The translations under genes were made by a program, and so were the position numbers. Below, one piece after another: positions 1-64,000 of a stretch of 64,000 bases of DNA (positions are counted from its first letter, which is position 1; every line of letters begins with the position of its first letter). Location of the stretch: the NCBI GenBank assembly GCA_040391685.1, contig JBEBXJ010000004.1:1243-65242 (forward strand), written 5' to 3'. The notes below the pieces were generated by a model. That model saw only the letters and a program-made list of their open reading frames with translations. It was not told the origin of the DNA and did no database searches. Origin of the DNA: Paenimyroides baculatum (GTDB taxonomy: Bacteria > Bacteroidota > Bacteroidia > Flavobacteriales > Flavobacteriaceae).

Positions 1-1865
1 AATTTTGTGCTGACAAATATCTGCGTTTTTGGTCCACTTGAACGTTTGTATCCGCTGTAAAGGTTCGATGCCGTTAAATTAAAATTCGCAAAGGTAAGCT
101 TGCCAGGGTTGGTACTCGTTGCAGTATCTTCTTCGTACGAAAGTTTGGAATTTTTGATTTTTAAAGTTTGTATTTCGAACGGAAAATCTACATTACGCAA
201 TCTGTAACTGTACAGATGATTTTCTTTCGGATTAAGAGGAACCGTTATGTCGCGGTAAATCTGTGCATCCATATTGTTCAGTACCACTTCCTTAAACTTT
301 ATAAAAAACTCTTCCTGTGCATCGAATCCCCAATTAAAACTGTTGAAATTTATGATATCTGCCGATAAATTGTAGTAATCTTGGGCATACTTTAATTTGG
401 CTGCATGCTGCTTACGTGTTATTTTAGGAACCATTTTAAAGCTCTTTACCGATGCGTTTACCTGTTTTAATACAATTCCACCTGCATAAATGTTGTAATC
501 TTTACCAGTATCAAAATGGATTTTTCCGGTTGTTAATTCCGGATTTTTATACATAAAAGGTACTTTTTCCAACACCGTTTTATCATCTACCTTAATATCG
601 TTCAATGTAAGATTAAAGTTGGCAACGGTTAGTTTATTGTATTTCGCAGATTTATCCTTTAAAATATAGTGCGCATTATTTATCGATACTTTATTGATTA
701 AAATAAGATCGTTCAGTTTGCTTGGTTCACTTGTTTTTTTGGAAGGATTTGGTTTGGGAACATGTACGAACTGCGGATTGTTCAACTGGAATTCCTCTAT
801 TGAAAGATGTTGTTTTACTTTGTTTGAGACCTTTTTAATTTTGATGTTTACGTTGCTTATATCTAATATCCCCAAAGAATTAAACGATGATTTTTTTATA
901 TCGAGTTCATCAACATCCAACTGAAACGGAATTAAAGGCTGTACCACTTTTTCGGCATCTTTTTTTGCCTGCTGAAAAACGGTTTGCTGTTTTTGATCTA
1001 AAATTTTTACGTTTATGGAGTCGATAGAAATAGTCCCGATTTTTACAAAAAGATCCGAATTGCTGTAACCCCAGTCGGTATTTTTTAAGGTAAGCTTTGG
1101 TACATCAACCAAAATCCGGGTATTGGTTTCGGTAGCATTCTGTTTAAATTCTTTTGACGATTTATACGGCAACATTCTGAAATTGTTCACGGAAATATTG
1201 TCTTTATCTATTTCTATTTTTTCAGATTTAACAATTTGCAGATCGTTCACTACACTATAAATGGAATCTATTTTAAAACTGTAATCGGTGTAGGTAAACG
1301 GAATATCTTTTTTAGCGGTATATTCGCCCATGTGAATTCCATCGATTTCTGAATTGAAATTAAAAACTTCGTGCAAAAGTGTATCGTTTCCCGAAGTCAT
1401 CATTTTTAAATGTGCCTTTTGAATACTGATTTTATCGATATCGATAATCGAAGGTAACTTTGATTCACTTTTAAGAGTATCGCGAACCGCCGGTTTTAAA
1501 ACCGTAATATCCGGACCAATTATTGAAATAGTGAAAGCTTTTAAGTTTTTATTCTTTATAAGTTCATAGAAATTTACACCGGTTACCCTTATGCGTTGTA
1601 CTTTACCAAAAAAATCGATGTCTTTTTTAATATTGGCATTCTTCTTTGGCGTTAATTTCACATTTTCTATAGACAGACTGTTGCTGAAGATAGAAAAACT
1701 CATATCGTCATAAACCAGATTATAGGCGGTATCGTTTTTATCTTCTATAATTTTAGGCAGCTGGTTTTTAATAATGAGGTTTATTGCAACATTTACTACA
1801 ACTGCCAACAATAATACAGACAAGGCTATGATGCCTATGATTTTTACAGGTTTGGTAATTTTCAT
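1..1865 (-). CDS. AsmA/DUF748-like envelope protein, runs off the left window edge (3' partial)
   Basis: Not in ORF track. ATG at 1865 (cat 1863-1865) opens MKITKPVKIIGIIALSVLLLAVVVNVAINLIIKNQLP..., an N-terminal TM anchor followed by beta-rich repeats; no stop found before base 1. Confidence 0.7.
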   Translation of the reverse strand, partial: MKITKPVKIIGIIALSVLLLAVVVNVAINLIIKNQLPKIIEDKNDTAYNLVYDDMSFSIFSNSLSIENVKLTPKKNANIKKDIDFFGKVQRIRVTGVNFYELIKNKNLKAFTISIIGPDITVLKPAVRDTLKSESKLPSIIDIDKISIQKAHLKMMTSGNDTLLHEVFNFNSEIDGIHMGEYTAKKDIPFTYTDYSFKIDSIYSVVNDLQIVKSEKIEIDKDNISVNNFRMLPYKSSKEFKQNATETNTRILVDVPKLTLKNTDWGYSNSDLFVKIGTISIDSINVKILDQKQQTVFQQAKKDAEKVVQPLIPFQLDVDELDIKKSSFNSLGILDISNVNIKIKKVSNKVKQHLSIEEFQLNNPQFVHVPKPNPSKKTSEPSKLNDLILINKVSINNAHYILKDKSAKYNKLTVANFNLTLNDIKVDDKTVLEKVPFMYKNPELTTGKIHFDTGKDYNIYAGGIVLKQVNASVKSFKMVPKITRKQHAAKLKYAQDYYNLSADIINFNSFNWGFDAQEEFFIKFKEVVLNNMDAQIYRDITVPLNPKENHLYSYRLRNVDFPFEIQTLKIKNSKLSYEEDTATSTNPGKLTFANFNLTASNLYSGYKRSSGPKTQIFVSTK

Positions 1866-1916
1866 AAAAGCTACTTTTTAATAAATGTACAGAAAAAAAG
1901 CCAAAGTAAAATTTAA

Positions 1917-3698
1917 TTAACTATCATAGGTTTTTGCAATTTTTTCAATATTCATACTGCGGGCACTTGCATCAAAAATTTCTTTGTAAACACCGTTTTG
2001 CCTGTAAATTTCTTCGTGCTTACCTACTTCGGTAACTTTTCCTTCTTTCATTGCGTAAATAATATCGGCATCAATGATCTGCGAAATACTGTGCGAAATA
2101 ATTACTACGGTACGGTTCTTCTTAATGGCATCTAAACTGTTTTTAATCTGTTCGGTAGCAATGGCATCTAAGCTAGCCGTGGGTTCATCGAGAAAAATTA
2201 TTGGAGGATTTTTTAAAAACATTCGCGCAATTGCAATCCGCTGCTGCTGTCCGCCCGATAAAGCAGTTGCTTTTGTTTCGTACTGATTGGGTAGTTTTAT
2301 AATTTGCTCGTGTATATAGGCTTTTTTTGCTGCTTCAATTACTTCTTCATCTGTAGCATTTACTTTTCCGTAACGAATATTATCGGCAATTGATCCATTA
2401 AAAATATGATTTTTTTGTAGCACCAAACCAATGTTTTCTCTTAAAAAATGGGTATTATAATCTTCTAGCGGAATTCCGTCTAAAAGAATCTGCCCAGACG
2501 AAGGTGTGTAAAATTTATCAAGCAGATTTATAATGGTGCTTTTTCCTGCACCCGACAATCCTGCCAAAGCAGTAATTTTATTGGGTTGAATATCTATATT
2601 GATATCAAACAGTGCTTTTGTTCCGTTAGGATAGGCAAATGATACGTTATTCAATTTAAAATGCCCATTTAACATATTGGTCTTTACGGTGCCTGATGCT
2701 TCTTTTTCTTCATTTGCTTCTAAAATTTCAAAATAACTTTCAGAATAAATCATGGCATCGTTCATTTCATCGTAAATTCTGTGCAATTGCCTTATGGGAG
2801 CCGATACATTGTTAAACAATAAAATATGAAACATGATGGTACCAATAGTCATATTGCCTATAAGTACAAAATATGCAGTTAAAATTATAATTACTACCAC
2901 ACCAAACTGTTCTATGAACGACTTTAATCCGTCAAAAAAGAAACTGGTTTTGCGTGTTTGAAGCTGGTTATTCGTTAATTCGTTTTGCAGTTGCAGTTGT
3001 TTTTTAGATTCGATATCTTCTCTGTTGAACGATTTTATAACGGTTATAGAATCTATGATACTGATGATTCCCTGTGATTTTGATTCGCGAAAGCCCCGTA
3101 AATTTCTACGCCATCCACTTAATTTTTGTGCTTGTTTTTTGGTAACTATGAAATAAATAGGTACAATGCACAAACCAACCAAACCCACATAAAAATTAGC
3201 CTGAAACATAAAAAACAACGCTACAATGGCATTGGCAAAAAGCGGTAAAATATCTATGAAAAAGTTTTGTACCAACCGTGTTAAGCTTTCTATACCGCGA
3301 TCTATACGGGTTTGCAATCTGCCTGATTCGTTATCGTTTGCTGCAAAAAAAGACAAACGGTAGGATAAAATTTTATCGATAATTTTTTGAGCCAGATCTT
3401 TTGAAATATAGATTCTTAGTTTTTCACCGTAATATTTTTGACCGAAAGTTATAAAAGCATTTAAAATTTCTTTTCCAATTAATACAATTGAAATAAAAAG
3501 AAGTAATTTTAAACCTAACTGTAACGCATTTTGCTGTGGTATTATTAAAGTGAGTTCATCAACCGTATAACGTAAAACCCACGCATTAATTTGCGCCGTA
3601 AGTGACCCTATTAAAGTTAGCAACAAAGTAGCTGTAACTAATGTTCGGTAAGGTTTTACATAAGGCTGTAAATTTTTAAACAACGTTGTGATTTTCAT
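1917..3698 (-). CDS. ABC exporter, fused permease + ATP-binding (MsbA/MdlB type)
   Basis: N-terminal TM domain; Walker A GLSGAGKS, LSGGQQQR signature, Walker B IFLDEPT. Confidence 0.95.
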   Translation of the reverse strand: MKITTLFKNLQPYVKPYRTLVTATLLLTLIGSLTAQINAWVLRYTVDELTLIIPQQNALQLGLKLLLFISIVLIGKEILNAFITFGQKYYGEKLRIYISKDLAQKIIDKILSYRLSFFAANDNESGRLQTRIDRGIESLTRLVQNFFIDILPLFANAIVALFFMFQANFYVGLVGLCIVPIYFIVTKKQAQKLSGWRRNLRGFRESKSQGIISIIDSITVIKSFNREDIESKKQLQLQNELTNNQLQTRKTSFFFDGLKSFIEQFGVVVIIILTAYFVLIGNMTIGTIMFHILLFNNVSAPIRQLHRIYDEMNDAMIYSESYFEILEANEEKEASGTVKTNMLNGHFKLNNVSFAYPNGTKALFDINIDIQPNKITALAGLSGAGKSTIINLLDKFYTPSSGQILLDGIPLEDYNTHFLRENIGLVLQKNHIFNGSIADNIRYGKVNATDEEVIEAAKKAYIHEQIIKLPNQYETKATALSGGQQQRIAIARMFLKNPPIIFLDEPTASLDAIATEQIKNSLDAIKKNRTVVIISHSISQIIDADIIYAMKEGKVTEVGKHEEIYRQNGVYKEIFDASARSMNIEKIAKTYDS

Positions 3699-3710
3699 TT
3701 TTATTTAAAA

Positions 3711-3746
3711 ATAAGAAAAGATTGCCAAGAAACCTCGGCAATCTTT
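3711..3746 (-). terminator. Terminator-like hairpin in the 5' leader of the ABC exporter
   Basis: Minus strand AAAGATTGCCGAG-GTTT-CTTGGCAATCTTT followed by TCTTATTTTT, about 20 nt upstream of the ATG at 3698. Confidence 0.6.
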
Positions 3747-3785
3747 AAATAAATATGAAATACAAAGTTTAATTTTGTAATACAT

Positions 3786-3817
3786 CAAATGTATTGATAT
3801 TTAATTGATTACACAAA
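3786..3817 (-). promoter_or_regulatory. Bacteroidetes -33/-7 promoter facing the ABC exporter
   Basis: Minus strand TTTG (3817-3814), 20-nt spacer, TACATTTG (3793-3786), matching TTTG-N19-21-TAnnTTTG. Confidence 0.6.
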
Positions 3818-3829
3818 TAAATTTTAAAA

Positions 3830-4714
3830 ATGTCTGAAATAAAATTGTTAAAAATTCATGATTTTAAAAATTTAAAGCCTGAAAATTCATTTTATGCAAA
3901 TACAATTTTTAATCATCTGCTTTTACACCATTCAAGAATTGAAAAGCCACACAAGCATAATTTTTATGCTATTTTTTTATTTACAAAGGGGAACGGAACG
4001 CATGAAATTGATTTTAATAAATACGAAGTAAAGCCCGGATCGGTGTTTTTTATGTATCCTGGGCAAACTCATTCTTGGAATCTTTCAGAAGATGCAGACG
4101 GATATGTTTTTTTTCATACCGAAGATTTTTACGAAATGGCATATGTAAACAATTCCATTAAAGATTTTCCCTTTTTTGAATCGAACTATTCTGATAAATG
4201 TATTTATTTGAGTGCTGATAATTGTGAGATTATTGAAGATCTTTTTAAAAAACTTTTAATTGAATCTATAAAAGATGAATGGAAAAAAAAGCAGCTTATT
4301 TTATCATATCTGACACAAATTTATATTTATCTGAACCGTTTTGTAGAACATCAAAGTAAAATTAATTTTACTGAGTTAAGACACTATCAATCTGTTTTTT
4401 CAAAATTTTTAAAACTGGTAGACGAACATTTTACCCAAAAAAAATATGCAAGCGAATATGCTGATTTATTGAATATTACTCAAAAACATTTAAACAGAAT
4501 TGTCAAGTCAATTACACAGAAAACAACTACCGATATTATTACCAATCGAATTGTTTTAGAAGCAAAACGCCAATTGCTTTATACCAATAAAACCTTAAAT
4601 GAAATAGCATTAAATTTAGGATTTACAGATTATACTTATTTTTCGCGTCTGTTTAAAAAACATGTTAAAATTACAGCTTCTGATTTTAGAAAAAGCTATA
4701 GAAATGAACCATAA
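3830..4714 (+). CDS. AraC family transcriptional regulator
   Basis: Cupin N-terminus (PHKHNFY...GTHEIDF) and C-terminal HTH (EIALNLGFTDYTYFSRLFKK). Confidence 0.95.
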   Translation: MSEIKLLKIHDFKNLKPENSFYANTIFNHLLLHHSRIEKPHKHNFYAIFLFTKGNGTHEIDFNKYEVKPGSVFFMYPGQTHSWNLSEDADGYVFFHTEDFYEMAYVNNSIKDFPFFESNYSDKCIYLSADNCEIIEDLFKKLLIESIKDEWKKKQLILSYLTQIYIYLNRFVEHQSKINFTELRHYQSVFSKFLKLVDEHFTQKKYASEYADLLNITQKHLNRIVKSITQKTTTDIITNRIVLEAKRQLLYTNKTLNEIALNLGFTDYTYFSRLFKKHVKITASDFRKSYRNEP

Positions 4715-4717
4715 GGT

Positions 4718-5077
4718 TTAGATTTCATCTTCTTCCTTAAAAAATAAATTCAGCCACATTAAACGCGACATCCGGTAGTTAAACGTAGAAAGAATCAAAA
4801 CAACCAAAATAACTCCACCGAAAATGCTTAAAAAACCCATGTTAAAAATCAGCCCCAATACAAAAACGGCAACCATTTCGGCAACGGTTAAAGCATAACT
4901 CATATACATTCCCCCAAAGTAAAATCCGGGTTCGCGGTGAAAAGAGTAATTGCATTCAGAGCAACGGTCATTCATAACCGGCATTTTAAATAAAAAAGGA
5001 TTTCCGTTCTTTTTAAAAACTTTGGTTTTTCCACATTTTGGACAAGTACCATCTAAAACTTTACTTACGTAAGACAT
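4718..5077 (-). CDS. DUF983-like Zn-ribbon membrane protein
   Basis: CPKC...CSEC, REPGFYFGGMY motif, two TM helices; TATATTTG box upstream (5102-5095). Confidence 0.85.
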   Translation of the reverse strand: MSYVSKVLDGTCPKCGKTKVFKKNGNPFLFKMPVMNDRCSECNYSFHREPGFYFGGMYMSYALTVAEMVAVFVLGLIFNMGFLSIFGGVILVVLILSTFNYRMSRLMWLNLFFKEEDEI

Positions 5078-5166
5078 TTCTTATTAATTTTGTACAAATA
5101 TACAGCTAATTGTAGTTTTAAACCGTTTAAAAAAGCGCAAATACTTGCACAATTCAGACATTTTAT

Positions 5167-6861
5167 ATGAGTATAGAATCAACTAACGAAATACCATGTT
5201 TTCTTACATTTAAGGAAGATATATCTCAGATAGAATTACCAAAAAAATTAAACTTTCCGTTTTATTACGATGTACACCCATTGTGCGAAATAGCTGCAAA
5301 GCAAATACAGTTATTTTTAGAAAACAACCACAGCCTGCAACATAATTTTGGTTTAGATACCACTAAAGATTTATTGCCTATTGGTAAAATGTTTGGTGCT
5401 TTAATTGTTGAGAATAAAGGCAAAATTGGTTTTCTGGCTGCTTATTCAGGAAAACTGGCAAACAGTAATTCGGTTGCATTTTTTGTACCACCTGTTTTTG
5501 ATATGCTTACAGATAATGGTTATTTTTTACGTAAAGAAGAAGAACTAAATGCTATAAACAGAGAAATTGAATCGTTAGAAAACAATGTGGATTTAAAAGA
5601 TTTTCAAGAAAAACTAACTGATTTAAAATCAACTGCAAAACAGGAAATCGATTCGTTTAAAGAAAAGATAAAGATCAATAAACAAATCAGAAAACAAGAT
5701 CGTATCTTAAAAAAAGAAGTACTTTCTATTGATGAATATCAACGATTTGAAGCTGATTTAATCAAGCAGAGTTTGTACGACAAATATTTACTTAAAGAAT
5801 TAACTAGTAATTTTGAAACTGAATTAAATTCGATCAATAAAGAAATTTCTATCTTAACAGATCAAATTCAAGTATTAAAAGATCTACGTAAAACAAAATC
5901 AAATGAGCTGCAAAACTGGCTTTTTACAAACTATACCTTTTTAAATGCCGAAAGCAAAGAAAAATCATTGCTCGATATTTTCAAAACGGCACTTCACTCC
6001 CAGCCTCCTGCAGGTGCTGGCGAATGTTGCGCACCCAAGCTGTTTCAGTATGCCTACAAAAAAAATTTAAAGCCTATTGCGCTGGCAGAATTCTGGTGGG
6101 GACAATCGCCCAAATCCGAAGTTCGCAAACACAAACAGTTTTATCCGTCGTGTTGGGGAAAATGCGAACCTATTTTAAATCATATGTTAAAAGGATTACA
6201 GGTAGACGAAAACCCGTTTTTAAACAATCCTGCAAAAGATAAAGATTTGGAAATTGTTTATGACGATGCGTACCTTGTTGTGGTAAACAAACCTGCAGAA
6301 TTTTTGTCGGTCCCCGGCATCAACATAAGCGATTCGGTTTATCAGCGCATAAAAAACCGCTATCCTCAGGCAACCGGTCCGTTAATTGTTCATAGGTTGG
6401 ATATGTCAACTTCCGGATTAATGGTTCTTGCAAAAAATAAAGACACGCATGAAAATCTTCAAAAACAGTTTATAAAACGCAAGGTTAAAAAAAGTTACAT
6501 TGCTTTGTTAGATGGTGTAATTACAACCGATTTTGGCAAAATAGAACTACCTTTACGAGTTGATTTAGACGACAGACCACGGCAGATTGTATGTTACGAT
6601 TACGGAAAAATGGGTGTTACAGAATTCAAGGTATTATCAAAAGCCGAAAATTCAACCCGAATCCAATACTTTCCAATTACAGGCAGAACGCATCAGTTGC
6701 GTGTACATTCGGCTCATAACTTAGGTTTAAATGCACCAATTAAAGGCGATGATTTGTATGGAACAAAAGCCAACAGACTACACTTGCATGCCAATATGCT
6801 GCAATTTTTTCATCCGGTAACAAAAGAATGGGTCACTTTTAAGGTTGATCCTGATTTTTAA
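5167..6861 (+). CDS. RluA family pseudouridine synthase with long N-terminal extension
   Basis: VVNKP, HRLDMSTSGL (catalytic Asp), TGRTHQLRVH, GDDLYG. Confidence 0.92.
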   Translation: MSIESTNEIPCFLTFKEDISQIELPKKLNFPFYYDVHPLCEIAAKQIQLFLENNHSLQHNFGLDTTKDLLPIGKMFGALIVENKGKIGFLAAYSGKLANSNSVAFFVPPVFDMLTDNGYFLRKEEELNAINREIESLENNVDLKDFQEKLTDLKSTAKQEIDSFKEKIKINKQIRKQDRILKKEVLSIDEYQRFEADLIKQSLYDKYLLKELTSNFETELNSINKEISILTDQIQVLKDLRKTKSNELQNWLFTNYTFLNAESKEKSLLDIFKTALHSQPPAGAGECCAPKLFQYAYKKNLKPIALAEFWWGQSPKSEVRKHKQFYPSCWGKCEPILNHMLKGLQVDENPFLNNPAKDKDLEIVYDDAYLVVVNKPAEFLSVPGINISDSVYQRIKNRYPQATGPLIVHRLDMSTSGLMVLAKNKDTHENLQKQFIKRKVKKSYIALLDGVITTDFGKIELPLRVDLDDRPRQIVCYDYGKMGVTEFKVLSKAENSTRIQYFPITGRTHQLRVHSAHNLGLNAPIKGDDLYGTKANRLHLHANMLQFFHPVTKEWVTFKVDPDF

Positions 6862-6912
6862 GCAAATCAACCTCGTAAACTTTTTGTACATTTGCTTTGA
6901 TTATTCACGGTT

Positions 6913-8070
6913 ATGTACACAGTAGAAGTTAAAAACAATAAAACGCGCAAGCAATTTTTAAATTTTCCGGTTAAACTGTACCAGAACGATAAAAATTGGA
7001 TTCAGCCTTTAAATCAGGACATTGAAAAAGTGTTCGATCTTGAAAAAAACAAACTTTTTAAACGGGGCGGTAAAGCCATTCGCTGGGTTCTGTTTAACGG
7101 AAACGATGAAATAATAGGAAGAATTGCTGCTTTTGTGAATCCTAAATACGAAGGAAAAGCTGCTGTGGGCGGTATTGGTTTTTTTGAATGTATTAACGAT
7201 CAAACTGCAGCAAACTATCTGTTTGATCAAGCAAAGGAATGGTTGAAACAGCATGATATGGAAACCATGGACGGTCCTATAAACTTTGGTGAACGTGACC
7301 AATGGTGGGGTTTGCTGATTGAAGGTTTCTACGAACCTTTGTACAACATGAACTACAATTTTCCGTATTATATTGATTTATTCGAGAATTACGGCTTTAA
7401 AACCTACTTTAACCAGGAATGTTTTTCTGTTGCAATAAATCAGCAATTAAAACCAAAACTGCACGATCGTCACGAACATATTGCCCAAGACAAAAATTTC
7501 AGGGCAGAATATCTGGATATGAAAAATTTAGATAAGTATGTTGCCGATTTCGTTACCGTTTACAATAAAGCGTGGGCAAGCCATGGCGCAGGCAAAGATC
7601 TTTCTTTGTCACAGGGAAAAATTATTTTTAAAACCATGAAACCCGTTATAGACCCTAAAATAGTCTGGTTTGTGTATTATAAAGACGAACCGGTAGCCTT
7701 TTGGTTGAATTTACCCGATTTAAACCAATACTTTAAACATTTGAATGGAAAATTCGATCTTTTTCACAAACTCAAATTTCTGTGGTACAAAACATTCAAT
7801 AAAAGTACACGTATTATAGGTATTGCCTTTGGGGTGATTCCTGAATGGCAGGGAAAAGGTGTCGATAATTTTATGATGATCGAAGGACAAAAAATCATGG
7901 ATGCTAAATTAACTTACACCGAATACGAAATGCAGTGGATCGGTGATTTTAACCCTAAAATGATAAATGTAGCCAAGAGTCTGGGTGCTGATTTAAGCAG
8001 AAAATTAAGAACTTACCGTTATCATTTTGATACAAGCAAACCGGTTGAACCGCACAGGATATTGAAATAA
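6913..8070 (+). CDS. YghO-like GNAT-fold protein
   Basis: GRIAAF, GIGFFECIND, GPINF, YNFPYY, GVIPEWQGKG motifs; TACATTTG promoter box at 6887-6894. Confidence 0.75.
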   Translation: MYTVEVKNNKTRKQFLNFPVKLYQNDKNWIQPLNQDIEKVFDLEKNKLFKRGGKAIRWVLFNGNDEIIGRIAAFVNPKYEGKAAVGGIGFFECINDQTAANYLFDQAKEWLKQHDMETMDGPINFGERDQWWGLLIEGFYEPLYNMNYNFPYYIDLFENYGFKTYFNQECFSVAINQQLKPKLHDRHEHIAQDKNFRAEYLDMKNLDKYVADFVTVYNKAWASHGAGKDLSLSQGKIIFKTMKPVIDPKIVWFVYYKDEPVAFWLNLPDLNQYFKHLNGKFDLFHKLKFLWYKTFNKSTRIIGIAFGVIPEWQGKGVDNFMMIEGQKIMDAKLTYTEYEMQWIGDFNPKMINVAKSLGADLSRKLRTYRYHFDTSKPVEPHRILK

Positions 8071-8096
8071 AAAAAGAGGCTTTCGCCTCTTTTTTT
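8069..8096. terminator. Bidirectional intrinsic terminator
   Basis: AAAAAAAGAGGC-TTTC-GCCTCTTTTTTT between convergent genes. Confidence 0.85.
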
Positions 8097-9330
8097 ATTT
8101 CTCAAACTCTTTCAAAGTTTCAGTGATAATTCTAACACAGTCTAAAAGTTGTTCTTCGTTCATAACTAAAGGAGGTGCAAAACGGATAATGTTTCCGTGC
8201 GTTGGTTTTGCAAGCAGTCCGTTATCGCGTAAACGCAAACAAATATTCCACGCTGTATAGCTGTCTTCGGTATCATTAATTAAAATCGCGTTTAACAATC
8301 CTTTTCCGCGAACTAGGGAACAAATGTTTGATGTTTTAATGAAATCGGTTAAACGTTCTCTGAACATCGCCCCTAACCTTTCAGCATTTTCAGCAAGTTT
8401 TTCATCGATCACAATATCCAAAGCTGCCATTGCAACTGCTGCTGCTAAAGGATTTCCACCAAAAGTAGAACCGTGCTGTCCCGGTTTTATAACATTCATT
8501 ATTTCATCATCAGCCAAAACAGCCGAAACCGGATACATACCACCAGACAATGCTTTCCCTAAAATCAACACATCGGGTTTAATGTTTTCGTGGTCAACCG
8601 CCAGCATTTTTCCGGTACGTGCAATCCCTGTCTGTACTTCGTCTGCAATAAACAATACATTGTTCTGCTTACACACTTCGTAAGCCTGTGACAAGTAACC
8701 ACTATCAGGAACATAAACTCCGGCCTCGCCCTGGATAGGTTCAACCAAAAATCCTGCAACATTTTTGTTGGTTATCACTTCTTTTAAAGCTTCAATGTTG
8801 TTATAAGGAATGCGCACAAAACCTTCGGTATAAGGTCCGTAGTTTTTACGGGCTTCCTGATCGTTAGAGAACGAAATAATGGTAGTTGTACGTCCGTGAA
8901 AGTTGTTTTCACAAACAATGATTATCGCTTCTTCTTCCTTAATTTTTTTTACTTCGTAAGCCCATTTTCTGGTCAGTTTAATAGCTGTTTCCACAGCTTC
9001 TGCACCAGAATTCATCGGCAATACTTTATCAAAACCAAACAATTTGGTTATTTTTTCTTCGTAAACACCCAATTTATCGTTATAAAATGCACGTGAAGTC
9101 AACGTTAGCTGTTGCGCCTGTTTGGTTAAAGCTTCAACCAATTTAGGATGACAATGTCCTTGGTTTACTGCTGAATATGCCGATAAAAAATCATAATATT
9201 TTTTACCTTCAACATCCCAAACATAAACGCCTTCACCATTTGTAAGTACTACCGGAAGCGGGTGGTAATTATGCGCTCCGTATTTTTCTTCTAATGCAAT
9301 TGCATCGTTACTTGTTAATAAACTACTCAT
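8095..9330 (-). CDS. rocD: Ornithine--oxo-acid aminotransferase
   Basis: [50 protein letters not shown]. Confidence 0.96.
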
Positions 9331-9505
9331 TATTATTAGTTTATAAATTTAAAATAAGCCATTCCTTCTTGACGGAGAGAAATCATCCAAAGCTGCAAGG
9401 TACTAAAAATAGAACTTTTCTAAAAACATTAAGGGTTAATTTTATAAACAATCTAAATAACGGTTGGTGCAGAAATTTCTGCGAACATTATATTATTTTT
9501 GCACC

Positions 9506-10918
9506 ATGGCAAGAAAAAAAACCGATAAAATCGTATTCGAAAACGTAGAAGTCCTTGATGCAGGCGCAAAAGGCGTTTCGGTAGCAAAAGCTCCCGATGG
9601 TAAAATAATTTTTATTCCGAATGTTGTTCCGGGTGATGTGGTAGATGTTCAAACCTTTAAAAAGCGTAAGGCTTATTTTGAAGGTAAAGCTATCGCTTTC
9701 CACAAATTATCTGCACAACGTGTTGAACCTGTTTGTCAGCATTTTGGAGCTTGTGGTGGTTGCAAATGGCAGAACATGGGTTACGAATTTCAGTTGGGAT
9801 ACAAGCACCAGGAAGTTGAAAATAATTTAAAGAGAATCGGTAAAATTGAATTACCACAATTTGAACCTATTTTAGGATCGAAAGAACAATTTTTCTATCG
9901 CAATAAAATGGAATTTTCTTTTTCTAACGCACGTTGGTTAACAGATGATGAAATTAAATCGGGCGAAGAATTAGGCAAGGAAAATGCCCTTGGTTTTCAT
10001 ATTCCGAAAATGTGGGATAAAATTTTAGATATTAAAAAATGTTATCTTCAGCAAGATCCTTCAAACGCGCTCCGTAATGAAATTCGTGATTTTGCGAATA
10101 AAAACGGTCTGGAATTTTTCAATCCGCGCGAAAATACCGGTTTGTTACGTACGTTGATGATCAGAACGGCATCAACCGGAGAGATAATGGTTTTAATTCA
10201 ATTCTTTAAAGAAGATAAAGCCAAACGAGAAATGTTACTTGATTTCCTTAAAAACCGTTTTCCTGAAATTACATCGCTTCAATACGTGATCAATAGCAAG
10301 CTGAACGATACCATTTACGATCAAAACGTAATATGCTACCACGGTCGTGATTATATTTTGGAAGAAATGGAAGGATTGAAATTTAGTATCAATGCAAAAT
10401 CGTTCTATCAAACCAATTCAGATCAGGCTTATGAATTATACAGTATTACCCGCGATTTTGCAGGTTTAACGGGCAATGAATTAGTTTACGATTTGTATAC
10501 AGGTACTGGAACCATTGCGCAGTTTGTATCGAAAAACGCCAAAAAAGTAATTGGTGTTGAAGCTGTTCCTGAAGCAATTGCCGATGCAAAAGTGAATGCC
10601 GAACGCAACAATATTACCAATTGCGAGTTTTTTGTGGGCGATATGAAAAATGTTTTTAACGATGCTTTTATTGCACAACATGGGCAGCCCGAGGTTATTA
10701 TTACCGATCCGCCTCGTGACGGTATGCACAAAGATGTGGTTGCACAAATACTTAAAATTGCTCCGGAACGTATAGTTTATGTGAGCTGTAATTCGGCAAC
10801 ACAGGCGCGTGACCTAGCTTTAATGGACGAAATGTACAAAGTAGTACGCGTACGCCCGGTTGATATGTTTCCGCAGACACATCACGTAGAAAATGTAGTT
10901 TTACTTGAAAAAAGATAA
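9506..10918 (+). CDS. rlmD: 23S rRNA (uracil1939-C5)-methyltransferase
   Basis: TRAM domain, CQHFGACGGC Fe-S motif, SFYQTN, DPPR, YVSCN, DMFPQTHHVE; start moved to ATG 9506 (MARKK). Confidence 0.95.
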   Translation: MARKKTDKIVFENVEVLDAGAKGVSVAKAPDGKIIFIPNVVPGDVVDVQTFKKRKAYFEGKAIAFHKLSAQRVEPVCQHFGACGGCKWQNMGYEFQLGYKHQEVENNLKRIGKIELPQFEPILGSKEQFFYRNKMEFSFSNARWLTDDEIKSGEELGKENALGFHIPKMWDKILDIKKCYLQQDPSNALRNEIRDFANKNGLEFFNPRENTGLLRTLMIRTASTGEIMVLIQFFKEDKAKREMLLDFLKNRFPEITSLQYVINSKLNDTIYDQNVICYHGRDYILEEMEGLKFSINAKSFYQTNSDQAYELYSITRDFAGLTGNELVYDLYTGTGTIAQFVSKNAKKVIGVEAVPEAIADAKVNAERNNITNCEFFVGDMKNVFNDAFIAQHGQPEVIITDPPRDGMHKDVVAQILKIAPERIVYVSCNSATQARDLALMDEMYKVVRVRPVDMFPQTHHVENVVLLEKR

Positions 10919-10923
10919 ATTAG

Positions 10924-10949
10924 AAGAGCAGCTTAAAGCTGCTTTTTTT
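10924..10949 (+). terminator. Intrinsic terminator after rlmD
   Basis: AGCAGCTT-A-AAGCTGCT followed by T-tract. Confidence 0.7.
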
Positions 10950-10989
10950 ACGAAATGATTTTGTATTTTTACGGTCTATTAAAAACTAT

Positions 10990-11484
10990 ATGAAAAAAAT
11001 TTGGTTTGCAGGGTTGCTTGCATTAGGTTTATCATCCTGTGAAAAAGACGATATTTGTGCTGGTGGCGAATCGGTAACGCCAAATGTAGTTATAAATTTA
11101 CACGACCGCTTAAATACCGAAGCGTTGAAACCCGCTGTAAAAATCGCAATTATTGCCAATGGTTTTAATGATACGCTGTTTTTTAGAAACCGCTCTAAAA
11201 TAGAACTTCCGTTACAAATAAATACCAATGAAACAGTTTGGGATCTTGTTTTGTACATTCCTACAGTAAATAATGATACACTTTTCAGAAAAGATCAGTT
11301 AAAATTTACCTACACACCTGAAGCATTATATGTTTCTAAAGCATGTGGATACAAAACTATTTTTCACGATTTTAATGCCGTAAAAACAACAAGTGTCTCG
11401 GCAACAACTTGGATACAGAGCATTTATAAACTAACAAACGAAATTTCAAATAACGACAATGCGCACATTCAGCTTTATTATTAG
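10990..11484 (+). CDS. Lipoprotein (DUF6452-like)
   Basis: Lipobox LSSC followed by EKDDIC; YVSKACGYK motif. Confidence 0.75.
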   Translation: MKKIWFAGLLALGLSSCEKDDICAGGESVTPNVVINLHDRLNTEALKPAVKIAIIANGFNDTLFFRNRSKIELPLQINTNETVWDLVLYIPTVNNDTLFRKDQLKFTYTPEALYVSKACGYKTIFHDFNAVKTTSVSATTWIQSIYKLTNEISNNDNAHIQLYY

Positions 11485-12169
11485 TGCATTTATAGCTTGT
11501 ACAAGTACTGTATTTGCACAAGATTCATTTCAAAAAAAATATCCCGATATTTATGGTTTGCGCATAGGAACTGATCTGGTTAAAGCATCGCGAAATATCT
11601 GGGATAAAAATTATAAAGGTTTTGAATTTAATGCCGATTACCGTTACAACAAAAAATGTTATTTGGTTGCCGAAGCTGGTTATGAAGATCGATTTAAGGA
11701 AGACGATCAGCTTAGCTATACTACCAGCGGAATGTTTTTAAAACTGGGTGCTGATAGAAATTTCCATCAAAACTGGTTGGATATGGATAACTTGATTTAC
11801 GTAGGTGGGCGTTATGGTATTAGTTTTTATAACCAAACGCTCCACAGTTACCGTGTAAATACCGGAAATGCTTATTTTGATGAAGAAATGCAGTATCCTG
11901 AATTAAAATCGACCGGTTTAATGGCACATTGGTTAGAGCTTGTTGTAGGAATAAAAACAGAAGTTGCTAATAATTTATACATAGGTATGAATGTTCGTTT
12001 AAAAGGATTGTTTTACCAGACACAGCCCGATGGTTTTGAAAACCTTTACTACCCCGGATTTGATCAAAAATACAGTGGTAATATTGGTGTAGGTTTTGGC
12101 TACACCGTTAGTTATTTAATTCCGTTTAAAAAGAAGTTTAAAGAAACACAAACATTGCAATCAAAATAA
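11459..12169 (+). CDS. Outer-membrane beta-barrel protein (DUF6048-like)
   Basis: Signal peptide, amphipathic beta strands, YGLRIGTD start and GYTVSYLIPF end; overlaps upstream lipoprotein gene. Confidence 0.75.
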   Translation: MRTFSFIISAFIACTSTVFAQDSFQKKYPDIYGLRIGTDLVKASRNIWDKNYKGFEFNADYRYNKKCYLVAEAGYEDRFKEDDQLSYTTSGMFLKLGADRNFHQNWLDMDNLIYVGGRYGISFYNQTLHSYRVNTGNAYFDEEMQYPELKSTGLMAHWLELVVGIKTEVANNLYIGMNVRLKGLFYQTQPDGFENLYYPGFDQKYSGNIGVGFGYTVSYLIPFKKKFKETQTLQSK

Positions 12170-12234
12170 ACCTATGCCTCAACCTAATTACTATTTTAAA
12201 ATTTTAAATTTAAAAGCAGATTTACATAAGTGTT

Positions 12235-13071
12235 TCATTCGCCCAACAACTCCCCTGCTTCTTGTAAAATCAATACTTTTCTTTGATCATTAAATTTAAA
12301 ATGATCTAACAAAACAGGATTTTTAACCAATTCACGTACCAAAATACAATTTTTAGACAATAGAATTTGTTCCTCCTCTTTTGTTAAAGTGGTTAAACAA
12401 GTAACAGGATACAAACCTTGTTGATCGGTTAAACGTTTGATACTTTTATCTTCGGGATAATTCCAGCTAATTAAATTAATGTCGTAACAATCTGCAAAGG
12501 CAATGCTGTCTGTGGTAAAAAAGGCATTGGTTATCATATAGCCTTTTTGAGGTTTAAAAGTACGGTTAAAAAAAGTAAAACTACTGTCTTTCAGATCGAT
12601 AAACCGCGATAAAAAATACATGGGTGTTGTTACGCTAATCTTTGCATCTATATCGTTTCTAAATTTACATTCACAGATTAAATCTTCGTTTTTGTTGGAA
12701 ATGATCACGTCTATTTCATGAGTTATGGTAGATTTACCTGTTAAAGTCTGACTTGTTATAGTATCATATCCTTGAACCTCAAAAATTTTTGCTACCCATT
12801 TTTCAAAGAAAAATCCTTCCGGACCTAAATCCTGTAAGGCTCTTTTTAGACTGTAACGCGCTGCTACAGACGATTTCGATTTTTTTAATAAATCAAAAGC
12901 TTTCTGATACAATTCTTTTGTTGATATACCGTTGTAAAGTTCTTTGATGATTTCATTACAAATTTCAGTAGCGGTTTCTTTATTAGTTCCCGAATTTAAT
13001 AACGATTTTTGTAAACTTTCTTTAGAAAATGGAACAAGGTCACCTGATTGCTTTTTTATTTGAATATCCAT
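12235..13071 (-). CDS. ATP-cone domain fused to Mrr-like PD-(D/E)xK endonuclease
   Basis: N-terminal IKKQSGDLVPFSKESL (ATP cone); FFEKWV...HEIDV...ICECK catalytic pattern, ITNAFFT. Confidence 0.85.
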   Translation of the reverse strand: MDIQIKKQSGDLVPFSKESLQKSLLNSGTNKETATEICNEIIKELYNGISTKELYQKAFDLLKKSKSSVAARYSLKRALQDLGPEGFFFEKWVAKIFEVQGYDTITSQTLTGKSTITHEIDVIISNKNEDLICECKFRNDIDAKISVTTPMYFLSRFIDLKDSSFTFFNRTFKPQKGYMITNAFFTTDSIAFADCYDINLISWNYPEDKSIKRLTDQQGLYPVTCLTTLTKEEEQILLSKNCILVRELVKNPVLLDHFKFNDQRKVLILQEAGELLGE

Positions 13072-13080
13072 GTTATTAAA

Positions 13081-13473
13081 CTATTTACCTGATAAACGTT
13101 CGTGAACATATTCAATACGGGTTTTACCATGCGGTTTGGGATTTCCGTCGGTATCTAGATTAACCATTGTAATTTTATCGACCGTAATAATGGTTTCGTG
13201 CGTCATTTTATTTCGAACCTCGCATTTTAAAACCAAAGATGTAGTACCAAATTTTACAACATCCAAACCAATTTCTACGATATCGCCTTCTTTAGCCGAT
13301 GCCATAAAATTAATTTCCGACATAAATTTTGTAACTACGTGTGCATTTTCTAACTGAATGATACTGTACAAAGCTGCTTCTTCATCAATCCAAGCAAGTA
13401 ATTTGCCACCAAACAAGGTTTTATTTGGGTTTAAATCTTCTGGTTTAACCCATTTTCGTGTATGAAATCTCAT
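13081..13473 (-). CDS. Acyl-CoA thioesterase (hotdog fold)
   Basis: PEDLNPNKTLFGGKLLAWIDE; start moved to ATG 13473 (MRFHTRK). Confidence 0.92.
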   Translation of the reverse strand: MRFHTRKWVKPEDLNPNKTLFGGKLLAWIDEEAALYSIIQLENAHVVTKFMSEINFMASAKEGDIVEIGLDVVKFGTTSLVLKCEVRNKMTHETIITVDKITMVNLDTDGNPKPHGKTRIEYVHERLSGK

Positions 13474-13529
13474 GGTGTATCTTTTTCCTAAAAATACCAA
13501 AAAATTGTCGAATCAAGCGTACAAATGCT

Positions 13530-14045
13530 TTATAAAATATCAAAATACAGTTTTTGTTCGTACAAAACGTTTCCGTAGTCGTTTTTCAAGGCATTAAAAC
13601 TTTCATTTTCAACTGTATTTGAAGTAATTTCCTGAATAGTTTTGTTTAAAAAATCTTTATAATAAAGAATAAAAATTTTATCAAACCCTTTAGTATCTGC
13701 CATTGCCAGTTTGTAAAGATATTTTTGATGCTCTTCGGAAATAGTTTTAATTTCAACTTTCTGTGTAATTGCTTCAGACTTGTAATCTGATAAAAGCTGT
13801 TGTAATTTTGGAAGGTTTTCTTTCAGATATTTTTGCAATTCGGGATTTGCACTTTTCTCATAGCCTATTTTGAAAGCTTCTATCTGATATTCTATATTAG
13901 AAATCTGCTTGTTTGTAAAAACATTATCCGGATTAACATTTTCCTTTTTTGTAGCGAATATTTTATTCTTTTTTTCGGTATCCGTTGGTTTATTGCAACC
14001 TATTAATAAGACACCAGCGATAAGTAATAAATAATTTGTTTTCAT
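13530..14045 (-). CDS. Lipoprotein, possible degenerate DUF4142 (ferritin-like) domain
   Basis: Lipobox LIGC; KIGYEKSANPELQKY and GFDKIFI resemble DUF4142 helices. Confidence 0.55.
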   Translation of the reverse strand: MKTNYLLLIAGVLLIGCNKPTDTEKKNKIFATKKENVNPDNVFTNKQISNIEYQIEAFKIGYEKSANPELQKYLKENLPKLQQLLSDYKSEAITQKVEIKTISEEHQKYLYKLAMADTKGFDKIFILYYKDFLNKTIQEITSNTVENESFNALKNDYGNVLYEQKLYFDIL

Positions 14046-14230
14046 AAAGCATATAGATTTTTAATAAAAATACAATATTTTATTTTAATAAATAAATATA
14101 AAATAATTAAATAATAAATTAATAACACATAAACTAAATAAAACATCTAATTACTGAAATAATAAAAATAAAATTTATTAGTATAGATAAATAAAAAATT
14201 GGTTTTTGGTTTAATTGCAAATCTTAATTG

Positions 14231-14238
14231 TATATTTG
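14231..14238 (+). promoter_or_regulatory. -7 promoter box of metK
   Basis: TATATTTG matches TAnnTTTG, just upstream of the riboswitch. Confidence 0.75.
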
Positions 14239-14252
14239 CATTATAAATTTTC

Positions 14253-14301
14253 GAGGAAAAATTTGACTGATTGCAACCTCTTTAAAAAAATGCTAAAGCA
14301 G
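14253..14301 (+). ncRNA. SAM-II/SAM-V-family riboswitch aptamer
   Basis: GAGG...AUUUGACUG AUUGCA A CCUC...UGCUAAAGCAG: P1 GAGG/CCUC, AUUUGA loop, GCA/UGC pseudoknot followed by UAAA, CUG/CAG; lies in the metK leader. Confidence 0.8.
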
Positions 14302-14361
14302 AAAAACTTCTTTAGTAAAAAGCGTGCAATTTAGTTTCCTCATTAAACATTAAACTAATTT

Positions 14362-15648
14362 ATGGCATATTTTTTTACATCAGAATCTGTAAGCGAGGGG
14401 CATCCTGATAAAATTGCAGATCAAATTTCAGACGCATTAATCGATAATTTTTTAGCTTTTGACGAAAATTCTAAAGTTGCTTGTGAAACATTGGTTACTA
14501 CCGGTCAGGTTATTTTGGCAGGTGAAGTAAGATCGAACACTTATTTAGATGTGCAACAGATTGCACGCGACGTAATCAAAAAAATTGGTTACACCAAAAG
14601 CGAATATATGTTTGATGCCAATTCGTGCGGAATTTTATCGGCAATTCACGAACAATCGGCAGAAATCAATCAAGGAGTAGATAAAGCAAACAAGGAAGAT
14701 CAAGGAGCAGGCGATCAAGGTATTATGTTTGGTTATGCTACAACTGAAACCGAAGATTACATGCCTTTGGCTTTAGATTTATCGCACAAATTATTGCTTG
14801 AATTAGCCGAATTGCGTAGAGAAAATAACGAAATCACCTATTTGCGCCCTGATGCAAAATCGCAGGTTACTTTGGAATATGATGATGACAACAAACCAAA
14901 ACGTGTAGTTACCATTGTGTTATCAACCCAGCATGACGATTTTGTAAAACCAGAAAACAGTTCTGCCGGTGCTAAAAACAAAGCAGAAAAAACAATGCAA
15001 GATCAAATAAAAAAAGATATTGTTTCTATTTTAATTCCACGTTTACTAAAGAAATATCCGCAGTACCAACCATATTTTAACCAAGAAATTACGTACCACG
15101 TAAACCCAACGGGTGTATTTATCATTGGCGGACCTCATGGAGATACCGGTTTAACAGGCAGAAAAATCATTGTTGATACTTATGGTGGAAAAGGTGCGCA
15201 TGGTGGTGGTGCTTTTTCGGGGAAAGATCCAAGTAAGGTTGATAGATCTGCTGCTTATGCAGCCCGATATATTGCCAAGAATTTAGTGGCTGCAGGTGTT
15301 GCAGACGAATTGTTGGTTCAGGTTTCTTACGCTATCGGAATTGCAGATCCAATGGGTGTTTTCGTGAATACTTATGGAACAGCAAAAGTAAATTTAACCG
15401 ATGGTGAAATTGCAGATAAATTACAACAATTATTTGATTTGCGTCCGTACCATATCGAACAAGCCTTAAAATTAAGAAAACCTATTTACAGCGAAACGGC
15501 TGCTTACGGACATATGGGGCGTAAAAACGAGGTAGTTACCAAAGTTTTCAGAAACCCGAACGGTGAAGAAAAAACCATTGAGGTAGAATTGTTTACATGG
15601 GAAAAACTGGATAAGGTTAATGCTGTAAAACAAGCTTTTAGCATATAG
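14362..15648 (+). CDS. metK: S-adenosylmethionine synthetase
   Basis: [35 protein letters not shown]. Confidence 0.99.
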
Positions 15649-15672
15649 TTTTTATCAGATAGATTTTTAATG

Positions 15673-15708
15673 AAAGCCGCTTTTTATTTTTTTGAAAAGC
15701 GGTTTTTT
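15673..15708. terminator. Terminator between convergent metK and OXA-like gene
   Basis: AAAGCCGCTTTT...AAAAGCGGTTTTTT. Confidence 0.75.
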
Positions 15709-15714
15709 AATGTT

Positions 15715-16494
15715 TTAAAAATTCAAGACTTCAAAAATCTGAGTTAAAATCAGGTTTTTTCTTTTTTCGTAATCTTTCATTTTTTCAGATTCTAAAGACC
15801 TATAAGTTCTTAACGAAAAATAGATGGGTTTGTTTTGTTTTAAATATACTCCAACTGTCCAATCAATCTCTCTTCCTAAATAGCTTGTGGTAGCTGTATG
15901 TATTGCTAATTTTTGATCCATTAATAATTGGTTAAATACAAACTGCTGATTTTGCTTATGAAATGGTAGCTTGCTACTATACAAATCTTTTAAAAACAAA
16001 ATCATTGAATTAGGATTTGTTAAGGCTGCATAATTCCAAAAGTACTGTAATTCATTATTCTTTATTTCTTTAAAGAATGTCGATTTTTTAATATTATTAG
16101 TATAATTTTCCTGTGGAAGATTATTCTGTAAATGGTCAAAATACCAATCGTTCTTATTTTTTAATGCATCAATTAAATTGGTATCTGCATTCCATTCGGG
16201 TTTTCTTTCATCAAAAAAAGATCTTTTAACGCCATCCCACAACAATTTTTCTTTCACATCAATCTTAAAAATCTTTTCTTCCAAACCAACCAAAGCCTGC
16301 CATAAATGAAAATGAGCTGCTGCCGGTGTGTTAGAAAAAGGTTCCACTTCACTGCTAAACAACCATTCGTCTTTATTTTCGTTGTAAATTACAATGGCTC
16401 CGTTAATATTGTTCGCTTTAAAATAATAATCTAAATAACTTTGAGCCTGTACATTAAAAAATCCTAAAAAAAGTAAAAGTAAAACGTATTTCAT
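15715..16494 (-). CDS. Class D beta-lactamase/transpeptidase-fold secreted protein lacking catalytic motifs
   Basis: Signal peptide; WDGVKR...PEWNADTNLIDAL..., FW, FLKDLY..KLPF, IDWTVG, PIYFSL align with OXA-type enzymes, but STFK reads AHFH and KTG reads HTA. Confidence 0.75.
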   Translation of the reverse strand: MKYVLLLLFLGFFNVQAQSYLDYYFKANNINGAIVIYNENKDEWLFSSEVEPFSNTPAAAHFHLWQALVGLEEKIFKIDVKEKLLWDGVKRSFFDERKPEWNADTNLIDALKNKNDWYFDHLQNNLPQENYTNNIKKSTFFKEIKNNELQYFWNYAALTNPNSMILFLKDLYSSKLPFHKQNQQFVFNQLLMDQKLAIHTATTSYLGREIDWTVGVYLKQNKPIYFSLRTYRSLESEKMKDYEKRKNLILTQIFEVLNF

Positions 16495-16708
16495 GTTTAT
16501 TTTTTTTCAAAAATATAAAAACTAAATGCAAGAACTTACTTGTTTCGACAAAACATTTTGATTTGATAGATTTTACTACTTTTCTGAATCATTTTTAAGC
16601 ATGAAAATTTTTTAAAAACTCAGCCTTTGTACTATTTTGAATAGCAAATACACGTATGAACATGTTGCGGCTTTTTAAGAAAAAAATTCAAAAACCTACA
16701 AGTTTATA

Positions 16709-16744
16709 AAAAAATAAATCGACCACTTGGTCGATTTATTTTTT
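16709..16744 (-). terminator. Intrinsic terminator after menB
   Basis: AAAATAAATCGACCA-CT-TGGTCGATTTATTTT. Confidence 0.8.
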
Positions 16745-17582
16745 AAGGAATATATTTCTTTTCAAAATTTGGTTTGCGCTTTTCTAAAAAGGCATTTCGT
16801 CCTTCAATAGCTTCTTCGCTCATATAAGCCAAACGGGTAGCTTCACCTGCAAATACTTGTTGCCCAACCATACCGTCATCGGTTAAATTCATGGCGAATT
16901 TCAACATTTTTATAGATATAGGCGATTTTTCTAAAATTTCCTGTGCCCAATCGTAAGCTGTCTGCTCCAATTCATCATGAGGAATAACAGCATTAACCAT
17001 TCCCATATCGTAAGCATCTTGAGCAGAATAATTTCTACCTAAAAAGAAAATTTCACGAGCTCTTTTTTGTCCGACCATCTTTGCTAAATAAGCCGATCCG
17101 TAACCGCCGTCAAAACTGGTAACGTCAGCATCAGTCTGTTTAAAAATCGCATGTTCTTTACTTGCTAACGTTAAATCGCAAACCACATGTAACGAATGTC
17201 CGCCACCAACAGCCCAACCATTTACAACTGCAATAACTGCCTTTGGAGTAAAACGAATTAAACGTTGAACTTCTAAAATATTCAGTCGGTGGTATCCGTC
17301 TTCGCCCACATAACCTTGATAACCACGCGCTTTTTGATCGCCACCACTACAAAAAGAATATACACCGTCTTTTGGAGAGGGACCTTCAGACGATAAAAGT
17401 ATCACACCAATTGATGTATCTTCATGTGCATCACTAAAAGCACGCAATAATTCAGAAGTAGTTTTCGGTCGGAAAGCATTTCTAACTTCCGGACGGTTAA
17501 ATGCAATTCGGGCAACACCGTTGCATTTTTTGTACGTTATATCATCAAACTCAATAGCTGTTTGCCAGTTTATTTCATTCAT
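16743..17582 (-). CDS. menB: 1,4-dihydroxy-2-naphthoyl-CoA synthase
   Basis: NRPEVRNAFRP, FCSGGDQ, VGGGHSLHVVCD, SFDGGYGS; TATCTTTG box at 17614-17607. Confidence 0.98.
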   Translation of the reverse strand: MNEINWQTAIEFDDITYKKCNGVARIAFNRPEVRNAFRPKTTSELLRAFSDAHEDTSIGVILLSSEGPSPKDGVYSFCSGGDQKARGYQGYVGEDGYHRLNILEVQRLIRFTPKAVIAVVNGWAVGGGHSLHVVCDLTLASKEHAIFKQTDADVTSFDGGYGSAYLAKMVGQKRAREIFFLGRNYSAQDAYDMGMVNAVIPHDELEQTAYDWAQEILEKSPISIKMLKFAMNLTDDGMVGQQVFAGEATRLAYMSEEAIEGRNAFLEKRKPNFEKKYIP

Positions 17583-17706
17583 TCTGTAAAATTTTATAAT
17601 CTACACCAAAGATACATTTTTTAGTTTTTATAAATTTAACTCCGTAAGGTGTTTTTAAAAATCAGCAAATCGTTTATATTTGCTTACTTATAGCGAATTC
17701 TAAATA

Positions 17707-18912
17707 ATGAAAAAAATAATATTTCCCCTACTTCTTATTGGCGGTCTAAGTATTTCATGCGATAAAAATTTCGATATTGCGCAAGTCATCAAAAAAAGAA
17801 GCGAACTTTTTAAAGATAAAAACAAATTAATTACAAACGAAGATACCTTTGATGTTAAATTTAATCCTGTAACACCAAAATATAAATTAGAAACCCGTGA
17901 AGTTGTTGAAACTTTTTACCATAACCGAATTAACCGCGGTGGCTTTTGGGGACAGTTTCTTGTTGCTAAAAACGGTGAAATAATCTTTGAAGATTATCAA
18001 GGATATGCCAATTATCAAAACAAGGAAAAAATAAACGATTCTACCCCAATGCACGTAGCATCTGTTGGAAAAGTTTTTACGGGAGTTAGTATTTTACGTT
18101 TGGTTAATGAAGGTAAAATTTCGTTAGATCAAAAAGTGAATACCATTTTAACAGGTTTTCCGTTTGACGATATTACAGTGCGTTTGCTTTTAAACCATAG
18201 GTCGGGTTTGCCTTATTACGGAAATTTTACGGCAAAACCAGGTGTTTGGGATACTAAGAAAACACTGACTAATAAAGATGTATTGAATTTATTGGAAACT
18301 AAAGGTATTAAGTTGGATTTTAGACCAAATACCCGCTTTACCTATTCAAACACCAATTATGTTGTTCTGGCGTTGATTGTAGAACAGGTTACAAAAAAAT
18401 CGTTCCAAAATGCTATGAAGGATCTTATTTTAGAGCCTTTAAAAATGTACAATACCTTTGTTTTGGATAATTTAGAAAACAAAGACAACATTACGCAATC
18501 GTACCATGCGAACAACCAAAAAATGCATTGGGATTATTTAGACGGAACGTATGGTGACAAAAACATTTATACAACGGCACGTGATATGCTAAAATTAGAT
18601 AAAGCACTGTATTCCGATAACTTTATAAGCAAAGCTTTGAAAGCTGAAATGTACAAAGGGTATTCGTACGAAAAATCGGGAGCGAACAATTACGGTTTGG
18701 CAATACGTATGGTTGAACCTAAAGAAGACGGTGGAAATCTGTACACCTTTCACAACGGTTGGTGGCGTGGTAACAGAACATCGTATGTAACGTTACGAAA
18801 AGATACCATTACCATTATCTGCTTTAACAACCATAATTCGCAACTGGCTTACAAAACCAAAGAATTAGCACCACGATTAGGGAACTATCCTTTTATACAG
18901 ATTAACGATTAA
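17707..18912 (+). CDS. Serine hydrolase lipoprotein (class C beta-lactamase/AmpH fold)
   Basis: Lipobox ISC; SVGK (SxxK), LLNHRSG, YSN, HNGWW; TATATTTG box at 17675-17682. Confidence 0.9.
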   Translation: MKKIIFPLLLIGGLSISCDKNFDIAQVIKKRSELFKDKNKLITNEDTFDVKFNPVTPKYKLETREVVETFYHNRINRGGFWGQFLVAKNGEIIFEDYQGYANYQNKEKINDSTPMHVASVGKVFTGVSILRLVNEGKISLDQKVNTILTGFPFDDITVRLLLNHRSGLPYYGNFTAKPGVWDTKKTLTNKDVLNLLETKGIKLDFRPNTRFTYSNTNYVVLALIVEQVTKKSFQNAMKDLILEPLKMYNTFVLDNLENKDNITQSYHANNQKMHWDYLDGTYGDKNIYTTARDMLKLDKALYSDNFISKALKAEMYKGYSYEKSGANNYGLAIRMVEPKEDGGNLYTFHNGWWRGNRTSYVTLRKDTITIICFNNHNSQLAYKTKELAPRLGNYPFIQIND

Positions 18913-18914
18913 TC

Positions 18915-18936
18915 AGGCGACGAAAGTCGCCTTTTT
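18915..18936 (+). terminator. Intrinsic terminator
   Basis: AGGCGAC-GAAA-GTCGCCT followed by TTTT. Confidence 0.75.
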
Positions 18937-18951
18937 CAGACATAATAAAAC

Positions 18952-20610
18952 ATGAAAAAATCAATTTTAGCACTACTTTCGTTGTTTGTACTTTCCTGTG
19001 CCAGCCACGATAAAATCAACAAGCACTACCATACTAAAATCGATGCGAAAAAATTAAAGAAAGATGTTGTGTATGTTCAAAAGCGAATGGCTAATATGCA
19101 TCCTGATCTGTATTGGTATATTTCGAAAGAAGATCTGAACAAAAAATTCGACAGTTTGTCCAATAATTTGAACGAGCCATTAACACCAAACGAATTTTAC
19201 ATGAAGATAAGTCCGGTTGTGGCAACAGTTCATCAAGGACATATGAGTATGAGCATGGTTACACTTACATCGGCAGATTCATTAAAAAAGAAATACAAAG
19301 GTTCAGTAAATCCGTTGTCGAATTTTGAATACGAGTATCTTGATAACAGACTTTTCATCAAAAGAAATAACTCCAAAACAGATACCATTCTTCAAACAGG
19401 AACGGAAATTGTCGATATTAACGGAGTAAAGCCTGCAGATCTTTTTAAGAAATATAGAAAAACGTTTACATCAGACGGATACAACGAAACGGCGATTCCC
19501 AAATTTTTTGCCCGTCGTACAAATTCATTTTATGTGAACGAATTAGGATTTGTAGACAGTATTAAAATCAATGCGATTTGTGCAGATACTTCTTTTTATC
19601 ATACCGTAAAAAGAACTTTTAAAGAATCTAAAAAAGATAAAAAAGCGCTTGCCCAAAAAAAACTTGCTAAAAAGGAAAATGATACTTTAAAAGATAATAA
19701 AATTGCTCAGACAGATACACTTCCAAAACTAACTAAACAAGAACAAAAAATTAAAAAGAAGACTTTAAAGAAACGAAATAAAGAAAAGTATTACAAAAAC
19801 GAATGGTTTGGTTACGACAGTAAAAACAAGGTCTTTTCTAAAGAAATACGTTATCCTGTTGCGCAAGACAGTACGGTTGCTGTGCTTAAAATCAGAGATT
19901 TTAGTAAAGGAAGAGTAAAAGTTTACGATACCATTTTTGCCGAATTAAAGAAACACGAGGTTCAAAACCTGATTATCGATTTACGTGGAAATCCTGGTGG
20001 AAGATTAAATGAAATTCATAAACTGTCACAATATTTAAACGATACTGCTTTTGTATTTACACAGCCTTCAACCATTACAAAACGTACCACTTTTTTTAAT
20101 CTTTATAAGGGCAGAAACGTTGCAAGTAAAATCTTAGGAACACCTTTTATTTCTATTTTTGCAACGGTTCGCGGATTAAGAGCAAGTAGAAATGAAGCAG
20201 GCGAATTGCAGGTTCCTATTAAATCGTCTAAAATTAAGCAGCCAAAACCAATGAACTACAAAAACAATTTGTACGTTATTACAGACGGTATGACATTTTC
20301 TGCAGCAGCCATTATTTCATCGCATTTAAAAGGTAGAAACCGAGCAATTTTTGTGGGTAATGAAACGGGCGGAACGTTCAATGGAACAGTTGCCGGTATT
20401 ATGCCTGATGTGAAATTACCAAATTCTAAATTAGTTGTTCGCATTGGTTTAATGACCATAAAACCACATGAACAAACCAAAAAAGAAGGTTACGGCGTGA
20501 TACCAGACATCTTCATAAAACCAACGGTTGACGATTTTTTAAATGATAAAGATGTAGAATTAGACTGGATTTTAAACCAGATAAATACAAATAAAAACGC
20601 TCTTAATTAA
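18952..20610 (+). CDS. S41 family peptidase lipoprotein
   Basis: Lipobox LSC; LIIDLRGNPGG, TFSAA, VGNETGG, GVIPD; Lys-rich insert. Confidence 0.9.
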   Translation: MKKSILALLSLFVLSCASHDKINKHYHTKIDAKKLKKDVVYVQKRMANMHPDLYWYISKEDLNKKFDSLSNNLNEPLTPNEFYMKISPVVATVHQGHMSMSMVTLTSADSLKKKYKGSVNPLSNFEYEYLDNRLFIKRNNSKTDTILQTGTEIVDINGVKPADLFKKYRKTFTSDGYNETAIPKFFARRTNSFYVNELGFVDSIKINAICADTSFYHTVKRTFKESKKDKKALAQKKLAKKENDTLKDNKIAQTDTLPKLTKQEQKIKKKTLKKRNKEKYYKNEWFGYDSKNKVFSKEIRYPVAQDSTVAVLKIRDFSKGRVKVYDTIFAELKKHEVQNLIIDLRGNPGGRLNEIHKLSQYLNDTAFVFTQPSTITKRTTFFNLYKGRNVASKILGTPFISIFATVRGLRASRNEAGELQVPIKSSKIKQPKPMNYKNNLYVITDGMTFSAAAIISSHLKGRNRAIFVGNETGGTFNGTVAGIMPDVKLPNSKLVVRIGLMTIKPHEQTKKEGYGVIPDIFIKPTVDDFLNDKDVELDWILNQINTNKNALN

Positions 20611-20620
20611 GAGCGTTTTT
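20593..20620. terminator. Perfect 28-bp palindrome, bidirectional terminator
   Basis: AAAAACGCTCTTAA|TTAAGAGCGTTTTT between convergent genes. Confidence 0.8.
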
Positions 20621-21225
20621 TATTTAATTTCAATCTGTGGAAAAGACCAATGATAACGAACCGCTAAAATTCTAATTAAAATAATAGTTCCGGCAGTTCC
20701 TACATAAATAACATCGTCGTTTACGTGCAGTAGTTTCAAACCAAAAAACATAAAGCCACCCACTAAACATGCCGTTGCATAAATTTCTTTCCTAAAAATT
20801 ACCGGAATTTCGTTACAAAGAATATCTCGGGCAACTCCACCAAAACACGCAGTTACCGTACCCAGCAGAATACATACGATAGGACTGAAATTTATAGCCA
20901 GTCCTTTTTCAATTCCGATAATGGTAAAAATACCGATTCCAATAGTATCAAACAAAAACAAAGACGTTCTTAAAAAACTTAAATACTGCCGAAAAATTAT
21001 AGAGATGATCGTTGTTGCCGTTACAATATAAAACGTTTGCAGATTAAGCAGCCAAAAAACCGGCGTATTGCCAATTAGTAAATCGCGCAGTGTTCCGCCA
21101 CCAATTGATGTTACCATGGCAATAACGAATACACCAAAAAAATCTAATTTTTTTTCGATACCTGCCAATGCCCCCGAAATGGCAAATGCGATAAGTCCTA
21201 AAATATCTAAAGTAGAAAAAATCAT
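20620..21225 (-). CDS. Trimeric intracellular cation channel family (UPF0126/YicG-like)
   Basis: FAISGAL, GGGTLRDLL, DTIG, FGGVARDIL internal repeat. Confidence 0.92.
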   Translation of the reverse strand: MIFSTLDILGLIAFAISGALAGIEKKLDFFGVFVIAMVTSIGGGTLRDLLIGNTPVFWLLNLQTFYIVTATTIISIIFRQYLSFLRTSLFLFDTIGIGIFTIIGIEKGLAINFSPIVCILLGTVTACFGGVARDILCNEIPVIFRKEIYATACLVGGFMFFGLKLLHVNDDVIYVGTAGTIILIRILAVRYHWSFPQIEIK

Positions 21226-21965
21226 TATTTGCTGGTTAAATGATTAAAATCGTTGATAACGGTTTGTATAAACTGATGCTGGTTTAAACTTTGGTTTTTA
21301 ATGGTAGTAACTTCTTCTATCTTTAAAATCAGTTTGTTAATCATCATACTGTCGTTCTGAATTATTGCGGTGTTGTAGGCTTTTTTAATGATGTTCATAT
21401 CATGGTCAGACAGTCGTAAAACGGTTGGAAAACTTACAACGTATTCGTTAGATAAATCATCTAAAAAACGGTGGTTTAATTGCACATTCGATTTTAAGCT
21501 GATTACGGTTGTATCGGTTACCATATCGCCCAAACGCTGACTTTTTTTACTGAAGATGATTCCTAGAATTGCAGGTAGTCCCAATAAAATAAAAACATCT
21601 ACCAAACGGCAGATCCATCGGCTGAAATAATCTGAAAAACGTGCCTGATAACCTTCGATCTTAACAACGCGTATCTTCAAAATTCTTTTCCCCGGAGTTT
21701 GTCCATTCGTCCAACTTTCAAAAAACAAAGTATAGAAAAACACGGGCGAAAAAAGCACAAATTCTATCACATTGGACTCCCAGGTTCCCAAAGAATAAAC
21801 AAAAGAGTTAAATCCTAAAACATTATATAACAAAAAATAAACCGCTGAAATATAGCTTATTTTAATTGCCATATCAATAGCAAAAGCCAAAATACGTTCG
21901 CCTAAAGAGGCTGCCTTAAAATTTATTGCAACATTTTGTGCAGTGTTTATAGTTATTTCGGTCAT
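21225..21965 (-). CDS. RDD family membrane protein
   Basis: ASLGERILAFAID, GQTPGK, QRLGDMV. Confidence 0.92.
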   Translation of the reverse strand: MTEITINTAQNVAINFKAASLGERILAFAIDMAIKISYISAVYFLLYNVLGFNSFVYSLGTWESNVIEFVLFSPVFFYTLFFESWTNGQTPGKRILKIRVVKIEGYQARFSDYFSRWICRLVDVFILLGLPAILGIIFSKKSQRLGDMVTDTTVISLKSNVQLNHRFLDDLSNEYVVSFPTVLRLSDHDMNIIKKAYNTAIIQNDSMMINKLILKIEEVTTIKNQSLNQHQFIQTVINDFNHLTSK

Positions 21966-21984
21966 TATTTATATTTTAGCAGAT

Positions 21985-22953
21985 ATGAGAGAAATTGCTT
22001 TTATAAAACAAAATAAAGAAAAATGGTTAAATATAGAGCAACAATTAACGGTAAAAAATAAAATTTCTGCCGATGATTGGTCGCAAATGTACGTTCAGTT
22101 AAGTAACGATCTGGCTTTTTCGCAAACTTATTTCCCGAAAAGCGATTTAACCATTTACCTGAACAACCTTGCAAGTACCGTACACCAAAAAGTTTACACC
22201 AATTACAAGTACGAAAAAAATGTTTTAAGCACCTTCTTTTTTTACGATGTGCCTTTAATAGCCTACAAATACCGTAAGGTTTTGTATTTTTCACTGATTT
22301 TATTTCTGGTTTTTGTGGGTATCGGCGTTATTTCGGCTGCTTATGACGAACGTTTTGTCCGTTTGATTTTGGGTGATGCCTATGTAAACAAAACATTAAA
22401 CAATATTGCAAACGGTGATGCCATGGCGGTTTACAAAGGTTCATCGAACTGGGGAAGCGCTTTTGGTATAACACTTAACAATTTATATGTAGGTATGCGT
22501 TGCTATATTTACGGGATTTTTCTTGGTTTGGGAACATTTTATGTAATGGTACAAAACTCCATTATGCTGGGCAGTTTTCAGTACTTTTTTTACGAAAAAG
22601 GTGTTTTCAATGAAAGTATCCGCGGTATATGGTTGCACGGTTCCATGGAAATCATGGCAATTGTCATTGAAGTCTGCGCAGGCTTTATCTTAGGAGCCAG
22701 CATACTTTTTCCGGGTACTTACACCCGCATGCAGTCATTAAAAATTGGTTTTAAAAACAGTTTTAAATTGTTTATAAGTACAATGCCTTTTACTATTTTT
22801 GCAGGATTGATAGAAGGTTACATAACACGATACGCCAAAGAAATGCCCAATATTTTAAACTATTTAATTATAATAAGCACTTTAGGATTAATCACTTTTT
22901 ATTATTTTATTTACCCTGTTTTAATTTATAAAAAAACACTTAATAACACATAA
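21985..22953 (+). CDS. Stage II sporulation protein M (DUF95)-like membrane protein
   Basis: MREIAFIKQNKEKW, DLAFSQTYFP, HGSME, AGLIEGYIT; start moved to ATG 21985. Confidence 0.88.
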   Translation: MREIAFIKQNKEKWLNIEQQLTVKNKISADDWSQMYVQLSNDLAFSQTYFPKSDLTIYLNNLASTVHQKVYTNYKYEKNVLSTFFFYDVPLIAYKYRKVLYFSLILFLVFVGIGVISAAYDERFVRLILGDAYVNKTLNNIANGDAMAVYKGSSNWGSAFGITLNNLYVGMRCYIYGIFLGLGTFYVMVQNSIMLGSFQYFFYEKGVFNESIRGIWLHGSMEIMAIVIEVCAGFILGASILFPGTYTRMQSLKIGFKNSFKLFISTMPFTIFAGLIEGYITRYAKEMPNILNYLIIISTLGLITFYYFIYPVLIYKKTLNNT

Positions 22954-22954
22954 T

Positions 22955-23899
22955 ATGTTTCAGCTTTTTAAAGTTCGTGCGTTTGGCGAATACATTTCAG
23001 ATACCTTTACTTTTTTAAAACTTCAAGGGAAAAATTATTTTAAAAACTATTTAAAATTTGCATTTGTTGCCTTGTTGCTTTTAATGGTTTCCATGGCAAT
23101 ACTTGGCACCTTTTATTTCCGTATTTTTTCAACAATGATTGGTTCAACAGGTAGTGAAACAATTGACAATGCTTTTGTAAGCGAAAACGGCGTAATGCTT
23201 GGGATAGGATTTATTGCTGTTATATTTATATCATTGTATCTTTCATTATTAAATTACTCTTATCCTGTTTATTACCTACATTTATTAGGCAAAAACACCA
23301 ACGAAAAACCCCAGTTGAAAACAATTCGCGAAATGTTAAAAAAAGACTTTGGCAGATTGTTGTTATTTGGCTTGTTAAGCATTATTGTTTTCAGTGTGGT
23401 AGGAATTATTGCCTTTGCCATAGCCGCGGTTTTAAGCTTTGTAATCATTGGTATTTTTATATTTATGCTGCTTGTACCGTTTTTTATTACTTGGTATTCG
23501 CTGACACTTTATTTTTATATCGATAAAAAACAATCGTTTTTCGATGCCTTTAAACATGCATTTTATACCATAACAAATAACTTTTGGAACATTGTAGGCG
23601 CCGGTTTGTGCATGCTGATTATTGTTTATGTAATGAGTATGATTGTAACGCTGATACCTTATATAATTACTATTTTCGGAGTAGTTTTTGGTATGCAAAC
23701 GTCTGATAGTTTCGCCGACGGAACTGTATCTGTTTTTGTTATAATAATGGTAATAATTTACTGTTTTTCTATTGTGGTTAGTATGGTATTAAATCATTTA
23801 TTATTGATACAAACCGGTTTAGTTTATTATTCTGAACGTGAAAAATTAGAATACAATTCTATGCGTGAGTCTATTGACGAAATAGGAAAACATGAATAA
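22955..23899 (+). CDS. Multi-pass membrane protein of the MoxR module
   Basis: R.FGE.ISDTF start, about six hydrophobic segments, in operon. Confidence 0.75.
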   Translation: MFQLFKVRAFGEYISDTFTFLKLQGKNYFKNYLKFAFVALLLLMVSMAILGTFYFRIFSTMIGSTGSETIDNAFVSENGVMLGIGFIAVIFISLYLSLLNYSYPVYYLHLLGKNTNEKPQLKTIREMLKKDFGRLLLFGLLSIIVFSVVGIIAFAIAAVLSFVIIGIFIFMLLVPFFITWYSLTLYFYIDKKQSFFDAFKHAFYTITNNFWNIVGAGLCMLIIVYVMSMIVTLIPYIITIFGVVFGMQTSDSFADGTVSVFVIIMVIIYCFSIVVSMVLNHLLLIQTGLVYYSEREKLEYNSMRESIDEIGKHE

Positions 23900-24689
23900 T
23901 CCGCTTGCTTTTGCTGCATTATTTTTAAGTTTATCGGCTTTTTCACAAGTTGGTCAACCGGTTGATTCTATACCAAAACCGCAGGAAACCACAGCAAAAG
24001 TTATTGAATATACCGAAACCAACCTTGCAACCGATACGTTAACCAGCGCATTGGTCCCTTTAAATAACGAGGTTTTAAAAGAAAGAAAGTTTCGTACCGG
24101 TTTTAAAGAAAACTATTCATCGTCAGAATTTGATTATAACATTAAAAAAGAAAGTGGTTTTCTTGCCAGATTACGCGAATTATGGCGCAATTTTTTGGAA
24201 TGGTTTAAAACAGATACTGACGGTTCATCGGTTGTTCTTGATGAAATTATTAATATAATACTTGTTTTCCTTTTAATTGTAGCATTAGGTTTTTTGATTT
24301 ACTATTTAAACAAAAAAGGATTTATCCGTTTGTTTTCTAAAAAGGAACAAAATATTATCAGTGAAAAATTCATCGAAGAAAATATTGATATTATTAATTT
24401 TAACGAACTAACCCAACAGGCAAAACAACAAAATAATTTGCGTAAAGCGGTACGTTATTACTATTTATGGACGTTAAAAAGCTGGTCGCAAAATAACCTG
24501 ATTGCTTACGAACCCAACAAAACAACCAAACAGTATTTAAGCGAAATTAACGATACGGTTAACAAAACGTCTTTTCAGTATATATCCTATATTTATGATA
24601 ACGTTTGGTACGGTTTGCATGAAATTTCAGAACCGGATTTTGTAAAAATTGAAACGCAGTTTATCCAACTAATAAATAAAGAATCATGA
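23892..24689 (+). CDS. DUF4129-domain membrane protein
   Basis: AVRYYYL..L, KTTKQY, YDNVWYG C-terminal pattern after one TM helix. Confidence 0.8.
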   Translation: MNNPLAFAALFLSLSAFSQVGQPVDSIPKPQETTAKVIEYTETNLATDTLTSALVPLNNEVLKERKFRTGFKENYSSSEFDYNIKKESGFLARLRELWRNFLEWFKTDTDGSSVVLDEIINIILVFLLIVALGFLIYYLNKKGFIRLFSKKEQNIISEKFIEENIDIINFNELTQQAKQQNNLRKAVRYYYLWTLKSWSQNNLIAYEPNKTTKQYLSEINDTVNKTSFQYISYIYDNVWYGLHEISEPDFVKIETQFIQLINKES

Positions 24690-25882
24690 AAACCGAATAT
24701 ATAAAATATTTCGTGTACTTTATATTGGCTGCATTTGTAGTGCTTTTTATTCAGTTGTATTTTCCAAACCCTATAAATTGGAGCAGAAATTTCAATACGC
24801 AAAGTAAAGATCCGTATGGTTTGTATGTTTTTAATCAGGAACTTCCGCATTTGTTAAAAAGTCAAAAATTAACAAAAACCTCATTAAGTCCGTACGAATA
24901 TTTTTTAGATAACAAGGAAGCAAACGAAAACAAAACTACTTATCTGTTCATTGAAAACAAATCGAACTTAGACGATGTTTCTGTAAAAGATCTTTTACAA
25001 AAAGTTTCTGAAGGGGCAGATATGGTTATAGCTTCGGAGAATTTTTATTATGGTAACAGTTATATTTTAGATACGTTAAAAATAAAACTGCACAGCATTA
25101 AAACCAACAATTTACATTTTGTAAATAAAAATTCAGGCAACGATACCCTTAAAATAAAAGACGAATACAACAATATTTTTACGGTAAAAGATCCCGAGAA
25201 ATATAGTGTAATTGCCAAATTAAATAACAATCTTTCTTTTGTTTCGACAAAATTTGGCAAAGGAACAGTTTACATCAGCACCTCGCCTATTTTACTGACC
25301 AATTATTATTTATTGAATGAAAAATTGAACACCGAAATATTTTCCGAGAAATTTGCATCGTTCATCAAAAAAGAAAATGTTATCTGGTTTGATGAAAACT
25401 ATAATATTGGCGAGCGCGAAAGCAACAATTCTATCTTTAAAGTAATTTTAAAGCACAAAAGTTTGCGTTTTGGCTGGTACACAATGGTTATCGGACTTAT
25501 TTTGTATTTAATTTTCTACGGAAAACGCAAACAGCGAATTGTTCCCGTTATAGATCCAATTAAAAATACAACGGTTGAATACATTGAAACGGTAGGAAAT
25601 TTATATTACCAGGAAAACAACCATACGCAGCTTTTAGACAAGCAGATTAAATATGCATTGTATTTTATTAGAACCGAATGGAAAATTGCAACCCAGAACA
25701 TCAACGAAGATTTTAAAAACAAATTACAGCAAAAAGCATTGGCGAATACAGGAGATACCGATCAGTTTATTAACTTCATTACTAATTTTAATACCGATAA
25801 AACCTATTCGCAAGCCAATTTAATTCAGTTTAACCAATTGTTAGAAAAACTAAACATCAACTATGGAAAATCAGGAAAATAA
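24686..25882 (+). CDS. DUF4350-domain membrane protein
   Basis: NW...SKDPYG, LTNYYL, FDE, GKRKQRIVP, NTTVEYIETVGNLY. Confidence 0.8.
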   Translation: MKTEYIKYFVYFILAAFVVLFIQLYFPNPINWSRNFNTQSKDPYGLYVFNQELPHLLKSQKLTKTSLSPYEYFLDNKEANENKTTYLFIENKSNLDDVSVKDLLQKVSEGADMVIASENFYYGNSYILDTLKIKLHSIKTNNLHFVNKNSGNDTLKIKDEYNNIFTVKDPEKYSVIAKLNNNLSFVSTKFGKGTVYISTSPILLTNYYLLNEKLNTEIFSEKFASFIKKENVIWFDENYNIGERESNNSIFKVILKHKSLRFGWYTMVIGLILYLIFYGKRKQRIVPVIDPIKNTTVEYIETVGNLYYQENNHTQLLDKQIKYALYFIRTEWKIATQNINEDFKNKLQQKALANTGDTDQFINFITNFNTDKTYSQANLIQFNQLLEKLNINYGKSGK

Positions 25883-26855
25883 CGAAATATCATTCAGCAG
25901 CCGCATTCCTTTAAATGAATTAAAAGAACAGATTGCAGCCATTAAAACCGAATTACACAAAGTAATTGTGGGTCAGGAAGAACTGATCGATCTACTTTTG
26001 GTATCGTTAATTTCAAACGGTCACGTTTTAATCGAAGGTGTTCCGGGATTGGCAAAAACATTAACGGCAAAATTGCTGGCAAAAACGGTTCAGACAGGTT
26101 TTTCGCGCATTCAGTTTACACCAGATTTAATGCCGTCAGATATTTTAGGAACATCGATTTTTAACAATCAAACCAATAATTTCGAGTTTAAATCGGGTCC
26201 TGTATTTTCAAATTTTGTTCTGATCGATGAAATTAACCGCGCACCTGCAAAAACACAGGCAGCTTTGTTTGAAGTAATGGAAGAACGCCAGATTACAATC
26301 GACGGAACAACCTACGAAATGGAACAACCGTTTTTGGTTTTGGCAACCCAAAATCCTATTGAACAGGAAGGAACCTATGCGTTGCCCGAAGCACAATTAG
26401 ATCGTTTTTTAATGAAGATAACCATTGATTATCCTACGTTAGAACAGGAAATTCAATTGCTGCATTTAGAGCAAAGCAACGAGCATTTTGATAAAACAAG
26501 TCTGCTTAAACCTGCAATTAATGCACAACAATTGATTGAATTTCAGCAACTGGCTCAAAAAGTAATGATCGAACCGCTTTTAATTCAGTTCATTGCGCAG
26601 ATTGTAAACAACACACGCAGTCATAATTTCCTGTATTTGGGTGCATCGCCCCGTGCTTCAATCGCCATTTTAAACGCAAGTAAATCGTTTGCATTGATTA
26701 ACGGACGCGATTTTGTAACACCAGACGATATTAAATACGTGGCTTATTACGTGTTAAACCACCGTTTAATTTTGGCTCCGGAACGTGAAATGGAAGGAAT
26801 TACCATTAAAGATGTGGTAAAACAAATTATTGACACTGTTGAAATTCCCCGATAA
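25863..26855 (+). CDS. MoxR family AAA+ ATPase
   Basis: GHVLIEGVPGLAKT, RIQFTPDLMPSD, DEINRAPAKTQ, ATQNPIEQEGTY.LPEAQLDRF, GASPRAS. Confidence 0.97.
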   Translation: MENQENNEISFSSRIPLNELKEQIAAIKTELHKVIVGQEELIDLLLVSLISNGHVLIEGVPGLAKTLTAKLLAKTVQTGFSRIQFTPDLMPSDILGTSIFNNQTNNFEFKSGPVFSNFVLIDEINRAPAKTQAALFEVMEERQITIDGTTYEMEQPFLVLATQNPIEQEGTYALPEAQLDRFLMKITIDYPTLEQEIQLLHLEQSNEHFDKTSLLKPAINAQQLIEFQQLAQKVMIEPLLIQFIAQIVNNTRSHNFLYLGASPRASIAILNASKSFALINGRDFVTPDDIKYVAYYVLNHRLILAPEREMEGITIKDVVKQIIDTVEIPR

Positions 26856-26861
26856 TTAAAT

Positions 26862-28184
26862 ATGAGATTTTTATATTTAAATACACGTTTTTATCTGGCA
26901 TTGCTGCTAGTTGTTATTTTATTTGTGATCAGTTTCTTTGCGCCTTTTTTCTTTTATGTTGCATTAATTGTTTTGGCTGTTATTGCTGCATTGATTACAG
27001 TGGAAATTTTTATGCTTTTTCATAAAAAGGAAGGAATTGCTGCTAAAAGAATAGTACCTGAACGATTGTCAAACGGCGATAAAAATGAAATAGGTTTAAA
27101 TATAAAAAACAATTATCCGTTTGCTGTTGCTGTTGAAATTATAGACGAGCTGCCTTTTCAGTTTCAGGAACGAAATTTTTTGTTAACCAACAATTTCTCT
27201 AAACAATCTCAAAAACAGATTAACTACACAATTGTTCCAAAAGAACGAGGTTTGTATCAGTTTGGATCGATAAATATTTACGCAACCACTTTAACTAAAC
27301 TAACAAGTAAACGATATAAAATCATTCAAAATGAGAACATTGCGGTTTACCCAAGTTTCTTAAATTTACGAAAACACGAACTACTGGCTTCAAAAACAGC
27401 ATTGCTGCCAAATGGTATCAAACGAACCCGAAAAATTGGTCAGTCGTCAGAATTCGAACAAATTAAAGATTATGTTACCGGCGACGATTTACGTCACGTT
27501 AACTGGAAAGCGTCTGCTAAAAAGCAGCACTTAATGGTAAATCATTATCAGGAAGAAAAAGCGCAAAACGTTTATTTATTGATTGATAAAGGCAGAACAA
27601 TGAAAATGCCTTTCGATGGGATGTCGTTGTTAGATTATTCTATAAACGCTGCCTTAATGTTGGCAAATATTTCCATTAAACGTCAGGATAAAGCCGGTTT
27701 GTGGACGTTTGAAAAGAAAACCGATATTTTTCTTAAAGCCGATAATAAAATGCTGCAAGTGCGTAAAATTGTAGATGCATTGTATCATATCGATACCAAT
27801 TTTAAAGAATCAAATTATGAATATGTTTTAACCGACAGTTTAAAAAAGATTCAGAAACGCAGTTTGCTAATCTTGTTTACCAATTTTGAAACGTTAGATG
27901 CTTTAAAAAGACAATTGCCGTACTTACGCGCTTTGGCTAAAAAACACGTTTTGCTTACCATTATTTTCGAAAACACGCTGTTGAATGACGTTCATTCGAG
28001 AAAAATAAATTCAACAAAAGATATTTATATTCAAACAATAGCATCTAAATTTGTGCACGAAAAACAGTTAATCATTCAAGAACTGCAAATGCACGGCATA
28101 AAAACGGTTTACACCAAACCGGCAGATCTTTCGGTAAATCTTTTGAACAAATATTTAGAAATTAAGCGACAAGAAATCATTTAA
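26862..28184 (+). CDS. DUF58 (VWA-like) protein
   Basis: EFEQIKDYVTGDDLRHVNWKASAK, LIDKGRTM. Confidence 0.92.
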   Translation: MRFLYLNTRFYLALLLVVILFVISFFAPFFFYVALIVLAVIAALITVEIFMLFHKKEGIAAKRIVPERLSNGDKNEIGLNIKNNYPFAVAVEIIDELPFQFQERNFLLTNNFSKQSQKQINYTIVPKERGLYQFGSINIYATTLTKLTSKRYKIIQNENIAVYPSFLNLRKHELLASKTALLPNGIKRTRKIGQSSEFEQIKDYVTGDDLRHVNWKASAKKQHLMVNHYQEEKAQNVYLLIDKGRTMKMPFDGMSLLDYSINAALMLANISIKRQDKAGLWTFEKKTDIFLKADNKMLQVRKIVDALYHIDTNFKESNYEYVLTDSLKKIQKRSLLILFTNFETLDALKRQLPYLRALAKKHVLLTIIFENTLLNDVHSRKINSTKDIYIQTIASKFVHEKQLIIQELQMHGIKTVYTKPADLSVNLLNKYLEIKRQEII

Positions 28185-28991
28185 ATGAAACAGATAACAA
28201 GTATTCAAAATCAATTAATTAAGGATGTTTTTCAGTTACAGGAAAAAAGCAAGGCACGTAAAAAAGCCGGACTCTTTGTGATTGAAGGTATCCGTGAAAT
28301 TGAAATTGCGCTTAAAAACGATTTTGAAATCGTACAGCTTTTATTTTGTTTTGATTTGTTTGATATCGTAAACCTGAATAATTTTAAAAGAAATATTTCT
28401 GATGCTACAGAACTGATCGAAATTTCAAAAGAAGTGTATCAAAAGATTGCTTATCGCGAAAGTACCGAAGGCATCATTGCTATTGCACAAACAAAAGATC
28501 ATTCTTTAGAAAGTTTACAACTTCCTGAAAACCCACTAATAGTTGTGTTGGAATCATTAGAAAAACCAGGAAATATCGGTGCCGTTTTACGTACTGCCGA
28601 TGCAGCAAATATCGATGCCGTTTTAATTGCCGATCCTAAAACAGATTTGTACAACCCAAACATTGTACGTTCAAGCGTTGGCGCCGTTTTTACCAATAAA
28701 ATTGTAACCGCGGGTTCGGCAGAAATAATTAATTTTTTAAAAGACAAAAATATTGCTATTTTTAGCGCTATTTTGCAGGAAGCCGTTTCGTATTATTCAG
28801 TTAATTTTAAGCAGGGATCTGCCATTGTAATGGGTACCGAAGCTACCGGTTTAAGTGAAATCTGGCGTAATCATTCAACAGAAAATGTCATTATCCCCAT
28901 GCAGGGTCAAATAGACTCTATGAATGTTTCGGTAGCTGCTGCCGTGTTAATTTTCGAGGCAAAAAGACAAAGAAACAGTCAAACAATATAA
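28185..28991 (+). CDS. TrmH/SpoU family RNA methyltransferase
   Basis: EKPGNIGAVLRTA, MGTEATG, IPMQGQIDSMNVS. Confidence 0.95.
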   Translation: MKQITSIQNQLIKDVFQLQEKSKARKKAGLFVIEGIREIEIALKNDFEIVQLLFCFDLFDIVNLNNFKRNISDATELIEISKEVYQKIAYRESTEGIIAIAQTKDHSLESLQLPENPLIVVLESLEKPGNIGAVLRTADAANIDAVLIADPKTDLYNPNIVRSSVGAVFTNKIVTAGSAEIINFLKDKNIAIFSAILQEAVSYYSVNFKQGSAIVMGTEATGLSEIWRNHSTENVIIPMQGQIDSMNVSVAAAVLIFEAKRQRNSQTI

Positions 28992-29034
28992 ATAATTAAA
29001 AATTTCGTTATATTTATAAAAAATTTAAGACTTT

Positions 29035-29667
29035 ATGAAAAAAACTATATTAACAGCATTTTTCGGATTAAGCCTGATAGGTTTTTCGGCACAAGCACAG
29101 GTAATTCATAAGTACGAGCGTTTCATTCAGGAATATAAATGGAAAGTTGGCGCAAGTTACAATATGATGGATTTTAACTTTAACCATTCCGAAGTTCCTG
29201 AAGGTGCAAGTATGATTTCTGGCGGAATTCCTGCAAAAGTGATGATAGGATACGAATTTTTACCTAATTTATCATTTGAAGCCGATTTTTCTATGAACGA
29301 AATGGAAATTGGAAATTCTATGAACGGAGTTGTTGTTACTGGAGAAAAAATTACGGTAGCATCTTTAAACGGAGCTTTTGCTTACAGTTTAGGTGGATTG
29401 TTTAATATTCCAGTCGCAGATCCCTACATTAAGGCAGGTATCGGTCATTTACGTTTAAATCAGGTAGATTTAACAATGGCAAGTGCCGGCGGTGGTATTA
29501 ACTTCTGGATTGCAGACATTCCTGCAACAAAAAGTTCGCGTTACCATCATGATAAAGCTTATCGCCGTATTGGTCTGAATGTCGAGGCTATGGGAAGATC
29601 TAACATTTCAACCGAAGGTCAGGGCTCGCACGCACAATATTCTGCCGGTGTATTTTACATCTTTTAG
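29035..29667 (+). CDS. Small outer-membrane beta-barrel protein
   Basis: Signal peptide AQA, DPYIKAGIG, C-terminal YSAGVFYIF. Confidence 0.75.
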   Translation: MKKTILTAFFGLSLIGFSAQAQVIHKYERFIQEYKWKVGASYNMMDFNFNHSEVPEGASMISGGIPAKVMIGYEFLPNLSFEADFSMNEMEIGNSMNGVVVTGEKITVASLNGAFAYSLGGLFNIPVADPYIKAGIGHLRLNQVDLTMASAGGGINFWIADIPATKSSRYHHDKAYRRIGLNVEAMGRSNISTEGQGSHAQYSAGVFYIF

Positions 29668-29696
29668 TAAAGTACTCGGTATCATAAATAAATTAT

Positions 29697-29719
29697 AAGG
29701 AGCAAATGCTCCTTTTTTT
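29697..29719 (+). terminator. Intrinsic terminator
   Basis: AAGGAGCA-AA-TGCTCCTT followed by T-tract. Confidence 0.75.
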
Positions 29720-29782
29720 ATTGGTTAAAATTGATAAAGCAATAGTTTTTTTCATATATTTAAGCAAGAAAATGGGCATTTT

Positions 29783-31987
29783 ATGACACAAGAACAAATA
29801 GAAAAAGAAAATAAAGAAATTGCACGTGAGTACAAAGAGCTTTTAAGCATTAGTTATCAAACACTTACAGATGATGATAAGAAGTTAATTCGTAAAGCGT
29901 TCGATGTTGCCGTGGAAGCACATAAAGACCAACGAAGAAAATCGGGCGAAGCATATATCTTCCACCCTATTGCAGTTGCTAAAATTGTAGCTTCAGAAAT
30001 CGGTTTGGGTCCAACGTCTATCGCAGCATCTTTAATGCACGATGTTGTTGAAGATACCGATATTACCGTTGAAGACATTGAACGTATGTTTAATCCTAAA
30101 ATAGCAAAGATTGTTGAAGGATTAACAAAAATTTCACGCATGGAGCCCGATCCGGATATTTCGCTTCAGGCAGAGAACTACCGTAAAATGCTGCTTACGC
30201 TGAATGACGATGTGCGGGTAATTCTTATAAAAATTGCCGACCGTTTGCACAACATGCAGACAATGAATTCTATGGCGGCACATAAACAGGCTAAAATAGC
30301 ATCGGAAACACTGTACATTTATGCACCGTTGGCACACCGTTTAGGTTTGTTCAACATAAAATCGAAACTGGAAGATTTAGGTTTAGAATATACCGAACCC
30401 GATGTTTACAACGATATTTTAAGCAAGACAAAAGAAAGCAAAGAAGAACAAAATGCTTATATTGAAAGTATTACATCTGTTTTAAACGAAGCGTTAGAAA
30501 AAGAAGGTGTCTCATTTACCATTAAAGGTCGGCCAAAATCTATTTATTCCATCCGCAGGAAAATGAAAGCACAAGGCGTTAGCTTTGATCAGGTGTATGA
30601 TAAGTTTGCAATTCGTATCATTTATAATTCTGAGCCAGCCGACGAAAAATTCATTGCATGGAAAATATATTCTATTGTAACAGATCATTACCGCCCGTCG
30701 CCTAGCAGATTGCGCGATTGGATTTCATCGCCCAAATCAACAGGTTACGAAGCTTTGCATATTACCGTTATGGGGCCAAAAGGGCGTTGGGTTGAAGTGC
30801 AGATCCGCAGTGAACGCATGGACGAAATTGCAGAAAAAGGATACGCTGCCCATTATAAATACAAACAAGGTGTTACCGAAGAAAATAGTTTAGACAAGTG
30901 GCTGAATCTTTTAAAAGAGGCTTTAGAAAACTCTGAATCCAATGCGGTAGATTTTGTTGAAGATTTTAAACTGAATCTTTATGCAAAAGAAATTTACATT
31001 TTTACGCCAAAAGGCGAAATAAAATCATTGCCCAAGGGTGCAACTGCTTTAGATTTTGCTTTTAGCATCCATACCGATATTGGTATCAAAACACGTGGTA
31101 CAAAGGTAAACGGCAAATTGGTTCCGCTTAATTATGAATTAAATTCAGGCGATCAGGTAGAAATAATTACATCGGCAAATCAAAAACCAAGTTCGCACTG
31201 GTTGGATTTTGTAACTACAGCCCGGGCAAAAAATAAGATTAAAAATACCTTAAACGAAGATGTTAAACAAATATCTGAAGACGGAAAAGAAGTTTTAACC
31301 AGAAAATTAAAGCATCTTAAAATTAATCTGGACGAAAAAACAGTAAACGATCTGGTTAGTTTCTTTAAGCTTAAAACAAGTCAGGAATTGTTCTACCGTG
31401 TAGGTTTAGGAAAAATAGAAAATACGCAGTTAAAAGAATTTGTTGCTCATAAGAACAGTAACGCATTTATGAATTTCTTTAAGAAATCGATTCGTAAAGA
31501 CGCTCCCGGAAATATTGCAGAAACAAAGCTTGACTTAATTGTATTTGGCAAAAACGACGAAAAACTTGATTATAAACTCTCCAGTTGTTGTAACCCTATT
31601 CCCGGAGATCAGGTATTTGGTTTTGTAACCATAAACGAAGGTATTAAAGTACATAAAATTGACTGTCCGAATGCCATAAGCTTACGATCAAATTATGCAT
31701 ACAGAATTCTTCCTGCAAAATGGATCGATTCATCTGTACAAGAATTCAATGCGTCGTTAATGATTAAGGGAATTGATGGTTTAGGATTGACAAATGAACT
31801 AACCAGAGTCATTTCAAGCCAAATGAATGTTAATATTCAAAGCATTTCATTAAGTTCAAATGCAGGGATTTTCAATGGACAAATCACCGTAATTGTGCCA
31901 AACAACCACGTTTTAAACAAGCTTATTGAAAACATTCAGGAAATTGATGGCGTCGAAAAAATTACACGTATTGTAGGAACTGCTTAA
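29783..31987 (+). CDS. relA: Bifunctional (p)ppGpp synthetase/hydrolase (RelA/SpoT family)
   Basis: HDVVED hydrolase, ADRLHNM, EVQIR synthetase, TGS (FTPKG...DFAFSIH), CCNPIPGD, ACT domain. Confidence 0.95.
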   Translation: MTQEQIEKENKEIAREYKELLSISYQTLTDDDKKLIRKAFDVAVEAHKDQRRKSGEAYIFHPIAVAKIVASEIGLGPTSIAASLMHDVVEDTDITVEDIERMFNPKIAKIVEGLTKISRMEPDPDISLQAENYRKMLLTLNDDVRVILIKIADRLHNMQTMNSMAAHKQAKIASETLYIYAPLAHRLGLFNIKSKLEDLGLEYTEPDVYNDILSKTKESKEEQNAYIESITSVLNEALEKEGVSFTIKGRPKSIYSIRRKMKAQGVSFDQVYDKFAIRIIYNSEPADEKFIAWKIYSIVTDHYRPSPSRLRDWISSPKSTGYEALHITVMGPKGRWVEVQIRSERMDEIAEKGYAAHYKYKQGVTEENSLDKWLNLLKEALENSESNAVDFVEDFKLNLYAKEIYIFTPKGEIKSLPKGATALDFAFSIHTDIGIKTRGTKVNGKLVPLNYELNSGDQVEIITSANQKPSSHWLDFVTTARAKNKIKNTLNEDVKQISEDGKEVLTRKLKHLKINLDEKTVNDLVSFFKLKTSQELFYRVGLGKIENTQLKEFVAHKNSNAFMNFFKKSIRKDAPGNIAETKLDLIVFGKNDEKLDYKLSSCCNPIPGDQVFGFVTINEGIKVHKIDCPNAISLRSNYAYRILPAKWIDSSVQEFNASLMIKGIDGLGLTNELTRVISSQMNVNIQSISLSSNAGIFNGQITVIVPNNHVLNKLIENIQEIDGVEKITRIVGTA

Positions 31988-32050
31988 TTTTAAATATTTA
32001 ATTTTTAGTATCGGTAATAAACTTTTATATTTGTGCTGTTAAAAAAGATC

Positions 32051-32506
32051 ATGGAAGAAAATAAAAATCAAGAAATTGTAAAAAACGTTTTCACTAAATA
32101 TTTAGAAGAAAAAGGACACCGAAAAACACCGGAACGTTACGCTATACTTCAGGAAATTTACGAAAACGAAGAACATTTTGATATTGAATCTTTATACATT
32201 AAAATGAAAAACAAAAACTACCGTGTTAGTAGGGCTACACTTTACAATACGATAGAATTGTTATTGGAATGTGGTTTGGTACGCCGTCACCAGTTTGGGC
32301 AAAATCAGTCACATTACGAAAAATCGTACTTTGATAAACAACATGACCATATTATTTTAACAGATTCTGGCGAGGTGATTGAATTTTGTGATCCACGCAT
32401 TCAAATCATCAAACAAACAATCGAAGAAATTTTCAAAATAAAAATTCACAATCATTCTTTATATTTCTACGGAACAAAAGAAGATACCGACACAACCAAT
32501 AATTAA
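32051..32506 (+). CDS. fur: Fur family transcriptional regulator
   Basis: [20 protein letters not shown]; start moved to ATG 32051; TATATTTG at 32026-32033. Confidence 0.9.
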
Positions 32507-32530
32507 AAACAGACTAACATACTAAACATC

Positions 32531-33802
32531 ATGACAGTAGATTTGTTACTTGGCCTTCAATGGGGAGATGAAGGAAAAGGAAAAATTGTAGACGTACTTA
32601 CATCTAAATACGATATTATTGCACGTTTTCAAGGTGGACCAAATGCAGGACACACATTAGAATTCGATGGAATTAAGCACGTTTTAAGAACAATTCCTTC
32701 AGGAATTTTCCATAAAAAATCAATAAACATCATCGGAAACGGTGTAGTAATTGATCCGGTAGTATTTCAAAAAGAAATTGAAGGTTTACAAAAATTTGAC
32801 ATTGATGTTCAATCACGCCTTTTAATTTCAAGAAAAGCACATTTAATTTTACCAACCCACCGTTTATTAGATGCTGCTTCTGAAGCATCAAAAGGCAAAG
32901 CTAAAATTGGTTCTACTTTAAAAGGAATTGGTCCTACTTATATGGACAAAACCGGTAGAAACGGTTTGCGTGTGGGTGATATTGAATTGGCAGATTTTAA
33001 AGAAAGATACAATGTTTTAGCAGAAAAGCATATCGACATGATTAAATTCTACAATGTGGATTTGCAATACAATTTGGCTGAAATGGAAGATGAATTCTTT
33101 GCAGCTGTTGAAGAATTAAAGAAATTAACTTTTATTGATTCTGAATTTTATTTAAACAGTGCCTTAAAAGAAGGAAAATCTATTTTGGCAGAAGGGGCAC
33201 AAGGATCATTATTAGATATCGATTTTGGAACATATCCTTTCGTAACATCATCAACCACAACTGCTGCCGGTGCTTGTACCGGTTTAGGTATTGCACCAAA
33301 CAAGGTAAAAGATGTTTTTGGTATTTTTAAAGCATATACAACCCGCGTAGGATCCGGACCTTTCCCAACAGAATTATTTGATGAAGTGGGGCAAACAATG
33401 GCAAAAGTTGGTAATGAATTTGGATCGGTTACAGGGCGTGCACGTCGTTGTGGATGGTTAGACTTAGTTGCATTAAAATATGCGGTTGAAGTAAACGGCG
33501 TTACCGGATTGTATATGATGAAGGGCGATATTTTATCGGGATTTGATACACTTAAAGTTTGTACAGCTTATACTTACAAAGGCGAACAAATTGATCATTT
33601 ACCTTATAATATAGAGGCAGAAAACGTACAACCTGTTTTTGTAGAGAAAAAAGGTTGGAAACAAGATTTAACAGGCTTAACTCAATATAACGACTTGCCT
33701 GTAGAACTTAAAGAATATATTGAATTTATTGAAGAATACATTGGCGTACCAATTAAAGTAATATCAGTTGGTCCTGACCGTAAGCAAACAATAATGAAAT
33801 AA
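32531..33802 (+). CDS. purA: Adenylosuccinate synthetase
   Basis: QWGDEGKGK, GGPNAGHT, EGAQG, TGRARRCGWLD. Confidence 0.99.
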   Translation: MTVDLLLGLQWGDEGKGKIVDVLTSKYDIIARFQGGPNAGHTLEFDGIKHVLRTIPSGIFHKKSINIIGNGVVIDPVVFQKEIEGLQKFDIDVQSRLLISRKAHLILPTHRLLDAASEASKGKAKIGSTLKGIGPTYMDKTGRNGLRVGDIELADFKERYNVLAEKHIDMIKFYNVDLQYNLAEMEDEFFAAVEELKKLTFIDSEFYLNSALKEGKSILAEGAQGSLLDIDFGTYPFVTSSTTTAAGACTGLGIAPNKVKDVFGIFKAYTTRVGSGPFPTELFDEVGQTMAKVGNEFGSVTGRARRCGWLDLVALKYAVEVNGVTGLYMMKGDILSGFDTLKVCTAYTYKGEQIDHLPYNIEAENVQPVFVEKKGWKQDLTGLTQYNDLPVELKEYIEFIEEYIGVPIKVISVGPDRKQTIMK

Positions 33803-33817
33803 TATTTCCATATATCT

Positions 33818-33858
33818 AAAAAAATCCTGTACTCAAAAAAGAATGCAGGATTTTTTTT
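33818..33858 (+). terminator. Intrinsic terminator after purA
   Basis: AAAAATCCTGTA...TGCAGGATTTTTTTT. Confidence 0.8.
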
Positions 33859-33914
33859 GTTTAAAATAAAGAAATAAAAATTATTTTTACCGATAATCAT
33901 TTTTAAAAATAACT

Positions 33915-36900
33915 ATGAATAGTTTTAATGCCGATGTTTTTCATACTTTTCAGAACAAACTAAAAATTGGCAACCGCAGAGGTGTACACTTAAATGCAAT
34001 TCCCGGAAATTCTCGTTATAAACTTGATTTAGCAAGATTATCAAACATTTATAAAAGTCTGCCAGAACATTTTATTTTAGATTTGCTTACGCAACGCAAC
34101 ATGAAATTTTCATTTTCTGTGCATGATAACCAAACAGAAGAAGTTGAAAGTAAATCAACAACCAATGAAATCTATCTGAACGATTATGATGAAGATTTAA
34201 AAAATAAAAGAGAAGATTTAAGAAACGTATCGCAAGAAGAGCAAAGAGAAATACTTTTGAAAAAACTCGCCATGAGTTTTGATAACCTGATCTTTCAAAA
34301 TGAAGTAATACAATCAGAAAAAGGCATTAATTCATTTGGTTTTGGATTTCCAATTTTGATTAGGAAAGATGTTAACGATGGTCAGATAACCGCCGCTCCC
34401 CTACTTATTTGGTCTTTAAAGATCAAACAGTCGGGCGAAATGAATACTTGGGAAATAAGCAGAACCGAAGAGGATCCTATTTACATGAACGAGGTTTTAA
34501 TGAACCATCTGCAAAGTGATTCGGGAATTACACTTGATCCTATTTCCATGGAAATGTTAGAAGACGGCAAAATTGACAAGCCGGAACTTCATGCAATATG
34601 CACCAGTGTTTTAAATAAATTAAAGATAAACCAACCGCTTGATTTTTTACTGAATAATTATGAAAGAATTCCTCTGTTAAAAACCAAAGCTACGTACGAT
34701 AAGCAACTAGAAAAAAAAGGTGACGCTGTTATTGAAAAATCGGGTATTTTCTCTTTATTTGAAGTTCAAAAGCAAAACATCATAAATGATTATGAAAGTC
34801 TTAAAACTCAATTTAAGGCTGAACAAGTTACAAAAACCTCTTTTCAATCAATAACACCAATAGAAACCGATCCTTCACAACAAGGAATTTTAGAAGTACT
34901 TAAATCACAATCAAAAATTCTTATACAAGGACCTCCCGGAACAGGAAAAAGCCAAACTTTAACAGCAGTTCTTGTAAATGCGCTGCAAAATAAACAGAAA
35001 ACCATTGTTGTGTGTGAAAAGCAAACTGCACTGGAAGTTTTGTACAATGCATTAGAAAAACAAGGCTTAGGTAAGTATTGTGTAATGATTAAAGATAATG
35101 TAACAGACCGCCGTTTGGTGGTTGATGCCGTAAGAAATACAATTGACAATACCGAGTTTAAAAAACAAATTTCCTTTTACCCCGAAAGTTTTTTAGCAAA
35201 ACAGTTGAAAAGTATTGAAAGAGCTAAAACAGCAATTAATACCGTTCATAACACCTTAAACCTAGAATTGATAGACAATAAAGACTGGAAAGACGTTGTT
35301 GGCAATATATTAGAGTATAAAGCGGCAAAAGAACCTGTGGATTTAAGTTTATTTGATTTTAAATTTACGAACGATGAGTTTTTAGAACTAGAGCAATTGT
35401 TTAAAAAAGAACCACTTTATCAGCAATTTAAACCGTTTGCCAACGACTATCTTTATAATCCACAAAAATTAACTACTGAAAATAAACTAAGTACACGGCA
35501 AAATTTAAACGAATCGTTTTCTAAGTATAAAGAAAACTGGTCAACAATTCAAAAAAACACTAAAGATTATCAACAGTATTATTACAACAAACGAAAAGAA
35601 GAATTTGCGAGTCAATATCAAAATATAACAGATTTAATTAATGAAACCGCTGTTATTACATCTACATTAAACGAACAATCAGATGTATTTAATACAGAAA
35701 AAACCAACGGATTTTTCTATAAGCTGTTTTCATTCTTATCATCGGAAAAGAAAAAAGCCATTAAAAACCAAAAGCGATTACTTACTATTGGCGAAAAAAT
35801 TAAAGGCATTAGTCTTCATGAAAATTTCTTATCCATAGAAATTTCGAACAATTTGTGGAACAATAAAAATGAAATTCTAGCTTACAGAGAAAAAATAGAT
35901 CGTTCTAAAAATGAATTCTCAACAACAATAGAGAAAGACTTTCAAGAACTTGATTATTTTAACTTTTTTCAACAGCATCTATTAAACGAAGATTTAGATA
36001 AAATCATAAAAAACAGTAAACAGCTGAAAACCGACATTCAAAACGAAAATTGGTTAAACGATACTGATTTTGGTTTAACTTATAAAGATTTTTCAGACAA
36101 AATAAATACGGTTTTTGGTAAATACGAAGAGTACAACAGTAATGCAGATAACCCTTTTTCAGCTGGATATGAATGGTTTGTTTTTTACAATTCACTTTCT
36201 GACTTTCAAAAGAAATGTTTAAATGTTTTGTATTCAATAACCAACTGGCAAACATCATTTTTATATGCATATTTTAATTTACTTTTAAAGCGAAAAGCAT
36301 TAGATTTTACAGATTTTAATGAATCAAAATACAGTCTTTTTAAAGATAAAATTCAAATTTTCTCCTCTTCTCAAAAGAATTTTATTGAAAATTATTGGAA
36401 CGTTTCACAACAAAACGCAGTAAAAGAATTTGAACAGAAAAATAAAGACATTACCGTTGCAAACCTTTACAACAAACGTAAAAGTACAAATCATAACAGG
36501 CTTCCGTTAAGGAAAATTGCCATGAAAGATACCGATTTGTTTACAACTTTTTTCCCTATAATTCTTACAACTCCGGATATTTGCTGCAATTTGTTTCAGG
36601 GTAAAAACTATTATTTCGATAATGTGGTTTTTGATGAAGCATCGCAGTTAAAATTAGAAGATAATTTACCGGCTTTATTAAAAGGGAAAAATGTGATTAT
36701 TGCCGGTGACGAACATCAAATGCCGCCATCGAATTATTTTAGTAAGGTTTTTGACGGAAGTTTTGAAGATGAAGACGATATAGAAGATGAAAACGAAGTT
36801 ATTTCATTTAAAAATGCACTTTTAAACATAGAATCGTTATTAGATTTTGCTTTGGAATTTCGATTTGATAAAAATCATCTTGATTTTCATTATCGATCCA

Positions 36901-37910
36901 AACATCCTTATTTAATTGATTTTTCAAACCATGCGTTTTATAATTCAAGATTAAAACCACTACCTTCTTTTAACCAAAGTATACCAATAGAGTTCTTTGA
37001 AGTTGGCGGAACTTTTAATGAACACATAAATATTGAAGAAGCAGAAAAAGTACTGGAAATTTTAGAAAATATTCAGCCTAAACCAGATGGAAACTATCCG
37101 TCTGTAGGTATTGCAACATTCAACATCACGCAAAGAAATTACATTCGTCGAAAAATCATTGAAAAACAGAATATTAATGAAAATGAAAGTTTCAGACAAA
37201 AAATAGCCAATTTAGAAAAAGCAGGATTGTTTATAAAAAACCTTGAAAATATTCAGGGCGATGAACGTGATATAATTATTATTTCTACAACTTACGGCAA
37301 AAAACACACCGGAAAGTTCATACAAAGCTTTGGTCCTATAAACCATACAAAAGGATACAAACTACTTAACGTAATCATTACCCGTGCTAAAGAGAAAATT
37401 TACATCTGTAACTCAATCCCTACAGAATATTATGCTAATTACAAAGACGCTTTAGCAACAGAAGGTTCAAATAACAAACGTGCGGTACTTTATGCATATC
37501 TTTCTTATTGTAAAGCTGTTAGTAATGGTGATGAAAATAAGCGTTTAGAAGTTCTAAATGAATTAGATAAGTACGGAAACAAGCAATCTAACACCACAAC
37601 TAATTTAGAAAATAATTTTAAAAAGCAAATTTATAACAGTTTAATACAAAAGTATCCACATGCTAAAATTGCTTTAAACTACGCTTTTGGCGGATATACT
37701 ATTGATATTTTTATTGAAACAACCAATAAAAAATCAATTGCCATAGAATGCATGAGCAAAAATACTTACTACGGTAATTTGGCTTATCTGGAAGACATGC
37801 ATAAAGAAAAAGTATTGAAAAATTCGGGATTTGAGTATGTTAGAATTTGGAGTCAGAACTGTTGGCAAGACATTGATACTGAATTGAAAAAAGTTGAAAC
37901 TTACATTTAA
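33915..37910 (+). CDS. DUF4011-like / SF1 (Upf1-like) helicase / Vsr-like C-terminal domain protein (Hhe-like architecture)
   Basis: EKGINSFGFG...APLLIW N-terminus; QGPPGTGKS, FDEASQ, GDEHQMPP, HYRS, IQGDERD, LNVIITRAK; C-terminal YTIDI..IAIEC...GFEYVRIWS. Confidence 0.88.
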   Translation: MNSFNADVFHTFQNKLKIGNRRGVHLNAIPGNSRYKLDLARLSNIYKSLPEHFILDLLTQRNMKFSFSVHDNQTEEVESKSTTNEIYLNDYDEDLKNKREDLRNVSQEEQREILLKKLAMSFDNLIFQNEVIQSEKGINSFGFGFPILIRKDVNDGQITAAPLLIWSLKIKQSGEMNTWEISRTEEDPIYMNEVLMNHLQSDSGITLDPISMEMLEDGKIDKPELHAICTSVLNKLKINQPLDFLLNNYERIPLLKTKATYDKQLEKKGDAVIEKSGIFSLFEVQKQNIINDYESLKTQFKAEQVTKTSFQSITPIETDPSQQGILEVLKSQSKILIQGPPGTGKSQTLTAVLVNALQNKQKTIVVCEKQTALEVLYNALEKQGLGKYCVMIKDNVTDRRLVVDAVRNTIDNTEFKKQISFYPESFLAKQLKSIERAKTAINTVHNTLNLELIDNKDWKDVVGNILEYKAAKEPVDLSLFDFKFTNDEFLELEQLFKKEPLYQQFKPFANDYLYNPQKLTTENKLSTRQNLNESFSKYKENWSTIQKNTKDYQQYYYNKRKEEFASQYQNITDLINETAVITSTLNEQSDVFNTEKTNGFFYKLFSFLSSEKKKAIKNQKRLLTIGEKIKGISLHENFLSIEISNNLWNNKNEILAYREKIDRSKNEFSTTIEKDFQELDYFNFFQQHLLNEDLDKIIKNSKQLKTDIQNENWLNDTDFGLTYKDFSDKINTVFGKYEEYNSNADNPFSAGYEWFVFYNSLSDFQKKCLNVLYSITNWQTSFLYAYFNLLLKRKALDFTDFNESKYSLFKDKIQIFSSSQKNFIENYWNVSQQNAVKEFEQKNKDITVANLYNKRKSTNHNRLPLRKIAMKDTDLFTTFFPIILTTPDICCNLFQGKNYYFDNVVFDEASQLKLEDNLPALLKGKNVIIAGDEHQMPPSNYFSKVFDGSFEDEDDIEDENEVISFKNALLNIESLLDFALEFRFDKNHLDFHYRSKHPYLIDFSNHAFYNSRLKPLPSFNQSIPIEFFEVGGTFNEHINIEEAEKVLEILENIQPKPDGNYPSVGIATFNITQRNYIRRKIIEKQNINENESFRQKIANLEKAGLFIKNLENIQGDERDIIIISTTYGKKHTGKFIQSFGPINHTKGYKLLNVIITRAKEKIYICNSIPTEYYANYKDALATEGSNNKRAVLYAYLSYCKAVSNGDENKRLEVLNELDKYGNKQSNTTTNLENNFKKQIYNSLIQKYPHAKIALNYAFGGYTIDIFIETTNKKSIAIECMSKNTYYGNLAYLEDMHKEKVLKNSGFEYVRIWSQNCWQDIDTELKKVETYI

Positions 37911-38022
37911 TTAAAAATCTGTTTAAATAAAGTGGCTTTTTAAGAAAACTTTAAAAGTAGGTGTAAAAAAGTTTCACTTAGTTGTCAGTAAAATTGCGTA
38001 ATTTTGAAAAAAATTATCCCAA

Positions 38023-39684
38023 TTGAAAACCTTTTTTTTAAACCTGTTTTTCATACTGTTTTGTTGCAGTTTTTCATTTGCACAAACACCTGAACCAAAC
38101 GGTAAAATCATAAAATTAATTCATGCCGATTTTACGGAAATAAATGAAAATGAAGTTCCGGGAGCAAAGATATTAATTGGAAACGTTCAGGCACAACACG
38201 ACAGTATGTATATCTACTGCAACAAGGCGTATCTTTTTGAAAAAGAAAATTATATAAAATTATTTGGCAACGTAAATCTTATTCAAGATGATACTTTACA
38301 AATGGCAAGTAAATATGCCGAATACAATGGTGTGGAAAAAATTGCATACGCATCGGGCAACGTAATTATGACATCGCCGGATTCGTCTTTAAAATCAGAA
38401 AAAGTTTATTACGACAGAAATACCGGAATTGCTTATTACAACGATCATGCAACCATTACAAATAAACTAAATACCTTAAAATCTAAATCGGGTAAATATT
38501 ATACACGTGAATTAAAGTACGAGTTTAGAACACAAGTTGTAATAACAAATCCCGAAAATGTGATCAAATCGAACCATTTAGATTTTTACGAAGATTCCGG
38601 TCATGCCTATTTGTTTGGACCCTCAACTATTGATAACAAAGGAAATCATATTTATACCGAAAACGGTTTTTACGATACCCGTTTAAACGAAGGGAAAATG
38701 ATCGAAAATTCGTTTATTCTTTATGATAATAAGCGTATTGAAGCCGATGAAATGTATTACGATGAAAAAAAATCGTATGCAAAGGGCATCAACAACGTAA
38801 AAGTTATAGATACCATAAACAACACCATTGCAACCAGTCATTTTGCAGAGGTTTTTCGTGCAAACGATTCCATCTACATGACAAAAAAACCGTTGATACA
38901 AACTATTGCCGAAAAAGACACGACTTATTTCCATGCTAAAAACATTCAAATTGTAGGTCCAGACAAGCAACGTGTAATTAAAGGGTATCCAAATGCACGA
39001 ATGTACCGCACACCCGATATGAGCGGAAAAGCAGATTCTTTACATTACGATCAAAAAATAGGATTGCTTCAATTAATACGCAAACCGGTTTTGTTTAAAG
39101 ATGAAAGTCAGTTAACCGGCGATGTAATTCACCTGATAAACAATGTAGAAACAGAAAAACTAGATTCCTTAAAAGTACTTACTAATGCCTTTGTAATTCA
39201 AAAAGATACGCTCGGTTCCGGATTTAATCAAGCAAAAGGAATTAATATGTACGGAAAATTTATTGACGATAAAATAAGACAGATTGATTTGGTACAGAAT
39301 GCAGAAATGATTTATTATGTGTACGATGAAGAAGTTTTACAAGGAATTGACAAAGGTATTTGCAGCAAAATTGTTTTGGAGTTGGAAGATAATAAGATAA
39401 CAACCGCTACCCGAATGATTAATCCCGAAGGAACAACGTATCCGCCTGAACAATTTCCTGAAAACGCTCGAAAACTGGCAGGTTTCAACTGGCGGGGCGA
39501 TGAACGGATGTACAGTGTAGAAGAACTTTTTAGCGATGAAGAGCTAACACACGACAATAAAGCGGAGGAAGAAGTAAAAAAGAATGAAAAAGTAAGCGAA
39601 AAGCCAATGGAAATTCAGGATAAAACACTGAATTTCAAACGAACATCAAAATCATCAAACGTTATCAAAAAACGTAGCGAGTAA
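38023..39684 (+). CDS. OstA/LptA-like beta-jellyroll periplasmic protein
   Basis: TTG start, signal peptide, GNVQAQH...CNKAY, repeated beta strands, GFNWR; TAATTTTG at 37999-38006. Confidence 0.85.
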   Translation: MKTFFLNLFFILFCCSFSFAQTPEPNGKIIKLIHADFTEINENEVPGAKILIGNVQAQHDSMYIYCNKAYLFEKENYIKLFGNVNLIQDDTLQMASKYAEYNGVEKIAYASGNVIMTSPDSSLKSEKVYYDRNTGIAYYNDHATITNKLNTLKSKSGKYYTRELKYEFRTQVVITNPENVIKSNHLDFYEDSGHAYLFGPSTIDNKGNHIYTENGFYDTRLNEGKMIENSFILYDNKRIEADEMYYDEKKSYAKGINNVKVIDTINNTIATSHFAEVFRANDSIYMTKKPLIQTIAEKDTTYFHAKNIQIVGPDKQRVIKGYPNARMYRTPDMSGKADSLHYDQKIGLLQLIRKPVLFKDESQLTGDVIHLINNVETEKLDSLKVLTNAFVIQKDTLGSGFNQAKGINMYGKFIDDKIRQIDLVQNAEMIYYVYDEEVLQGIDKGICSKIVLELEDNKITTATRMINPEGTTYPPEQFPENARKLAGFNWRGDERMYSVEELFSDEELTHDNKAEEEVKKNEKVSEKPMEIQDKTLNFKRTSKSSNVIKKRSE

Positions 39685-39685
39685 A

Positions 39686-40876
39686 ATGAAAGAAGATTTT
39701 TTTAAATATCAGGCACAAACCAGCCTGTATCCGTTAGAAGTAGAAATTTCGCACGCCAAAGGAAGCTACATTTATAGCACCGATGGTAAAAAACATTTAG
39801 ATTTTGTTGCAGGAGTTTCGGCTTGTACATTGGGGCATCAGCATCCGCGCGTTTTAAATGCTGTTAAAGACCAACTTGACAAATACATGCACGTAATGGT
39901 TTATGGCGAATACATTCAAAAACCCGCTGTAGACTTTTGTAAATTGCTGGCACAACATTTACCTCCCAGTCTTAACAAAACCTACTTGGTAAATTCGGGA
40001 ACCGAAGCTATTGAAGGTTCCTTAAAACTCGCAAAAAGAGTAACCGGCAGAACGCACATAATATCTTGCGTAAATGCTTATCATGGTAACACACAAGGCT
40101 CTATGAGTATTTTAGGAAACGAAGAACGCAAACGTGCCTTTCGCCCATTATTGCCAAATGTAGATTTTGTCACATTCAATAATGAAAACGATTTAAAACG
40201 AATTACCACAAAAACAGCAGCTATTGTATTAGAAACCATTCAGGGCAGTGCCGGATTTGTAACTCCCGAAAATGACTATTTATTGAAAGTACGTAAGCGT
40301 TGTGATGAAGTTGGTGCTTTGTTGATTTTAGATGAGATTCAGCCTGGTTTTGGCAGAACGGGCAAATTGTTCGGATTTCAGAATTACAATGTAGTTCCTG
40401 ATATTTTGGTAATAGGCAAAGGCATGGGCGGCGGTATGCCTGTTGGCGCTTTTACTGCCAATGAAAAACACATGGATTTACTGGCACACGATCCAAAATG
40501 CGGACACATTACTACATTTGGTGGGCATCCGGTTATTGCGGCAGCCTCGTTGGCAACCCTACAAGAGCTGTTAGAAACCAATTTAATGGAACAAACTTTG
40601 GTTAAAGAGCAATTGTTCCGCAGTTTGCTGAAACACCCGCTAATCACCGAAATTCATGGCAAAGGTTTAATGCTTGCATCCATGACACCATCGGCAGAAA
40701 TCACCAATCAGGTAATTTTAAAGTGTAAAGATAAAGGTTTGGTATTATTTTGGCTGATGTTTGAAGAAAGAGCCATTCGCATCACACCGCCTTTAACCAT
40801 TTCTGAAGAAGAAATTAAAGAAGGTTGCGCTATTTTAATAGAAGCGCTTAACGAAGTTCAGACAGAATTTTGTTAA
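39686..40876 (+). CDS. Class III PLP aminotransferase (ArgD-like)
   Basis: NSGTEAIE, AYHG, DEIQPGFGRTG, GKGMGGG, TTFGGHP. Confidence 0.92.
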   Translation: MKEDFFKYQAQTSLYPLEVEISHAKGSYIYSTDGKKHLDFVAGVSACTLGHQHPRVLNAVKDQLDKYMHVMVYGEYIQKPAVDFCKLLAQHLPPSLNKTYLVNSGTEAIEGSLKLAKRVTGRTHIISCVNAYHGNTQGSMSILGNEERKRAFRPLLPNVDFVTFNNENDLKRITTKTAAIVLETIQGSAGFVTPENDYLLKVRKRCDEVGALLILDEIQPGFGRTGKLFGFQNYNVVPDILVIGKGMGGGMPVGAFTANEKHMDLLAHDPKCGHITTFGGHPVIAAASLATLQELLETNLMEQTLVKEQLFRSLLKHPLITEIHGKGLMLASMTPSAEITNQVILKCKDKGLVLFWLMFEERAIRITPPLTISEEEIKEGCAILIEALNEVQTEFC

Positions 40877-40957
40877 TTAAAATGTTTATAATATAGTTTT
40901 CAGTGTACCTATAAAGTATCAATTATGAACTATATTTAATAATAAAAACGGTCGATT

Positions 40958-42355
40958 ATGTTTACACACGACGAAGAAGATTTTTTTAGAATGTCAATTT
41001 CAAAATTCGAGAATATGCTTAAAACAAACAAGATTTGTTTTTTCGATTCAGAAGAGTTTGAAAACATTATACTGCATTATTTAGATTCTGGTAAGATAAA
41101 CCTATCTAAAAAGGCACTGAAACTGGGGTTGGAACAACATCCAAATTCCATCGGGCTGAAACTTGTTCAGGTAGAACTTTTGGTTTTTGAGAACAAGTTA
41201 GACAAAGCCGAAAAGTTATTGAATGAAGTACAGCATATCGATCCAAGAAACGATGAAGTTTACATTCAGCGTGCAAATATCTTTTCAAAACAAGGCAGTC
41301 ACAAAAAAGCAATCGAATGCTTAAATATTGCCTTGCAATATACCGAAGATTTTGCCGATGTTTATTCTTTACTGGGGATGGAATATCTGTTTGTCGATGA
41401 AATTTTACAGGCAAAAGATGCTTTTATCAAGTGTTTGGAGCACGATGCAGAAGATCAAACCGCACTTTACAACGTTGTTTACTGTTACGATTTTCTGGAC
41501 AACCATCAGGAAGCTATAGAATTTTTAGAAGAATTTATTGATCACAATCCTTATTCCGAAGTAGCTTGGCATCAGTTGGGTCGTCAGTACTATACCTTAA
41601 AAGATTTCCGTAAGGCAATAGAAGCATTTGATTTTGCATGTATTATCGATGAAAACTTTGTCGGTGCTTATCTTGAAAAAGGTAAATCGTACGAAAAACT
41701 TAAAATGTATTCGCAAGCAATCAGTTGTTATAAAGAAACTTTGCAGTTAGATGACCCTTCGTCTTACGTTTACCGAAGAATAGGTTTCTGTTATGAAGCA
41801 TTGAAAAATTATGACAAAGCCTTAAAATATTATTTGCGTTCGGTTCACGAAGATCCGCTGATGGATAAATCATGGATTGCCATTGCAGATTTATACTTAA
41901 AAAAGAACGACTTTAAAAAAGCATTGCAGTTTGTAAATAAAGCATTGGGGATTGACGAACATAACCATTTATACTGGCGCCGATTTGCAATCATTAATAA
42001 AGATTTGTTGTTTTTAGAAGAAGCAGAACTCGGTTTTAGAAAAGCTATTGAACACGGCGACACGTTTTTAGATACGTGGCTGTATTGGAGTGATTCGTTT
42101 CGTTTGCTGGAAGATTACACACAGGCAACAGAAAAATTATTAAAAGCTCGTGAAATTTTTAATGACGAGTATGAAATTGAATACCGTTTGGCAGGTTTGT
42201 ACATGTTGGTTGAAGAAACAGAGAAAGCGCTGTACCATTTAACCAACGCAATGGCTTTAAATTACACTAACCGCACCTTATTGCAGACATTATTTCCTAC
42301 GGTTTGGGAAAATGAACAAGTACAGACTTATATTCAGAATTTTAATCAGGAATAA
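40958..42355 (+). CDS. Tetratricopeptide repeat protein
   Basis: Multiple TPR-like repeats; FDSEEFE N-terminus. Confidence 0.9.
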   Translation: MFTHDEEDFFRMSISKFENMLKTNKICFFDSEEFENIILHYLDSGKINLSKKALKLGLEQHPNSIGLKLVQVELLVFENKLDKAEKLLNEVQHIDPRNDEVYIQRANIFSKQGSHKKAIECLNIALQYTEDFADVYSLLGMEYLFVDEILQAKDAFIKCLEHDAEDQTALYNVVYCYDFLDNHQEAIEFLEEFIDHNPYSEVAWHQLGRQYYTLKDFRKAIEAFDFACIIDENFVGAYLEKGKSYEKLKMYSQAISCYKETLQLDDPSSYVYRRIGFCYEALKNYDKALKYYLRSVHEDPLMDKSWIAIADLYLKKNDFKKALQFVNKALGIDEHNHLYWRRFAIINKDLLFLEEAELGFRKAIEHGDTFLDTWLYWSDSFRLLEDYTQATEKLLKAREIFNDEYEIEYRLAGLYMLVEETEKALYHLTNAMALNYTNRTLLQTLFPTVWENEQVQTYIQNFNQE

Positions 42356-42385
42356 TCGTTATTTTATATAACGATTTTTTTTATT

Positions 42386-43102
42386 ATGAAAACATACGGT
42401 TTAATAGGCAAAAACATCAGCTATTCTTTTTCGCGAAACTACTTCTATGAAAAGTTTAAAAAAGAACAAATATTAAATACACAATATATTAATTTTGACA
42501 TAGATAGCATTATTCATGTCAATAAATTATTTAACGAAAATAATTCAGGATATAATGTAACTATTCCTTATAAAGAAGCTATTATCCCCTATTTAGACAC
42601 ATTAGATTTTCATGCTAAACAGATTGGTGCTGTAAATACAATTCAAATTAAAAATGGTAAAAAAACAGGTTTCAATACCGATTGGATCGGCTTTAAAAAA
42701 TCGTTAGAACCTTTACTAAAACCAAATCACAACAAAGCACTAATTTTAGGGACTGGCGGTGCAAGTAAAGCGGTAATTTATGCTTTAAAACAATTACAAA
42801 TCAAAACCTTAATTGTATCGCGCAACGGTGAAACCACTTATGAAGATTTATCAGAAGAAATCATACAAAATCATACAATTATTATAAACTGTACGCCTTT
42901 AGGTACCTTTCCAGATGTAGATTCAGCGCCCGAAATTCCTTATCAGTTCATCACTGAAAATCATCTGGCATACGATTTAATCTACAATCCTGCAGAAACA
43001 ATGTTTCTTAAAAAATGTAAAGAAAAAGGAGCTGCTATTAAAAATGGACTGGAGATGTTGGAAATTCAGGCTGAAGAATCATGGAAAATTTGGAACAGCT
43101 GA
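42386..43102 (+). CDS. aroE: Shikimate dehydrogenase
   Basis: NVTIPYK, GAVNT, NTD, LGTGGA, DLIYNP, NGLEML. Confidence 0.95.
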   Translation: MKTYGLIGKNISYSFSRNYFYEKFKKEQILNTQYINFDIDSIIHVNKLFNENNSGYNVTIPYKEAIIPYLDTLDFHAKQIGAVNTIQIKNGKKTGFNTDWIGFKKSLEPLLKPNHNKALILGTGGASKAVIYALKQLQIKTLIVSRNGETTYEDLSEEIIQNHTIIINCTPLGTFPDVDSAPEIPYQFITENHLAYDLIYNPAETMFLKKCKEKGAAIKNGLEMLEIQAEESWKIWNS

Positions 43103-43186
43103 TACTATTTCACATAAAATATTTGTCGACTTTCAATTAATTATTTATCTTTCACAAATAATTTTGTTAAACTTATACATTAAAAG

Positions 43187-45061
43187 ATGTTAGAAGAAAA
43201 GAATGATAACCTGCAACAAGCAGACGGACTGACCCCTGAAACAGAAACAAACACTATTGTTGATGCAATAAATTCAACAAATGCCGAAGACAGTGAGACG
43301 TCGTCTATAAACGAAAGCAACCATATACCTTTGGCTAATTACGACGAATTATCGTTAGACGAGTTGAATGCTGAATTGGATACTTTACTTAAAACCGAAA
43401 AAATTACGGCAATCCGCGAGCACGTGGAAGCTATTAAACGCAGTTTTTTACACAAATACACCGAACTGATTGATGAAAAAAGAAAGATCTTTTTAGAGGA
43501 GAATCCGGATGCTTTTTCTACCGATTTCCACTACGAACTTCCTGCTAAAAATCAATTCGATTCTTTATACCACAATTACAGAGACCAGCGAAACAGTCAT
43601 TTTAAATCTATTCAGGATCAGCTGAAAAAGAATTTGGCTGACAGAAACCAGATCATTACCGAATTAAAAGAAATAGTCGAAAATACCGAAAATTTCAACG
43701 CGGCATTAAAAGACATACAACAGTTGCGCGAACGCTGGAACAATGGTGGTCCGATACCGAAGGACAACTATAACCATGTTTGGAATAATTTCCATTTTCA
43801 TTTAGAGCGTTTTTATGACCAGCTTCATTTAGACCGTGAAGCACGCGATTTGGATTTTAAAAACAATTTAGAACGAAAACAGAAAATAATAGAGCGTGCA
43901 AGCACGTTGATTAACGAACCGGATATCCGCAAGGCTTTCAGGGAACTGCAAACACTGCACCGTATCTGGAAAGAAGAAATAGGACCGGTTGCAAAAGAAC
44001 ACCGTGAAGAAATCTGGCAGAATTTCAGTAATATAACCAGACAGTTACATAGCAGACGTGAATTGCTGCAAAATGAAATACGCGAGCGAGAAGAAAACAA
44101 TCTGGCAAAAAAGAATGAAGTTATTGCTGCTATTAATGAAATTGCTTCAAAAGAATTTCATTCGCACAGCGATTGGCAAAATGCCATTAAGGAAATTGAA
44201 CAGTTAAGAACACAGTTTTTTAATACAGGAAGGGTTCCTATGGAACAAAATGAGGAAACTTGGGCAAGCTTTAAAAACGTTACCAGAAATTTCAACATCC
44301 ATAAAAACAATTTCTATAAAGACATTAAAAAGGAACAACAGGACAACTTAATTAAAAAACAAGCGTTAATTGAACAGGCAAAATCGTTAAGCGAAAGCAC
44401 AGACTACGACAATACAACGCCTGTAATGAAAAAAATTCAGGAAGAATGGAAACATGTTGGACATGTACCTAGAAAATTTTCTGACAGTTTATGGAAAGAG
44501 TTCAAGCAAATATGCAACTCTTATTTTGACAGGTTACATACCGAACGAAACAAGGAGATTGATGCAGAAATGGCAAACTTTAATAGTAAAAAAGAGTACT
44601 TGGAAAGTTTGAAGGATTTTGAGTTGACAGGTGATCATAAAACAGATTTAGATGCTATTAAAAAGCATATTGAAAACTGGAAAGGTTTAGGAGTTGTCCC
44701 GCAAACAAGAAGACATATTGAAGGTAAATTCAACAAAGTATTAGATGCCTTGTTTGATAAATTAAGCATGTCTAAAAAAGAAGCCGAACTGGTAAAATTC
44801 AACAATAAAATTGAAAACCTTATGGAAAGCAATGACAGCCGCCGTTTACAAAACGAAACCATTTTTGTGCAGCGCAAGTTAGAAGAGCTTCAGTCGGAAA
44901 TTTTTCAGTTGGAAAACAACGTACAGTTCATTTCTAATGCAAAAGCAGATAATCCGCTTGTAAAAGAAATCAACAAAAACATCGACCGTCATAAAGACGA
45001 ATTGAAATTATGGAAAGAAAAATTAGTTCAGTTAAAAAACATCCATAAAAATGATGCATAA
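43187..45061 (+). CDS. DUF349 repeat coiled-coil protein
   Basis: Repeated W..[GA]P[IV]P...W..F units (WNNGGPIP, WKEEIGPVA, WKHVGHVP). Confidence 0.9.
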   Translation: MLEEKNDNLQQADGLTPETETNTIVDAINSTNAEDSETSSINESNHIPLANYDELSLDELNAELDTLLKTEKITAIREHVEAIKRSFLHKYTELIDEKRKIFLEENPDAFSTDFHYELPAKNQFDSLYHNYRDQRNSHFKSIQDQLKKNLADRNQIITELKEIVENTENFNAALKDIQQLRERWNNGGPIPKDNYNHVWNNFHFHLERFYDQLHLDREARDLDFKNNLERKQKIIERASTLINEPDIRKAFRELQTLHRIWKEEIGPVAKEHREEIWQNFSNITRQLHSRRELLQNEIREREENNLAKKNEVIAAINEIASKEFHSHSDWQNAIKEIEQLRTQFFNTGRVPMEQNEETWASFKNVTRNFNIHKNNFYKDIKKEQQDNLIKKQALIEQAKSLSESTDYDNTTPVMKKIQEEWKHVGHVPRKFSDSLWKEFKQICNSYFDRLHTERNKEIDAEMANFNSKKEYLESLKDFELTGDHKTDLDAIKKHIENWKGLGVVPQTRRHIEGKFNKVLDALFDKLSMSKKEAELVKFNNKIENLMESNDSRRLQNETIFVQRKLEELQSEIFQLENNVQFISNAKADNPLVKEINKNIDRHKDELKLWKEKLVQLKNIHKNDA

Positions 45062-45656
45062 CACACAAAACCGGAGATTTCCGGTTTTTTTCGTTTCAAG
45101 GCAAATCACTGTAATTCTGTTACTTCTTTTTTTGGTTGGATGTAAATCAAAAACCGACTGGCGCGACAAATACAACAAGTCAAAAACCGAAAAAAAAGCC
45201 GTATCAACAAAGAAAAATACCATTGAAAAACCTGATAATATACAGGATATTAGCAAAATACTCGATGTTAGCGAAAGTACTTTAAAAGACAAAAAACTGT
45301 ACAATTTTATTATCGATTGGTACGGAACACCCTACAAATACGGCGGAATGAATGAAGACGGAATCGATTGTTCAGGTTTTACCAATATTTTATACAAAGA
45401 AATCTATAAAATTCAGCTGCCGCGTACATCTAAAGATATTGCCGAAAACGTTAAACGAAAATATACCAACGATTTAAAAGAAGGCGATCTGGTTTTCTTT
45501 TCGTTTGGAAGCACAGGTACAGTAAATCATGTAGGTGTTTACCTGCACAATAACAAATTTGTACATGCATCAACATCAAAAGGTGTTATCATTTCAAATT
45601 TAACCGAACCTTATTATGGTGATTATCTGGTAAAATGTGGATCTTATAAAAATTAA
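45051..45656 (+). CDS. NlpC/P60 (C40) peptidase lipoprotein
   Basis: Lipobox LVGC; GTPYKYGG, DCSG, GDLVFF, HVGVY, FVHAS. Confidence 0.92.
   Translation: MMHNTQNRRFPVFFVSRQITVILLLLFLVGCKSKTDWRDKYNKSKTEKKAVSTKKNTIEKPDNIQDISKILDVSESTLKDKKLYNFIIDWYGTPYKYGGMNEDGIDCSGFTNILYKEIYKIQLPRTSKDIAENVKRKYTNDLKEGDLVFFSFGSTGTVNHVGVYLHNNKFVHASTSKGVIISNLTEPYYGDYLVKCGSYKN
45067..45091 (+). terminator. Terminator-like hairpin after the DUF349 gene, inside the 5' end of the NlpC ORF
   Basis: AAAACCGGAG-AT-TTCCGGTTTT followed by TTT. Confidence 0.65.
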
Positions 45657-45668
45657 TAGCAACCTGGA

Positions 45669-46364
45669 ATGACAAAAACATTTGCCGATAAAATTATATC
45701 TTTCAACAAACAGCTTAACTATTCAGGCAGCCTGCCAAACGATTTTCAGGTTCTAAATCCTTACCTGTCAAATCCAGAAACGCTGAAAGTTATGCAACAG
45801 TTTTATCATAAATATTACAACGATAACAAACAAAGGAAATTTATTGTAGGAATTAATCCAAGCCGCCACGGTGCGGGCGTTACAGGTGTTCCGTTTACAG
45901 ATACCAAACGATTGGAAAGTGTTTGCGGTATACCAATGGAATCGGCACATACACATGAAATTTCGTCGGTTTATGTGTACGATGTAATTGAAGAATTTGG
46001 CGGAGCAAAAAAATTTTATCAGGAATTTTATATCAACTCCCCTTTTCCGCTGGCAATTATCCGTCAAACAAAAAATAACAGTTGGATAAATGCTAATTAT
46101 TATGACGATTTACAGCTTTTTAAAAATGTAAAAAGCTTTATGATTGATTCTTTAAAAAAGCACATTGCATTAGGATTAGATACCCAGGAAGTATTTATTT
46201 TAGGAAAAAAAAATGCTACTTTCATTACGAAAATTAATGAAGAAGCGAAATTGTTTGAAAAAATTACGGTATTAGAACATCCGCGATACATACAGCAATA
46301 TAAATCCAAAGAAAAACAGTTTTATATCGATAAATATATAATGGCTTTAAGTTCAGTAAAATAA
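45669..46364 (+). CDS. SMUG-like uracil-DNA glycosylase (DUF4918 family)
   Basis: GINPSRHGAGVTGVPFTD, NYYD, LEHPRYIQQY. Confidence 0.88.
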   Translation: MTKTFADKIISFNKQLNYSGSLPNDFQVLNPYLSNPETLKVMQQFYHKYYNDNKQRKFIVGINPSRHGAGVTGVPFTDTKRLESVCGIPMESAHTHEISSVYVYDVIEEFGGAKKFYQEFYINSPFPLAIIRQTKNNSWINANYYDDLQLFKNVKSFMIDSLKKHIALGLDTQEVFILGKKNATFITKINEEAKLFEKITVLEHPRYIQQYKSKEKQFYIDKYIMALSSVK

Positions 46365-46372
46365 AGATAAAT

Positions 46373-46762
46373 ATGAATCAGGATATTTTAAGTTATAACG
46401 AAGCACTTTCTGTTGAAGATCGATTAATTTGTGATTTACTTTCTATAGAAATTTCTACACATCTTCCCGATGCCGAAAGTAAAATCTGGCATGCACATCC
46501 GGTATGGTTTTTAAACGGAAATCCAATTGTTGGTTACAGTAAACAGAAAGCGGGTATCAGATTGATGTTTTGGAGTGGGATCGATTTTAACGAAGAAGCA
46601 CTGAACATTCACGGTAAAAAATTTAAAGACGCATCTGTTTTCTATAATACTGTTTCAGAAATTGATCGAAACGATTTAAAAAGATGGCTCGGAAAATCAA
46701 AAGAAATCCAATGGGATTATAAAAACATCGTAAAAAGAAAAGGCGTCCTGATAAAGCTTTAA
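46373..46762 (+). CDS. DUF1801 family protein
   Basis: KIWHAHPVWFL.GNPIVGY, LMFWSG, QWDYKNIVK. Confidence 0.85.
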   Translation: MNQDILSYNEALSVEDRLICDLLSIEISTHLPDAESKIWHAHPVWFLNGNPIVGYSKQKAGIRLMFWSGIDFNEEALNIHGKKFKDASVFYNTVSEIDRNDLKRWLGKSKEIQWDYKNIVKRKGVLIKL

Positions 46763-46769
46763 TTTAAAA

Positions 46770-47504
46770 TTACTCTACTCCATTATGAAGTTTTAACAAC
46801 TGCAGTGCGTTTATAACAGCTGCAGGAGATGCCGTATTGTTAAAATATACATAGGCTTCCTCATACCCTTTTAAAATTAATTCGTCATAAAATATTTTCA
46901 ATTCCACAGAAGGATATTCCGAATAAAATAATTTGGGAATTCCGTGGAACCTGAAATATCCAACAGAAGTATTCTTAACCATTTCATGGGGTAAACCCGG
47001 ATAGCTCGGATTGCAAAAGACAATATTTTTAGCTGCCAGTTGTTGTATCACGTTTATTCGCCACCAGCTTTCGTGCCTGAATTCGATAACGTTTTTAAAT
47101 CCCGTATCCAATTTTTCCATCAGTAGTTCCAACCTGTCTTCGCTATATGAAAACCCCGGTGGAAATTGCCATAAGATGCCTGCCAGTTTATCTTTTAAAC
47201 CATCAGCTACCACCTTGTAAAAATCTTTTATATCCTGATCGCTGTCGTTCATTTTTTTAATGTGCGTTATGGTTTTTGGAACCTTAATGCTGAACTTAAA
47301 ACCAATCGGCGTTTTCTCGTACCATTTCTCCAAACTGCCCACTGTTGGAAACCTATAGAACGAGCCATTAAATTCGTAGGTATTAAAATATCTGCAATAA
47401 TATTCGAACCAGTCTTTCTTTGACAACTTTTCCGGATAAAACAGGGGTTGCCATGAAGCCGTTGCATAACTTGAACAACCAATGTATAATTTACTTAATT
47501 TCAT
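46770..47504 (-). CDS. DUF72 (YecE-like) protein
   Basis: YIGCSSY, E.NGSFY, QFPP, EFRHESW, RFHG, YFNN; start moved to ATG 47504, an ATGA overlap with the upstream stop. Confidence 0.9.
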   Translation of the reverse strand: MKLSKLYIGCSSYATASWQPLFYPEKLSKKDWFEYYCRYFNTYEFNGSFYRFPTVGSLEKWYEKTPIGFKFSIKVPKTITHIKKMNDSDQDIKDFYKVVADGLKDKLAGILWQFPPGFSYSEDRLELLMEKLDTGFKNVIEFRHESWWRINVIQQLAAKNIVFCNPSYPGLPHEMVKNTSVGYFRFHGIPKLFYSEYPSVELKIFYDELILKGYEEAYVYFNNTASPAAVINALQLLKLHNGVE

Positions 47505-48232
47505 ACGAACAGTTTTTGACATGAAGTACAGAAGAAGCTCCTGCGTTTTTTTGTTCCTGTTATTTTTCTGTACACAGGCAGGTTGCACCGCAGGCATAGC
47601 TTTTTTGTGTGCGCCAGCCAGTGCTGTCTCAATGTGTATTCCATTTTCCATTTCAGGAAATCGAAACTGTATATCTTAGCCTGTTTTACAATGGTTTTTA
47701 AATCTTTTCCGGGGATTTTCCCAACCAGAGATTCCGGATGTACCTTTACCCTGTAAAGCACTTCATTTTTTATAATATTACCCACCCCCGCAAAAATATC
47801 CTGTTCCAATAAGGCGTCACAAATTAACCGGTTGGGCATTTTTCCTAATTTTTCAAGTGCCCTTTTATTGTCCCACCTTTCGTTCATCACATCAACAGAC
47901 CAATCATAATGGGAATTGACATCGCCTTCCAAAAACTTTACTGAAGCACTGTAAATGTTTATTATTCCACTGTCAAAAACCAACCCTAACCGTAAGGGTG
48001 TCACCTTGGTTTCATTCACCAGGTAACTGCCAAACAACAGAAAATGAATCCGAACCGTAAAATCGTCAAAACACAGTAACAGATGCTTTCCCCATGATTT
48101 GATATCGGTCAACGTCTTGTTTTCGATTCTTTCAATTCCTGCTTTAGAGTTTCCTTCTACAGCAACCACCTTTTTTCCTATAAAAGGCAGCATTTGTTCT
48201 CTGGCAATTACAATACTTGGACCTTCGGGCAT
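47501..48232 (-). CDS. Fpg/Nei family DNA glycosylase/AP lyase
   Basis: N-terminal MPEG, GKHL, LLEQDIFAGVGNI, C-terminal Zn finger CLRC...CTSCQ. Confidence 0.92.
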   Translation of the reverse strand: MPEGPSIVIAREQMLPFIGKKVVAVEGNSKAGIERIENKTLTDIKSWGKHLLLCFDDFTVRIHFLLFGSYLVNETKVTPLRLGLVFDSGIINIYSASVKFLEGDVNSHYDWSVDVMNERWDNKRALEKLGKMPNRLICDALLEQDIFAGVGNIIKNEVLYRVKVHPESLVGKIPGKDLKTIVKQAKIYSFDFLKWKMEYTLRQHWLAHTKKLCLRCNLPVYRKITGTKKRRSFFCTSCQKLFV

Positions 48233-48294
48233 ATCTTTATTTTTAAATTAAATGATTATCGGAAAGATTACACTAAAGAGAATGTATCACCCCC

Positions 48295-48436
48295 TCGTCA
48301 GTTCGAGCGGAGTCGAGAACTGGAGCCTGTCGAGAACCTATAATTAACAACTTCTCGATAGCCTGGCTTGACATCTCGGCTTCGCTCGATGTGACAGTTG
48401 CTAAAGGCTTCACTGTGTTGCGCTAGTCGAAGTGAC
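48295..48436 (+). repeat. REP-like palindromic element, copy 1 (carries a 60-nt internal insertion)
   Basis: TCGTCAGTTCGAGCGGAGTCGAGAAC...CTTCTCGATA[60 nt]CGCTAGTCGAAGTGAC; inverted copy at 55396-55478. Confidence 0.85.
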
Positions 48437-48551
48437 AACTTATCTACATACAATATCGTATTAAATATACTTTTGGTACAAAGTTCCAGATAGTCATTTT
48501 AAATTATAATTTACCAGTAACTTAAAACCTTACTGCAATTATAAGACCCAA

Positions 48552-48608
48552 AAAAAGCCGCCTCGTTGGCAAGAACAGTTAAAATGGTCTTGTCTGAGAC
48601 GGCTTTTT
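48552..48608 (-). terminator. Long hairpin terminator downstream of the DUF892 gene
   Basis: Minus strand AAAAAGCCGTCTC...GAGGCGGCTTTTTTT with inner CAAGA/TCTTG stem. Confidence 0.7.
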
Positions 48609-48814
48609 CCTTTTCATAGCAATTTTAATGTGGTACTTATTCAAGCAGATCGTTATCAAACAATAATAGTTGTACAAATGAAAACACAATTAAAAAAGTA
48701 GAACAAATACAAATAGTACATCTGCCAACTTGACTTAAGGTGAGATACCATTTAACAACAATTCTATCTTTTATAAGATACCGATATAGCGATTAACCAT
48801 AACAGGTTAAGATG

Positions 48815-49501
48815 TTATTCATTTTTAGCCTCGAAATTCACATGTTCTTCGGCTATTTCCGTAAGGATATAATCTGTTTCTTCTTCTTCATCTAAAGTAG
48901 TTTCCAACAAATCGGCAACTTTTTCATACCCCAGCGTAATGGCAATTTGAACCAATCCGCCATACGTAGCAATTTCATAGTGTTCCACTTTTTGAGCGCC
49001 AATAATAATAGCCACGTCACGCGTCATGGAACCGTCTTCGGTATTTTTAACCATCTCGTCCACTTCCTTCAAAATCCCGTCAATGGCATCACATTTTTTA
49101 TTTTTGGCATCTTCACCCAAAATTTTAAAAACTTTTTCCAAACGTAGGATCTGTTTCTTTGTCACCAGTTCGTGGTGTTCAATGGCTTCCTGCAATTCTT
49201 CCGAAGTTGCCTTGTTTTTAATTTTTGCAAGCGATCCTTCTATTGCTGCTTCCGCATAATAAATATCCTGCAAGGCACTTATGAAGAATTTTTCCAATTC
49301 CGTATGCTGTTTTTTATTTTCCATACCCTTCTCTTTTAAATCACTATCATTTTTTCCGCTGTTTAATACAGCATTACCGGTTTCCGGCTCCGTTTTTTTC
49401 TTGTTGTCCATAGTGCCGTTTTCCTCTTCTACCGGAATTACTTTTGTTTCCTCACTTTTAGAAGGAGCAGACTTTTCCAAGTTTTTATCTTTTTGATTCA
49501 T
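48815..49501 (-). CDS. DUF892 (YciE/YciF) ferritin-like stress protein with charged N-terminal extension
   Basis: LQDIYYAE, H..T..Q..RLE.VF, CDAIDGIL, AQKVEHYEIATYG, TLDEEEETD; start moved to ATG 49501. Confidence 0.93.
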   Translation of the reverse strand: MNQKDKNLEKSAPSKSEETKVIPVEEENGTMDNKKKTEPETGNAVLNSGKNDSDLKEKGMENKKQHTELEKFFISALQDIYYAEAAIEGSLAKIKNKATSEELQEAIEHHELVTKKQILRLEKVFKILGEDAKNKKCDAIDGILKEVDEMVKNTEDGSMTRDVAIIIGAQKVEHYEIATYGGLVQIAITLGYEKVADLLETTLDEEEETDYILTEIAEEHVNFEAKNE

Positions 49502-49522
49502 TATTAAAACATTTAAGATTAT

Positions 49523-49549
49523 AAAAAGGGGGAGGTTTCCCCCTTTTTT
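49523..49549 (-). terminator. Terminator hairpin between KGG and DUF892 genes
   Basis: AAAAAGGGGGA-GGTT-TCCCCCTTTTT. Confidence 0.75.
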
Positions 49550-49550
49550 A

Positions 49551-50297
49551 TTAACTATTTCTGCGCCCGCCAAATCCTGAACGGCTTCTTCCCGAAGCTA
49601 AACCACCCATGCGGGCAATTTTAGTTCTTTTGGACTTGCTCATAGATGCGAACCCACGGTTTGAAGTGTCTCCCGAACTTCCGTTAGACGAACGTGATCC
49701 CGAAGAACTTCCGCGACCTGATCCCGAGCTGCGGTTTGAATTCGCCCCACGTCCTGAACCAGAACTATTTGAATCAGATGAAGAACGTCCACGTCCCGAG
49801 CTTAAGTTTGAGCCACGTCTTGAACCTGAGCTATTTGAATTAGATGAAGAACGTTCACGTCCCGAGCTTGAACCCGAGTTGTTTGAATCAGATGAAGAAC
49901 GTCTGCGTCCCAAGCCTGAGTTTGAACCGCGACCTGATCTTGAACCTGATGAAGATCCCGATCCACGACCTGAACGCCCGCCTGATGTAAATCGACCTCT
50001 CGAATCCCTAGGATGTTGTTCATCAAAATCATCATCGTCGTCCCAATCTTCGTCATCGTCTTCATCGTCCTCCATATCGTCGTCGTCCCAATCATCATCG
50101 TCGTGATTTGAATTTCCATGGATGAAATCGTCTTCAAAATCAGAGAAATCATCATCATACTCTTCGTCTTCCGAGCCGTCTTCGTAACCGTGTTCGTATC
50201 CTAACTGGTAAATTTCTTCATGTAATTCTCTCATACTGTCATGAGAGCCGTGAGTATTCCGTGAACCGGAGCTTCTTCTATTATTTCTTGAATTCAT
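49551..50297 (-). CDS. Intrinsically disordered stress protein with acidic tract, R/G/S repeats and C-terminal KGG-type motif
   Basis: D/E tract, HPRDSRGRF, SGRGRSSS repeats, NRGFASMSKSKRTKIARMGG. Confidence 0.85.
   Translation of the reverse strand: MNSRNNRRSSGSRNTHGSHDSMRELHEEIYQLGYEHGYEDGSEDEEYDDDFSDFEDDFIHGNSNHDDDDWDDDDMEDDEDDDEDWDDDDDFDEQHPRDSRGRFTSGGRSGRGSGSSSGSRSGRGSNSGLGRRRSSSDSNNSGSSSGRERSSSNSNSSGSRRGSNLSSGRGRSSSDSNSSGSGRGANSNRSSGSGRGSSSGSRSSNGSSGDTSNRGFASMSKSKRTKIARMGGLASGRSRSGFGGRRNS
49680..49985. repeat. Degenerate intragenic tandem repeats encoding R/G/S units
   Basis: GATGAAGAACGT recurs three times; CACGTCCCGAGCTT and TTTGAATCAGATG recur. Confidence 0.75.
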
Positions 50298-50986
50298 AAT
50301 TGGTTGGTATTAAAAAGTTAATATTCTACAAAGGTGCTAGCTGCCTTGTACCTGTATAGCACAATAGGCATTCCGTACTTAAGCTACCTTTATCATCCGG
50401 TTACCAGAACCATACGTTCCGTTTTTCCAATGGGCACCGATGAACACGGGCATGGTAACAGTTTTATATTTTTTAACATTTTTAACAATTACAAACCCAG
50501 CATCCTGCCCTATCGGGAAAAGCCATATTTATATTTTTTTATAAAAAACCAGGAAACACTTAAAAATAAAATTGTATTAATTTAAATTACAATATTATAT
50601 ATTTTAACAAAAAACAGATAAATTTTTAAATTTTATATTTAAAAGAAAGAATATTAATCTAATATGTTATTATTTATTTGAATGACTTTTTACTGAAACA
50701 AGATCAACGATTTTCAGACCATTTTGAATATTTAGTCTACTAATAGTGGGAATTTTCCACATACGACCCATCTTTCTTATTACTTAACCACGATATTATT
50801 TTTTAGAAATATTTTAAGGAAAATAATTAAAGACAAAAAATAAACAATTGATATTTCATTAAGAAAATCAAAAATTTAATGCTTAAAATTTTATCTCCTT
50901 TATTATGCTTTTACGTATAAAGTAGCCAATTGTTAAATACTAGTACAGAATTTGCCCTTAAACTTCACAAAATAAATATCTCACAT

Positions 50987-51844
50987 ATGAAAAAAAAATT
51001 ATTATTCGACAATCCACCAGAAACAATCACCAAAAGTGAAATAAGTTCCTTTATGAGGATTACCCCACAGTATGAAAGCGATAACTATCAGGGTTCGGGA
51101 AAGTTACTTAACAAAAGCGCCATTGTAACCGCAAGCGATAACGGTGTTGGCAAAGCAGTTTCGATTGCTTTTGCAAAAGAAGGAGCAAATATTGTGATGG
51201 TTTACAACCACCAAAAGTATGAAAAAGAGATTAAGAACATTGTAAAAATAATTGAAGCATTGGGAAGGAAAGTATGGTTGTTTAAATCATGTACTTTTGA
51301 TGAATTTAAATGTAAAAGACTTTTTGAAAATATTATAAAAAAGGTAAAGCATATTGACATTCTGGTAAACACCTTTTCTATTTCAAATAAAAATGACTCA
51401 GATACCGGACATTACCTGTTACGAAAAAACGATACCCTGAAAATACAGTCGTTATTTACCATGGGGCGTCTGGCTCCGGAATATATTGCTCCAAACGGTA
51501 TCATTATCAACTCTGCCACTCTATGCGCTTACGCACAGCCTGACCAATTAATTTTTTATTCTGCTTTAAAAGCCGCTGTAAAAACCTATACCCACGAAAT
51601 GAACCGCATGCTTTCGATAACTAAAAACAGTTTGCGTATAAATGGCATCACAACAGGCTTTATCTGGTCAGACAGTTTTCCTGATGTACTTCCCAACTAC
51701 CATAACCTTCTATCAAAAATCAATTCAAGTGCCCCTATCCACCCTTATGAGGTTGCTCCGCTATATGTTTTTGTTGCATCTGAAGAAGCAAAACCAATAG
51801 CTGGTGAAACGCTTGATGCCGGAGGAAAGATCTATAACTATTAA
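50987..51844 (+). CDS. Divergent SDR oxidoreductase paralog (YghA/YdaD-like)
   Basis: YQGSGKL, TASDNGVGKAV.IAFAKEGA, YSALK, EVAPLYVFVAS; start moved to ATG 50987. Confidence 0.8.
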   Translation: MKKKLLFDNPPETITKSEISSFMRITPQYESDNYQGSGKLLNKSAIVTASDNGVGKAVSIAFAKEGANIVMVYNHQKYEKEIKNIVKIIEALGRKVWLFKSCTFDEFKCKRLFENIIKKVKHIDILVNTFSISNKNDSDTGHYLLRKNDTLKIQSLFTMGRLAPEYIAPNGIIINSATLCAYAQPDQLIFYSALKAAVKTYTHEMNRMLSITKNSLRINGITTGFIWSDSFPDVLPNYHNLLSKINSSAPIHPYEVAPLYVFVASEEAKPIAGETLDAGGKIYNY

Positions 51845-51856
51845 AAAAGTATTATT

Positions 51857-52744
51857 ATGAAAGAAAAAAAAGAAAACAACATCCGTAACCATCCCGAACC
51901 ACCTTTTAACGAACCAAGGCAGATACCACCCGCATCGGAAGAACAAATGGAGTTACAACCCGACCACGGTGAACTTACCTACAAAGGCTACAACCGGATG
52001 AAAGACAAATGTGTACTGATTACCGGCGGAGATTCAGGTATTGGTAAAGCCGTTGCGATTGCTTTTGCACGTGAAGGTGCCGATATTGTCATATCATACT
52101 TAAGCGACGTGGAAGACAACGATGCAAAAGATACCGCCGAATGGGTAAGGAAAGCCGGACGGGAAGCCTTACTATTTAAAGGCGACATCAACAAGAAGGA
52201 AATATGCCAGCTATTGATTGAAACCACCATTCAGAAATTCAAGAAAATAGACGTACTTATTAACAATGCCGCTTTCCAGATGGGGCGTGAAACAATTGAT
52301 GAAATAAGCACGGAAGAATGGGAACTAACCTTTGACACCAACGTACTGGCAATGTTTCACTTATGCAAATTAAGTATTCCGTTTATGCCTAAAGACAGTA
52401 GCATTATTAATACCACATCGGTGAATGCCTACCAGCCCAACCCTACCCTTTTACCCTATGCAGCAACTAAAGCTGCTATACAGAACTATACTGCTAATTT
52501 AAATCAAATGCTGATTGAGCAAAAAAAAGACATCCGTGTAAATGCCGTTGCACCGGGACCGGTTTGGACACCACTGATTCCAAGTACGGTTATTGACTAT
52601 AAGGATTTTGGAAAAGACACCGCATTAAAAAGACCCGGACAACCTGTTGAAATTGCTCCGATTTACGTATTTCTGGCTTCGGCAGAAGCTTCGTATATCG
52701 GCGGAATCACCATTCCGGCTACCGGTGGAAAAATTGCGTACTAA
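51857..52744 (+). CDS. SDR oxidoreductase (YghA/YdaD general stress type)
   Basis: PDHGE.TYKG, TGGDSGIG, NNAAFQ, YAATK, VAPGPVWTPL, RPGQP. Confidence 0.95.
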   Translation: MKEKKENNIRNHPEPPFNEPRQIPPASEEQMELQPDHGELTYKGYNRMKDKCVLITGGDSGIGKAVAIAFAREGADIVISYLSDVEDNDAKDTAEWVRKAGREALLFKGDINKKEICQLLIETTIQKFKKIDVLINNAAFQMGRETIDEISTEEWELTFDTNVLAMFHLCKLSIPFMPKDSSIINTTSVNAYQPNPTLLPYAATKAAIQNYTANLNQMLIEQKKDIRVNAVAPGPVWTPLIPSTVIDYKDFGKDTALKRPGQPVEIAPIYVFLASAEASYIGGITIPATGGKIAY

Positions 52745-52765
52745 CATTTAACTTCGTTAAAACAT

Positions 52766-53260
52766 ATGACAGAAATAAGCATTTTAAACTGCTGTGCCTT
52801 ATTAGCCGAAAGAAAACTGAAAATTGCTTTTACAGAAAGTGCTACCGCAGGAGCACTTTCTGTTGCTTTTGCGCTAACGCCTTATTCAGGCGATATTTTA
52901 CTTGGCAGCATTGTTTGTTATGATGCCGATGAAAAAGTTAAAATTCTTAATATTCCGAAAACACTGATAGAACAATATACACCCGAGTCGGCCGAAGTTA
53001 CTGCCTGCATGGCCTCACATGCAAAAAAAATGTTCACCAAGGCAGACATTGTGGTTGCAGTTACCGGGCTTATCAAAGAAGGCGGCAGCGAAACCCCTGA
53101 AAAACCTGTGGGTACAATGTTCATTGACTTTATTTTTCCTGACGACCATTTTCAGGTTAAAGAGGTTTTTAAAGGAAATTCTAACCAAATAGTTCACCAA
53201 ACCATAAAAAAAATTGCCGATATCATTACAATGCGCTTAACCGAAAGTAACAACAATTAA
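52766..53260 (+). CDS. CinA/PncC family protein
   Basis: TESATAG, VTG...GG....KPVGT. Confidence 0.9.
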   Translation: MTEISILNCCALLAERKLKIAFTESATAGALSVAFALTPYSGDILLGSIVCYDADEKVKILNIPKTLIEQYTPESAEVTACMASHAKKMFTKADIVVAVTGLIKEGGSETPEKPVGTMFIDFIFPDDHFQVKEVFKGNSNQIVHQTIKKIADIITMRLTESNNN

Positions 53261-53268
53261 ATCATAAA

Positions 53269-53296
53269 AAACCTCTCTTAAATTTAAGAGAGGTTT
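53269..53296. terminator. Perfect 28-bp palindrome between convergent genes
   Basis: AAACCTCTCTTAAA|TTTAAGAGAGGTTT. Confidence 0.75.
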
Positions 53297-53315
53297 AACC
53301 AAAGAGATTAAAAAT

Positions 53316-53642
53316 TTAATCTTCAAAATATTTATTTTCTTTTTCATCATTAACAATATCCCTATTAAAATCTTTATCGTTATTTCTAACGTCGGTATTC
53401 ATACCATCCTGATTTTTAGAACCTTCATATCTCCTTTCATCCTGATTGGTTCGATGTTCTTCTGTTCGGTGTTTGTTTAAATTGGTAGTTTCGTTTTCAC
53501 GATTTCTATCGGTATTTTTATCCTGATTATTTCGGATCTCCCGATCGTGTTGATTTTCAAAAGCTTGATCATTACTTTTTTGATTTTGCGGATTATTGTT
53601 TCTGTTTCCGTCTTTTTCCGGGTTTCTCTTATTATTTTCCAT
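53316..53642 (-). CDS. Hydrophilic low-complexity (hydrophilin-like) protein
   Basis: 108 aa almost entirely N/D/E/R/K/Q; ATG after A-rich leader, ends near palindromic terminator. Confidence 0.7.
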   Translation of the reverse strand: MENNKRNPEKDGNRNNNPQNQKSNDQAFENQHDREIRNNQDKNTDRNRENETTNLNKHRTEEHRTNQDERRYEGSKNQDGMNTDVRNNDKDFNRDIVNDEKENKYFED

Positions 53643-54293
53643 AATTTTACAGATTATAGGTTGTTATTAAAAGTTAATGGATTTACTTAAAGTACTTTAC
53701 CTTAATTATAAAGCCATGTTTATTTTTCTTATTTCATTTTATCTGGGTACTTCCCTTAATATAACTTTCAATAAACAGTCCAATCTGTTCCTATTAATAT
53801 TCGATGAGAAAAACCTACTAAAAATTTTTTAGTCGGCATCCCGCAAAAAATATAACAACTTTCTTTTTAACATTTAAATATGATAGTATAAACTGCCCTT
53901 TTAAATCAGAATTTAAAAATAAAGTTCTTTTACAAAATAATAAATATCATTTTTTTTATCAAATTATTACTTATAAATATAATTATTAACATTAGATATA
54001 TATTTTTAATATTAAAAAAACCAATATTAACAATTATATTCAAAATAAATAATTTCACAATTTTATAATAAAAATAAAAAACAAACTAAAAAAATTGTAA
54101 AAAAAATACATTGATCGTGAAAATAATACCCAAAATGTTGATTAATATAAAAAACGTATTTATTAAACATACTCAATTTATAATATAAATTTGTAATCGG
54201 TATATTATTTGTTTATTTAATTATCTTATTTTTCTTATTTCATTTTATAGTCAGTAATTGATCCGCATGAAGCGAATCGGTAAATTATATATT

Positions 54294-54539
54294 ATGAAAG
54301 AAAAAATCTTTAATTACTTAGGATTAAGTATTTTAGCAGCTGTATTAAGTATAACTGCTGCTTGCAAGGACAACAGAAAAACAAACGAAATCAACCATTA
54401 TGATTCGTTAGATCGTTATGAAGATACACTAAATGAAACGAGACAACCTGACAGAACTATGGAAGATAACCATTCTGAAGAAGACTATCAAGATATGTCC
54501 GACACCATAGGTATAGGAACACCAACAACTTACAATTAA
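54294..54539 (+). CDS. Small lipoprotein
   Basis: Start moved to ATG 54294; MKEK + hydrophobic core + TAAC lipobox; acidic tail; terminator-like hairpin at 54594-54633. Confidence 0.7.
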   Translation: MKEKIFNYLGLSILAAVLSITAACKDNRKTNEINHYDSLDRYEDTLNETRQPDRTMEDNHSEEDYQDMSDTIGIGTPTTYN

Positions 54540-54707
54540 AATTCGACATTAAATTATTAATAAGTACAACAAGTAGTTGATGTTCATTATTTTTAAAGCT
54601 GTACCGGTATTGTATAAATCCGATGCAGCTTTATTTATTATTTTGATTTTTTCAAGGCATTAAATTTGTTTGTATTTTAATAATATCTCATTTTTTAAAT
54701 ACCCATT

Positions 54708-55316
54708 ATGAAAAAAACTACCGAAACAATTTTAAGAAAAACGAAAATTATTACATTATTAGCCGGTATATTTTCTATTTTCCTGCTAACAAGCGCATGT
54801 CATTGCGATGATGATGATGAAAAAATAGCCAATAATAAAGTATTGCTTTTAAAATTCGATAATAAATCACATGATTTTATAGCCGGTAAAGAATATAAAT
54901 ATTTTAATGATACCGAAAGCTTCACTTTAACCCTAACTACTGAAAATAAGGAGAATGAATTCCTATCAAACATTACCTACAAAGAAGCAAATGCCCTTTT
55001 ATTAAAAACAACAAGCACATTTGCCCCCAATGAAGGTAGAATAATTATACCGGAAGATTTCAGTCCGGCAGAAAGATTTGACTATGTTTTAACGAATGAT
55101 TTTGTATTGCCGCAAAACGGTTATAATACAATCGGAGAATCTCCTTTAGATGAACCGTTATTTATGAAGATGTGGGCTAAAGTTCAAAACCTGAAAAAAA
55201 TAAGGGAATATATGCATATTAATCCGGAACAACAGATACAGATATTTTTACATCAAGCTGTTATAGAAAATCACGATAACGAAAACAACCACTGGATTTT
55301 CTTTATAAAAAACTAA
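54708..55316 (+). CDS. Hypothetical lipoprotein
   Basis: Lipobox TSAC followed by acidic HCDDDDEK; ends WIFFIKN. Confidence 0.75.
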   Translation: MKKTTETILRKTKIITLLAGIFSIFLLTSACHCDDDDEKIANNKVLLLKFDNKSHDFIAGKEYKYFNDTESFTLTLTTENKENEFLSNITYKEANALLLKTTSTFAPNEGRIIIPEDFSPAERFDYVLTNDFVLPQNGYNTIGESPLDEPLFMKMWAKVQNLKKIREYMHINPEQQIQIFLHQAVIENHDNENNHWIFFIKN

Positions 55317-55395
55317 TCACGTCGCCTTTCAACAAAAAGCAAAACATAAATTATATTGACTGTTACTAACTTTACACCAAGATATGTTTAGGCTC

Positions 55396-55478
55396 GTCAC
55401 TTCGAATAGCGTATCGAGAAGTCTTTAAATTATAAGTTCTCGACAAGCTCCGGTTCTCGACTCCGCTCGAACTGACGA
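55396..55478 (-). repeat. REP-like palindromic element, copy 2 (inverted relative to copy 1)
   Basis: Reverse complement matches 48295-48345 with 3 mismatches, then CTTCTCGATA-CGCTATTCGAAGTGAC. Confidence 0.85.
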
Positions 55479-55570
55479 AATTTTTAATTATATTCCGGTT
55501 TGGTATAAACTTGGTGGTAATCATTTAAATGATTATAAACCATTATCTTTATGTAGGATAAATTCATTTT

Positions 55571-56254
55571 ATGGAAACAGATGGTCTTTTGTTTGGCACC
55601 ACGGGTATTTCATTCATACTGTCAATTGCCTTACGCACATTAATAATGTTCCTTATCATTTTAATATTTTTAAGGGTATTGGGAAAGCGCGGTGTAAAGC
55701 AGTTATCGGTTTTTGAACTCGTAGTTATTTTAGGTTTAGGTTCGGCAGCTGGCGATCCAATGATTTATAAAGAAATTGGTCTTTTAAGTGCCTTTACTGC
55801 ATTTGCCATAATTGCAATTTGCTATAAGCTACTTACACTTTTGGTTTTTAAGTTTAAATGGATTGAATATCTTATTGAAGGAAAAGAAGTTTACATTATA
55901 AAAAAAGGAAAATTTGCTATTGATGAATTTAAAAAAGAAACATTAAGTAAAGATGAGTTTTTCATGGAATTAAGGCTTAGTGGGGTATTTCATTTGGGTC
56001 AGGTAGAATATGCCATTTTAGAAACAACTGGAGAAGTAAGCGTTTATTTTTATGAGAATGAACAAATAAAATATGGTTTGCCAATATTACCTGATTCATT
56101 AAAAAAAATTGTAAAAGTATTCAATGAAGATACATATTATTCGTGTACTTTTTGCGGTCAAACACTTATATACAATATTAAAAACAGCTTTGTATGCCCT
56201 AACTGTCATAAAACAGAATGGGTGAAAGCAAGCAACAGAAAAGTAACAAGATAG
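55571..56254 (+). CDS. DUF421 (YetF-like) membrane protein with C-terminal Cys cluster
   Basis: LRVLGKRGVKQLS.FE, GSAAGDPM, AILETTGEVS, CTFC...CPNC. Confidence 0.9.
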   Translation: METDGLLFGTTGISFILSIALRTLIMFLIILIFLRVLGKRGVKQLSVFELVVILGLGSAAGDPMIYKEIGLLSAFTAFAIIAICYKLLTLLVFKFKWIEYLIEGKEVYIIKKGKFAIDEFKKETLSKDEFFMELRLSGVFHLGQVEYAILETTGEVSVYFYENEQIKYGLPILPDSLKKIVKVFNEDTYYSCTFCGQTLIYNIKNSFVCPNCHKTEWVKASNRKVTR

Positions 56255-56388
56255 TTTAAATTATAAAAAATAGTTTATCTTAAACCAATTGTTTTGCGTA
56301 ATTTTAATTACAATTTAAAGTTTAGAACTGTAGTAAGGTAATTACAATCTTTCACTTAGAAAGTGCGTTCTCACCTTTAGTTCTTTTT

Positions 56389-56423
56389 GGTAATGCTTAT
56401 CTTTATGGTAGGCATTATCTTTT
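56389..56423 (+). terminator. Terminator hairpin downstream of the DUF421 gene
   Basis: GGTAATGCTTATC-TTTAT-GGTAGGCATTATC followed by TTTT. Confidence 0.65.
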
Positions 56424-56532
56424 AGCACATATAACAAACGGAGTTTTTATTTATTAAATGGTATTTTATGCAGTTTGCAGACATTTTATAGCGGATAAAG
56501 ACAGTAGTTAAAAAAAATGTTTTTATATTTGT

Positions 56533-56695
56533 GAACTCACCTTTTTGATTCGAAAAACTCCGTTACACAATGGCTTTTTGTCCTCCGCTAATGGGGTTTT
56601 TTACTCAAAAAGAATTAAAAGGTGAGATATTTAATTTGTGCGGAGGACTTTTTATTTCTTCAAAAAAGTCCTTAAATATCTCAGTAAGTTTTTAT
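56533..56695 (+). ncRNA. Candidate stand-alone structured small RNA
   Basis: TATATTTG box at 56524-56531, then several helices of 8-15 bp and a T-tract; no credible plus-strand gene follows. Confidence 0.6.
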
Positions 56696-56699
56696 TACA

Positions 56700-57608
56700 T
56701 TATTCTTTTACCTGAATACGCTGTTTTTTCATCTTATCAATTTTACCGGGGCTTCCAAAAACGTAAAACCATTTTTCCTTAAAACTTTTTGCTGATTTTA
56801 TGTCTTTCAGCATACTGTCGTATTCATGAAAATTCAAGTGCAGCGGGTTTAATTTATGATCGATCTTATGAGTAATTCCATAGGTTGGCTTCTCTTCTTC
56901 CAATTGATACGTTCCAAAAAATTTATCCCAAAAAATAAAGATGGCAGCAAAATTTTTATCGATGTATTTTTCGTCTGATCCATGATGAACCCTATGATTT
57001 GAAGGCGTAACAAACAGAATTTCGAAAATTCTGGGTAGTTTGCCAATGTACTCGGTATGCTGCCAAAACTGAAATAATACCGATATTTGGTTTACAATGA
57101 AAAATATTACAGGATGAAATCCTAAAAACGCTACCGGTAAAAAGAAAAGTATTTTAAAATGTTGTACCCAGCTTAATCTAAATGATACGGTTAAGTTATA
57201 ATTATCTGCACTATGGTGTATTACATGTGTTGCCCAAAAAAAACGGTTAAAATGCGAAACGCGGTGCGCCCAGTAACTACATAAATCGTAAATCAACAAG
57301 CACGGAAACAATGTCCACCAGTTTAATTCCATTCTCCACGGAATTACGTTATATATGTAAACCGCTCCTGAAATAAAAACAACTTTTAAAACCAGATTAA
57401 TTGCCACATTTCCCAACCCGACAAATAAAGACCCTAAGCTTTCTTTAGTATTATAATTTCTTTTTTCGGAATACCACGAATACCAAATTTCCAAGCCCGT
57501 AAAAAATGCCATTAAAGGAATCGCGTAAATAATTAAATCGCCAGATTGTTGTTCTAATTCTTTAATGTTTTCATATGAAATGGGTGATGCACCAAAAAAG
57601 TTACTCAT
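56700..57608 (-). CDS. Sterol desaturase/fatty acid hydroxylase family protein
   Basis: His boxes HRVSH, HVIHH, QFWQHT, HRVHH. Confidence 0.93.
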   Translation of the reverse strand: MSNFFGASPISYENIKELEQQSGDLIIYAIPLMAFFTGLEIWYSWYSEKRNYNTKESLGSLFVGLGNVAINLVLKVVFISGAVYIYNVIPWRMELNWWTLFPCLLIYDLCSYWAHRVSHFNRFFWATHVIHHSADNYNLTVSFRLSWVQHFKILFFLPVAFLGFHPVIFFIVNQISVLFQFWQHTEYIGKLPRIFEILFVTPSNHRVHHGSDEKYIDKNFAAIFIFWDKFFGTYQLEEEKPTYGITHKIDHKLNPLHLNFHEYDSMLKDIKSAKSFKEKWFYVFGSPGKIDKMKKQRIQVKE

Positions 57609-57833
57609 TCTTAATTAATTTTTGTTTCGCAAGTTAATACACACTAATTGTGCCTAATTTTTGAAGATAGTTATTAATACAAGAAGAACCAAATCCTGCA
57701 GAAAGGTTAACATTAAAAATACATAATAGTAAAGCAGTCATATATAAATTTTACCTTTTCAAATAAAACAAAGAACACTTCATTAAGTGACTTGTTTTTG
57801 ATAAATTTGTAATACTTAAAGTCTTATTTAAAA

Positions 57834-59090
57834 ATGGAAAACAAACAACATATTATTAACCGATTTATAAGTTATGTAACTGTTGATACAGAATCGGACC
57901 CAAATTCAGAAACTACTCCATCAACCAAAAAACAGTGGGATTTAGCAAACAAATTAGTCGAAGAGTTAAAACAAATTGGTTTAGAAGAAGTAACAATCGA
58001 CGAAAATGCCTACATAATGGCTACTTTACCAAGCAATGTTTCGCACGAAGTTCCTACAATCGGATTTGTTTCGCATTTTGATACTTCGCCAGATTTTACA
58101 GGTGCAAACGTAAAACCACAGATTGTCGAAAATTATGACGGAGGTGATATCCTTTTAAATAAAGAACAAAATATTGTATTGTCACCTAGTTATTTTGATG
58201 ATTTACTACAATATAAAGGTCAAACATTAATTACCACAGACGGTACAACTTTATTAGGTGCCGATGATAAAGCAGGAATCTGCGAAATTGTTTCAGCAAT
58301 GGAATATTTAGTTCAACACCCTGAAATTAAACACGGAAAAATCAGAATTGGATTTACTCCAGACGAAGAAATTGGTCGTGGTGCTCATAAATTCGATGTT
58401 GAAAAATTCGGAGCTGAATGGGCTTATACTATGGATGGGAGCCAGATTGGCGAGTTGGAATACGAAAATTTTAATGCTGCAGGTGTTAAACTGATTTTTA
58501 AAGGAAAAAGCGTACATCCTGGTTATGCCAAAGGAAAAATGATCAACTCAATGCTTTTGGCTAACAAATTTATTTCAAAATTACCATCTAAAGAAGTTCC
58601 TGAAAAAACAACTGGTTACGAAGGTTTTTTTCATGTGAACAATATTACAGGATCAATTGAAGAAACTGAAGTGCATTTGATTATTCGCGACCACAGCATG
58701 AAGAAATTCAATAAACGCAAAAAATTAATCAAAGAAATGGTTGATAAATTCAATAAAAAATATGCCGAGAAATTTGGTGATAATATTGTTGAATGCGAAA
58801 TAAATGATCAATATTTCAACATGAAAGAAAAGGTTGAACCTGTTATGTTTATTGTTGACATTGCAGAAGAAGCTATGAAAAGTTTAAATATTCAGCCTAT
58901 AATTAAACCTATTCGTGGTGGAACTGATGGTTCTCAACTTTCGTACATGGGTTTACCGTGCCCTAATATTTTTGCTGGTGGGCACAATTTTCACGGAAAG
59001 TACGAATACGTTCCTGTTGAAAGTATCTTAAAAGCTACAGAAGTTATTGTTAAAATAGCAGAAATTACTGCAAATAGAAAATTTAATTAA
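57834..59090 (+). CDS. pepT: Peptidase T
   Basis: [37 protein letters not shown]; TAAATTTG at 57802-57809. Confidence 0.98.
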
Positions 59091-59122
59091 AAAATAAGCT
59101 GCTTTAAAGCAGCTTATTTTTT
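59089..59122. terminator. Perfect 34-bp palindrome, bidirectional terminator
   Basis: AAAAAATAAGCTGCTTT|AAAGCAGCTTATTTTTT. Confidence 0.8.
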
Positions 59123-59767
59123 TTCACCGTTTAAATTGGTAAGTAATATATCTGTCATGTAATCTACAAAAGGTCTTGATTTTTTGAAAACGTTTGCTGC
59201 TTCTTTATAAAAATCAGGACTTAAAACTTCTTTGTCGGTGAATTTATGAATCAGTAAAAACTGTTTTTTCTTTAATAAGGCAATTCGTTCGTGAGTTTTA
59301 TCGAAACCTTTTGGAGCTGTTTTAACTTCATCACCTTCCAAATTTCCAAATGTAGCTTTAATGTCTTTGGAATTCAATATGGTTTCCAATTCATCATCTA
59401 ATTCGATTTCTTTGCGAATTCGCAATAAGTCTTCTTTATTCGGATCGAAAAAACCAATGCCAATAAAAGATTTTCCTGGTTCTATATGCAGATAGTATCC
59501 ACCACGAAAATCGGGTTGTAATCTGCCCATATACATTGAAAAATGTGTTTTGTAGGGTGTTTTATCCGCAGAAAATCTAACGTCACGATAAATTCTGTAA
59601 ATTTTTAAGGATTCTAAATGATCAACTGCTTTTAAATCGTTATAAACATTATTAAACAATTCGGCAGCTTTGCTTTTAGCATTTTCAAAAACATTCTTAT
59701 TTTCAACAAACCATTCACGGTTATTGTTTTTTTCTAACTTTGTTATAAAATCTAAAACCTGTTGCAT
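59114..59767 (-). CDS. DUF2461 family protein
   Basis: NNNREWF, YRIYRDVRFS.DKTPYK, GYYLHIEPG. Confidence 0.92.
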   Translation of the reverse strand: MQQVLDFITKLEKNNNREWFVENKNVFENAKSKAAELFNNVYNDLKAVDHLESLKIYRIYRDVRFSADKTPYKTHFSMYMGRLQPDFRGGYYLHIEPGKSFIGIGFFDPNKEDLLRIRKEIELDDELETILNSKDIKATFGNLEGDEVKTAPKGFDKTHERIALLKKKQFLLIHKFTDKEVLSPDFYKEAANVFKKSRPFVDYMTDILLTNLNGEKK

Positions 59768-59787
59768 TTTTTTAATTAAAGATACTA

Positions 59788-60678
59788 CTAATTATTACCC
59801 TGTAAAACGTTTGAAGCATATTTTCCTATGTTTTCGGCAATTTTTGCAGTTGGTAAATCGTCTGTTCCTCCGTTAAATGGATCTTCGATTTCTTCAGCAA
59901 TCAATTCGATACTCAACAAAACATAGAAAATTATCATTACCAGCGGAACAATAAAATAACCTGTTGTAAAAACGTAACCAATTGGCAAGGTAAGTACATA
60001 CACAAAGATAAATTTCTTTATAAAAACGGCATAGGCTATGGGAATGGGCGTGTTCTTTATGCGCTCACAAGCTCCTGCAACATCTAACAAACCGTTTAAA
60101 TTCTGATCTAAAATTATTTTATCGTGCGGGGTAATAACTTTTTCCTTTTCCAGTCTCTGTAAAGCGATATACATTCTACTAACAACTTTTGTGGGAGGAT
60201 GCTGTGCCTTTAAAGACTCATCGTACTCGGGATGTTCTTCTTCATCTAGCATGTATTTAGTTGATTCACTGGTTAAATGAGTATGTAAAACCTTGGCAAA
60301 CAACTTTATTTTATTGCTGAAATAAATGCGTGTAACTCTATCTTCTTCCGGAATCAGTGCATTTAACTTTATGGCAAGGTTTCTGGAATCATTGACCAAT
60401 TTACCCCACATTTTTCGACCTTCCCACCAACGATCGTAAGCTGTATTTGTTCTAAAAACCAATAATAATGACAATACAAAACCAATGACTGTATGTAAAA
60501 TTGATGTGTTTTTTAAGGCTGAATTTTGTGACAGATTAAAATAATCGAGTTCCAAATAAGCAACCAGCCAAGACAACAATCCCATAAAAAGGATTGAAGG
60601 CCATAATTTACGAACGGTATCCGATTTATGAATCTTAAAAATAAATCCTAACCAATCTTTTGCATTGTATACTATCAT
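59788..60678 (-). CDS. Bestrophin family ion channel
   Basis: LLVFRTNTAYDRWWEGRK, CERIKNTPIP, EIEDPF. Confidence 0.95.
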   Translation of the reverse strand: MIVYNAKDWLGFIFKIHKSDTVRKLWPSILFMGLLSWLVAYLELDYFNLSQNSALKNTSILHTVIGFVLSLLLVFRTNTAYDRWWEGRKMWGKLVNDSRNLAIKLNALIPEEDRVTRIYFSNKIKLFAKVLHTHLTSESTKYMLDEEEHPEYDESLKAQHPPTKVVSRMYIALQRLEKEKVITPHDKIILDQNLNGLLDVAGACERIKNTPIPIAYAVFIKKFIFVYVLTLPIGYVFTTGYFIVPLVMIIFYVLLSIELIAEEIEDPFNGGTDDLPTAKIAENIGKYASNVLQGNN

Positions 60679-60681
60679 ACG

Positions 60682-61176
60682 TTATCTTTTACCTAATTCT
60701 ATAACTTCTAAATTCTGAATTTTATCCTTATCTATCTCAAATCTTAACATTGTTCGCATTTGATGAAATCCGTAAATGCCTGCTGCACCAGGATTTAAAG
60801 CTAGACAATTAAACTGTTTATCGAACTGAACTTTTAAAATGTGCGAATGCCCACAAATGAAAATATCGGGCTTATGTAATGCAAATCCTTCTTTAATTCT
60901 TGTAGAATATTTTCCGGGATAACCACCAATATGTGTAATCCATACCTTTTTATTCTCACACATAAAAACAGCATCTAAAGGGAATTCTTTTCGTGCTTCG
61001 GTACCGTCAATGTTTCCGTAAACAGCCTGCAGCGGTTTTATTTTTTTTAGATCATCTGTTACTTTTAAATCACCTATATCGCCGGCATGCCAAACTTCAT
61101 CTGCCTGTTGGGCATAATACAAAATACGATCGTCAATATAACTGTGCGTGTCTGACAATAAGAGAATTTTCTTCAT
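60682..61176 (-). CDS. YfcE-like metallophosphoesterase
   Basis: SDTH, HAGD, GNID, GHSH, NPG. Confidence 0.93.
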   Translation of the reverse strand: MKKILLLSDTHSYIDDRILYYAQQADEVWHAGDIGDLKVTDDLKKIKPLQAVYGNIDGTEARKEFPLDAVFMCENKKVWITHIGGYPGKYSTRIKEGFALHKPDIFICGHSHILKVQFDKQFNCLALNPGAAGIYGFHQMRTMLRFEIDKDKIQNLEVIELGKR

Positions 61177-62450
61177 TACTTTTTTTGCTTGGTTGTGTAA
61201 AATAAAATCATTTCTTCGATTGCATTGCTACAAACCGGACAAAAATCTTTGGTATCATTAATTTTCATTCTGCAAGTTAAGGTAGGAATATACAATCCGT
61301 TGCCTTTTAATCCTTCAAATGCACCAATTTCAACTTCTTTTTGCAAAGGTGCAGGTGTTGGAATGGGAGTTTCGGCTTTCAGCAAATTCTTCCATTTTGA
61401 TGAAAAATCAACCAAAGAAGTAATGTTTTTTTCCCAAGGTTCGATACTCAAAGTCGCTTTATTTTCAAAAACATCTTCTTCATAAAAATATTCGTCAGCC
61501 AAGCCGGCAAAACTATGTCCGAATTCGTGAACTACAACCGGAGCAAATTCTTTATTCTTTGTTGTAGTTAAACTGTACGAATTTAAAATACCGCCACCGC
61601 CGTAAAAATCGGTATTTGCTAAGATGATAATATGTTGATACGGAATATTTTCTAATTGATTATGAAGTAGTTTAGTATGCAATGTTGTTAAATATCGATT
61701 GGAATAAAAGGTATCGAAGTTGGATCCAACAGCTGTATTCAACCAGATATTTTTAGAAGGGATGCTTATCCCCGACTGCTTTGAAACGGTTTTTACAGCA
61801 ACCACTTCAAAATAATCTTCGTACTTTTTAAACACCTTATGTTTAAACAGATTTTCTACTGTTTTATGTGCGTATTCCATAAAAAGATCCAATTCGTTTT
61901 CTGAATATCCTTCGGCAACCAACGCAATTTTGATCGGATTTTTTACTTTAGAATGATGAACAACTTCGTACGGATTCTGAACATCTGTAGATTTTCGAAT
62001 TAAAATATCTTTTGGATCGATAAACTGTTGCGATAATATTCTTTCCTGCTTATCGGCTGTAAAAAAAGAAATATCCACTCGAATTGGTTCTTTTGGAAAA
62101 GGAATCAAAAAAGAATTCTCAAAACTCTTAAACTGTTTTTTTGCATCTTCCAAGGTTAACCATTCCTGAAACAGACTTCCAAACGGTAAAACATAAATAA
62201 GTTTATCATTTGCTGTACTGTAAACTTTTATTTGCCCGTTTCCTTGAATGGGCGTAACCGAAAGATTATCAACACGTCCGTGCCATTTACTTAACTGAAT
62301 CATTTCACTTAAATAAATATTCTGCTGGTTGGCATTTCCTGCAAAAACATAGTCCAAACGTAAGGTTTTATCAGTAAAATAATCATTGAAATTCTGTGCG
62401 CTAGCAATAAAGCTTATTAGTATAAAAATGAGAGATAGAAATTTTTTCAT
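61176..62450 (-). CDS. M64 family metallopeptidase
   Basis: Signal peptide, TLRLDY, YGGGG, HEFGHSFAGLADEY, CRM...FCPVC. Confidence 0.92.
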   Translation of the reverse strand: MKKFLSLIFILISFIASAQNFNDYFTDKTLRLDYVFAGNANQQNIYLSEMIQLSKWHGRVDNLSVTPIQGNGQIKVYSTANDKLIYVLPFGSLFQEWLTLEDAKKQFKSFENSFLIPFPKEPIRVDISFFTADKQERILSQQFIDPKDILIRKSTDVQNPYEVVHHSKVKNPIKIALVAEGYSENELDLFMEYAHKTVENLFKHKVFKKYEDYFEVVAVKTVSKQSGISIPSKNIWLNTAVGSNFDTFYSNRYLTTLHTKLLHNQLENIPYQHIIILANTDFYGGGGILNSYSLTTTKNKEFAPVVVHEFGHSFAGLADEYFYEEDVFENKATLSIEPWEKNITSLVDFSSKWKNLLKAETPIPTPAPLQKEVEIGAFEGLKGNGLYIPTLTCRMKINDTKDFCPVCSNAIEEMILFYTTKQKK

Positions 62451-62541
62451 GAAATATTGTTTCTACAAAAATATTTAGTTTTTTGTTAATACACGCATTC
62501 CGCCAAATTAAAGTATATTTGTACGTTTAAATTTTTAATAA

Positions 62542-63288
62542 TTGAGGTACTTTATTCAGTTTGCATACAACGGTACAAATTATCACGGTTGGCAGCTGCA
62601 ACCACAGGCAATCAGTGTACAGGAAGTTTTAACAAAAGCTGTAAATGTACTATTTAGAGATGATTTTGAACTGGTTGCCGCAGGCAGAACCGATGCTGGT
62701 GTACATGCCAAGTTAATGTACGCCCATTTTGATACCGATGTAGTGTTTGACAAGCAGTTAATGGTTCAAAAATTAAATTCGTTTTTACCTGAAGATATTA
62801 CCGTTTTTAATTTTTTTGAAGTTGATAAAGAGGCGCATGCGCGTTTTGATGCTGTTTCAAGATCGTACGAATATCATATCAACACGTTTAAAAACAGCTT
62901 TTTAAAGAACTTAAGTTATTATCAGTTTAAAAATTTAGACGTTGAAAAAATGAACGAAGCTGCTAAAATTCTTTTAGAATACGAAGATTTTGAATGTTTC
63001 AGCAAAACGCATACCGATGTTTTTACCTTTAACTGCAACATAACCACAGCTTATTGGCAACAAAACGGTTCGCAATTGATTTTTCATATTTCGGCAAATC
63101 GTTTTTTACGCAATATGGTTCGGGCAATTGTGGGTACCATGCTGAATGTAGGTTTGGGAAAAATTTCGGTAAGCGATGTTCATGAAATCATAAAAAGCAA
63201 AAATCGCGGCAAGGCAGGTTTTTCTGTTCCGGCACACGGTTTATATTTAACACAAGTAGTATATCCATACATAAATGAAACAAAATAA
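62542..63288 (+). CDS. truA: tRNA pseudouridine(38-40) synthase
   Basis: TTG start; YNGTNYHGWQ, AGRTDAGVHA, HARFDA, FLRNMVR, GLYL; TATATTTG at 62514-62521. Confidence 0.97.
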   Translation: MRYFIQFAYNGTNYHGWQLQPQAISVQEVLTKAVNVLFRDDFELVAAGRTDAGVHAKLMYAHFDTDVVFDKQLMVQKLNSFLPEDITVFNFFEVDKEAHARFDAVSRSYEYHINTFKNSFLKNLSYYQFKNLDVEKMNEAAKILLEYEDFECFSKTHTDVFTFNCNITTAYWQQNGSQLIFHISANRFLRNMVRAIVGTMLNVGLGKISVSDVHEIIKSKNRGKAGFSVPAHGLYLTQVVYPYINETK

Positions 63289-64000
63289 AACTTCTACATT
63301 AAAAAAAGTAATGCATTATGCACAGCCCTACAAAGACAAAATGTTTTGGGTAGTGCTTACGGTGATTACGCTTGCTGTTTTTGGAGCAATTCGACCTTAC
63401 ATGGTTAAAAATGTAGTAGATGTTTATATTGCAAAAGCCGATTTAAACGGATTAAGTATTTACGTGGCTTTAATGGCTTTGGTACTGATTTTAGAAGTTT
63501 CTTCGCAGTTTTTCTTTACCTACATTGCAAGTTGGCTTGGACAAAACATTATTAAAGACATACGAACCAACTTGTTTGATAAAATGCTTAAATTCCGTTT
63601 AAGTTATTTTGATAACGAACCTGTTGGTAAATTAATTACCCGAAATGTGTCCGATATCGAAAACATTGCAAGTATTTTTAGTCAGGGATTGTTTATGATT
63701 GTAGGTGATGTTTTAAAAATGATGGTTGTTTTAGGAATAATGACTTGGATGAACTGGAAACTTACAATTATTGTAATACTAGCAATGCCTGTTCTACTTT
63801 ATGCAACCCGAATTTTCCAGAAACACATGAAAGTTGCTTTTGAAGAAGTTCGTTTGCAGGTTGCCAATTTAAATACCTTTATACAGGAACGTTTAACGGG
63901 AATGAAAATTGTTCAGCTGTTTAACCGCGAACAGATTGAGTACGAAAACTTTAAAAAAATCAATCAGAAACATAACGATGCCTGGCAGAAAAACATTCTG
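63275..64000 (+). CDS. ABC exporter fused permease/ATPase, 3' partial
   Basis: Not in ORF track. ATG 63275 opens MKQNKTSTLKKVMHYAQPY...YFDNEPVGKLITR...FIQERLTGMKIVQLFNRE; runs to window end. Confidence 0.9.
   Translation, partial: MKQNKTSTLKKVMHYAQPYKDKMFWVVLTVITLAVFGAIRPYMVKNVVDVYIAKADLNGLSIYVALMALVLILEVSSQFFFTYIASWLGQNIIKDIRTNLFDKMLKFRLSYFDNEPVGKLITRNVSDIENIASIFSQGLFMIVGDVLKMMVVLGIMTWMNWKLTIIVILAMPVLLYATRIFQKHMKVAFEEVRLQVANLNTFIQERLTGMKIVQLFNREQIEYENFKKINQKHNDAWQKNIL

What the first reader, a model, noticed from the sequence alone, without database searches (positions are those of the whole stretch)
56524..56695. Orphan two-state structured RNA with its own promoter (best novel-system candidate)
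Seen: a perfect TATATTTG box, then about 160 nt dense in helices: CTCACCTTTTTGATTC (56536-51)/GAATTAAAAGGTGAG (56612-26); AAAAACTCCGTTA (56553-65)/TAATGGGGTTTTT (56589-601), with G-U pairs favouring the plus strand; loop GTCCTCCGC (56580-88)/GCGGAGGAC (56640-48); TGAGATATTTAA (56623-34)/TTAAATATCTCA (56672-83); GGACTTTTT (56645-53)/AAAAAGTCC (56663-71); alternate register CTTTTTGA (56541-48)/TCAAAAAG (56605-12). TGAG and GGAC are each shared by competing helices, so two folds or a kissing pseudoknot are encoded. The next gene is convergent, so there is no cis target. It resembles no tRNA, SRP, tmRNA or RNase P RNA that I recognise. Inference: an undescribed trans-acting or switching ncRNA (protein sponge, ribozyme or orphan ligand sensor).
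Basis: partly seen in the sequence, partly recalled or inferred. Interest (0 to 1): 0.8.

Follow-up and report, generated by a model that had tools for sequence, protein, structure and literature searches.

The report
Phage-derived small RNA kept by host
The flagged region encodes a real, roughly 120-nt structured small RNA with its own promoter and terminator, but it is not an orphan: it is a chromosomally fixed copy of an apparently uncatalogued RNA family carried by Mu-like (fF4-type) temperate phages of flavobacteria, where it lies antisense just upstream of the phage's DNA-modification gene.

Summary
Observation confirmed, interpretation partly right. The conserved unit is 56535-56656 (+), about 120 nt, not the 172 nt flagged.

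**Anatomy**
- A sigma-A -7 box, TATATTTG, sits at 56524-56531.
- Helix H1 pairs 56536-51 with 56612-26.
- Helix H2 pairs 56553-65 with 56589-601.
- Helix H3 pairs the apical loop of H2, GUCCUCCGC (56580-88), with GCGGAGGAC (56640-48), followed by a U run. H3 crosses H1 and H2, so it is a pseudoknot stem that also serves as the terminator stem.
- All three helices covary across 60+ homologs.
- The outer 3' hairpin (56623-34/56672-83 and 56645-53/56663-71) lies beyond the conservation boundary. It is lineage-specific and probably terminates the convergent fatty-acid hydroxylase gene.

**Family**
- There is no Rfam 15 hit.
- The RNA belongs to a family found in Flavobacterium phage fF4, 21 IMG/VR viral contigs and prophages of many Flavobacteriales.
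- One prophage copy lies in this same genome.
- The phage copies always sit between the last late gene and a Dam, Dcm or Mom DNA-modification gene, on the opposite strand.

**The window copy**
- It has no phage neighbours.
- It is syntenic in at least 8 Paenimyroides-type genomes.
- It is 87-97% identical across them, while flanking synonymous sites are saturated.

**Function (inferred)**
It is a base-pairing regulator, with antisense action on the phage DNA-modification-gene leader the leading idea. No expression data could be obtained. The scan had not found this RNA before on other DNA.

The parts
56524..56531 (+). Sigma-A -7 promoter box TATATTTG. The predicted transcription start is about 56535-56536.
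   Evidence: Read directly. It matches TAnnTTTG at -12 to -5 as mapped in Flavobacterium (PMC9723704). The box is invariant in 11 chromosomal copies and present at the same spacing in about 27 of 29 phage-type copies. The start site is predicted, not measured.
56535..56656 (+). Small RNA 'B', about 120 nt: the conserved transcription unit and a full-length match to the family covariance models.
   Evidence: R1 scores 150.7 bits and R2 102.5 bits, both covering model positions 1 to the end. The conservation boundary is seen. Indels break the 70-aa ORF frame.
56536..56551 (+). H1 5' arm (CUCACCUUUUUGAUUC), pairing with 56612-56626.
   Evidence: All 12 family pairs show changes on both sides, and 96.5% of cells are paired.
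56553..56565 (+). H2 5' arm (AAAAACUCCGUUA), pairing with 56589-56601.
   Evidence: All 13 pairs show changes on both sides. G-U pairs fit only the plus strand in the chromosomal clade.
56580..56588 (+). H3 5' arm (GUCCUCCGC), lying in the apical loop of H2.
   Evidence: It is invariant in the pattern-ascertained members. Members found by covariance model alone show compensatory variants: GUCCUUCAG/CUGAAGGAC, GUCCUCCAA/UUGGAGGAC and GUCCUCCAG/CUGGGGGAC.
56589..56601 (+). H2 3' arm (UAAUGGGGUUUUU).
56612..56626 (+). H1 3' arm (GAAUUAAAAGGUGAG).
56640..56653 (+). H3 3' arm (GCGGAGGAC) plus the U run: the intrinsic-terminator end of the RNA.
   Evidence: CGGAGGAC followed by a U run is present in all members. 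The H3 duplex is worth -13 to -17 kcal/mol. Termination here is inferred.
56623..56683 (.). Lineage-specific outer hairpin: TGAGATATTTAA/TTAAATATCTCA enclosing GGACTTTTT/AAAAAGTCC. It is probably the terminator region of the convergent gene and is not part of the conserved RNA.
   Evidence: Its 3' halves lie beyond the conservation boundary. The inner stem is kept, with a compensatory change (GGGCTTTT/AAAAGCTC), only in the closest syntenic relatives. It abuts the stop codon at 56700.
56324..56427 (+). Element 'A': a second small structured element that shares UCUCACCUUU with the 5' end of B and ends in a 13-bp terminator hairpin plus a U run.
   Evidence: It co-occurs with B only in the chromosomal loci. 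Its terminator covaries: A-U becomes G-C in L079. It folds with z -4.7. A 56369-56389 is complementary to B 56606-56627 (repeats I2 and I11). A possible promoter of its own is seen.
55571..56254 (+). Upstream gene: a YetF/DUF421 membrane protein.
   Evidence: Pfam PF04239, E 6.7e-19. It is syntenic in all chromosomal copies.
56700..57608 (-). Convergent downstream gene: a fatty-acid hydroxylase family protein.
   Evidence: Pfam PF04116, E 7.1e-26. Synteny is shown.

Best explanation
Window 56535-56656 (+) is the gene of a roughly 120-nt small RNA. It is transcribed from a sigma-A promoter (-7 box 56524-56531) and ended by an intrinsic terminator.

**Fold.** The RNA forms two stacked helices, H1 and H2. 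The apical loop of H2 (GUCCUCCGC) pairs with the 3' tail (GCGGAGGAC), which is followed by a U run. This third helix, H3, is therefore both a pseudoknot and the terminator stem.

**Family.** The RNA belongs to an uncatalogued family carried by fF4-type (Mu-like) temperate phages and prophages of Flavobacteriales. In those phages the gene sits between the last late gene and the terminal DNA-modification gene (Dam, Dcm or Mom), on the opposite strand. The RNA is therefore antisense to the transcript that reads into that gene.

**The window copy.** It has lost the phage context. It is fixed in the chromosome of a Paenimyroides-type clade and is under very strong purifying selection.

**Shown here:** the gene anatomy, the structure by covariation, family membership, the phage context and the purifying selection.

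**Inferred:** that the RNA acts by base pairing. In phage it would gate the DNA-modification gene in cis-antisense. The chromosomal copy would act in trans on such phage transcripts or on host mRNAs. I give roughly 0.35 to the antisense-gating function specifically.
For: **Promoter and terminator.** The promoter and terminator geometry is conserved across members.

**Covariation.**
- On 55 distinct members, 25 of 25 H1 and H2 pairs show changes on both sides.
- 95.6% of cells are paired, against 69% when shuffled; 0 of 500 shuffles reach this.
- H3 shows compensatory variants in members found by the covariance model alone.

**Strand.**
- Forward hits score 63-108 bits and reverse hits 36-56.
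- The chromosomal clade has 30 G-U pairs and 0 A-C pairs. Phage copies have 24 G-U and 20 A-C, which fits constraint on both strands in phage only.

**Phage context.**
- The RNA lies unannotated in phage fF4 (MN850656), next to a putative DNA methyltransferase about 1 kb from the genome end.
- The fF4 paper (PMC7761591) reports a Mu-like organisation with DNA-modification ORFs last.
- 21 viral contigs carry it.
- Among about 47 phage-type copies the upstream neighbour is always divergent: 29 D12 methyltransferases, 3 Mom, 2 C5 methylases and 6 ATPase-like proteins. The downstream neighbour is always convergent.
- The prophage copy in this genome follows tail sheath, tape measure, baseplate and endolysin genes, then the RNA, then Dam.

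**Selection on the orphan.**
- B is 87-97% identical across the clade, and its 3' 73 nt are 97-100% identical.
- Four-fold degenerate sites of the flanking genes are only 24-46% identical.

**Trans-pairing potential.** B can duplex with the prophage leader at -81 kcal/mol, against -40 +/- 5 for shuffled targets. This follows from homology.
Against: - No transcript was observed, so the 5' and 3' ends are predicted only.
- Most H3 invariance is an ascertainment effect, because many members were collected with a pattern that required both H3 arms. Covariation of H3 rests on about 8 members found without that pattern.
- The covariance-model-fitted alignment leans towards the model's structure.
- In phage copies the RNA's 5' end lies 20-55 nt upstream of the methyltransferase start codon. 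It would therefore not mask the start region directly, and the regulatory step is undefined.
- The loops and the 3' half are conserved far beyond what cis-antisense pairing needs. This suggests another partner, a protein or a trans target.
- A naive search for trans targets in the host found none.
- This genome carries both the orphan copy and a prophage copy, which does not fit simple exclusion of such phages.
Confidence: 0.7

Rival explanations
1. It is a 'moron'-type trans-acting small RNA. The phage carries it as a self-contained promoter-gene-terminator cassette that acts on host mRNAs, or on other phages, through its conserved single-stranded motifs: the CCUCC loop, GAAGAC and UAUUUAAUUU. 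Its position next to the DNA-modification gene would be only the usual cargo slot at the genome end. The chromosomal copy would keep this host-directed role.
For: - It has the cassette architecture and sits in the variable cargo position, with at least 4 unrelated upstream gene families.
- Its sequence is conserved far beyond what pairing needs.
- The orphan copy is maintained without any phage gene nearby.
Against: - No convincing complementary site was found near start codons in this genome. These were crude searches without annotation.
- The scarcity of G-U pairs in phage copies suggests the opposite strand is also constrained.
Confidence: 0.3
2. It is a protein-binding or sponge RNA. The invariant loop and 3' half would be a binding platform for a phage or host RNA-binding protein, such as an RRM-type Rbp or a ribosomal protein. 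The CCUCC and GGAGG elements would mimic the anti-Shine-Dalgarno/Shine-Dalgarno pairing of 16S rRNA.
For: - The 3' 73 nt are near-invariant while synonymous sites are saturated.
- The unpaired motifs are conserved across the whole family.
- CCUCC and GGAGG motifs are present, and about 18 of 29 phage copies carry a further CCUCC hairpin just after the terminator.
Against: - No protein partner is conserved in the neighbourhood.
- GGAGG and CCUCC are paired with each other in H3, which explains their conservation without invoking mimicry.
Confidence: 0.15
3. The functional element in phage is the minus-strand RNA: a structured 5' leader of the DNA-modification gene. The plus-strand features would be incidental, and the window copy would be a decaying relic.
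For: - In phage copies the element lies directly upstream, in the mRNA sense, of Dam, Dcm or Mom.
- G-U and A-C counts are balanced in phage copies.
Against: - A consensus -7 box at fixed spacing and a U run exist only on the plus strand.
- Forward covariance-model scores exceed reverse scores by about 45 bits.
- The window clade has no such gene, yet it is under strong purifying selection, with 30 G-U and 0 A-C pairs.
Confidence: 0.05
4. One reading: an orphan two-state switch, that is a ligand sensor or ribozyme, whose competing folds use TGAG and GGAC.
For: - The helices are dense and overlapping in this particular sequence.
- H3 crosses H1 and H2.
Against: - The competing outer hairpin is not conserved.
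- The alternate register is poorly kept.
- The fold with H3 alone is 6-24 kcal/mol worse than H1+H2.
- No copy has a downstream gene on the same strand.
- The RNA is not an orphan.
Confidence: 0.05

Closest known systems
Cis-antisense small RNAs of temperate phages with their own promoter and terminator (lambda OOP, P22 sar)
   Same: Both are short, phage-borne transcripts made from a constitutive-looking promoter. They end at an intrinsic terminator and run convergent to a phage operon, so they are complementary to its mRNA.
   Different: - OOP and sar overlap a coding region or a ribosome-binding site, whereas this RNA lies in the leader 20-55 nt upstream of the start codon.
- This RNA has a covarying three-helix pseudoknot.
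- There is no sequence relation, and the hosts belong to a different phylum (Bacteroidota).

The comparison rests on established knowledge and was not tested here.
P1/P7 c4 and P4 CI immunity RNAs (Rfam C4, RF01695)
   Same: Both are structured phage small RNAs whose loops pair with phage transcripts to control gene expression.
   Different: - There was no cmscan match at any threshold used.
- The c4 and CI RNAs are processed from longer transcripts and control immunity, whereas this RNA has its own promoter and sits at the opposite genome end from the fF4 repressor (PMC7761591).
Post-transcriptional control of the Mu mom gene by Com
   Same: In both cases the last, DNA-modifying gene of a Mu-like phage is preceded by a dedicated structured regulatory region. 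Three family members are associated with Mom itself.
   Different: - Mu uses a protein, Com, which binds an mRNA hairpin. Here the extra element is an oppositely transcribed small RNA.
- Regulation of the gene by this RNA is inferred, not shown.
Prophage-derived small RNAs retained by hosts (for example DicF of the Qin prophage, PMC5069750)
   Same: Both are small RNAs of phage origin that persist in the chromosome and are presumed to act in trans.
   Different: - DicF still lies in a defective prophage, whereas this copy lies among housekeeping genes.
- This copy is syntenic across at least 8 species.
Flavobacterial small RNAs and motifs (Rfp18; Rfam Flavo-1 RF01705, 6S-Flavo RF01685)
   Same: They share the host group, the TAnnTTTG promoter type and a terminator hairpin.
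   Different: There was no Rfam match at the RNA. The only Flavo-1 alignment scored 12.5 bits (gathering score 42), at another place and on the other strand.

Membership tests
fF4-type phage small-RNA family (defined here; models R1 and R2) | TAnnTTTG -7 box about 4 nt before the RNA 5' end | tested here: met
   TATATTTG lies at 56524-56531, 3-4 nt before ACUCAC.
fF4-type phage small-RNA family (defined here; models R1 and R2) | Helices H1 (5' UCUCAC... with ...GUGAGA) and H2 | tested here: met
   The window matches R2 over its full length at 102.5 bits. All H1 and H2 pairs are formed in the window copy.
fF4-type phage small-RNA family (defined here; models R1 and R2) | H2 apical loop GUCCUCCG pairing with 3' CGGAGGAC, followed by a U run | tested here: met
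   56580-88 pairs with 56640-48, followed by UUUUU.
fF4-type phage small-RNA family (defined here; models R1 and R2) | GAAGAC motif 5' of the loop arm | tested here: not met
   The window reads AAUGGC and related chromosomal copies read AAUGAC or GCCGAC. Only the GAC/GUC-type 3-bp mini-stem is kept.
fF4-type phage small-RNA family (defined here; models R1 and R2) | Location between the phage late genes and a divergent DNA-modification gene | tested here: not met
   The window neighbours are YetF (+) and a fatty-acid hydroxylase (-). The second copy in this genome, on contig C6, does meet the feature.
Any Rfam 15 family (including Flavo-1, 6S-Flavo and C4) | cmscan score at or above the gathering threshold | tested here: not met
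   There were no matches at the RNA in the window, in 12 diverse loci, in fF4 or in this genome's prophage copy.
Riboswitch or cis-regulatory leader | A regulated gene downstream on the same strand | tested here: not met
   The downstream neighbour is on the opposite strand in every copy examined.
MITE or REP-type dispersed repeat | Many dispersed copies per genome | tested here: not met
   This genome holds 1 BLAST copy and 2 covariance-model copies.
Small protein gene | A conserved reading frame | tested here: not met
   The ATG of the 70-aa ORF is not conserved, and 1-nt indels break the frame.

The most novel reading that the evidence does not exclude
A phage regulatory RNA has been captured by the host and kept for millions of years as an RNA-only anti-phage or phage-taming device. 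Made from the chromosome, it would pair through the family-invariant loop and tail with the late-operon or DNA-modification leader of incoming or resident fF4-type phages. This would shut down their Dam, Dcm or Mom anti-restriction modification. Element A next door, which carries an 18-21-nt complement of the H1 3' arm of B, would act as its partner or titrator.
Probability: 0.12. Interest if true: 0.85.

Novelty: new variant of a known kind. Interest (0 to 1): 0.62.

Why it matters
Regulatory RNAs of Bacteroidota and of their phages are poorly charted, and this phylum lacks Hfq and ProQ.

This finding offers three things:
- It defines a well-supported, covarying RNA family. About 12% of sampled Flavobacterium species genomes carry it, as do other Flavobacteriales genera, one isolated phage and viral contigs. 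It is absent from Rfam 15 and unannotated in the phage fF4 genome.
- Its fixed position opposite the terminal DNA-modification gene of Mu-like phages gives a testable handle on how these phages time anti-restriction modification.
- It provides a clean natural example of a phage small RNA becoming a conserved host gene.

The pseudoknot that doubles as a terminator stem is also unusual enough to interest RNA structure and termination researchers.

Tried and rejected
- **RNA-seq evidence.** The look-up of sequencing runs on the fF4 locus listed no RNA holder. Read laying on two 'metagenomic RNA-Seq' wastewater runs and two poly-A runs gave only probable DNA contigs and zero reads. This is no evidence either way on expression.
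- **BLAST among 40 relatives.** Nothing was found at first. Homologs appeared only after locating orthologs of the flanking gene and after wider genus sampling.
- **Alternate H1 register.** CTTTTTGA/TCAAAAAG is less conserved than the main register, so it was set aside.
- **Exclusive H3 state.** It is energetically disfavoured.
- **Coding potential of the 70-aa ORF (56570-56782).** Rejected: it has no Pfam match and its frame is broken in relatives.
- **Naive trans-target search.** GGAGGAC and AAGGTGAG sites in this genome show no enrichment at start codons.
- **Own sigma-A promoter for the methyltransferase.** None was seen by eye on the minus strand inside the RNA gene. This is not a formal test.
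- **Literature.** Searches found no description of this RNA.
- **GAAGAC/GUCCUC mini-hairpin.** Only a 3-bp GAC/GUC core is general, and I did not test it formally.

Full report
**1. Observation**

The intergenic region 56255-56699 lies between two genes:
- a YetF/DUF421 gene (55571-56254, +);
- a convergent fatty-acid hydroxylase gene (56700-57608, -).

The stretch folds far better than shuffled sequence on both strands: z -4.5 on the plus strand and -5.0 on the minus strand. Rfam 15 gives no hit, either at gathering thresholds or among matches up to E = 10. The element is not a dispersed repeat: BLAST finds one copy in this genome.

**2. Boundaries from close relatives**

The window comes from a MAG (82% complete) of the Paenimyroides part of GTDB Flavobacterium.

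I first located orthologs of the flanking hydroxylase. I then ran DNA searches. These recovered 11 copies from at least 8 species. Nine lie in the same YetF / hydroxylase / pepT context.

Alignment shows two separately conserved blocks divided by an unalignable spacer:
- **Block A**, about 56324-56427.
- **Block B**, which starts with AAAATGTTTTTATATTTG and stops right after GCGGAGGAC plus the T run, at about 56656.

Two consequences follow:
- That outer hairpin survives only in the closest syntenic genomes, once with a compensatory change. It abuts the stop codon of the convergent gene, so I read it as that gene's terminator region.

One-nucleotide indels and loss of the ATG rule out the 70-aa ORF.

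In these 11 copies H1, H2 and H3 are 95-99% paired, and every change is wobble-compatible. The alternate register is only 82% paired.

**3. A much larger family**

- A covariance model built from the 11 copies (R1) found a diverged second copy in this genome (contig C6) and one in another genus.
- A pattern built on the two H3 arms then retrieved 39 loci from species genomes. About 29 are in Bacteroidota: Flavobacterium including F. columnare and F. covae, Capnocytophaga, Chryseobacterium, Kaistella, Riemerella, Bergeyella, Empedobacter, Polaribacter, Aquimarina, Kordia and Flectobacillus.
- Those Bacteroidota loci are full-length model matches. The non-Bacteroidota pattern hits are not.
- The same pattern found 21 IMG/VR viral contigs.
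- BLAST found the RNA unannotated in Flavobacterium phage fF4.
- A second model (R2) separates forward hits (63-108 bits) from reverse-strand hits (36-56 bits).
- R2 finds the RNA in 18 of 150 sampled genomes of the genus and in 4 of 150 other genera of the family. In a phylum-wide sample it finds none of 140 genomes outside the family.
- Rfam has nothing at these loci.
- I found no description in the literature searched.

**4. Structure**

| Helix | Evidence |
|---|---|
| H1 | All 12 pairs show changes on both sides across 55 distinct sequences |
| H2 | All 13 pairs show changes on both sides |
| H3 | Invariant in the pattern-ascertained set; compensatory variants in members found by model alone |

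Overall, 95.6% of cells are paired, against 69% after shuffling and about 45% when partners are slid. None of 500 shuffles reaches the observed values.

Caveat: this alignment is fitted to the model.

H3 is invariant in the main set, but that set was ascertained with H3. Members found by the model alone show compensatory variants:
- GUCCUUCAG/CUGAAGGAC;
- GUCCUCCAA/UUGGAGGAC, in five genomes;
- GUCCUCCAG/CUGGGGGAC.

H3 is therefore a real helix. It crosses H1 and H2, so it is a pseudoknot, and it is always followed by a U run.

Forcing H3 in a nested fold costs 6-24 kcal/mol relative to H1+H2 in eight members. The H3 duplex itself is worth -13 to -17 kcal/mol. I therefore favour H1+H2+H3 together over a mutually exclusive switch. 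Steric feasibility was not modelled.

**5. Strand and promoter**

- About 27 of 29 phage-type copies carry TAnnTTTG about 4 nt before UCUCAC. This is the geometry mapped for sigma-A promoters in F. psychrophilum (PMC9723704).
- All copies end in CGGAGGAC plus U's.
- The chromosomal clade has 30 G-U and 0 A-C pairs. Phage copies have 24 G-U and 20 A-C among 1256 Watson-Crick pairs.
- This fits the view that both strands must fold in phage (a sense/antisense pair), while only the plus strand must fold in the orphan copies.
- These counts are not phylogenetically independent.

**6. Context**

In about 47 phage-type copies, both neighbours are on the opposite strand.

The upstream, divergent neighbour has its start codon 20-55 nt from the RNA 5' end. 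Its identity varies:

| Upstream neighbour | Copies |
|---|---|
| D12 N6-adenine methyltransferase | 29 |
| Mom-family protein | 3 |
| C5 cytosine methylase | 2 |
| ATPase-like phage protein, about 155 nt away | 6 |

The downstream, convergent neighbour is variable. Examples are an endolysin, a tail fibre protein and lipoproteins.

In this genome's contig C6 the order is tail sheath, tape measure, baseplate hub, minor tail protein, endolysin, a 189-aa ORF, the RNA on the opposite strand, then Dam.

The fF4 paper describes a Mu-like organisation in which one of the last ORFs is involved in DNA modification (PMC7761591). The RNA is thus antisense to the transcript that would read from the late genes into the gene at the mom position.

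**7. The window copy**

- It has no phage genes beside it.
- It is syntenic across the clade.
- It is 87-97% identical between species, and its 3' 73 nt are 97-100% identical.
- Four-fold degenerate sites of both flanking genes are only 24-46% identical.

That is strong purifying selection on a plus-strand RNA, so it is not a relic. Because it shares the family's invariant segments, it can form an extended duplex with the leader of the resident prophage: -81 kcal/mol against -40 +/- 5 for shuffles.

**8. Element A**

- It co-occurs with B only in these chromosomal loci.
- It has a covarying terminator.
- It may have its own promoter.
- It carries an 18-21-nt complement to the H1 3' arm of B.

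Whether A and B interact is untested.

**9. Mechanism**

- **Shown:** the gene anatomy, the fold, the family, the phage context and the selection.
- **Inferred:** the RNA acts by base pairing. In phage it would be a cis-antisense gate on the DNA-modification gene, a gene class known from Mu mom to need tight control.
- **For the orphan copy:** I consider trans action on such phage transcripts or on host mRNAs.
- **Evidence for other partners:** the conservation of loops and the 3' half exceeds what antisense pairing requires, so a protein partner or a trans target remains a serious rival.
- **Targets and expression:** crude target searches found nothing. No expression data could be obtained.

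**10. Verdict**

This is a real small RNA gene, apparently uncatalogued. It is a new variant within the known kind 'phage-encoded antisense or small regulatory RNA', with an unusual pseudoknotted terminator and a domesticated chromosomal copy.

The 'orphan', '160 nt' and 'two-state' parts of the interpretation do not.

Noticed in passing
window 56324-56427 (+): Element A is a second conserved small structured element. It forms a long hairpin followed by a 13-bp terminator. It shares UCUCACCUUU with the 5' end of B and carries an 18-21-nt complement (56369-56389) to B 56606-56627. It occurs only together with B in the chromosomal loci, and P. viscosum has two YetF-A-B modules.
   Followed up: partly
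G000 contig C6:42656-42774 (locus L083:1501-1619; L145/L146): A second, diverged copy of the RNA lies in the same genome, inside a myovirus-type prophage. The order is tail sheath, tape measure, baseplate and endolysin genes, then the RNA, then a Dam methyltransferase.
   Followed up: yes
phage-type loci, 0-25 nt after the sRNA terminator (e.g. L083:1620-1641, L094, L112): About 18 of 29 copies carry a short hairpin containing CCUCC (GGAGG on the mRNA strand) right after the U run, next to the stop codon of the convergent gene. This is far more often than base composition predicts, and its function is unknown.
   Followed up: no
window 14247-14306 (+): A SAM-II riboswitch match (RF01726, 72.5 bits against a gathering score of 44).
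   Followed up: no
window 56583-56602 (+): A terminator-like mini-hairpin, CTCCG-CTAA-TGGGG followed by six T's, sits inside B. It competes with H2 and H3 and is specific to the chromosomal clade, because the H2 sequence varies across the family.
   Followed up: no
L100:3455-3494 as laid in runs X1/X2: A 5.3-kb contig from a wastewater 'metagenomic RNA-Seq' run carries a sequence like the window's B RNA (loose end CTTTTTGAGTAAAAACCCCATTAGCGGAGG). It is probably DNA. It shows only that such organisms occur there.
   Followed up: no
L091:1245-1274: An L19-Flavobacteria ribosomal protein leader (RF03130) lies in a Polaribacter locus fetched for context.
   Followed up: no
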